In this document: piece after piece, positions 1 through 32,000 of the stretch | Layout: the number at the start of each line of letters is the position of its first letter | How positions within the stretch are numbered: the stretch's first letter is position 1 | From: Vulcanisaeta distributa DSM 14429 | GTDB taxonomy: Archaea; Thermoproteota; Thermoprotei; Thermoproteales; Thermocladiaceae | Direction of reading: 5' to 3' | Length of the DNA: 32,000 bases | Assembly (NCBI RefSeq): GCF_000148385.1 | Contig: NC_014537.1 | Location: 2,220,001 to 2,252,000 of the forward strand | The notes under the pieces: model-generated | Database searches by the model: none | Told to the model about the DNA's origin: nothing | The model's input: only the letters and a program-made list of their open reading frames with translations | Program-made: the position numbers and the translations under genes

Positions 1-2
1 TA

Positions 3-968
3 GGGCTTGATGGATTAAGGGGTTTGATCCTCATCGGCCCTCACTTCGGTAAGCACTTAATTGAGAAGATTGAATGCAGGATTTGCGATGTTGAGGAGGT
101 TGATGAAATAAGTCCTGAGAGAATTATCGAATTATCGAATAGGTACGCCCACGTCACTGATTACATAATAGCCCTTGGTGGTGGTAGGATAATTGATTTC
201 GGTAAGGCCATGGCTTACATGATGAATGTACCCTACGTATCAATACCAACGATAGCGTCTCACGACGGTATAGCAAGCCCGTACGTATCACACGTACTTC
301 AACTTGACCTTAATAAGCATGGGGTTGGTAAGGTTCAGAGGTCTCCAATAGCCATCATTGCTGACACGTCGATAATACTCGAGGCGCCAAGGAGGTACTT
401 ACTAGCCGGTATTGGTGAGTTAGTTGGTAAGTTAATAGCTGTTAAGGATTGGGAATTAGCCGTCAGGGTTAAGGGTGAGGAGTTCAGTGAGTATGCGGCG
501 GCCCTCGCCAAGGATAGCGCATTGATAGTCCTTAGGAATAGGGATAGGTTGAAGGTTCATAATGAGGAGAGCGTTAGGATAGTAGTAAAGGCGTTGCTGG
601 GTTGTGGAGTCGCTATGGCCATTGCCGGTAGCTCAAGGCCATGTAGCGGTTCCGAGCATTTATTTAGCCACGCGATAGACCTGTTGGCGAGGGAAAGGGG
701 GTTCAGACCTGCACTGCATGGTGAGCAGGTGGCGCTCGGCGCGATAATGATGGCTTACCTACACGGCATGAGGTGGAGGAGGATAAGGTCATTCCTTCAG
801 AGCCTGAACATTCCAGTCACGGCTAAGGAACTCGGTCTCGATAGGGAAATAATAATTGAGGCGTTGACAATAGCGCATAATGTTAGGCCCGATAGATTCA
901 CCATATTGGGGGCTGGCTTAACGCGTAAGGCTGCTGAAAACCTCGTTGAGATTACGGGCGTTGCCTAA
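3..968 (+). CDS. egsA: glycerol-1-phosphate dehydrogenase [NAD(P)+]; 5' end cut by window edge
   Basis: The frame is open from the window edge. It has the glycine-rich nucleotide loop ALGGGRIIDFGK and metal-ligand His motifs (GSEHLFSHAID, LHGEQVALG), typical of archaeal G1P dehydrogenase in the iron-ADH/DHQS-like superfamily. About 320 of roughly 350 expected residues are visible. Confidence 0.85.
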   Translation, partial: GLDGLRGLILIGPHFGKHLIEKIECRICDVEEVDEISPERIIELSNRYAHVTDYIIALGGGRIIDFGKAMAYMMNVPYVSIPTIASHDGIASPYVSHVLQLDLNKHGVGKVQRSPIAIIADTSIILEAPRRYLLAGIGELVGKLIAVKDWELAVRVKGEEFSEYAAALAKDSALIVLRNRDRLKVHNEESVRIVVKALLGCGVAMAIAGSSRPCSGSEHLFSHAIDLLARERGFRPALHGEQVALGAIMMAYLHGMRWRRIRSFLQSLNIPVTAKELGLDREIIIEALTIAHNVRPDRFTILGAGLTRKAAENLVEITGVA

Positions 969-974
969 TGCGGA

Positions 975-1904
975 CTAAATGACCCTAATTAATACGTAGC
1001 CAAACACGAGGCCGATAATTATCGATACTATGAAGCCAAGTATTAACTCATTGAAGTACTTCAGGTTTATTATCCTAAACCTATGCGCTGCCCCGACACC
1101 CACTAGACCGAAGGACGTGGTTACCGTGACGGGCATCGGCACCGAGTATATGGTCCCGATCTCCATGGCAATGAACGAGAATAGCTGAACGGTGAAGCTG
1201 GTTAACGGCCCCAACGTGAATAGACCAGTGCTGAGTCTATACAGTGTTCTCCAACCAATTAGTAATACGCCAAGTATTGAACTAATGATTATTAGCAACA
1301 GCCCCTTATAACTAAAGTTTAGTAGTGCCCATAGTAATCCAAGGTTATTTGCACCGAAGGAGAAGGATAGCAGGAAGACTGTGAGTATGGATAATACGCG
1401 GTAAATGCCCACGTACCTAAACGACAACCTCGAAAGGGCACCCAAGGATTTATAGAGAATGTATGAAAGTAACATTACGATTATGGGCAGGGACAACCAG
1501 TAACCAAGTACGAAGACCGCATTCCCCATCATGCGCCCCAACGCCAGTGAAGCGCCAACCAGGCTTGCGTATAGGGAGCCTGTTAGTGACATTGGAACCC
1601 TCATGCTCTCGCCAACTATGAATATCACTATGGTAACAGCCATGGCCACCATGGCAACGTCACCACTCACCACATTAGCCCTCATGTAAGTACCCTGCAG
1701 CCATAACCCAAGTATATAACCAAGTAATGCAATTATTACGGCATATTTATAATCAATTGACCTGGAGCCAACGGCAGCGCCAGCGTTAGCTGATAGGTTA
1801 TTCCCAGAGACTAGGAATGACAATAAAAATGCCAGCGCGTAATTTATGACCAGGGTATACGCCATATTAGGCAGGTGTGATAATTTAATAACTTTTAAAC
1901 CCAA
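975..1904 (-). CDS. PiT/PHO4-family inorganic ion (phosphate) transporter-like membrane protein
   Basis: Polytopic hydrophobic 309-aa ORF. Each half carries a PiT-like signature (VSGNNLSANAGAAVGS and FSFGANNLGLLWA, compare GANDVANA). The true start may be the internal Met at 1865. Confidence 0.6.
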   Translation of the reverse strand: MGLKVIKLSHLPNMAYTLVINYALAFLLSFLVSGNNLSANAGAAVGSRSIDYKYAVIIALLGYILGLWLQGTYMRANVVSGDVAMVAMAVTIVIFIVGESMRVPMSLTGSLYASLVGASLALGRMMGNAVFVLGYWLSLPIIVMLLSYILYKSLGALSRLSFRYVGIYRVLSILTVFLLSFSFGANNLGLLWALLNFSYKGLLLIIISSILGVLLIGWRTLYRLSTGLFTLGPLTSFTVQLFSFIAMEIGTIYSVPMPVTVTTSFGLVGVGAAHRFRIINLKYFNELILGFIVSIIIGLVFGYVLIRVI

Positions 1905-1916
1905 CCCACGTATTTA

Positions 1917-2702
1917 TCATCGCCTCAAATCATTAATTATTAACTCAGCAACCCTCTTACCACTCATTATCATTGAACCGAATATAGGCCCCATCCTCGG
2001 TAATCCATACACGGCAGCAACTGCCATACCAGTCACGTAAAGCCCCTCCATAACCCTACCCGTATACTTAACAACCAAGTCCTCAGCAACCGAGGCATGT
2101 GCCGACTTCTCGCCATGAATTGCCAAGCCAAGGTCTGGGTTCTTCCTTGTAGTCACGGCAGCTACCTCGGCATCATGGCCTGTGGCATCGACCACGGCCT
2201 TAGCCTCTATGAAGAATGGATCTGTATGAACGCCCGCCATTTGCACCGTTGACCAGTAGACCGCGAGACCAGCAACCCTGGGCGGATTATCCCTAATTAT
2301 CACATCATCTACATGAACGCCCAGGAGGAATTTAGCGCCTGCATCGATTGCCCTAACCGCAAGCTTTGCTATCATTTCGGCGGGGTCCACCGCGAACAAC
2401 CCATCACCCATGTCCTGAAGCCTAACACCAAAGTCCTTACTCAGTATATCGGAGGCTGGGTACTCAACCACTATGCTAGGTAAATGACTGGCGGCACCAC
2501 CAATACCACCACCGAAGGAGAACCTCCTCTCCAGCACAATGGTCTTTAAGCCCGCCTTAGCCAGGTAATAAGCCGCGGTCATGCCTGACGGGCCGGCACC
2601 GACAATTGCAACATCAACGCTTGAGTACTCATCAAGCATCTTCAAGGCGCTCCTCATTATTGCACGGGTAATGCTCGACTCCGAAATATATATGCCCGCC
2701 AT
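1917..2702 (-). CDS. thi4: thiazole synthase Thi4 (thiamine thiazole moiety biosynthesis)
   Basis: Contains the FAD GxGxxG motif (VAIVGAGPSGMTAAYYL) plus the VDATGHDAEV and GLPRMGPIFGSMIMSGK motifs characteristic of Thi4/THI1. Length is 261 aa. Confidence 0.9.
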   Translation of the reverse strand: MAGIYISESSITRAIMRSALKMLDEYSSVDVAIVGAGPSGMTAAYYLAKAGLKTIVLERRFSFGGGIGGAASHLPSIVVEYPASDILSKDFGVRLQDMGDGLFAVDPAEMIAKLAVRAIDAGAKFLLGVHVDDVIIRDNPPRVAGLAVYWSTVQMAGVHTDPFFIEAKAVVDATGHDAEVAAVTTRKNPDLGLAIHGEKSAHASVAEDLVVKYTGRVMEGLYVTGMAVAAVYGLPRMGPIFGSMIMSGKRVAELIINDLRR

Positions 2703-2813
2703 GTAATCACCAGGTTATTGAGCATTAATAAACAAGTTATAAACATTATGCCAAAAACTAGACAAAGCGGTTAACGGCTGTACCTTTTAAACTTTGATTC
2801 AGGAATTAATCCA

Positions 2814-3026
2814 ATGCCATTCATACTAAATAATGCGCAGGGACAATTAAGGTGCTCAAACTGCGGAAGGATAATAATTGGTCAGCCAATAGTAGTTAAG
2901 ACATGCTGTGTAAATAAGCCATGGGTTTTCTGCTCCGAGGAATGCTATAATGAATTCCTAAGAAGGTGGGTAAGGAATCAGGAACCACATAAGGGAAGGA
3001 GTTCATTAAGGAGAGATGTGTTGTAA
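2814..3026 (+). CDS. small TRASH-type cysteine-rich metal-binding protein
   Basis: The pattern C-x2-C-x22-C-x3-C (CSNC...FCSEEC) matches the TRASH-domain spacing C-x2-C-x19-22-C-x3-C. The ORF is 70 aa. Confidence 0.5.
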   Translation: MPFILNNAQGQLRCSNCGRIIIGQPIVVKTCCVNKPWVFCSEECYNEFLRRWVRNQEPHKGRSSLRRDVL

Positions 3027-3076
3027 AAATTAATCTGTCTTTTTAAGATTCAATTAAGCTAAATCACCAGGGATAA

Positions 3077-3487
3077 TCACTTAATGTCCTCTTCATTGGC
3101 TGCGTTCCTCAACTGCTCAATAAGCGTATCTATTGGGGTACCTGGCTCAACAAAGAATAATTGGATACCCATTGACGTAAAATACTCGTAACTTGTCTCA
3201 CAAGCCCCACTGGCTATTACCGCGTCAACATCCCTTAATACATTCTCATGAAGCCATTGATATTTAACGATACCATGCATTGGGATCCCTAACCTAGACA
3301 GCGCCTCATGAATCACGGTCGGATCATCAGTATCCGGGATATTACCAAGGGGGTTATCCCTACTTTCCACGAGCTTGATATCCTTAGTGTCCTCATTAAG
3401 TTCATATATTATGTATTTCTTAGCATGTGCAAAGTGACCATCGCTTATTGACTTCCCATCATCCGTAGCTATTGCAATCTTTACCAT
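3077..3487 (-). CDS. NifB/NifX-family (dinitrogenase FeMo-cofactor-binding domain-like) protein
   Basis: The N-terminus MVKIAIATDDGKSISDGHFAHAKKYIIYEL and C-terminal DAVIASGACETSYEYFTSMGIQ resemble the NifX/NifB C-terminal domain family. I chose the start at Met17 of the tracked ORF (3487) because that is where family-like sequence begins. Confidence 0.6.
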   Translation of the reverse strand: MVKIAIATDDGKSISDGHFAHAKKYIIYELNEDTKDIKLVESRDNPLGNIPDTDDPTVIHEALSRLGIPMHGIVKYQWLHENVLRDVDAVIASGACETSYEYFTSMGIQLFFVEPGTPIDTLIEQLRNAANEEDIK

Positions 3488-3610
3488 ATGACCATGACCA
3501 ATGCGATGCTTAATAAACCACTGCATTAAAGTCAAGCAAAATTAACACATTAAAACAAGCTAAACACTAATGCATCAACTTAAACAGGGTAAGGAAAACT
3601 GAACGCAAAC

Positions 3611-3688
3611 TGGCGCCCCGGCCGGGATTTGAACCCGGGTCTGCGGCTCGACAGGCCGCCATACTAGACCGGGCTATACCACCGGGGC
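3611..3688 (-). tRNA. tRNA-Asp (anticodon GTC), no intron, CCA encoded
   Basis: The reverse complement reads GCCCCGG..GCGGC-CTGTCGA-GCCGC..CCGGGTTCAAATCCCGG-CCGGGGC-G-CCA. The acceptor stem, anticodon stem-loop (GTC at 34-36) and T-arm all pair. Confidence 0.93.
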
Positions 3689-3834
3689 TACGTAGTGATT
3701 GGCTTTATTGAGAATTTAAGTTTTTTGCCCTGATTGTTTATTGGTGCTGTGTTAGGAGGTTTCTTAATGGTTATTATGAGTTTAAGTGTGGTGTTGAGTC
3801 TGTATTTCCTGTCTAATTATTGACTGAGTAAACG

Positions 3835-3843
3835 CTTTAAATT
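3835..3843 (+). promoter_or_regulatory. TATA-like box upstream of thioredoxin gene
   Basis: CTTTAAATT lies about 25 nt upstream of the ATG at 3864. The spacing fits a leaderless archaeal promoter. Confidence 0.4.
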
Positions 3844-3863
3844 GGCAGTTTCCCGCCTTAGGT

Positions 3864-4289
3864 ATGGCGGCGAGTAATATGAACAGTAATATGGGTGATA
3901 AGGAGGATGAGGAGTTGAGCAAGTTATTGGAGAAGAAGGCTAGGGAGTTAGCTAAGGCTGTGGGTAATGAGCCTGTTGAGTTGAGTGGGGATAATTTTGA
4001 TGATTTCATAAGGAGTAAGAGGGTTGTGGTTGTTGATTTCTGGGCGCCCTGGTGTGCGCCGTGTTTTCTACTTGAGCCGATCTTAAAGGCGCTGGCTAAG
4101 GAGATGCCGTGTGTTGGTTTTGGTAGGTTGAATACTCAGGAGTGGCCCGACGTTGCTGCTAAGTATGATGTGATGAGCCTACCTACTGTGATAATATTTA
4201 AGGATGGTGAGCCCGCGGATTTCGTGATTGGTGCTGTGCCTAAGAAGATAATTGCTGATAAAATAAGGAGGGTTCTTAACGAGAATTAA
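3864..4289 (+). CDS. trx: thioredoxin
   Basis: Active-site FWAPWCAPC (CxxC) followed by the thioredoxin fold pattern (YDVMSLPTVIIFKDGE). It has an acidic N-terminal extension. Confidence 0.85.
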   Translation: MAASNMNSNMGDKEDEELSKLLEKKARELAKAVGNEPVELSGDNFDDFIRSKRVVVVDFWAPWCAPCFLLEPILKALAKEMPCVGFGRLNTQEWPDVAAKYDVMSLPTVIIFKDGEPADFVIGAVPKKIIADKIRRVLNEN

Positions 4290-4328
4290 AAATCAAAAAT
4301 AGTTTTTACACAGGAAAATAAACTAATT

Positions 4329-5648
4329 TTACTTAATATTCTCCTCCCTCTCCACCTCACCAAGTGACTTATCAAGTACGTCTATTGCCTTATCAATGTG
4401 CTCCTGCTTGACGGTTAATGGCGGCGCAAACCTAATGACGTTGCCATTCCAACCACTGGTCACGAATAGCACGCCCCTCTTCAATGCCCTATTAAGGCAT
4501 ATGTCGCTCGTCTCCTTAGTCGCCGGCTCCTTAGTCTTCCTATTCTTAACTAGTTCAATACCAATCATGAGCCCTAACCCCCTGACCTCACCAATCAGTG
4601 GGTGCTTATCGTAAAGCTCCATCAATCTCTTCATTGCATACTCACCCATCCTCTTGGCATTGCTTAACAGCTCCTCCTTATGCATGTTGTAGTAATCAAC
4701 GGTTGCCTTAACGGCGGCCATAATTAACGCCGAGGCTCCAAAGGTCGAGTGTTCATCATTCAACTGCATTGCAGAGGCAATCTCCTTCCTAGTCACGACG
4801 GCTGATGCTGGCAATCCACCAGTCATGCCCTTAGCCGCAACAACTATGTCAGGCTTAACGTTGAATTGCTCGAAGGCCCAGGTGGTGCCTGTCCTACCCA
4901 TGCCACTCTGGACCTCATCAAATATTAGCAATATGCCGTATGTATCGAGGACCCTCTTCAGCCTCTCGAAAAAGTCCTTCGGTGGTACCACGATACCGCC
5001 AACACCCTGTATAGGCTCAGTGACTAGGCAACACACGTCCTTAATGGCCACGTAATTAATGTAATACTCGATGGTTTCGACGGCAGCCTTACCACACTCC
5101 TCTGGCGGCATGTCACCAAATGGACACCTATATGGGTATGGGAATGGCGCTATTAACGTGCCTGGCGGTAATGGCCCATACTCCTTCCTCCTCATTCCAT
5201 GGTATGAACCAGTTAGGTATGTCCTACCGTGATAACCACCCATTAGGTACATCACGTACGTATTCTTTGTGTACCTCTTTGCAATCTTAAGCGCCAACTC
5301 GATGCCCTCAGAGCCACTTAGCTTGAAGTGGACCTTATTATACATGTTCCTGTCGGGGAATAGGCTTAACACGGCCTTTGCCGCATTAAGTAATTCCTCC
5401 GTGTACCAGTTATAGCCATTGCCAGCAATTAATCGCTTTGCAGTCTCAGTGATCGCGTCGGCAAGTCCCGGCGGGTTATGACCGAGTAGTGCGGTGGTTA
5501 CTACGGTCATGAAGTCCAGGTAGGCATTTCCATCAACATCATAAACGTAGATATCGCGGGCCTCCCTAACAACAATCCTGTGGGTTGGGTATAAGTTCGT
5601 CATTAGATATTCATCTAGCTCCTTAAGAATTTCCTCAGTCCTTCCCAT
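4329..5648 (-). CDS. class-III pyridoxal-phosphate aminotransferase (acetylornithine/4-aminobutyrate aminotransferase family)
   Basis: Motifs SGSEGIELALKIA, FDEVQSGMGRTG and the PLP-lysine region AAKGMTGGLP. Length is 439 aa. Substrate cannot be assigned from sequence alone. Confidence 0.85.
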   Translation of the reverse strand: MGRTEEILKELDEYLMTNLYPTHRIVVREARDIYVYDVDGNAYLDFMTVVTTALLGHNPPGLADAITETAKRLIAGNGYNWYTEELLNAAKAVLSLFPDRNMYNKVHFKLSGSEGIELALKIAKRYTKNTYVMYLMGGYHGRTYLTGSYHGMRRKEYGPLPPGTLIAPFPYPYRCPFGDMPPEECGKAAVETIEYYINYVAIKDVCCLVTEPIQGVGGIVVPPKDFFERLKRVLDTYGILLIFDEVQSGMGRTGTTWAFEQFNVKPDIVVAAKGMTGGLPASAVVTRKEIASAMQLNDEHSTFGASALIMAAVKATVDYYNMHKEELLSNAKRMGEYAMKRLMELYDKHPLIGEVRGLGLMIGIELVKNRKTKEPATKETSDICLNRALKRGVLFVTSGWNGNVIRFAPPLTVKQEHIDKAIDVLDKSLGEVEREENIK

Positions 5649-5835
5649 TAAGTTAATTAAATGCCAGCTCCTTTTAAGTTTAATCTGCTAGTTATCCTTT
5701 CCATAAGGTATATAATATTTTTTCCATAATATCTTCAGTATTTTTGAGAAAAATTTCTTTCAACAGGTATAATCTATAAAAATACATAGACTATTTATTC
5801 ATTTAGAAAGGTTTTTTAAGAATAGGTTGAGATGA

Positions 5836-7305
5836 GTGTCGATTTCTATGGAGGAGCAAAAACAGCAACCTCAGGAGGCTAAGGCGGTCTCTGAAGCATC
5901 ATTAACAATCACGTCACCACTCGATTTATTGTTTAATCCAAGGTCCGTCGCGATAATCGGGGCCACACCTAGGGAGAACAGTGTCGGCGGTGTCATCACG
6001 AAAAACCTACTCACTAAATTTAAGGGTAAAGTTTACCTAGTCAATCCCAAGTATGATGAGGTCAATGGCATTAAGTACTATAAGTCAATACTCGATATTC
6101 AGGACAATATTGACTTAGCGGTCATCGTTGTTCCGGCGCCGGCTGTTCCGAAGGTCGCGGATGAGTGCGCCAGAAAGGGCGTTAAGGTCGCGATAATAAT
6201 CAGCGGTGGTTTCAGTGAAGTTGGTGAGGAGGGCGCTAAGCTTGAGGAGGAGTTGAGGAAGGTTGTTCAAAACCGCATTAGAGTGCTTGGTCCCAACTGC
6301 ATTGGCGTTTACAATGCCTTTAATGGCCTAGACACATTCTTCCTTCCTGAGGATAGGATGGGCAGGCCCAAACCCGGTCCCGTAGCCTTAATTAGCCAAA
6401 GTGGTGCTGTGGCTGGTGCAATCCTTGATTGGGCAGCCAGGAGAAATATAGGCGTTGGGTTAGCTGTAAACTATGGAAATAAGCTCGATATTAATGAGGC
6501 AGAGCTCCTCGAGTACTTTGCTAGGGATAGTAGGGTTAAGGTCATTGTTATGTACATGGAGGGGTTGAAGTACCCTGGGGAGGGGAAGAAATTACTTGAG
6601 GTCATGAAGGAGGTGTCCAGTGTTAAGCCACTAGTAGTTTATAAGGCTGGTAGAACTAGGGCGGCAACGGGCGCCGTCAAGTCTCACACGGCTGCCCTGG
6701 CGGGTAATTACGAAATTTACAGGGCAATGCTAAGGCAGGCCAATGTCATTGAGGCAGATAATCTGACGGATGCTTTCGACATGGCCAAGGCACTGGCCAC
6801 ACAACCACTACCCAGGGGTAACAGGGTGTTGGTTATAACCGATAGTGGTGGTATGGGGATTCAATCCGTGGATGCCCTGGACATGCGTGGACTACAGGTT
6901 CCTGAACTATCCGAAAGCCTTCAGGAAATACTGAGGAAGCAACTACCTCCTTTAGCCGTTACCCGTAACCCAATTGACTTGACGGGTAGTGCCACGGACG
7001 CCATGTACAAGTTCGTCCTAGACACCGTACTACCAACGAGCTATGTCGATATGGCGTTAATAATAGCCTTAATGCAGATACCAGGCCTAACGGCGAACCT
7101 GGGCAATTACATAATCGAGGCTAAGAGATTTAATAAGCCGATAGTTGTCGTTAGCTTTGGCGGTAACGAGTACGTGGCTAAGTTTGAGAGTTACCTGGAG
7201 GAGAATGGAATACCTGTTTACCACGCACCGCATAGGGCTGCTAAGGCGTTGTGGGCGTTATATGAATATTCAAAAATAAAGGGTGCAGCCAAGGAATGGT
7301 GGTGA
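5836..7305 (+). CDS. acdA: acetyl-CoA synthetase (ADP-forming), alpha subunit (CoA-binding/ligase-CoA domains)
   Basis: Shows PRSVAIIGATPRENSVGG (CoA-binding Rossmann), GPNCIGV and ISQSGA motifs of the NDP-forming acyl-CoA synthetase family. The start may be the ATG at 5848 rather than the GTG at 5836. Confidence 0.85.
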   Translation: MSISMEEQKQQPQEAKAVSEASLTITSPLDLLFNPRSVAIIGATPRENSVGGVITKNLLTKFKGKVYLVNPKYDEVNGIKYYKSILDIQDNIDLAVIVVPAPAVPKVADECARKGVKVAIIISGGFSEVGEEGAKLEEELRKVVQNRIRVLGPNCIGVYNAFNGLDTFFLPEDRMGRPKPGPVALISQSGAVAGAILDWAARRNIGVGLAVNYGNKLDINEAELLEYFARDSRVKVIVMYMEGLKYPGEGKKLLEVMKEVSSVKPLVVYKAGRTRAATGAVKSHTAALAGNYEIYRAMLRQANVIEADNLTDAFDMAKALATQPLPRGNRVLVITDSGGMGIQSVDALDMRGLQVPELSESLQEILRKQLPPLAVTRNPIDLTGSATDAMYKFVLDTVLPTSYVDMALIIALMQIPGLTANLGNYIIEAKRFNKPIVVVSFGGNEYVAKFESYLEENGIPVYHAPHRAAKALWALYEYSKIKGAAKEWW

Positions 7306-8009
7306 GGGGTATGAACCCGATAATTGCGAAGGCGCTTGAGGAGGGTAGGTATAAACTGCTTGAGCATGAATCCTTCGAGCTACTTAGGCAGTATAATATA
7401 CCAGTCCCCGACTTTGCGTTGGTTCAGGACGTCAATGATGCTTTGAAGGTTGTTAAGGACATAGGCTATCCAGTGGTATTAAAGGTCGTCTCGCCAGACA
7501 TTATTCATAAGTCGGACGTTGGTGGCGTAATACTAAATATAAGTAATGATGATGAGCTCAGGAGCGCCTGCGAGAGAATTAGGAGTAACATTAAGGAAAA
7601 AGCCCCATACGCCAGGATAAGCGGCTTCCTAGTACAGAGGATGGTGCCCGAGGGATTAGAGACAATAATTGGCGCAACCAAGGACCCAATCTTTGGTCAT
7701 GTAATAGCCTTTGGCCTTGGCGGTGTAATGGTTGAGGTGCTGCAAGACGTGAGTTTCAGGATAGTGCCTATCACAGAGGAGGATGCCAGGGCAATGGTTA
7801 GGGAGATAAAGGGCTATAGGCTCTTTAATGGTTATAGAAACATGCCCGTGAGGGATGAGGAGGCCGTTATCTACATAATAACGAAGTTCTCAGAGCTCTT
7901 ATCTGATAATCCAAACATCGTTGAGGCAGACCTAAACCCAGTCATTGTACTTGAGAGGGGTAAGGGTGCCTACGCGGCTGATGCTAGGTTTATAATTGGG
8001 TCTGTGTGA
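7296..8009 (+). CDS. acdB: acetyl-CoA synthetase (ADP-forming), beta subunit (ATP-grasp domain)
   Basis: ATP-grasp pattern (LLEHESFELLRQYNIPVP, GYPVVLKVVSPDIIHKSDVGGV). Overlaps the alpha-subunit stop by 10 nt. An alternative ATG is at 7311. Confidence 0.85.
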   Translation: MVVRGMNPIIAKALEEGRYKLLEHESFELLRQYNIPVPDFALVQDVNDALKVVKDIGYPVVLKVVSPDIIHKSDVGGVILNISNDDELRSACERIRSNIKEKAPYARISGFLVQRMVPEGLETIIGATKDPIFGHVIAFGLGGVMVEVLQDVSFRIVPITEEDARAMVREIKGYRLFNGYRNMPVRDEEAVIYIITKFSELLSDNPNIVEADLNPVIVLERGKGAYAADARFIIGSV

Positions 8010-8023
8010 GTTCGTGAGTTAGG

Positions 8024-8032
8024 TTTAAAATT
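8024..8032 (+). promoter_or_regulatory. TATA-like box upstream of htpX-like gene
   Basis: TTTAAAATT lies about 28 nt upstream of the ATG at 8057. Confidence 0.4.
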
Positions 8033-8056
8033 GATACCGTGGTTTCTGTCCCTTGT

Positions 8057-9028
8057 ATGAACAAGGCACTACTGGTGTTTAGGTTAAAGATGGCACTCGC
8101 GATAATAGCGATATTACTATTAGGCGCCGCGTTTACATACGGCATCATGACGTGGCTATTCGGCCCAATAAGCGGCGTCGCACTTGTCACTAGTTTAGTC
8201 CTCATGGCATTCTTCCTAACGCTGTTCCAGTGGTTGATTGGTCCATTCCTGATTAATGCCATGTATAGGGCTCATGAGGTTAAGCCTGACGATCCAACCT
8301 ACGGCTGGGTCTATGAAATGGTCGCTGACGTTGCTAGGACCAATGGCTTTAAGGACGTGCCCAAGGTCTACATAGCCGATGTACCATTCCCAAACGCCTT
8401 CGCCTATGGAAGCCCAATAGCTGGTAAGAGGGTTGCAATAACACTGCCCTTACTAAAGATATTGAAGCCCAGCGAGTTAAAGGCTGTTCTTGGTCATGAA
8501 ATTGGGCACTTAAGGCATAGGGATGTGGAGGTGCTAATGGCTATTGGCTTACTGCCCACGGTTATTTACTGGCTTGGTTGGTCGCTATGGTGGGGTGGTT
8601 GGTGGGGTGGTTGGTCCGAGGGTAGGAATAACGGCGGTGGCTTACTACTCCTAATAGGTTTGGCGCTAATTGCTGTTAGCTTTCTATTCCAATTATTCGT
8701 ACTATATATAAATAGGTTGAGGGAGGCCTATGCAGATGTTAATGGTGCGTTGACTGTTGAGAATGGTGCACGTAACCTACAGAGGGCGCTTGCGAAGATA
8801 ACGCTTTACATGGACCCGAACGTTGTGAAGAGGACTACGAATGGTACATTGAGGATGCTCTTCTTCGCACCGCCAGTTAGCACTGAGTATATTGAGAGTA
8901 ATGTTGATGACTTAATAGAGTATTGGAGGCATTATAAGCCATCGATTTGGGAGGAGTTATTCATGACGCATCCACACCCTGCAAAGAGAATACAAATGCT
9001 TGATAGGATCGCCGAGTCTTTGCCGTAA
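8057..9028 (+). CDS. htpX: HtpX-like M48 zinc metalloprotease (membrane)
   Basis: HEIGHLRHRD (HExxH) zinc motif, N-terminal and internal TM helices, and the family-like C-terminal HPHPAKRI. The start is set at ATG 8057 (in frame with tracked ORF 8039) because of TATA spacing. Confidence 0.8.
   Translation: MNKALLVFRLKMALAIIAILLLGAAFTYGIMTWLFGPISGVALVTSLVLMAFFLTLFQWLIGPFLINAMYRAHEVKPDDPTYGWVYEMVADVARTNGFKDVPKVYIADVPFPNAFAYGSPIAGKRVAITLPLLKILKPSELKAVLGHEIGHLRHRDVEVLMAIGLLPTVIYWLGWSLWWGGWWGGWSEGRNNGGGLLLLIGLALIAVSFLFQLFVLYINRLREAYADVNGALTVENGARNLQRALAKITLYMDPNVVKRTTNGTLRMLFFAPPVSTEYIESNVDDLIEYWRHYKPSIWEELFMTHPHPAKRIQMLDRIAESLP
8588..8615 (+). repeat. 12-nt perfect tandem duplication (TGGTGGGGTGGT x2 plus a partial copy) inside htpX-like CDS
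   Basis: Read directly: tggtggggtggt tggtggggtggt tggtc. It encodes WWGGWWGGW in an extramembrane or TM-edge segment. Confidence 0.9.
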
Positions 9029-9076
9029 CCCTCTAATCAAAATAGAAGGAAACCCTCAGTAAAACCCTATTTTATT

Positions 9077-9400
9077 CTAACCCTCCTTCACCGCTGATTG
9101 GAGATAGAGAACCCTATACTTATTCCTCAATTTAATTAATGCGAAGGTGAATATTTGCTCACCATTAACATAGTTACTCGTTGTCGTAACCCTCACGTAC
9201 TTAGCATTGCTAATTTCATTGGTTACATTACCGTCTATATCGAAAAGAACTACATCATTAACACTTAGCCCAATATCTGTTAACGCATCCCTTATGCAAT
9301 CAATGACTAGGGTCTCATCAACATCATAGCACCTACCACCCATGAACTCACTCATCACCCTACTATGTAATTCGTAAACCCTCTTATCCAGTCCGCTCAT
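9077..9400 (-). CDS. hypothetical protein (107 aa)
   Basis: ORF only. No motif recognised. Divergent from 9486..9977. Confidence 0.4.
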   Translation of the reverse strand: MSGLDKRVYELHSRVMSEFMGGRCYDVDETLVIDCIRDALTDIGLSVNDVVLFDIDGNVTNEISNAKYVRVTTTSNYVNGEQIFTFALIKLRNKYRVLYLQSAVKEG

Positions 9401-9485
9401 CTAATCATCGTAGTTACACCACTAAATATACCTTACCTAGGGATTAAACTCGGAGAGTTAGGTAATGCTTATTTTTAGCTGAGCG

Positions 9486-9977
9486 GTGCGCCATGTGATG
9501 GAGGTAATAAGTACCGGCAGGAGTGTTATGGACATGTTAAATGAGCTCCTTAATGACCTTAATAGGGATGATTTAACGCTCATTGAGAGATTACCCTACG
9601 TTCGTGAGTATGAGAGGTATAGAGACGTGATCACGAACATTCTCAGGGAATTCCACATAGCGCTTGTCCTCGTTAGGTTGACGTTTAACGATGGTTCCCG
9701 TAAGGGTTACGTCTTCCTAATAAGGGGTGAGGGCGGTGAATTGGGTAGAATACCAACGTCAGGCGTTGTGGAGGGTTACGTAGTGAGTGTTAAGGGCAAT
9801 GACAGGAAGAAACTCCTGTATAATTCAGTGACGTTTAATAGGGCTGATGACGTGGCGACGAGGATTATAGAGTTCGCAAACATGTACAGGAAGGCCGAGG
9901 AAAGAATATCACAACTTCAACTACTTCGTGAGGCCGAGAAGGACTATGCATTATTCTATGAGGAGACTGGCGATTAA
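9486..9977 (+). CDS. hypothetical protein (about 160 aa)
   Basis: ORF only. An alternative ATG is at 9498. No motif recognised. Confidence 0.4.
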   Translation: MRHVMEVISTGRSVMDMLNELLNDLNRDDLTLIERLPYVREYERYRDVITNILREFHIALVLVRLTFNDGSRKGYVFLIRGEGGELGRIPTSGVVEGYVVSVKGNDRKKLLYNSVTFNRADDVATRIIEFANMYRKAEERISQLQLLREAEKDYALFYEETGD

Positions 9978-10066
9978 GGGCTTAAATTGCTAGGTAATCA
10001 TTAAATTAACATCATGAAGAGCACGCCCTTATCTGAATCTGCTGATGATGAATGCTGCCAGGCGGA

Positions 10067-11110
10067 TCACCTATTCATTAATTGGACCTGCGCCCTCAAT
10101 TTGCTCTTTATCTCCTTAATCATTGAGTAAGCCTCTTCGGGGCTTGGTATTCTAGACTTAGCCCTGTAATACCTATAGACCTCCTCTTCAAAATTAAGCT
10201 CAGTCATTACACCCCTGCTATTTAATATCCTCATTGCGTCCCAGGGATCCTTCGCATTAATTATTAAGTTGGCTAACGGTAAATCACTTATTGCTTTCTT
10301 AAGGTCTAGGTAATACGTTATTGATGACGATACATCAAGCCTCACGTACCTGGTGCTACCCCTTATACCCACATTACCGTGATGACCCCTCGCAGCCTTA
10401 AACACCAAGCCGCTGGCCTCGGTTATTGCCTTACTAAGTATGTCCTCAAGTATCATTAAGTCATTTCGCGTAGGCCCATATGCGCCTAGGAATGCGCCCT
10501 TACCAGCTAGCTGGCTTATTCTCATTAGCACGTAATCCCTATCTAACTCACCATCCACACCTGGACCTGCAACGCCAAGTATTACCGGTACATTGGTCGT
10601 ATCCTGAACCCTACTTAAAATAGCCACTGAGTAACTGTCAGCAAGTGGGCTGTAGAGCCCATCCTCATTACCCAGGGCTAGAACGTCGCCACCAACATCA
10701 ATGCCTATTACCGCGTCAATGCCGTACTTACTTACGTAATCACTAAGCTCCTTAGCGACACTACTTACGGGACCAGCAATACTTATTCCTAATCCATCAT
10801 CCTTAATAACGCTTAGTACATTAGCTATTTGAGGAATGACATGCCTACCCTCCCTAACTGCGTAGGTGTCACCATTAACGATGGCCAAATAATCACCAAG
10901 GGCATCGGCATTCCTAAGCTCCTGTATCCTAATGGGTCCTGGCACAACGTCATTTACGTATCTTTCCCAAAGAACTGCGCCCAATATTGCCTCCTTACCC
11001 TCGTTAATGGCGAGGCTATAGGTTATTGTTGAGCCCACAACGTCACCTCCACCACCAATACCGATCACTAGGACGCTCCTTACATTAAATCCTATAACCT
11101 CATCAAGCAC
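10067..11110 (-). CDS. conserved hypothetical protein, possibly DUF1152-like
   Basis: Soluble 347-aa ORF with a GTG start and two glycine-rich loops (VIGIGGGGDVVGS and IGIDVGGDVLALG). The family name comes from memory of archaeal DUF1152 proteins and was not verified. Confidence 0.45.
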   Translation of the reverse strand: MLDEVIGFNVRSVLVIGIGGGGDVVGSTITYSLAINEGKEAILGAVLWERYVNDVVPGPIRIQELRNADALGDYLAIVNGDTYAVREGRHVIPQIANVLSVIKDDGLGISIAGPVSSVAKELSDYVSKYGIDAVIGIDVGGDVLALGNEDGLYSPLADSYSVAILSRVQDTTNVPVILGVAGPGVDGELDRDYVLMRISQLAGKGAFLGAYGPTRNDLMILEDILSKAITEASGLVFKAARGHHGNVGIRGSTRYVRLDVSSSITYYLDLKKAISDLPLANLIINAKDPWDAMRILNSRGVMTELNFEEEVYRYYRAKSRIPSPEEAYSMIKEIKSKLRAQVQLMNR

Positions 11111-11153
11111 GATGATGTCTCATTTTAAATCATTTAAATGCATTAAACTAAAA

Positions 11154-11960
11154 CTAACCTAACTTAACATCATTAACCACACCATTAACTGCAAAGTAAT
11201 ACGTATTATTTACATATGCATTAATTAATACCGTAACGTAAAAACTACCACTGAATTTCAAGCCACCATTGCATGCACCCTCTTCAGGTGATGCAAGTAA
11301 TACATAGTCTATGGTCCCCCAATAAACAGTGTAATTGCGTGTTCGTTCAATCATTCTAAAAACACCAACGTATCTAAGCGTTATATTTATGCCATGATGA
11401 TCACTGCCTACCTTACTTGCTAAATAACCATTCATGTCCTGCACAGCCTCGGTTAAGTTATTGGCGTGAATCGTTACATTTGCATCTAAACTATGGATGA
11501 CGTTATTAATTACCTGGGAGTAATAACATAAATTGAATGGATATATGACAGCGACAACACCCTCAATATCACCAGATTGCGTAATTACTTGAATAACTGC
11601 GCGATAAACGGTAGCATTACCCTCACCATAAACCTCATAATTAATCACCCTATACCTCACAATACCCCCAGTCCTATTACTAATGGTGCTGAGGACCTCA
11701 TTCAAGGTTCCAGTCAAGTTATTAGCGATAACATTGCATGAGTAGTTTATAGGATTCATAATAACTAGGCATGCATCGTTCCTTAGCATAAAGAGCAATG
11801 TATTGTTTAACTGCCTAATGACATTAACTGACAGTAGGTAAGTATTCTCGAGGGTTAACGCCTTAGATGCCTCACTGCTCACGTAGCTTATTAAGTATGT
11901 GGTCAATGTAATCATTACCAGCAATACTACGATTATGGGTAATAATGACTTGTAAATCAC
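11154..11960 (-). CDS. N-terminally membrane-anchored, probably extracellular glycoprotein (hypothetical)
   Basis: Single N-terminal hydrophobic helix (MIYKSLLPIIVVLLVMITLTTYLI). The rest is hydrophilic, with about 10 N-x-S/T sequons by hand count. Last gene of a four-ORF cluster. Confidence 0.55.
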   Translation of the reverse strand: MIYKSLLPIIVVLLVMITLTTYLISYVSSEASKALTLENTYLLSVNVIRQLNNTLLFMLRNDACLVIMNPINYSCNVIANNLTGTLNEVLSTISNRTGGIVRYRVINYEVYGEGNATVYRAVIQVITQSGDIEGVVAVIYPFNLCYYSQVINNVIHSLDANVTIHANNLTEAVQDMNGYLASKVGSDHHGINITLRYVGVFRMIERTRNYTVYWGTIDYVLLASPEEGACNGGLKFSGSFYVTVLINAYVNNTYYFAVNGVVNDVKLG

Positions 11961-11966
11961 TCACAA

Positions 11967-12275
11967 TCACCTGGCGTAAGCAACGTACACATTAACCTCC
12001 AACCTGGAATTATTAATCGCAATCCTTGGGCATATAATTAGGTAATTCTTGGTCGTTACCTCATCCGTTATTACAACATGATTTAGATTAATACTGCCCG
12101 TGAAATTACCCAGTTGGCACTCAATGAATAGGTAAGTTCCAATGGACGCTTTATAATCAATTATTGATAGCCTCAACAGGAGGTTTGTTAAGTATATCGT
12201 GAGTATGAGTATTACGATTACTAGGGTAATTGAAGCCAGTAGGTCAGGGAATATTAAGGAGTCTGCGAGAGCCAT
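11967..12275 (-). CDS. small N-terminally anchored membrane protein (hypothetical)
   Basis: 102 aa with one N-terminal TM helix (LLASITLVIVILILTIYLTNLLL). Its stop is 6 nt before the next start. Confidence 0.45.
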   Translation of the reverse strand: MALADSLIFPDLLASITLVIVILILTIYLTNLLLRLSIIDYKASIGTYLFIECQLGNFTGSINLNHVVITDEVTTKNYLIICPRIAINNSRLEVNVYVAYAR

Positions 12276-12405
12276 TGATTATCACCATGGCATAATTACT
12301 CACGGAATTCGCTAAGTAAAGTACTTTTAGTAGGAAGCTCTCGATGACTATGATCATCATGAATATGATCACCATCAATATCGCTGTGAGTAGGTACCTA
12401 ATCAT
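12244..12405 (-). CDS. small membrane protein, 53 aa (not in ORF track)
   Basis: Hand translation gives MIRYLLTAILMVIIFMMIIVIESFLLKVLYLANSVSNYAMVIINGSRRLLNIP*. Its ATG overlaps the TGA of the upstream 61-aa ORF (ATGA at 12402-12405), and its 3' end overlaps the next ORF by 32 nt. Confidence 0.3.
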   Translation of the reverse strand: MIRYLLTAILMVIIFMMIIVIESFLLKVLYLANSVSNYAMVIINGSRRLLNIP

Positions 12406-12587
12406 CTAATCACCGAGTTGATCCATTGAATAATTGAATTAAGCTCTCGAATAAGCCCTATATTATTCCTTAATAACTCTACATATAATGAGATGGTGAT
12501 AATCGAGAGTATCGCTGAAATTGCCGTGAGTATTAGTGATCCATATTCCTGGAATAGAATGTTCAATACCTCCTCAAGGGACTTCAC
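12402..12587 (-). CDS. small membrane protein, 61 aa (hypothetical)
   Basis: GTG start and one TM helix (SLILTAISAILSIITISLYV). Has its own TATA-like box about 24 nt upstream. Confidence 0.4.
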   Translation of the reverse strand: MKSLEEVLNILFQEYGSLILTAISAILSIITISLYVELLRNNIGLIRELNSIIQWINSVIR

Positions 12588-12606
12588 AATTAATTATTAT
12601 CAATTC

Positions 12607-12616
12607 GATATATAAG
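12607..12616 (-). promoter_or_regulatory. TATA-like box for the small-membrane-protein cluster
   Basis: The minus strand reads CTTATATATC about 24 nt upstream of the GTG at 12587. It lies in the 44-nt gap after the helicase stop. Confidence 0.4.
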
Positions 12617-12631
12617 TCACTACAGCATTAA

Positions 12632-15600
12632 TCACTGAGAGAATAAACGTGTACTGCTGATTACGTGGCTTATTAATCGCCTCACCTCATCAGCCAGGTA
12701 CCTCCTACACTCAACCTCAAGTACCTCACCCTTAACATGCCTCTCCTCACTAAGTGCCTCCTCAATGGTATTTCTCGTAATTACCTCGTAAACCCTCGCC
12801 TCAACCTTACCATCACTAGCCCTAACCACACGACCTACCCTCTGAATCATCTGTCTCTGAGAGCCTGTTCCAGAAAGTATTATCGCCACATCCGCATCCG
12901 GCACATCAATACCCTCATCAAGGACTGTGGTCGCCACGATAACCTTATACACACCCCTAGCAAATGCCTTAAAAATCGAGTCTCTATCACTAGTCTTAGA
13001 CGTTATTAACGCGACGATGGGTCCCAACTCCTCCTTAAGGACCTTATACAACTCCTCGGCCTGCCTTATGAATTGAGTAAAAACGATGATCTTACTACCA
13101 ATGCCAACCTCAGCCTTCACTATTTCCTTAGCAATGCCTATCTTGGCACTAGCCATACTCGCTATATTCCTTAGGACAATCGCATTATCACCAGCCCTCT
13201 CATAACTCCTCCTCTCCTCAGGTGTTAAGTCAACGTAGATCCTAAAGTGCCTAACAGGAACAACCAATTTAGCTTCAATCATGTCCCTATAATCAGCCTG
13301 GTAAACAATATCACCGGCGCTTAGGAATATCAAGTGCTCATTATTATCACTCCTTTTCGGTGTAGCGGACAATGCCAACCTAAAGGGTGCCCTAAGCTTA
13401 AACGCAACCTCCTTAAACGTATCGGCAGGAACGTGGTGGCAATTATGCACTATGACTCCATTAGCTACGAAACTATGGTCTTCCTCTACCTCAATATCGT
13501 AGACAAATTCTTCTTCCCTGGAAATGCCTCTAGGGCTATTGGCTTGATTAATTCCAGGAATTTCTCTGCTTCCCTCATGTTTAGCGTATAGAGGAGGTAA
13601 TAATCGCGATAATGCGTTATGCCGAATACTACTCCCCATTTCTCCCTCAACCACTGCGCCAGCATTTTGTTCCCCTCCAATGTAAAATTCTCCGTGTGTA
13701 ATTGTATTGCGTAATAATCCCTCCCCTTCTCTAGGCTTATTGATCCATCGTCCAGAAACCAAACTGCTAACGCTATCGGCGTCTTTATCATACCCAGAAG
13801 TTCCTTGGTGACTGTCTTCCTCCCGTTTATGTATGATGCCTTGTATATCTCCGTTAGCTCCGGATGGCATATTGTATGGAATCTTACCACGTCTCCATAC
13901 GCTCCATACTTCATCATCCTTATGACCTTTGGCGGTGTCCTTACTATATTCTTTAGCTCTGAGTATTTCCACATTAAGTACTCGTACTGGTCTAAAGAGT
14001 GTGTCACTGTTAATCTCGCGTTTTTCGCCCTGGGTGGCGGAATTGTTAAATACCCATCCCCAAGCACCATGCCCAGGACTATCTCCCTCTATCTCTCTGT
14101 CAATTTTGGTAATGATGCTAACCTCCTCAATTCCCTTTCCTGCACTATTTTCCTTATCTGCTGTATTCCCACCTCTTTGTATAAAGTCCATCGCTTTAAT
14201 GATCTTCGTCTCTGAAGTTCTGGGTTGTGAGCAGTTACATAATGACACCCTAAAGCCTGAAGCGTTGGAAATTCCTTTCCGCAGATTCTGCACCTGTACG
14301 TCATAGAAATACAGCACGTCCCCGCTTCTTAAGGTTATTGCAGGCTTCCAACCATCCTGAGTGAGAATTAGGTGATCCTCCGTCACCACTAATTCGCCTT
14401 TCTCGTGAGTTATCCTCACCATCCTCTTAATGAGTGGTATTTTGAAGTAGTTCGTTATTCGCATAAACCTGCCTTTATGGGTAAGCACCCTCACGGGTAG
14501 TCTCTTCTCCACTATCTCTCCAATGGGCATTAACCCCATATCAGTAACAATCAATGCATCATATGGTAAGCACTCATCGAATACCACCATATCGAACTTA
14601 TCACTTATCTCCGCTATCCTGTTAACGGCTGAGTTGTAGATCGCCACCGTGACCTCCCTAATATCGTCATAACCACCGCCCAACCTACCTGCCCTAATGC
14701 CTAAGTACTTCATTATTCTTTCGTACCATTGATTCATAAGTTCTTCTGTGATTACGAGTATTATCGTCGGCACCCTCGCCGTGGCCAGGGCCTTGAGGGC
14801 TATGAATGTCTTACCGCCGCCTGTTGGTACGACAATCGTACCCCTCTTACCGGCCCTTAACCAGGCATCGAGAGCTCTCTCCTGGAAGGGTAGGAGCTTC
14901 ACCTCATCCTTAGGGACCTGTATCTGCCTTGGGCTCCATTGTAGGTCAGTCACTTTATAACCGCTCTTTACCAGTAATTCCCTTACGGTATCCCTTAGAA
15001 ATACTGGGAACCTAATTATGACCTTTTCACTTTCTCGAATAATATCGTCCTTACGTATGAGCCTCAAATCACGCTTATTCAGGTTACCCTCCTTATCAGT
15101 GACATAGTACGGTATGGTTAAGCTCCTCAACTTCTCATAGAGCTCCTTAGATAGAAAGTGCAGCTCAGCACTATCAAGGCCGAGCTTAACTGTCCACCAC
15201 TCAATCCTCCTACTAAATAAATCCCTCAACTTATTATTAGCTAGGGCGAACTCCCGAGCCCTCCTAAGGGCAAGCTCCACATCACCAATCACTGGCTTAC
15301 CAACGAGTAACTGCCTAATGCTCTCCACAGCCTTATCAACATACTCCTCAAATGAGGACGCACTACCTATGTAATTTCTATCGCTCCTAATGAAGTCCCT
15401 TATTAGGCATGACAGTGAGATAATGTATAAGCCACCCTCCTCACCCAACACGCAGTCGCTTGGTATAGAACCGAGACTTCCCAAGTCCTCAACGCCAATT
15501 ACGCCGCCTGACGAGTTTACGAGTATAGTCCTCATTAATTTCTCGGTCTCCTCACTGGTCAGCTCAAGTAATTCCTTCAACTCCCTAATCAACGAGAGTG

Positions 15601-15739
15601 AGTAAACCTTGCCGGACCAGTACTCACCATTCCACCTGAACCCTAGCTCCTTCAATCTATCCTTAACTCTTGCTATCCTATCCCACGGCCACTCCCTCCT
15701 AATCTCAACATTGCCGTTCACAATTACCCTAAAGAGCAC
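12632..15739 (-). CDS. SF2 DNA helicase, COG1061/SSL2 (XPB/Rad25-related), interrupted by an intein
   Basis: Motif I VVPTGGGKTF; motif II VVFDE|CHH split by the intein; motif III ALSATP; C-terminal core TTVLDEGIDVPDADVAIILSGTGSQRQMIQRVGRVVR, very like XPB motifs V-VI. No RED motif follows motif III, and an N-terminal region of about 280 aa is unassigned. The extein totals 658 aa. Confidence 0.9.
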   Translation of the reverse strand: MLFRVIVNGNVEIRREWPWDRIARVKDRLKELGFRWNGEYWSGKVYSLSLIRELKELLELTSEETEKLMRTILVNSSGGVIGVEDLGSLGSIPSDCVLGEEGGLYIISLSCLIRDFIRSDRNYIGSASSFEEYVDKAVESIRQLLVGKPVIGDVELALRRAREFALANNKLRDLFSRRIEWWTVKLGLDSAELHFLSKELYEKLRSLTIPYYVTDKEGNLNKRDLRLIRKDDIIRESEKVIIRFPVFLRDTVRELLVKSGYKVTDLQWSPRQIQVPKDEVKLLPFQERALDAWLRAGKRGTIVVPTGGGKTFIALKALATARVPTIILVITEELMNQWYERIMKYLGIRAGRLGGGYDDIREVTVAIYNSAVNRIAEISDKFDMVVFDECLPYDALIVTDMGLMPIGEIVEKRLPVRVLTHKGRFMRITNYFKIPLIKRMVRITHEKGELVVTEDHLILTQDGWKPAITLRSGDVLYFYDVQVQNLRKGISNASGFRVSLCNCSQPRTSETKIIKAMDFIQRGGNTADKENSAGKGIEEVSIITKIDREIEGDSPGHGAWGWVFNNSATQGEKREINSDTLFRPVRVLNVEILRAKEYSKDTAKGHKDDEVWSVWRRGKIPYNMPSGANGDIQGIIHKREEDSHQGTSGYDKDADSVSSLVSGRWINKPREGEGLLRNTITHGEFYIGGEQNAGAVVEGEMGSSIRHNALSRLLPPLYAKHEGSREIPGINQANSPRGISREEEFVYDIEVEEDHSFVANGVIVHNCHHVPADTFKEVAFKLRAPFRLALSATPKRSDNNEHLIFLSAGDIVYQADYRDMIEAKLVVPVRHFRIYVDLTPEERRSYERAGDNAIVLRNIASMASAKIGIAKEIVKAEVGIGSKIIVFTQFIRQAEELYKVLKEELGPIVALITSKTSDRDSIFKAFARGVYKVIVATTVLDEGIDVPDADVAIILSGTGSQRQMIQRVGRVVRASDGKVEARVYEVITRNTIEEALSEERHVKGEVLEVECRRYLADEVRRLISHVISSTRLFSQ
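13486..14070 (-). CDS. LAGLIDADG (double-motif) homing endonuclease ORF in the +1 frame relative to the intein/helicase frame
   Basis: Two LAGLIDADG motifs (..LGMVLGDGYL and LAVWFLDDGSI) spaced about 100 aa apart, as in monomeric enzymes such as I-DmoI. The frame offset was computed from coordinates: (15739-14070) mod 3 = 1. Confidence 0.75.
   Translation of the reverse strand: MVLGDGYLTIPPPRAKNARLTVTHSLDQYEYLMWKYSELKNIVRTPPKVIRMMKYGAYGDVVRFHTICHPELTEIYKASYINGRKTVTKELLGMIKTPIALAVWFLDDGSISLEKGRDYYAIQLHTENFTLEGNKMLAQWLREKWGVVFGITHYRDYYLLYTLNMREAEKFLELIKPIALEAFPGKKNLSTILR
14089..14304 (-). CDS. C2H2 zinc-finger ORF (71 aa), same +1 frame, immediately upstream of the LAGLIDADG ORF
   Basis: CRICGKEFPTLQALGCHYVTAH equals C-x2-C-x12-H-x4-H, followed by a basic tail. 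The ATG begins 1 nt into the codon after the Hint N-lobe (..YFY|D). It is separated from the endonuclease ORF by one TAG plus 6 codons. Confidence 0.55.
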   Translation of the reverse strand: MTYRCRICGKEFPTLQALGCHYVTAHNPELQRRRSLKRWTLYKEVGIQQIRKIVQERELRRLASLPKLTER

Positions 15740-15801
15740 TAACCATGTACTACCTAGTACAGTACTTAAAGCTTACAAAGGCTTTAATTCCATAATCCTT
15801 A

Positions 15802-16818
15802 ATGAACCTAATTGATTACCCAAGGTGGCCCTCCCTCGCTAGGGAATCGATACTTAACGTGCCCATGGACCTAAGGAGCATTAAATTGAGCATTGACGGT
15901 AAGGTCATTGATTACAGTGAGGAAATAGATTCAGTTGTCATTACCGGTATGGGTGGTAGTGGCGTTGTTGGTGATATAATTAATGATCTATGCTGGTTCT
16001 GGGACTGCAGAGTGCCCATAATTGTGAGTAAAAACATGAGGCTACCGAAGAGGTTATCAAGGCCTTTGGTCATAGCCATTAGCTACTCGGGTAATACGGC
16101 TGAGACAATAATGAGCGCTAATGAGGCTTTATCCAGGGGGTACCCGGTAATTGGTGTAACTACAGGCGGTAAATTAAGCACAGTACTTACTAATAAGGGC
16201 GCCCCAGTTGTCCTAATCCCAAAGGCTTCGGCACCTAGGTATGGATTACCCGCGTTACTATACCCAACACTGATCATTCTAGAGAGGTTCGGTGTTGCTT
16301 CGGTGATCAATGAGTTGGAGAGTGGTATCTCTGGAATTGAGGATGCCCTTAAGCGCGTTGATGATGCAATTAACCTGGCGAAGCAATTAGTTAATTCAGT
16401 GCCCGTGGTTTGGGTTACGGAGAGTAGGCGTGGTGTTGGTATTAGGTTTAAGAACGACCTAAATGAAAACGCCAAGTACTACTCAGTGGTTTCGGTGGTC
16501 CCTGAGGGCGCCCACAATGACATAGCCGCGGTCACGACTAAGCAGGGTGGTTTGAAACACGTGGCTATAATGGGGCCCAATGATTATGAGGGCATGTACG
16601 AGGAGGTCCTCATTGATGTACTATCCTCATTCGGGGCGAAGCCCATAATCGTTAAGCTTGAGGGCAAGACGCCACTTGAAACCGAGATGTACGGCGTGAC
16701 ATACCTAGGCATGGTGACTTTGGCATTAGCGGAATTACTTGGTGTTGAGCCAGTATCCACGGAACCAATCGATAGGCTCAAGAACCTCCTCAGCGAGAGG
16801 AGGGTATTTCAGGTTTAA
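15802..16818 (+). CDS. bifunctional phosphoglucose/phosphomannose isomerase (SIS-domain PGI/PMI family)
   Basis: SIS motifs VVITGMGGSGVVGD and ISYSGNTAET, plus a C-terminal region resembling the crenarchaeal PGI/PMI family. Length is 338 aa. Confidence 0.7.
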   Translation: MNLIDYPRWPSLARESILNVPMDLRSIKLSIDGKVIDYSEEIDSVVITGMGGSGVVGDIINDLCWFWDCRVPIIVSKNMRLPKRLSRPLVIAISYSGNTAETIMSANEALSRGYPVIGVTTGGKLSTVLTNKGAPVVLIPKASAPRYGLPALLYPTLIILERFGVASVINELESGISGIEDALKRVDDAINLAKQLVNSVPVVWVTESRRGVGIRFKNDLNENAKYYSVVSVVPEGAHNDIAAVTTKQGGLKHVAIMGPNDYEGMYEEVLIDVLSSFGAKPIIVKLEGKTPLETEMYGVTYLGMVTLALAELLGVEPVSTEPIDRLKNLLSERRVFQV

Positions 16819-17989
16819 AGGTTTCGAGGCCTGAGCCTAAGTAAAACCTTGTGAATATGATGGCTATGGTTATCACGGGGATTAGGAGTAAAGCCATTGA
16901 TAGTCTAATCCCAATTAAATCCGTTGAAATGCCAAATAATGCTGGGACTGCTATACCTAGAACTCCCTGAAAGGCGGCGAAGTAGGAGTTTGCGGCATTT
17001 CTTTCCTCAATACTCGTCCCCCTACTAATCATTAACGTCGAGAGTGGGTATACAGAGCCGTGTGGTATTCCGAGTATCGTCATTGATACGATAAATGCAG
17101 CGTAATTTTGTGAGAGGTAAAGTAATATAATGCCGATTATTGTTAACGCTATGGAAATAATCATTGGTTTAAATAGGCCCCTTGGAACCCTGATTGTTAG
17201 GTAAAGTCTAGTAAGAAATGAGGTAAGGAAGAAAGGTACGAATGAGAAATAAGCGAGGTACCTACTAACGTGGTATATGCTCTGTGCATATATGGCTATG
17301 AATGCCGTAAAGACGACAAAGGGTATGCTATAGGTGGAGTTTGCAAGTAATGCTGAGATTAAGCCCTTATTCCTAAGTATTTGCTTAACATTAACATTTC
17401 TTCTAGGTCCTTTAGGATCCGGTGGGAAGTGCGCCTTAAACGATAATGCGAACGATACTAATGCCAGCGGTATGAATAGTAGGAATATGTACCTATAACC
17501 AAAGTGTGTTAATAGGTATGTCTCAAATAACGGGCCAATGACAAGGCTTGTACTTAAGGCGAGGGTGTAAAGTACGAGCAGGCGTTCCGCAGTGAATTGA
17601 TCACCGACAATACTGGCTGACGTGAGTATATTAGGCATTATTAGGCCGTAAGCGAATCCAGTGAGTATTGAAATTATCCAAATACTAAATGAATTGGCTA
17701 GGAAGTACGTGGGTAATAAGGCGAGTATTAACGCATTTGAAATTATGAAGAGTAGTCTCCTTGTTTGACTAGGTAATCTGGCGTTGACGAATACTATGGA
17801 TACCAGGTTAACGGCAGTAACCGCTGACGCCAGAAACCCGACTAAGTAATTGGGGAATAGTAGGTCGTACTTAGTCAATAAAGGTGTTGTTGTTCCAATC
17901 ATGTTATTTGTTGCGCGTGTGGCGAAGGTTATTAGGAATATTATGATTGCGTAATGGGCTATTTCCCGATTAATACGCACAATCACCAA
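16790..17989 (-). CDS. MFS transporter
   Basis: About 12 predicted hydrophobic segments in 399 aa. The 3' end overlaps the convergent PGI/PMI gene by 29 nt. Confidence 0.7.
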   Translation of the reverse strand: MVIVRINREIAHYAIIIFLITFATRATNNMIGTTTPLLTKYDLLFPNYLVGFLASAVTAVNLVSIVFVNARLPSQTRRLLFIISNALILALLPTYFLANSFSIWIISILTGFAYGLIMPNILTSASIVGDQFTAERLLVLYTLALSTSLVIGPLFETYLLTHFGYRYIFLLFIPLALVSFALSFKAHFPPDPKGPRRNVNVKQILRNKGLISALLANSTYSIPFVVFTAFIAIYAQSIYHVSRYLAYFSFVPFFLTSFLTRLYLTIRVPRGLFKPMIISIALTIIGIILLYLSQNYAAFIVSMTILGIPHGSVYPLSTLMISRGTSIEERNAANSYFAAFQGVLGIAVPALFGISTDLIGIRLSMALLLIPVITIAIIFTRFYLGSGLETFKPEIPSSR

Positions 17990-18045
17990 CGGGAGGTTTA
18001 GTGTTTAAAAACCATTCCGTCATTCGCATTTATTTTACATGGCAT

Positions 18046-18951
18046 TTAATATACGGGTGTGAGCCAGCTCATGTACTTACTCACCTTACCGTGAACCAAA
18101 TCCATGTAATAGCTCCTTATCTTAAGGGTTATTGGTCCCGGCTGTCCATTGCCTATAACCCTACCGTCAATGTTCACTACCGGAGTTACCTCAGCGGCCG
18201 TTCCTGTGAAGAACACCTCATCTGCCGTATACAACTCCTCCCTGGTAATCCTCTTCTCAATAACGGTCAGCCCTAGGTCCTTGGCTATCGTGATTACGGT
18301 ATCCCTCGTGATACCCTCAAGTATTGAATCGTAGGTTGGTGGTGTATAGAGCACGCCATCCTTAACGATAAATACATTCTCCCCACTACCCTCAGCGACA
18401 TAGCCGTCACGGTTAAGTAGGATAGCCTCATCAAACCCTGAGATCTTGGCGTCCAGCAATGCAATTACGGAATTAACGTAGATACCACCGACCTTAGCCT
18501 TCATTGGGAACATGGAGTTGTGAACCCTCAACCAACTAACCACCTTAGCCCTAACGCCCTTAGGCTCCAGGTAGTGGCCGAAGGGTATGGCTATTATTGC
18601 CGTAGTTGTTTCCAAGTCCCTAATATCCAGGTTTACCGTGGACGCGGATACGAAGGCGATGGGCCTTATGTAGACATTCTCACGTACCTCATTAGCCTTT
18701 AATAATTCCACGGTTGCGTCTACTAACTCATCAATGCCGTAACCAACCTTAATGCCCATGATTTTGGCTGAATTATGGAACCTTATGTAATGGTCCCTAG
18801 CCCTGAATATGTATAGGTTATTGCTTTCAGGGCTCCAATAGGCCCTTATTCCCTCGAAAACCGACGTGCCGTAGTGCAGGGCATGCGTGAGTATGGGTAT
18901 TACTGCCTCTCTTTCAGGTATTAACTTTCCGTTTACCCATACATACTTCAT
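18046..18951 (-). CDS. ilvE: branched-chain amino acid aminotransferase (class IV PLP enzyme)
   Basis: MKYVWVNGKLIPEREA.., LHYGTSVFEGIRAY, EGSGENVFIV and GITRDTVI motifs. The start is moved to Met26 of the tracked ORF, where family-like sequence begins; a TTAATAA box lies about 25 nt upstream. Confidence 0.88.
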   Translation of the reverse strand: MKYVWVNGKLIPEREAVIPILTHALHYGTSVFEGIRAYWSPESNNLYIFRARDHYIRFHNSAKIMGIKVGYGIDELVDATVELLKANEVRENVYIRPIAFVSASTVNLDIRDLETTTAIIAIPFGHYLEPKGVRAKVVSWLRVHNSMFPMKAKVGGIYVNSVIALLDAKISGFDEAILLNRDGYVAEGSGENVFIVKDGVLYTPPTYDSILEGITRDTVITIAKDLGLTVIEKRITREELYTADEVFFTGTAAEVTPVVNIDGRVIGNGQPGPITLKIRSYYMDLVHGKVSKYMSWLTPVY

Positions 18952-19032
18952 TAACTCGCCTACAATAAACTCCTTATTAAGCATTATCATATATATAGTG
19001 TATTTTGCGGCACCTGCCCAAGCCATGAAAAG

Positions 19033-19443
19033 TTAAAGTTGCGGGATGTCCTTGCCATGTGGGCATTTACTGGGCTTACCCAGATATTCGTAGAGCTTCT
19101 CCACGACCTCCTCAGGCAGTGCGTAATCAAACATCTTAGCTAACTCACATGCCTTATCTGGGTCGATCCCCGCCCTAACCAATAACGTCTCCACGACCCT
19201 ATGCGCCCTAATTAATGAGTTCATTTCTTTAATGCCCTCGTCAGTTATGTATATTCCACCGTTCCTCCTCTCCACAAAGCCCTTCTTTATTAAGTGATTA
19301 ATCTCTTCATAGGCGCTCGCGGTTGAGACGCCAAGCGCCTTTGCAATGCCGAATATCGTTGCACCGGAGCCCTTATCATTCATTCCCTTAATCACTAATA
19401 GGTATAGGAATTCCCTACTGGATATTCTCACATGCAGTCCCAT
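19033..19443 (-). CDS. DtxR/MntR-family metal-dependent transcriptional repressor
   Basis: N-terminal winged HTH (IAKALGVSTASAYEEINHLIKKGFV) followed by the dimerisation/metal helix RAHRVVETLLV. Lies directly downstream of the NRAMP gene. Confidence 0.8.
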   Translation of the reverse strand: MGLHVRISSREFLYLLVIKGMNDKGSGATIFGIAKALGVSTASAYEEINHLIKKGFVERRNGGIYITDEGIKEMNSLIRAHRVVETLLVRAGIDPDKACELAKMFDYALPEEVVEKLYEYLGKPSKCPHGKDIPQL

Positions 19444-19490
19444 ACTACACTTAGTAAAAATCTAATTAAATCTTATTCCCAAATAATTAC

Positions 19491-20774
19491 TTAGATCGTA
19501 GTCATTATTGCGTAGATGCCGGCAATAATCAATGCCGTGGTAACCACATAAAGCGCAATGGCCCTAGCCCTACTAATTGTGTAATCACCAACGACATCTC
19601 TCCTCGAAACCAGGCTTATTAATAGGTAAGTGGGTATGGCGAGAGCTACGGCATTAAAGACCATGATACCCAGGATCAAATTAACGAGGTCCCTCATGAA
19701 GAGTATTATCAAGGCTGCGGGCACAACCTCAACAACATAAAATGCGTAGAAGCCCCTAGCCTCACACATCCTCCTACTAAGCCCTGAGGGCCAACCAAAG
19801 TATTCACTGAGTCCATAGGCGAAGCCCAGGCTTATCACGAATATTGCCAGCAGTGCGGCTGCGACCATGCCTACAGCAGCCACTATGAACCAGTATGGGC
19901 TAATGATCCTGCTTATTGAGAGTAACGCTGATTGGAATCCATCAACAACCCCACCCTTAACCCTAAGCCAATAACCAACCAGTAGGCTACCAATCATTAA
20001 TGTCTCGCTTATTATCGCGCCCATTACGGTCTCAAACCTCTCATGGGTATAGTGCTCCCTCCTCAATCCTTTATCAACAATCGCCGACTGCTGATAATAA
20101 AGCATCCAGGGCATTATTACGGCGCCAATGTTGGCCGCGAGTAACGTTAAATATAGGGAATTAGAGTATGAGCTTGGTAGGAAAATCGACAGTAATGCAC
20201 CATACATCTCCTGAGCCCTAATGGGTACTACAGCAAAGGCCACTAGGTACACTAGTATAAACGCGGAAATTGCAAGCAGTACGTTCTCAACCCTCTTATA
20301 CGAACCACCCATCAGTATTATAACCGTGTGAAACACAAGGACTAAGATCACAGAAATAACCACGGGCACCCCAAAGAGGAGCCCAATGGCTGATATGGCC
20401 GCGTACTCACCGACATAGGCGGCCCCATCTATTATGAGCATGGCAATTAATGATGCAGCCGCAGCCTTATTACCATAAACCTCCCTAAGTAGAGTCCCCA
20501 TACCCTTCCCACTACCTAGCGCAGCCCTGATGGTTAGCTCCTGGATGAAGTACAAAGGTATTGTTAGGAGTATCAGCCAGGGAATCATCGCAAGCCCCGT
20601 ATAATAACCGCTCTGCATCGCCGTAAGTATACTCGGCGCATCCACATCCGCGAGCATGGTCAACCAGCCAGGACCAAGCAATACCCTAAATGAATCGCTA
20701 ATTCCCTTAATACTCTTCGATACTCTCTCCTGAAAATTCACGCCAGAGTCACACAAGTACCTACTAATTAACAT
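19491..20774 (-). CDS. mntH: NRAMP-family divalent metal (Mn2+/Fe2+) transporter
   Basis: LGPGWLTMLADVDAPSILTAMQSGYYTG matches the NRAMP N-terminal signature (GPG..a.iD.g.i). Polytopic. The start is set at Met25 (20774), which removes the overlap with the upstream MFS gene. Confidence 0.85.
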   Translation of the reverse strand: MLISRYLCDSGVNFQERVSKSIKGISDSFRVLLGPGWLTMLADVDAPSILTAMQSGYYTGLAMIPWLILLTIPLYFIQELTIRAALGSGKGMGTLLREVYGNKAAAASLIAMLIIDGAAYVGEYAAISAIGLLFGVPVVISVILVLVFHTVIILMGGSYKRVENVLLAISAFILVYLVAFAVVPIRAQEMYGALLSIFLPSSYSNSLYLTLLAANIGAVIMPWMLYYQQSAIVDKGLRREHYTHERFETVMGAIISETLMIGSLLVGYWLRVKGGVVDGFQSALLSISRIISPYWFIVAAVGMVAAALLAIFVISLGFAYGLSEYFGWPSGLSRRMCEARGFYAFYVVEVVPAALIILFMRDLVNLILGIMVFNAVALAIPTYLLISLVSRRDVVGDYTISRARAIALYVVTTALIIAGIYAIMTTI

Positions 20775-20808
20775 TTTTCCTGTGACAAGTGAAAAAGCAA
20801 TGCACGTA

Positions 20809-22008
20809 TTAAGTACCGTGGATAACCCTAACCCTACCCTCAACACCCCTGAGCAGGGCGTAGAACAGCACTACGGCAGTTGCGTAAAGAATAGAGGTTA
20901 TGTATAGGGGCATGTCGAGGTAACCAATATCCATTAAGTAGCCACCAATACCTGGGCCAATAGCCCTCGGTATCGAGGATATCATGTTCCACAGACCAAA
21001 TACCCTGCCTCGTTCCTCCCTGGGCACTAATTCATTAATGAGCGATGTTAATAATGGGTTCGCCATGTTCATGAGCGTATTCCTAATTATGAATAGGGCT
21101 AGTAACAGTGGTAGGTCGTATATTGATGGCATTATAGCAAGCACGCCTGTGGCTAACCCCTCAAGCATTACCACGGATATCACCCTACTGCGTAATAGCC
21201 TCGATATCGTCGGAGCCATTAATGTACCTAGAGCGAGTGTCGCATTGGATATGGCGTAGACTATGCCCAGGCTGGCAATGTTTATGTGGAACTTCAGGTA
21301 AAACCAAAGGCTAAACAACGGTATTATTACGCCAGCCCCAAGGCCAATCAACGCTTCAGGTAGTAACCTCTTTATTAACCATGACGAACGTAGCCTACCC
21401 AAGTCCTTAAGGCTAATCCTCTCAATCTTTACATTCGCAATGGTTGGGTCCAAGTGCCTAATTGCATTAAGTACCAGGGGTATTGTCAGGTAAACGGCAA
21501 TGGCCTCGGCAATGAAGATCAGCTCATAGCCAAGACGCCCGAGGTAACTGGGTAGGACTGCCATTGCGGAGCCAACAACGCTGAAGACCACGTTGAAGGA
21601 TGATGATAGACTAAAAACTTCATCTGAGACGTTCCTCTGCTTAGCGAATTCACCAACTATGGCTGTTAATACCACGTATCGATTAAACAACGCGGTAAGT
21701 AGGTAGGCAATTGAAACTATCATGGGCATGCCGGTAGTCATCAGTAGTATTAATGAGCCGCTGATTGTAGACAGTACTGTGAAGAGCTTGATCCTGTCCA
21801 TGAAATCCGTTAAATAACCAACAACTAATGAACCAAGGGCATTTATTAGTGAGAAAAGCCCAAGGATAACGCCTATGAGTGTGGTTGAAATACCAATACT
21901 CAACATGTAGATTGAGAGAATTACCGAATTAGCACCCCAAATAATACCGCTTAGGGAATTGGCCGTTACCAGGAGGAAACCAACACGGCCGATGCGTCTA
22001 AACGACAT
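20809..22008 (-). CDS. MFS transporter
   Basis: Polytopic 399-aa ORF with an MFS-like loop motif (GYLTDFMDRIK). Confidence 0.7.
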   Translation of the reverse strand: MSFRRIGRVGFLLVTANSLSGIIWGANSVILSIYMLSIGISTTLIGVILGLFSLINALGSLVVGYLTDFMDRIKLFTVLSTISGSLILLMTTGMPMIVSIAYLLTALFNRYVVLTAIVGEFAKQRNVSDEVFSLSSSFNVVFSVVGSAMAVLPSYLGRLGYELIFIAEAIAVYLTIPLVLNAIRHLDPTIANVKIERISLKDLGRLRSSWLIKRLLPEALIGLGAGVIIPLFSLWFYLKFHINIASLGIVYAISNATLALGTLMAPTISRLLRSRVISVVMLEGLATGVLAIMPSIYDLPLLLALFIIRNTLMNMANPLLTSLINELVPREERGRVFGLWNMISSIPRAIGPGIGGYLMDIGYLDMPLYITSILYATAVVLFYALLRGVEGRVRVIHGT

Positions 22009-22159
22009 TAGGCATTGATTAAAGACTTAGGTTAATAAGGCATATTCCTCATTTGGAATAGAAAATTTAAATAAAAAGGATAACCATTAGAACATTTAGT
22101 CAAAGGAAATATTGATCCTGAGGGAAATGTTTAAAAATAATAAGAACAATTAAATAACT

Positions 22160-24112
22160 ATGACGAACATAACGAGGATAATACCAATAATAATGGCGAT
22201 GATGCTGGCCATGGCAATGGTGGTAGTAGCTCATGCTCAGACGTTCCCACCGCCGGGTCCATCAACGACGCCGCAGTACTTCACGTGTACTGAGGTGGTT
22301 CCTGGGGTGTCTGGTTCTAACTTAAGCCATGTAATTGTTTGGTTGAGGTTGAGTAATGTGACTACGTCGAATGGTTTACTATATCTTCTAGACCAGATGT
22401 ACTATAATGTCTCAAGCCCCTACTTCCATCGCTTCATTACGCCTCAGGAGTTTGCTAGTTGGTATTCACCGCCGAGTAGTGTTGTTAGTTATGTGGTTAA
22501 CCTGGCCGAGAGTTATGGTTTAACGGTTAATTACACGTTCCCAATGCTCATAGAGGCCACGGGCACGGCATCGGAGGTGGACAACTTCCTAACGGCCTTA
22601 CAATCAGCGCCGAGTGGCATACAGCAGTGGATACTATCGGGCGAGTGCATCCCAATTGGCTACTTCCACGTGAGTAGTATCGCCCCCTTATACAGGCCGC
22701 AGTATGCTGCAGTGCGCCTCAATGTGACGAACATAAACGCATTACTAAGGGCTGGTGCGGTCAATGTAAATGGGAAGCCAATGCAAGTGATTCAGAATCA
22801 AGTGGAGATATGGTTGCCTCAGGGCCTGGAGTTCATATATGACGAATTGCCGCTCTTTAGTAATGGCTACACGGGCCGGGGATTAACCATAGCCGTTGTC
22901 GATGCCTTCGGAGACTTCAATCTAACCCTAGCCAATCAGTATGTTTACCAGAGCGTTGCATGCCAGGACTTGGCGACGTTTAACAACATGTTCGGCCTAC
23001 CACCGGTTTCGTGCCAAGTCATTTACCCAACCGGTACACCGGCGCTCACACCATATGACCTAAGCACTGCGGAGGGTTGGGCTGTGGAGACGGCACTGGA
23101 CATTGAGTATGCACACACAATGGCGCCTGGTGCCAATATACTCCTCGTCATATCACCAACGGCTGGTGACGATTTGTTCACTGACGTTGAGTACGTGGTC
23201 AACAACTCACTGGCCAACTTCATAAGCCTGAGCTGGGGTGCCTACGAGGACATGTTCTACTACCCACCGCCAAGCTACAACCTACTCTATGGATACGACG
23301 AGGTATTCATGCAGGCAGCCGCTGAGGGAATCGGCGTATTCGCAGCATCAGGCGATAGCGGCGCCTTTGACACGTATTGGCTATCCCTCAACATGACCAT
23401 GGAGCCGAGCGTTTCATACCCAGCCAGCGACCCATGGGTAACCAGCGTCGGCGGAACGACACTCTACGGAAACATCACTAATACGGTGGCCACCCGCATT
23501 GAGTATGCGTGGAATTGGAACAGCACCTACCTATGGGGTAGTGGCGGTGGTTACTCCTTCGCATTCCCAGAGACTCCTGGTCAAGCACTGATACATATTA
23601 TTTATGAGAGGACGCACGTATATGAGCCTGACCTGGGCATTTACTTCCGCACAATTGGCCATAGGGGTGTCCCGGACATCGCGGCCGACGCTAACCCATT
23701 CACGGGCGTCCTAATAGTCCTTAATGGTTCAATATTCCCATACCTAATTGGAGGCACAAGCCTAGCAACGCCGCTTTCGGCTGGCATGACTGCTACAATA
23801 CAGAGCTACCTATACGGAACGGGCGTCGACTACGCAATAGGTGACCTGGCACCCAGCCTATACCTACTGTATTACCGCTACCCAAGTCAATTCTATGCGT
23901 GGAGCCCTGCCTACCCAACAAGCGCCTTCTCTACCGGTATTCCTGGAGCCATGTTTGTAACCCTAGGCGGCCAAAACGGACTCTACTGGGTAATACCGGG
24001 TCAGTGGAACCCCGTGGACGGCCTCGGCCAAATAAACGTCTATGGACTAGCCCACCTACTTCCATACATAACATCGAGGAGTCTCTTCATATCTCAAATG
24101 CAGATTGGTTAG
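22160..24112 (+). CDS. secreted S53 (sedolisin/kumamolisin-type) serine-carboxyl peptidase with propeptide
   Basis: Signal peptide (..VVVAHA|QTF). The pro-kumamolisin-like activation domain is (FHRFITPQEFASWYSPPSSVVSYVVNLAESYGLTV). Catalytic-region motifs are ASGDSGAFD and GGTSLATPLSAGM. Confidence 0.75.
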   Translation: MTNITRIIPIIMAMMLAMAMVVVAHAQTFPPPGPSTTPQYFTCTEVVPGVSGSNLSHVIVWLRLSNVTTSNGLLYLLDQMYYNVSSPYFHRFITPQEFASWYSPPSSVVSYVVNLAESYGLTVNYTFPMLIEATGTASEVDNFLTALQSAPSGIQQWILSGECIPIGYFHVSSIAPLYRPQYAAVRLNVTNINALLRAGAVNVNGKPMQVIQNQVEIWLPQGLEFIYDELPLFSNGYTGRGLTIAVVDAFGDFNLTLANQYVYQSVACQDLATFNNMFGLPPVSCQVIYPTGTPALTPYDLSTAEGWAVETALDIEYAHTMAPGANILLVISPTAGDDLFTDVEYVVNNSLANFISLSWGAYEDMFYYPPPSYNLLYGYDEVFMQAAAEGIGVFAASGDSGAFDTYWLSLNMTMEPSVSYPASDPWVTSVGGTTLYGNITNTVATRIEYAWNWNSTYLWGSGGGYSFAFPETPGQALIHIIYERTHVYEPDLGIYFRTIGHRGVPDIAADANPFTGVLIVLNGSIFPYLIGGTSLATPLSAGMTATIQSYLYGTGVDYAIGDLAPSLYLLYYRYPSQFYAWSPAYPTSAFSTGIPGAMFVTLGGQNGLYWVIPGQWNPVDGLGQINVYGLAHLLPYITSRSLFISQMQIG

Positions 24113-24177
24113 GGTGCTCTATAGATATTGTGCTAAAAATAAAAATTTATCATTATTCCTTTTTACTAAATATAAAC

Positions 24178-24807
24178 TTAAATCAGTAATGCTTCCCTAA
24201 CCCCCTCTATTATTAGCGATACTGCCCACGCCATTATTATCAGGCTTAGGAACCTACCAATGAACCTAAGCATGTTGCCTCCGATGAGCCTAATTATTGA
24301 GAAGCTGAACCTGATCACTAGGTACGTTATTAATGATGCTATGAGTATGCTAATTATGACCTCGGGAATCCCATAATACGTGGTGAACAGCATTACCGAT
24401 GTTATGGCCCCAGGCCCCACAAGCATCGGCGTAACTATTGGCGTGAATATGAACTCCTCAGGGCTTAATCCCATGGTCCTTGGAGCGCCCTCCCTGAGCG
24501 TGTCAATACCTATTATGAGGAGTACTATGCCACCCGCAATCCTGAAGTCGGCAATGCTTATGTTAAAGGCCCTCAATATGTATGGACCAGCCACTGCAAA
24601 TATTATTAGTAGTGATGGTACGGCAACGGCAATTATCCTAAGGGCCCTCCTGAAGACCTCGGGCTTTTCAATCCCAGGCATACTGACCATTATTGGTAAT
24701 GCGCCGACTGGGTCCACTATTGCAATTAGTTGTGTGGTCATTATCAATACGTCAATTGCAATACTCATTATCCAATGATGAGGCTTAAGCCCTTTAAAAG
24801 AGTTCAC
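24178..24807 (-). CDS. MarC-family (UPF0056) integral membrane protein
   Basis: About 6 TM segments in 209 aa, with the MarC-like motif LIAIVDPVGALPIMVSM near the N-terminus. Confidence 0.7.
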   Translation of the reverse strand: MNSFKGLKPHHWIMSIAIDVLIMTTQLIAIVDPVGALPIMVSMPGIEKPEVFRRALRIIAVAVPSLLIIFAVAGPYILRAFNISIADFRIAGGIVLLIIGIDTLREGAPRTMGLSPEEFIFTPIVTPMLVGPGAITSVMLFTTYYGIPEVIISILIASLITYLVIRFSFSIIRLIGGNMLRFIGRFLSLIIMAWAVSLIIEGVREALLI

Positions 24808-24870
24808 TATGAACGTTGCTATGAAATGCTTACATCCTAATTTTTCTAGCCTTAATTAGAAACTTTAATA

Positions 24871-24893
24871 AATGAATTTAGTAATAATTCATT
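24871..24893. promoter_or_regulatory. 8-bp perfect inverted repeat (AATGAATT-n7-AATTCATT) immediately upstream of the AbrB-type gene
   Basis: Read directly. It ends 3 nt before the ATG at 24897. Candidate autoregulatory operator. Confidence 0.35.
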
Positions 24894-24896
24894 GAT

Positions 24897-25214
24897 ATGG
24901 CATCTGGAATATCTAGGGTAAGGAGGGTTAGGAGAAGTATGGTAATCACCAAATTGCCATATGTAACGAAGATATACATAAACTACCAAGTCCTCATACC
25001 GGCCAGTTTAGTTAAGGCTCTCAATATTGAAAATGTTGCTTACGCAAACATAACCATTAAGTATAGGGGCCTCGAAATCGAGATACCGCAGGTAAGATTA
25101 TTGAGGACTAGGAACACGGCTAGTAGGCAATTCACAATACCCAAGGAAGTCAGGGAAAAGTACGGTATAAGCCCCCTCGACGAGGTAGAGGTACTTGACA
25201 TAAAACCGGCATAA
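24897..25214 (+). CDS. SpoVT/AbrB-type DNA-binding protein, apparently with two tandem half-domains
   Basis: The C-terminal RQFTIPKEVREKYGISPLDEVEVLDI is a classic SpoVT/AbrB motif. An earlier, weaker copy is YQVLIPASLVKALNIENVAYANITI. The start could be the internal Met (MVITK). Confidence 0.6.
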   Translation: MASGISRVRRVRRSMVITKLPYVTKIYINYQVLIPASLVKALNIENVAYANITIKYRGLEIEIPQVRLLRTRNTASRQFTIPKEVREKYGISPLDEVEVLDIKPA

Positions 25215-25868
25215 AGGTGTTTGAAACAACCCCATAAAAGCCCACTTATCTACATCTGCATCCTTGATTTTGCCCTTGAGCGACTTGTGGTTACTGGATC
25301 TTAAATACCATGTTACTGTCATGTTATTAACATTGACGTTAACGGTGTTTATATGCACGCGAATCTCGCCAGGATACAACAACGACCAAAATATTACTTG
25401 CCAGGTTTGGTTGGTGCCCATAACTGGTCTGCCTTTCTCTACGCTTTCATCGGTTTCAGCGAAACTGATGCGAAGGCTCCTAAGCGTCTTAACAAACTTT
25501 GTATACTCCTCCTTATTCATCATCTTCATGAAATCAGGCACCTCAACATCCACTCCCTCAAGACCCTTAAGCACTAAGTGAACCGGTATACTAGTGCTCG
25601 TCCTATCCGTCTCAAGCGTTATGTGCTCACTATGCACACTTATTCCTGATGCGCCCTCGCCCCTAATGATTACCTCTGCCCTGCCGTTCATTAGGTTATC
25701 AATTAGTCTCCTTGTCTCGTTGCCAACATCACGCCAGTAGTTCAAGAACCGTTCATTATAGTTTATGAACTTGTCAACGAGCCCCGTGATGGCGTTGACG
25801 ATATCCTCGCTGTATTTGCCCCTCAACTGGACCTCCAGCCTGTCCCTGGCCTCTAGCCACTCGTCCAT
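25098..25868 (-). CDS. hypothetical protein (256 aa)
   Basis: Long ORF with protein-like composition, whereas the opposite-strand ORFs here look like antisense artefacts. The last 39 codons overlap the convergent AbrB-type gene. Confidence 0.5.
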   Translation of the reverse strand: MDEWLEARDRLEVQLRGKYSEDIVNAITGLVDKFINYNERFLNYWRDVGNETRRLIDNLMNGRAEVIIRGEGASGISVHSEHITLETDRTSTSIPVHLVLKGLEGVDVEVPDFMKMMNKEEYTKFVKTLRSLRISFAETDESVEKGRPVMGTNQTWQVIFWSLLYPGEIRVHINTVNVNVNNMTVTWYLRSSNHKSLKGKIKDADVDKWAFMGLFQTPLCRFYVKYLYLVEGAYTVLFPDFLGYCELPTSRVPSPQ

Positions 25869-25913
25869 TGTCTCCTCTACCCACCATGTTTCCCAAACCC
25901 TCCAGTGTTGTAT

Positions 25914-26078
25914 TCAATTGATGGCTTCAACCAGAAAATCAACGGCCTTGTTCACGGCATCCTCACCTGCCTCACCACTGCAGACATATTCCCTGCCGCG
26001 CTTCACACCCATGCAGAAACGGTTCCTCCTCAACAACTCAGCGTTAAACCCCGTGAATTGACCAGGAGCACCAGACAT
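25914..26078 (-). CDS. small hypothetical protein, 54 aa (not in ORF track)
   Basis: Hand translation gives MSGAPGQFTGFNAELLRRNRFCMGVKRGREYVCSGEAGEDAVNKAVDFLVEAIN*. A CTTATTAAT box lies about 25 nt upstream, and the ORF is 45 nt upstream of the 256-aa ORF. Confidence 0.3.
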   Translation of the reverse strand: MSGAPGQFTGFNAELLRRNRFCMGVKRGREYVCSGEAGEDAVNKAVDFLVEAIN

Positions 26079-26336
26079 ACCAATACCTAATCCCCAACCA
26101 GATTAATAAGGCACTACGCAACATCTAAATTCCCAAACTGCCCAACCCTCGATCCACAATAGCCCTGCGCCCTGGCCTTAAGTAGTTAATTACGAAGACC
26201 ACGCTAGCCGTATTCAATGGTTAGCTTTACATAAGCTAAGAAGGCCCTTGGGTTTTCAAGCAGTAAGTAATGCTCGCCAAGTTAACCATGAGGTAATCAT
26301 AAAATAGTACCAGTTGAATGATCGCTGTTAATAGGT

Positions 26337-26350
26337 AAAAATATAAAAAG
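26337..26350 (+). promoter_or_regulatory. TATA box for rpl40e
   Basis: AAAAATATAAAAAG is centred about 30 nt upstream of the ATG at 26374. Confidence 0.5.
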
Positions 26351-26373
26351 GGCCTTAATACCCATAGGTACGT

Positions 26374-26529
26374 ATGCCCATTAGCGACCCCGAAAAGCTT
26401 AGAATAGCTGTTGAGCATAGGTTCAATTACTGGATATGCAGGGAGTGCGGGGCCAGAAACCCACCGGGTGCTGAGAAGTGCAGGAGGTGTAAGAGTAAAA
26501 ATCTAAGACCGAAGAGGTTCAAGAGGTAA
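26374..26529 (+). CDS. rpl40e: 50S ribosomal protein L40e (51 aa; below ORF-track cutoff)
   Basis: Hand translation gives [51 protein letters not shown]. The C4 zinc ribbon and basic tail are characteristic of L40e. Confidence 0.9.
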
Positions 26530-26606
26530 GGTGCTTAGTATCTCCGCTTTAATTCCTAGTGTATTACCTGTCACGTATATTTATCGTGGGTATTCCTCGG
26601 TCTTAG

Positions 26607-26620
26607 ATAAAAATATAAAG
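26607..26620 (+). promoter_or_regulatory. TATA box for downstream acidic-N-terminus ORF
   Basis: ATAAAAATATAAAG is nearly identical to the rpl40e box. It lies about 25-30 nt upstream of the ATG at 26642. Confidence 0.45.
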
Positions 26621-26641
26621 AGGCTGTTTGAGCTTTATGTA

Positions 26642-26953
26642 ATGGAGGACGAGGATAAATACGAGGAGGAACCTGAAAACGAAGAAGGTAACGAGGAGTC
26701 CACGGGCGGTGAAGACTACTCATCACTCATCGATAAGGCGCCTGAATGGAGCGTTGGCGTGATACTATATAACGGTAATGCATACCCACTGGCTAAGTCC
26801 AAGTTCAGGAGGAGCGAGTACTATTTCTCACCGAGTTGGAGACCTGTGGCTAAGAATGTGAGTGGTGAGGTTGTTGTTCTTAGGGATGGAAAGGTAAGTA
26901 GGTATAAGATAAGTAGGCGTGGAGATAAGTATCTACAGGTCGTTTTAATTTAA
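26642..26953 (+). CDS. hypothetical protein with strongly acidic N-terminus (103 aa)
   Basis: In frame with tracked ORF 26531..26953. The start was chosen at MEDEDKYEEEPENEE because of the TATA spacing. No family recognised. Confidence 0.4.
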   Translation: MEDEDKYEEEPENEEGNEESTGGEDYSSLIDKAPEWSVGVILYNGNAYPLAKSKFRRSEYYFSPSWRPVAKNVSGEVVVLRDGKVSRYKISRRGDKYLQVVLI

Positions 26954-26979
26954 TGAGCGCTTCACCATAGTATTACTTA

Positions 26980-28359
26980 TTAAAACCGAGACTTCTCGTC
27001 AATACGTCTCAACACCGCCAACAACTTACTAACAACCTCCACCGGGCTTTTACCAAGCACTACAATCTCAGGCTCCTTACCCCAATCACCGAGGTGGTAA
27101 ATAATGTCTGGTACCCTACCAACACTCTTTATTGCTTGCTCTGTACCCCAGGGTATTGACGCACCCTCCCTAGCCTTAACCTCAGGCGGCTCCTGCCTCC
27201 TATCATAACTACTAATTACATAGCCAAGCTCCTTCGCGGCCTCTATGATCCTATCATCATACTTAATATTCATCGCAGACCTGACCTCCGAGTCGTACTT
27301 CATTGCCGTAAGTATGTAACTGGCGACATGAGAGCTAACGCCAAAGGTTGGTGGGCCACTTGGCTTGGCTTTGCCCATGTACCTAACTATCCTGCCTGGT
27401 ATGGCAGCGACATCGTTTAAATCCCTGGCGTAGAAGGCAGGTAATGCATAGCCTAAATTCGATTGAACCTCGGGTATGTACTTCCCAATTAAGTCGGCGT
27501 TTTCCTCAATCATGCTTAATGCCTTATTCATCTCGTCAATCACATCAGCCCTGTAAGCCCTAAGTTCGAGCCATGCCATTGGGTTGACGGGTCCGTGACC
27601 ATGACCAAGCGGTAGTGAGTACTTAATGGCTGTCGTAATCAACTCCTTAGCCAGCTTAATGGCATCCCAGGGGCTCAAGCCCCTTGCCAGGCCTGCCGCT
27701 ATGGCTGCTGAGAAGGAGCATCCAGTTCCGTGGGTGTTCTTGGTATCAATCCTTGGGGCCCTCAACTCCCTGTATTCGCCCGTATCCCTGAAGTAAACAA
27801 TGTCAATACTTTCATTACCAGTTAAGTGACCGCCCTTAACAATGACAATCTCTGGATGAAGCTCCTCCGCTATGACCTTCGCAGCTCTCCTGGCATCGTC
27901 CAGGGTCTCAACACGGAAACCAGCTAGGTGTGATGCCTCGGGTGCGTTTGGGGTCACAACCTTGGCAATGGGTATTATAACGCGCTTCAGGGTTTCCATG
28001 GCCTCAGGCCTTATGAGTGGGTCACCACTCTTGGCATACATGACCGGGTCGACAACCAGCGGAAATCCCCACCTCTTAACAGCACGGGCCACTGCCTCCA
28101 TTATCGGTGAACTGCTCAGCATTCCCGTCTTGGCGGCATCAACGCCTATGTCCTCGGCTACGGCATTTATCTGCGTCTCAACTATTGATGGGTCTATTTC
28201 CTGGACAGCCCTAACACCGAGCGTGTTCTGTGCGGTTACTGCGGTTAGGGCGACCATGCCGTAAACCCCAAGCGCGTGGAAAGTCTTTAAATCGGCCGTG
28301 ATGCCCGCACCACCGCCTGAGTCAAGCCCTGCTATTGTTAATGCCCTGGGTATCCTCAT
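26980..28359 (-). CDS. thiDN: bifunctional ThiD-ThiN: hydroxymethylpyrimidine/phosphomethylpyrimidine kinase fused to ThiN-type thiamine-phosphate synthase
   Basis: The N-terminal ThiD motifs are (TIAGLDSGGGAGITADLKTF, VVDPVM, GTGCSFSAAIAAG). The C-terminal extension of about 190 aa is typical of archaeal ThiN fusions. Length is 459 aa. Confidence 0.88.
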   Translation of the reverse strand: MRIPRALTIAGLDSGGGAGITADLKTFHALGVYGMVALTAVTAQNTLGVRAVQEIDPSIVETQINAVAEDIGVDAAKTGMLSSSPIMEAVARAVKRWGFPLVVDPVMYAKSGDPLIRPEAMETLKRVIIPIAKVVTPNAPEASHLAGFRVETLDDARRAAKVIAEELHPEIVIVKGGHLTGNESIDIVYFRDTGEYRELRAPRIDTKNTHGTGCSFSAAIAAGLARGLSPWDAIKLAKELITTAIKYSLPLGHGHGPVNPMAWLELRAYRADVIDEMNKALSMIEENADLIGKYIPEVQSNLGYALPAFYARDLNDVAAIPGRIVRYMGKAKPSGPPTFGVSSHVASYILTAMKYDSEVRSAMNIKYDDRIIEAAKELGYVISSYDRRQEPPEVKAREGASIPWGTEQAIKSVGRVPDIIYHLGDWGKEPEIVVLGKSPVEVVSKLLAVLRRIDEKSRF

Positions 28360-28476
28360 GCAAAATAATGCGCTTATTATGATTATATAAAGCTTTTATT
28401 AATGACGGTGCCCACGGGAGAGTAGGCTGAAAGTAATTAATTAATCGAAGTGATAATTAATGTATTGGTGAAGGAA

Positions 28477-28845
28477 ATGAAAAGAGCCCTGGAAATATTC
28501 CTCGTAATACTAATCACGGTGGTAACACCACTTGTGGTGCACGCGTCACAGGGCATTGGCAATATTAATGATGCTGCGAGCAACGTAACCAACACAATTA
28601 ATGACTTCATGAACTCGATAACCAATAGCACGGAAAACGTTATTAACACGGCATTAGCCAACTTAATATCCTTCACGAACTTCCTTAAGAACGTGATATA
28701 CAATGCATCAACAGTGCTTGCACTGCTCTTCGGGATTATTGGTGGCTTTCTATGGTTGTCAGGCATTAGTCCCTACCGTGGGCGTAGACTCGTGATATCC
28801 GCAATACTCCTCGCCTTATTAGCGATAATAATAGCCCACATATGA
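28477..28845 (+). CDS. small secreted/membrane protein with signal peptide and C-terminal two-helix hairpin (VirB2/TrbC-like topology)
   Basis: MKRALEIFLVILITVVTPLVVHA|SQG is a signal peptide. It is followed by an Asn-rich segment with 3 N-x-S/T sequons, then two hydrophobic helices joined by the basic loop SPYRGRR. Preferred over antisense ORF 28437..28766. Confidence 0.5.
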   Translation: MKRALEIFLVILITVVTPLVVHASQGIGNINDAASNVTNTINDFMNSITNSTENVINTALANLISFTNFLKNVIYNASTVLALLFGIIGGFLWLSGISPYRGRRLVISAILLALLAIIIAHI

Positions 28846-28887
28846 GTGAGCAAATGATTTAAGGGGGCCTAATGACGCGGTGATTCA

Positions 28888-29184
28888 ATGCTCATTAACG
28901 TTCTTAGGAGCATGGGTTTCAGGAGAAGTGATGATGGTGATTACTGGTTTAAGGACTACGGAAATAACGTAATGCTCAAGGTGGCGTCCCAAGGCCTAAA
29001 TGAAGTGGAGATTGAATTAGACATGCCAATGCCAACGGGCATAAACCTACAATCACTGAGTAATCCTGAGGAGGTGATAAAATCGATAATAAACTCGCCA
29101 ATTACTAAGGACATACTACAATCACTACTTCATGCATTAAGCGACCTAATGAGCCTGAGGATGATAATAAGCATGATTAATTAA
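28888..29184 (+). CDS. hypothetical protein (98 aa)
   Basis: ORF only. Co-directional with, and 42 nt downstream of, the preceding small membrane protein. Confidence 0.35.
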   Translation: MLINVLRSMGFRRSDDGDYWFKDYGNNVMLKVASQGLNEVEIELDMPMPTGINLQSLSNPEEVIKSIINSPITKDILQSLLHALSDLMSLRMIISMIN

Positions 29185-29534
29185 GAGCTCCTGGCTTGAG
29201 CCGTTGATTGCCTAATCCTAACTAATTCCCTAGCTATAAGCATGAGTAGTCTCCTCTTATTTATTGAGCCAAACCTTCTAATAGCCGATTCCTTCTTCAC
29301 AGCAACATAGCCATAAGGCCCCTCAAACCAATTACCCGGGTGTTTCTTATCACCGTAAACCTCAAACTCAAGGCCAAGGTTACTAATCGCCTTAACTAAC
29401 TCGTCAATTGTCGGTGACTTAATAGCCACATTGCTGGGGACCTTCCTACCAAAGCCCCTACTCTTACTTGAGTCGAAATAAACGGTCCAAATAATCCAAT
29501 AATCCCTCCTATCCACGGTTATTAATGGAATCAC
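29181..29534 (-). CDS. srp19: signal recognition particle protein SRP19
   Basis: WIIWTVYFDSSKSRGFGRKVP.. and KKHPGNWFEGPYGYVAV match the SRP19 pattern (iyP.Y.D...sr..GRrvp ... yPr.w...GRV.V). Confidence 0.85.
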   Translation of the reverse strand: MIPLITVDRRDYWIIWTVYFDSSKSRGFGRKVPSNVAIKSPTIDELVKAISNLGLEFEVYGDKKHPGNWFEGPYGYVAVKKESAIRRFGSINKRRLLMLIARELVRIRQSTAQARSS

Positions 29535-29555
29535 TAATTAATAATGCTTAACCCA

Positions 29556-29957
29556 TTACTTCTCCAGGAGTACCGCATTGACTACGCCGTCCTGCCCAGG
29601 CCTCGACGTGACCACGGCCCTACCCCTCTCGGTCTCGATAATGGCACCTTTAACGATGATATCCCTCTTAGCCAACTCCCTGTTCGCTGGCGTCTCAAGA
29701 ACCCTGAGAATCTTCACCTTAACGGCCTTACCCTCCTTAGGTATGTACAGGTTAGCGTATTGAACACTGACAGCCTTAACCTTAACATTACCGCCAAAAA
29801 CCCTAATCACCCTTCTAACATCATTACTCGATAACGTGGTGTTGGTTGGCGGTCCACCACCAAGCGCCTTCCTCTTAACCTTATACGGCCTAGCCCTATA
29901 GCCGCCACTCGGCTTCTTCGTATCCCTGCCCTGGTAAAAACTCAGTAACTTAACCAC
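29556..29957 (-). CDS. rps8e: 30S ribosomal protein S8e
   Basis: YQGRDTKKPSGGYRARPYKVKRKALGGGPP.. is the S8e N-terminal signature. GTG start. Length is 133 aa. Confidence 0.92.
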   Translation of the reverse strand: MVKLLSFYQGRDTKKPSGGYRARPYKVKRKALGGGPPTNTTLSSNDVRRVIRVFGGNVKVKAVSVQYANLYIPKEGKAVKVKILRVLETPANRELAKRDIIVKGAIIETERGRAVVTSRPGQDGVVNAVLLEK

Positions 29958-29980
29958 GAAGACCCAACGCGGGCATTGCC

Positions 29981-29988
29981 TTTAAAAG
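29981..29988. promoter_or_regulatory. near-palindromic TATA element (TTTAAAAG) between rps8e and the C/D sRNA candidate
   Basis: It is 24 nt from the rps8e GTG (29957, minus strand) and 24 nt from the sRNA C box (30012, plus strand). Confidence 0.45.
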
Positions 29989-30011
29989 ATTTTGCCTCGT
30001 GAAAGTAATTA

Positions 30012-30061
30012 GTGATGATGCGTCCCGTTGCGGAATAATGACGAGCCTAACTCCTCGCTGA
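30012..30061 (+). ncRNA. candidate C/D box sRNA (2'-O-methylation guide)
   Basis: The order is GTGATGA (C), a 12-nt guide TGCGTCCCGTTG, CGGA (degenerate D'), ATA, ATGACGA (C'), a 13-nt guide GCCTAACTCCTCG, and CTGA (D). That totals 50 nt. It is intergenic, with a TATA about 24 nt upstream and a T-run (GATTTTG) just downstream. Confidence 0.55.
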
Positions 30062-30121
30062 GGTGCAGATTTTGCACATAAAATAATGTATTAAGGCATT
30101 GATAAAGCAGTGAAATAGGCA

Positions 30122-31498
30122 ATGCGTAATGTCGCAATTAATGAGTATAGGCATGAGAAGGCCTCCCTAGACCTAATTGAAAGACTCCACAGTAGGGTCG
30201 GTATTAAGCAAGGTGGGCATGGCATTAATGGGCTTAGGGAATTATTGAAGGGGAGGTTACGTGAAAACAGGAACTTAGTTCTCTCGCTAAGTCTCTGTAT
30301 GGGCTGCGGTGCATGCCTAATGGTATGCCCCGCATATCTAACGACGCGCAACATCAAGAATTCACCACTTGGTAGGATAGCTCTGGCAAGGTCATTAATG
30401 CGTGGTCCCGTTAATGAGGACTTAATAAACGAGGCATATACGTACTTTTGGCAATGCTTAACATGCAGGAGATGCGCCTGGACCTGCCCCTTCGGTGTCG
30501 ACGTCGCCGACATCTCAAGGACCATTAGATCGCTACTCTACGAAATAGGTTTGGCGCCTAACTACGTAGCGGGAGTAATAAATAACCTGGAATCCACAGG
30601 GAACTTCCTCGGCCTGCCCGAGGACGTAATTAAGGAAATAATACTAAACGTGGCCAATCAAATCAAGCTTGAGAAGGGCGTTGACATTAGGGTTAAGATT
30701 AATGAACCCGCCTACGCCCTGTTGCTCCCATCGGCCTGCGCCGACTATACGGTGGCTATAAACACGCTTAAGGGCTACATACTACTGCTCAATGAGTTGG
30801 GTATAGACTTCACCCTAAGCACTAGGGCGCCTGACATAACGAATTATGGCTTATTCATGGATGAGAGGCACATGAGGCTCATAGCGGAGAGAATCATTGA
30901 GGAGGCGCGTAGGTTAGGCGTGAAGTTAGTGATAGCTGGTGAGTGTGGTCATGGCTGGAGGGTGTTCAAGAACTACGTGGTGCCAAGGCTTAGGGAGTAC
31001 GGCATTGAGGGGACGCACATAATCTACATAGCCGCAGACGCCATAAGGAGGGGCTTAATCAAGCTTGATCCATCACTCAATGGCAACCTGACCTACATAT
31101 ACATGGACCCGTGCCACTACGCCAGGGGTGGGGACCTCACCAGGGAACCAAGACTCGTAATGAGGCATGTCGTGGCTCGTTACGTAGAGTTGAATGATAA
31201 GCCCGAGTTAGCGATATGCTGTGGGGGGACGAGTGGTATGTTGGCCAGGGAAATGGAGGGATTATCCATTAAATACGCAGAGCTTTGGTACTCAAAGGTA
31301 ATTGATAAGGGCGCCAATTGTGTGGTGGTGCCATGCGCAGCCTGTAAATTGCAAATGGATAGGGTATTACCAAGACTGAATAAGTTATATAATCGTGAAT
31401 TAACATTCACGGGACTAATGGACCTGGTGTACAAAGCTATGATACCAGTAAAGATAGGCACAGGCAAGGGTAAAATAGCTAATTCCAACGATGAGTAA
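30122..31498 (+). CDS. iron-sulfur protein with two 4Fe-4S ferredoxin motifs and C-terminal CCG domains (HdrD/GlpC/GlcF-like)
   Basis: CMGCGACLMVCP and CLTCRRCAWTCPFG are the cluster motifs. C-terminal cysteine-rich repeats (DPCHYARG.., ICCGG.., PCAACK) are typical of heterodisulfide-reductase D-like proteins. Confidence 0.8.
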   Translation: MRNVAINEYRHEKASLDLIERLHSRVGIKQGGHGINGLRELLKGRLRENRNLVLSLSLCMGCGACLMVCPAYLTTRNIKNSPLGRIALARSLMRGPVNEDLINEAYTYFWQCLTCRRCAWTCPFGVDVADISRTIRSLLYEIGLAPNYVAGVINNLESTGNFLGLPEDVIKEIILNVANQIKLEKGVDIRVKINEPAYALLLPSACADYTVAINTLKGYILLLNELGIDFTLSTRAPDITNYGLFMDERHMRLIAERIIEEARRLGVKLVIAGECGHGWRVFKNYVVPRLREYGIEGTHIIYIAADAIRRGLIKLDPSLNGNLTYIYMDPCHYARGGDLTREPRLVMRHVVARYVELNDKPELAICCGGTSGMLAREMEGLSIKYAELWYSKVIDKGANCVVVPCAACKLQMDRVLPRLNKLYNRELTFTGLMDLVYKAMIPVKIGTGKGKIANSNDE

Positions 31499-31794
31499 TG
31501 CCTTTAATTAAGTCCTTCAACTCCACCTCAATGATTGATTACACATTTTACAAACATGTCATGGAGTTTCTAGTCAAGTACCTGGGCCTTGAGAATGAAT
31601 TATTATACATGAGCGTCCTTCGCTATAATGAGACGGTAAATGGCGTGAAGGCCTTAGTAGCCATTTATCGAGTAAACAGAGGAGAACTAATTACTTACTG
31701 CGTAGTAAAATTCGATAATTTGGCAGGCAAAGCCGAGCCAACATGCAGTGAGGATAGGAAATACGTGGAAAGGATTTACGAGGAAATGACTTAG
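31498..31794 (+). CDS. hypothetical protein (98 aa), translationally coupled to the Fe-S protein
   Basis: Its ATG overlaps the preceding TAA (TAATG at 31496-31500). No family recognised. Confidence 0.4.
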   Translation: MPLIKSFNSTSMIDYTFYKHVMEFLVKYLGLENELLYMSVLRYNETVNGVKALVAIYRVNRGELITYCVVKFDNLAGKAEPTCSEDRKYVERIYEEMT

Positions 31795-31877
31795 CGTAAA
31801 GTTGGACCATGAGACCTGAAGCGCCGTATAAGGCATTACACTGAAAAGCTTAAAATTGCCCATGGGAATGATAGCTT

Positions 31878-31996
31878 GGGGCCGTAGTCTAGCCTGGCTA
31901 GGATGCACCAGGTTATGCCCTGGGTCCAACGGCCTGGGGAGCAATCCCCGCACGGTACGCCGGTGATCCCGGGTTCAAATCCCGGCGGCCCCACCA
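31878..31996 (+). tRNA. tRNA-Pro (anticodon GGG) with two intervening sequences (about 23 nt near position 27/28 and about 18 nt at 37/38 or 38/39), CCA encoded
   Basis: Acceptor GGGGCCG/CGGCCCC, D-arm GTCT..GGAT, T-arm CCGGG-TTCAAAT-CCCGG, and A73-CCA. The 119-nt length needs 41 extra nt. Removing ACCAGGTTATGCCCTGGGTCCAA and about 18 nt (GCAATCCCCGCACGGTAC) gives anticodon stem CCGGC/GCCGG with loop CTGGGGA. Boundaries are uncertain by 1-2 nt. Confidence 0.75.
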
Positions 31997-32000
31997 CGGA

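Follow-up and report, generated by a model that had tools for sequence, protein, structure and literature searches.

The window analysed here is a stretch of 32,000 nucleotides from Vulcanisaeta distributa DSM 14429 (NC_014537.1, positions 2,220,001-2,252,000), and all coordinates below are window positions of a minus-strand gene. This gene (12632-15739) appears in the ORF list as a precursor of 1035 aa and encodes an XPB/Rad25-like SF2 helicase with the Pfam domains ResIII, Helicase_C and ERCC3_RAD25_C. It hosts an intein of 377 aa (13442-14572, precursor residues 390-766), which lies between an N-extein (15739-14573) and a C-extein (13441-12632) and interrupts helicase motif II (FDE/C...HN/CHH). 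Intein-free orthologues of 657-658 aa (P0010-12 and P0014) read ...IFDEAHHVPAD... at the insertion site.

In the helicase frame (frame 0) the intein matches Pfam Intein_splicing alone (PF14890, 44 bits against a cutoff of 35.8). The class 1 intein residues C1, T64-E-D-H67, ...VHN377 and C+1 are present, and C1, T64-E-D-H67, D359, H366 and N377 are invariant in an alignment of 14 intein sequences. The N-terminal lobe of the Hint domain, containing blocks A and B, spans intein residues 1-95 (14288-14572, AF2 pLDDT 93-97) and is also supported by its position-3 substitutions. The C-terminal lobe, containing blocks F and G and ending ...FVYDIEVEEDHSFVANGVIVHN, lies at 13442-13519 (pLDDT 77-95). 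The Hint core of the predicted fold has a pLDDT >90, and Foldseek matches it to the Mtu RecA, gp41-1 and DnaX mini-inteins (TMt ~0.6). The conserved catalytic residues, together with purifying selection on the exteins, suggest that the protein is spliced.

Between the two lobes, frame 0 encodes two segments that are predicted to be disordered (pLDDT <50). Spacer 1 comprises intein residues 96-190 (14003-14287, without a Pfam match) and spacer 2 comprises residues 208-351 (13520-13951). They flank a predicted beta-strand, FRPVRVLNVEIL, at intein residues 193-204 (13961-13996, AF2 pLDDT ~92). The initial annotation described the whole linker as motif-less. The isolated linker indeed has no Pfam match and its spacers are disordered, but residues 193-204 look like a Hint strand.

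The +1 frame of the same region contains a homing endonuclease ORF of 272 codons plus a stop (13486-14304, minus strand). The ORF matches LAGLIDADG_2 (PF03161, E 1.8e-34) and zf-C2H2_6 (PF13912, 28.4 bits against a cutoff of 25), and residues 64-258 are similar to I-SceI (E 1e-9). Profile searches place the splicing domain in frame 0 and the endonuclease and zinc finger in +1, as first described. The zinc finger CRICGKEFPTLQALGCHYVTAH (14227-14292) has the pattern CX2C...HX4H in the form CRIC...HYVTAH. LAGLIDADG motif 1, REIVLGMVLGDGYL (14047-14088), aligns to the GIGLILGDAYI region of I-SceI and motif 2, ALAVWFLDDGSI (13738-13773), aligns to LAYWFMDDGG, so that both acidic motifs (VLGDG and FLDDG) lie in one chain. 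The zinc finger and the first LAGLIDADG helix are encoded over spacer 1, and the endonuclease core over spacer 2. We consider it very probable that this is a non-canonical intein, in which the Hint domain is encoded in the helicase frame and a free-standing-type gene for a zinc-finger, monomeric LAGLIDADG enzyme of the I-SceI family occupies the +1 frame between the N lobe and block F.

The window endonuclease is 72% identical to the intact 270-aa protein P0001, which is annotated as a stand-alone gene of that length. The window copy itself is not uninterrupted, it has a TAG at codon 72 (14089-14091), which is also found in an independent assembly (L139) and is aligned with Gln in the Vulcanisaeta relatives L001 and L059. 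Because of this nonsense codon the window endonuclease is probably inactive and may no longer be made as an active enzyme; the allele is probably a fixed, post-homing one at the onset of decay. An unbroken ORF is present in L001, L002, L003, L005, L063, L067, L069 and L070. Stops occur in L059, L064 and L110 as well as in the window, showing that activity is not universal. Of the nearest non-intein relatives four were examined, all located within or next to bacterial 23S rRNA genes and two of them clearly inside insertions, and an Rfam scan of these four loci found a group I intron at two.

Over 14304-13486 the helicase frame contains no stops and the third frame contains 39. The +1 frame contains the internal TAG (14091-14089) and the terminal TAG (13488-13486). 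This ORF recount reproduces the coordinates and the stop counts (0, 1 internal and 39) of the initial annotation. Shuffling the +1 codons predicts 10.5 +/- 2.6 host-frame stops, and none of 20000 shuffles reached zero. Synonymous resampling with the codon usage of the window predicts 15.4 stops, and the strictest permutation, in which the protein and its own codon usage are kept, still predicts 7.4. The same relative frame of 18 real ORFs in the window has 4.9-14.9 stops per 100 codons and a longest open run of 89 codons, against 273 in the intein. Among 49 intact non-intein relatives of the endonuclease the corresponding frame has 0.5-14.1 stops per 100 codons and is open in none. The third position of the endonuclease codons carries the signature of this constraint: T is found before codons beginning AA, AG or GA in 0 of 888 cases, compared with 614 of 2222 elsewhere (Fisher 8e-103). 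The open host frame is neither an error nor a product of chance, which bears out the earlier proposal that it is held open.

The same +1 arrangement occurs in about 11 divergent archaeal lineages, which include Vulcanisaeta, an Archaeoglobaceae MAG and unclassified metagenome contigs; the initial reading of an endonuclease gene overprinted on the middle of the intein thus extends well beyond the window. In all 14 full-length metagenomic members the endonuclease HMM matches the +1 frame alone (E 1e-63 to 1e-128), and each of them is free of host-frame stops against an expectation of 11-23. Full-length family members have no host-frame stops where 10-23 are expected, so orthologues with frame-0 stops across the segment, which would have spoken against the overprinting, were not found among them. 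A Vulcanisaeta MAG (L001) has an open helicase ORF of 1042 aa together with an intact +1 ORF of 270 aa. The helicases of L002, L003 and L005 (the last from the Archaeoglobaceae MAG) are just 31-38% identical overall to that of the window, and these loci have intact +1 zinc-finger-LAGLIDADG ORFs and no host-frame stops. Intein-free, full-length, decayed, deletion and mini alleles are found at one insertion site. Spacer 1 is shortened or absent in the deletion derivatives; spacer 2 is missing in P0008 and P0009 and partly missing in P0017. The sporadic distribution of the intein, and Hint lobes that are 53-68% identical where the exteins are 27-50% identical, suggest that it is mobile by homing.

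These comparisons bear on two readings in which the open frame would have no function. A single genome, read alone, is unable to exclude that two compensating sequencing or assembly indels displaced an ordinary in-frame endonuclease domain. This artefact is now so improbable as to be negligible and is already refuted by the comparative data: independent projects recovered the layout in about 11 divergent lineages, a frame shifted in this way is expected to hold about 10-16 stops, and all 3090 nt of the gene, the TAG included, are the same in an independent Logan assembly (SRR060023, L139). The nonsense codon in the window endonuclease would fit a dead helicase gene in which the open frame is a short-lived relic. 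This is very unlikely, as purifying selection on the exteins is strong (amino acid identity of the C-extein is 93% and its nucleotide identity 86%, the differences falling at position 3) and all lineages have an open host frame.

The two frames of the overlap are under different kinds of selection. A comparison of the window with L001 gives 0.44/0.19/0.17 differences per frame-0 codon position for the linker and 0.11/0.06/0.51 for the Hint N lobe, and the exteins and Hint lobes have the normal position-3 excess. Amino acid identity is 72% for the endonuclease and 47% for the frame-0 linker. Selection at the amino acid level therefore acts on the endonuclease frame across the overlap, and the host-frame linker, mostly two disordered spacers kept stop-free, is constrained essentially against stops alone. 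The earlier suggestion of selection on both frames holds in full for the endonuclease; for the host frame it is to be narrowed to the avoidance of stops. Selection for hydrophilic spacers was considered and rejected: under synonymous permutation the z-scores of four lineages ranged from +0.4 to -2.7, and spacer hydrophilicity appears to be mostly a by-product of the endonuclease sequence.

The strand FRPVRVLNVEIL is a special case within the linker. Its counterpart in an alignment with the solved Mtu RecA mini-intein is RYSVIREVL, and in the structure prediction the strand is probably the canonical Hint strand that precedes block F, from which it is separated by 144 residues. The segment is retained in the deletion or decayed derivatives P0008, P0009, P0015/L004, P0017 and P0018. 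The same DNA encodes in +1 the endonuclease motif QYEYLMWKY (13989-13963). By the genetic code, a motif of the form Q-Y-E-Y-x-M-W-K-Y dictates [V/I]-R-[V/I]-x-x-V-E-[V/I] in frame 0 whichever synonymous codons are chosen. The hydrophobic pattern of the strand is thus largely dictated by the endonuclease motif, and synonymous sites are unable to separate the two constraints. We tentatively suggest, at somewhat less than even probability, that the endonuclease gene and the intein are interlocked, with the nucleotides of QYEYLMWKY also encoding the Hint strand FRPVRVLNVEIL that is needed beside block F. An alternative frame of an invading I-SceI-like gene would then have been co-opted as structure of the splicing domain. 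If so, the interlock would be a dual-functional coding stretch that is stable across archaeal phyla, and it would restrict the possible deletions of the endonuclease gene, in line with the retention of the strand segment by most deletion derivatives.

From the sequences and the predicted fold, the following scheme may be proposed. Translation in frame 0 would run through the intein, producing the Hint N lobe, a disordered spacer of ~95 aa, the beta-strand, a disordered spacer of ~144 aa and blocks F and G. The Hint fold would assemble across the spacers, and excision of the 377-aa intein would restore motif II as DECHH. Internal initiation at the start codon of the endonuclease would yield this enzyme as a separate protein, which would cut intein-free DEAHH alleles, leading to homing. 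A host-frame stop would destroy the helicase, hence selection would bar T at an endonuclease third position when the next codon begins AA, AG or GA. As a change from T to C is silent in two-fold NNY codons, the +1 register would be cheap to maintain. Splicing itself, internal initiation, the activity and target of the endonuclease and the role of the embedded strand are putative parts of this scheme.

In most lineages an ATG lies 2-9 codons after the preceding +1 stop, and 9 of the 11 zinc-finger-bearing lineages have an ATG just past the upstream +1 stop. In L062 and L068 the stretch from the upstream +1 stop to the zinc finger lacks ATG, GTG and TTG, so simple internal initiation is not obviously available everywhere, and in L067 the +1 frame is open for ~60 codons upstream. 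An A/T-rich TTAA element is found near -28 of the endonuclease start, and GGAG/GAGGTGAT-like strings upstream of the start stem from the Hint "GD(V/E)" codons. Both are inseparable from the frame-0 coding constraints and are suggestive at most as promoter or Shine-Dalgarno signals.

The missing canonical starts of L062 and L068 would suit two schemes based on frameshifting. In one, programmed ribosomal frameshifting, +1 after the N lobe and back before block F, would yield a canonical intein with an in-frame endonuclease and make the open frame 0 irrelevant. This is highly improbable: it leaves the absence of host-frame stops and the avoidance of T unexplained, +1 stops lie 2-9 codons before the start in most lineages, the ORF stop lies inside block F, and the product would miss the probable Hint strand, which is present in frame 0 alone. 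In the other, a +1 frameshift would fuse the endonuclease to the N-extein and the N lobe of the Hint domain, a possibility to which the long open frame of L067 also lends itself. We regard this variant as improbable, with an ATG just past the upstream stop in the other nine lineages, the annotation of P0001 as a stand-alone gene and no slippery motif identified. A further variant concerns origin, namely that an ancestral in-frame endonuclease domain was moved out of frame by an ancient pair of compensating frameshifts instead of a free-standing gene invading a mini-intein. The ORF occupies the usual endonuclease slot, and the mini-inteins found resemble deletion derivatives, so that none was identified as ancestral; this origin is nevertheless unlikely, if slightly less so than the fusion. 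The enzyme is of the LAGLIDADG_2/I-SceI type, with its nearest relatives in rRNA introns, and not of the intein-type LAGLIDADG_3. A start and a stop of its own and an additional zinc finger set it apart as well, in no family member is the endonuclease in frame, and the shifted frame would at once hold about 10 or more stops.

The initial annotation likened this arrangement to a proposed intermediate state and took it to be without a known precedent; neither view holds. The layout is not transient, as +1 is common to all full-length members found, in very divergent hosts. Out-of-frame or antisense intein endonucleases are known from cyanobacterial dnaX (Phillips, DeSimone & Gogarten, bioRxiv 10.64898/2026.09.14.751524) and from actinobacteriophages (Gosselin, Arsenault & Gogarten, bioRxiv 10.1101/2025.01.02.630785). 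The dnaX endonuclease was first proposed to be out of frame by Gorbalenya in 1998, as cited in bioRxiv 10.64898/2026.09.14.751524. The dnaX intein has a same-strand overlapping LAGLIDADG ORF between the splicing lobes, a disordered in-frame linker, purifying selection in the endonuclease frame and coexisting mini-intein and intein-free alleles; its proposed origin is the secondary invasion of a mini-intein (bioRxiv 10.64898/2026.09.14.751524). The present family, which is compared with it here by architecture, differs in its archaeal host, its XPB-like helicase and its I-SceI-like enzyme with an N-terminal C2H2 zinc finger. It also has a probable Hint strand inside the overlap, giving two host-frame spacers in place of one.

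In the actinobacteriophage inteins the endonuclease genes are off-frame or antisense and the in-frame product has no recognisable structure; the authors propose invasion by a free-standing endonuclease gene (bioRxiv 10.1101/2025.01.02.630785). Those genes differ in being endonuclease VII-like (frame 3), antisense LAGLIDADG or antisense VSR-like, and their hosts are phage terminase, capsid, polymerase and ThyX proteins, none of them archaeal and none with a sense-strand LAGLIDADG. The ShiLan-type hidden HNH insertions of phage methylases (Arsenault et al., Genes 2025, PMC11855218) likewise have an out-of-frame endonuclease ORF within an insertion that is stop-free in the host frame. No splicing domain was detected in the ShiLan-type insertion, which is therefore thought to stay in the protein (PMC11855218), whereas a complete Hint domain flanks the overlap here.

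Canonical bifunctional inteins such as PI-SceI and Mtu RecA share the class 1 Hint domain with C1, TxxH, terminal HN and C at +1, the insertion in a conserved catalytic motif of a nucleic-acid enzyme, and endonuclease coding between blocks B and F. In the helicase family the endonuclease is outside the intein polypeptide, since its HMM matches +1 only in all members, it belongs to LAGLIDADG_2 and not LAGLIDADG_3, and the strand before block F sits 144 residues away from that block. As in other inteins with an out-of-frame endonuclease, the ORF lies in another frame between the splicing blocks and the host frame is open, with no recognisable domain except the embedded strand. The similarity to I-SceI and the enzymes of rRNA group I introns covers both LAGLIDADG motifs and extends into the start of the C-terminal PxxxPxMxYK region; unlike those enzymes, the present one resides in an intein, a splicing element at the protein level, instead of an intron and carries a zinc finger in addition. 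Its -1 frame is stop-free, in contrast to that of all 49 intact non-intein relatives. In a literature search mostly outside subscription journals we found no archaeal report of an out-of-frame intein endonuclease. The family is an archaeal addition to a known rare architecture, and not a new category.

The recently recognised out-of-frame architecture is thus extended to Archaea, with an unusually clean comparative series of alleles at one site and an explanation from the genetic code for a sustainable +1 register. Annotations mistake such inteins for decaying ones or for mini-inteins with junk linkers, and usually miss the endonuclease genes. The context-specific exclusion of T from the third position is a quantitative signature that can be used to screen for further cases. 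How splicing domains and homing endonucleases came together, a long-standing question, is now open to experiment in this helicase-intein family. A candidate second case in RecA inteins (P0002-P0004, JGI name "RecA", 30-35% identical to the window endonuclease) was rejected: at the P0002 locus (L140) every other frame is interrupted by stops and a Hint domain is absent, which identifies a free-standing gene. Cases of DUF559 in +1 were also noted. If the interlock is real, it would together with these cases make +1 overprinting a general, under-annotated route of free-standing endonuclease genes into inteins, a route that would be favoured because silent T-to-C changes remove most host-frame stops. 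The sole named homologue in the endonuclease family is called "C2H2 zinc finger protein".

The XPB/Rad25-like SF2 helicase ORF (12632..15739, minus strand, 1035 aa; Pfam ResIII, Helicase_C and ERCC3_RAD25_C) contains a 377-aa intein (14572..13442, minus strand) that interrupts helicase motif II, with junctions FDE/CLPYD and VIVHN/CHH. Translation of the three sense frames over 14304..13486 bears out the stop pattern of the initial annotation. The helicase frame (frame 0) has 0 stops, the third frame has 39, and the +1 frame has a single internal TAG at codon 72 (14091-14089, minus strand) besides its terminal TAG inside block F (13488-13486, minus strand). A Pfam scan of each frame upholds the placing of Hint in frame 0, where Intein_splicing alone is matched, and of the zinc finger and LAGLIDADG in the +1 frame, which matches LAGLIDADG_2 (E 1.8e-34) and a C2H2 zinc finger.

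An open host frame could arise by chance or through compensating sequencing indels, both of which the initial annotation had doubted. Permutations like the one it proposed speak against chance, 0 host-frame stops being observed against 7.4-15.4 expected. Codon shuffling of the window +1 ORF gives 10.5 +/- 2.6 host-frame stops, with zero stops in 0/20000 shuffles, synonymous resampling with the window's codon usage gives 15.4, and the strictest permutation, which leaves protein sequence and codon usage of the ORF unchanged, gives 7.4. When 18 real ORFs from the window are read in the same relative frame, they contain 4.9-14.9 stops per 100 codons, and the longest open run is 89 codons. Against indels, the Logan assembly of run SRR060023 (locus L139) is identical to the window gene over 3090/3090 nt, TAG included, with no indels. 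The open host frame is more than chance and is not an artefact.

The +1 arrangement is present in about 11 distinct lineages, and comparison of the endonuclease HMM with their frames found no in-frame version of this endonuclease among them. P0001, from a Vulcanisaeta MAG, is an intact 270-aa homologue of the window +1 protein (72% identical); its locus, L001, is syntenic with the window, its 1042-aa helicase ORF reading uninterrupted across the intein and its endonuclease ORF lying in +1. In the DNA of the distant members L002, L003 and L005 (Archaeoglobaceae MAG) the +1 zinc-finger-LAGLIDADG ORFs are intact and there are 0 host-frame stops. A metagenome census yielded 14 further full-length members, in which the endonuclease HMM matches the +1 frame only (E 1e-63 to 1e-128) and the host frame has 0 stops each, 11-23 each being expected from codon shuffling. 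The orthologue comparison proposed at the outset therefore finds frame-0 stops absent in L001, L002, L003, L005 and all 14 metagenome members. The Caldivirga-like locus L004 has 24 stops in a decayed +1 frame, the host frame is nonetheless open. The arrangement is real, and it is conserved and under selection.

Nucleotide differences between the window and L001 at the three frame-0 codon positions are 0.16/0.10/0.45 in the N-extein, 0.06/0.04/0.33 in the C-extein, 0.11/0.06/0.51 in the Hint N lobe and 0.44/0.19/0.17 in the linker between the lobes, where changes therefore land on the third position of the endonuclease. Amino-acid identity is 72% for the endonuclease and 47% for the frame-0 linker. 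Selection on both frames, as first suggested, stands in that the host frame is kept free of stops, but by these position-specific differences and identities the amino-acid constraint is carried by the endonuclease frame, the host frame being essentially constrained only to remain open. As a control, 49 intact non-intein endonuclease relatives were read in the equivalent -1 frame: stops number 0.5-14.1 per 100 codons (median 7.6), the frame is open in none of them, and a 60%-GC example has a single stop. In 11 intein lineages, the third position of endonuclease codons is T in 0/888 cases before AA/AG/GA codons vs 614/2222 (27.6%) elsewhere (Fisher 8e-103), and C/(C+T) at this position is 1.00 before these codons and 0.35 elsewhere. 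A change between NNT and NNC is silent in two-fold NNY codons and in all four-fold families, so that, in the +1 register, stops can largely be cleared from the host frame with the endonuclease unaltered. From the genetic code, such silent removal plausibly explains the persistence of the +1 register, and the code also suggests that its establishment would be easiest in a GC-rich background.

An AlphaFold2 model of the frame-0 intein was built with a 14-sequence alignment. The pLDDT is >90 for residues 1 to about 92, 77-95 for residues 352-377 and <50 for residues 96-190 and 208-351. A beta-strand is predicted at residues 193-204 (FRPVRVLNVEIL), the 191-200 block averaging 92. The ordered core resembles solved mini-inteins, namely Mtu RecA 2in0 (TMt 0.60), gp41-1 and Spl DnaX. 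A virtual mini-intein, in which the N lobe and the strand were joined to blocks F/G, aligns contiguously with the Mtu RecA mini-intein, frame-0 RPVRVLNVEIL lying opposite RYSVIREVL, the strand ahead of block F. The initial annotation described the linker as motif-less; in isolation it indeed has no Pfam match, but residues 193-204 are a probable strand by the model and the Mtu RecA alignment. The same DNA read in +1 gives QYEYLMWKY, a conserved endonuclease segment found in the distant P0005 too. The strand segment is kept with the endonuclease gone in deletion or decayed derivatives (P0008, P0009, P0015/L004, P0017 and P0018, partly P0040 and P0046), and is replaced by other sequences in P0013, P0042 and P0043. 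The linker is probably two spacers flanking a dual-coded, functional strand.

Over residues 64-258 the endonuclease aligns with I-SceI; the alignment spans both LAGLIDADG motifs and reaches the beginning of the C-terminal PxxxPxMxYK-like region. The zinc finger has been added at the N terminus. Some lineages bear a second zinc finger or an additional zinc ribbon at the C terminus. In L070 and L071 the latter is a CxxC...CxxC extension, and motif 2 has MMDG. The nearest non-intein relatives, which mostly belong to Patescibacteria and other bacteria, show 28-50% identity (best segment). Four were checked, and all of them are located within or next to 23S rRNA genes, clearly inside insertions in L006 and L008; at two of the four loci a group I intron is present too. 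A 933-nt contig (L140, JGI Ga0590896_0381470) holds only a free-standing LAGLIDADG_2 ORF (P0002, JGI name "RecA"); about 130 nt of the same sequence is repeated at its ends, which may reflect an element that is circular or in tandem, or else an artefact of assembly.

Codon 72 is TAG in the window but Gln in L001 and L059, both Vulcanisaeta relatives. The ORF that is left, initiated at an ATG (14070..13486, minus strand), would start MVLGDG, without the REIVLG that begins LAGLIDADG motif 1, and the window copy is therefore probably inactive. Stops in the +1 ORF are also found in L059, L064 and L110. Such broken ORFs fit the decay phase of a homing cycle, with the host frame still protected. In the L063 ORF motif 2 is LDNG, the acidic residue before Gly being replaced, this enzyme may be a nickase or inactive.

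In most lineages an ATG lies 2-9 codons past a +1 stop, which favours independent initiation of the endonuclease; promoter and Shine-Dalgarno-like elements for this start are only suggestive. In the metagenome contigs L062 (Ga0315279_10000713) and L068 (Ga0315280_10022299) the stretch from the upstream +1 stop to the first cysteine of the zinc finger contains no ATG, GTG or TTG. In this region both have AAGGAGAT, then 9 nt, then ATC, and expression may be via near-cognate initiation or frameshifting.

The helicase search recovered intein-free alleles with motif DEAHH (657-658 aa), mini-inteins of 133-144 aa at the same site, and, in helicases sharing only 30-40% identity, long inteins whose linker looks "motif-less". 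P0008, P0009, P0017 (Caldivirga maquilingensis) and P0018 are deletion derivatives at this site. Between lineages the Hint lobes are 52-72% identical and the exteins 27-61%, and intein-free alleles coexist within Vulcanisaeta; both are consistent with horizontal spread of the intein. Motif II is DEAHH in the intein-free P0010-P0012 and P0014; after splicing, intein-bearing alleles would have DECHH (window 13442-13444 / 14570-14572), because the +1 nucleophile Cys stands in place of Ala. P0020 (983 aa, ENA) has a different, unrelated intein at the identical DE/CHH site, with a weak in-frame LAGLIDADG_3 match, so at least two intein lineages target this site.

Between the PGI/SIS gene and the helicase, L001 has a 551-aa ORF (2471-4126, minus strand) that has a hydrophobic N-terminal segment and lacks a Pfam match, an interval which also holds about 400 nt of spacer; the window gap (15740-15801) is only about 60 nt. 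Directly downstream of the helicase the window has a run of four small, very hydrophobic ORFs (11154-12587, minus strand; 61, 53, 102 and 268 aa), which could be pilin or membrane-protein-like; the equivalent place in L001 holds ORFs of 61, 102 and 266 aa. In L002 (JGI contig Ga0072504_120971) a Cas12f1-like TNB (TnpB-type) gene (52-1146) lies ~350 nt upstream of the intein-bearing helicase, with a 55-aa ORF between them.

The initial annotation knew of no precedent; an out-of-frame LAGLIDADG has in fact been described in the cyanobacterial dnaX intein (bioRxiv 10.64898/2026.09.14.751524), a preprint that credits Gorbalenya 1998. Methylase insertions with hidden HNH genes are also described (PMC11855218). 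No archaeal case of an out-of-frame endonuclease in an intein was found in the literature searched. The helicase intein is a new archaeal case of a known but rare intein architecture, and its interlocked strand is possibly a new twist. The same Hint alignment also recovered more distant inteins in L091 (Ga0247837_1000398, 1501-2820) and L083 (JAABUJ010002832.1, 1501-2664). Both lack an in-frame nuclease and have an open host frame, which is less significant because both are GC-rich (58-64%). Their +1 frames encode multiple CxxC zinc ribbons and a DUF559/Vsr-like endonuclease (PF04480, E 1e-13 and 3e-10), which would be a second nuclease family using the same +1 register. In L089 the DUF559 is in frame.
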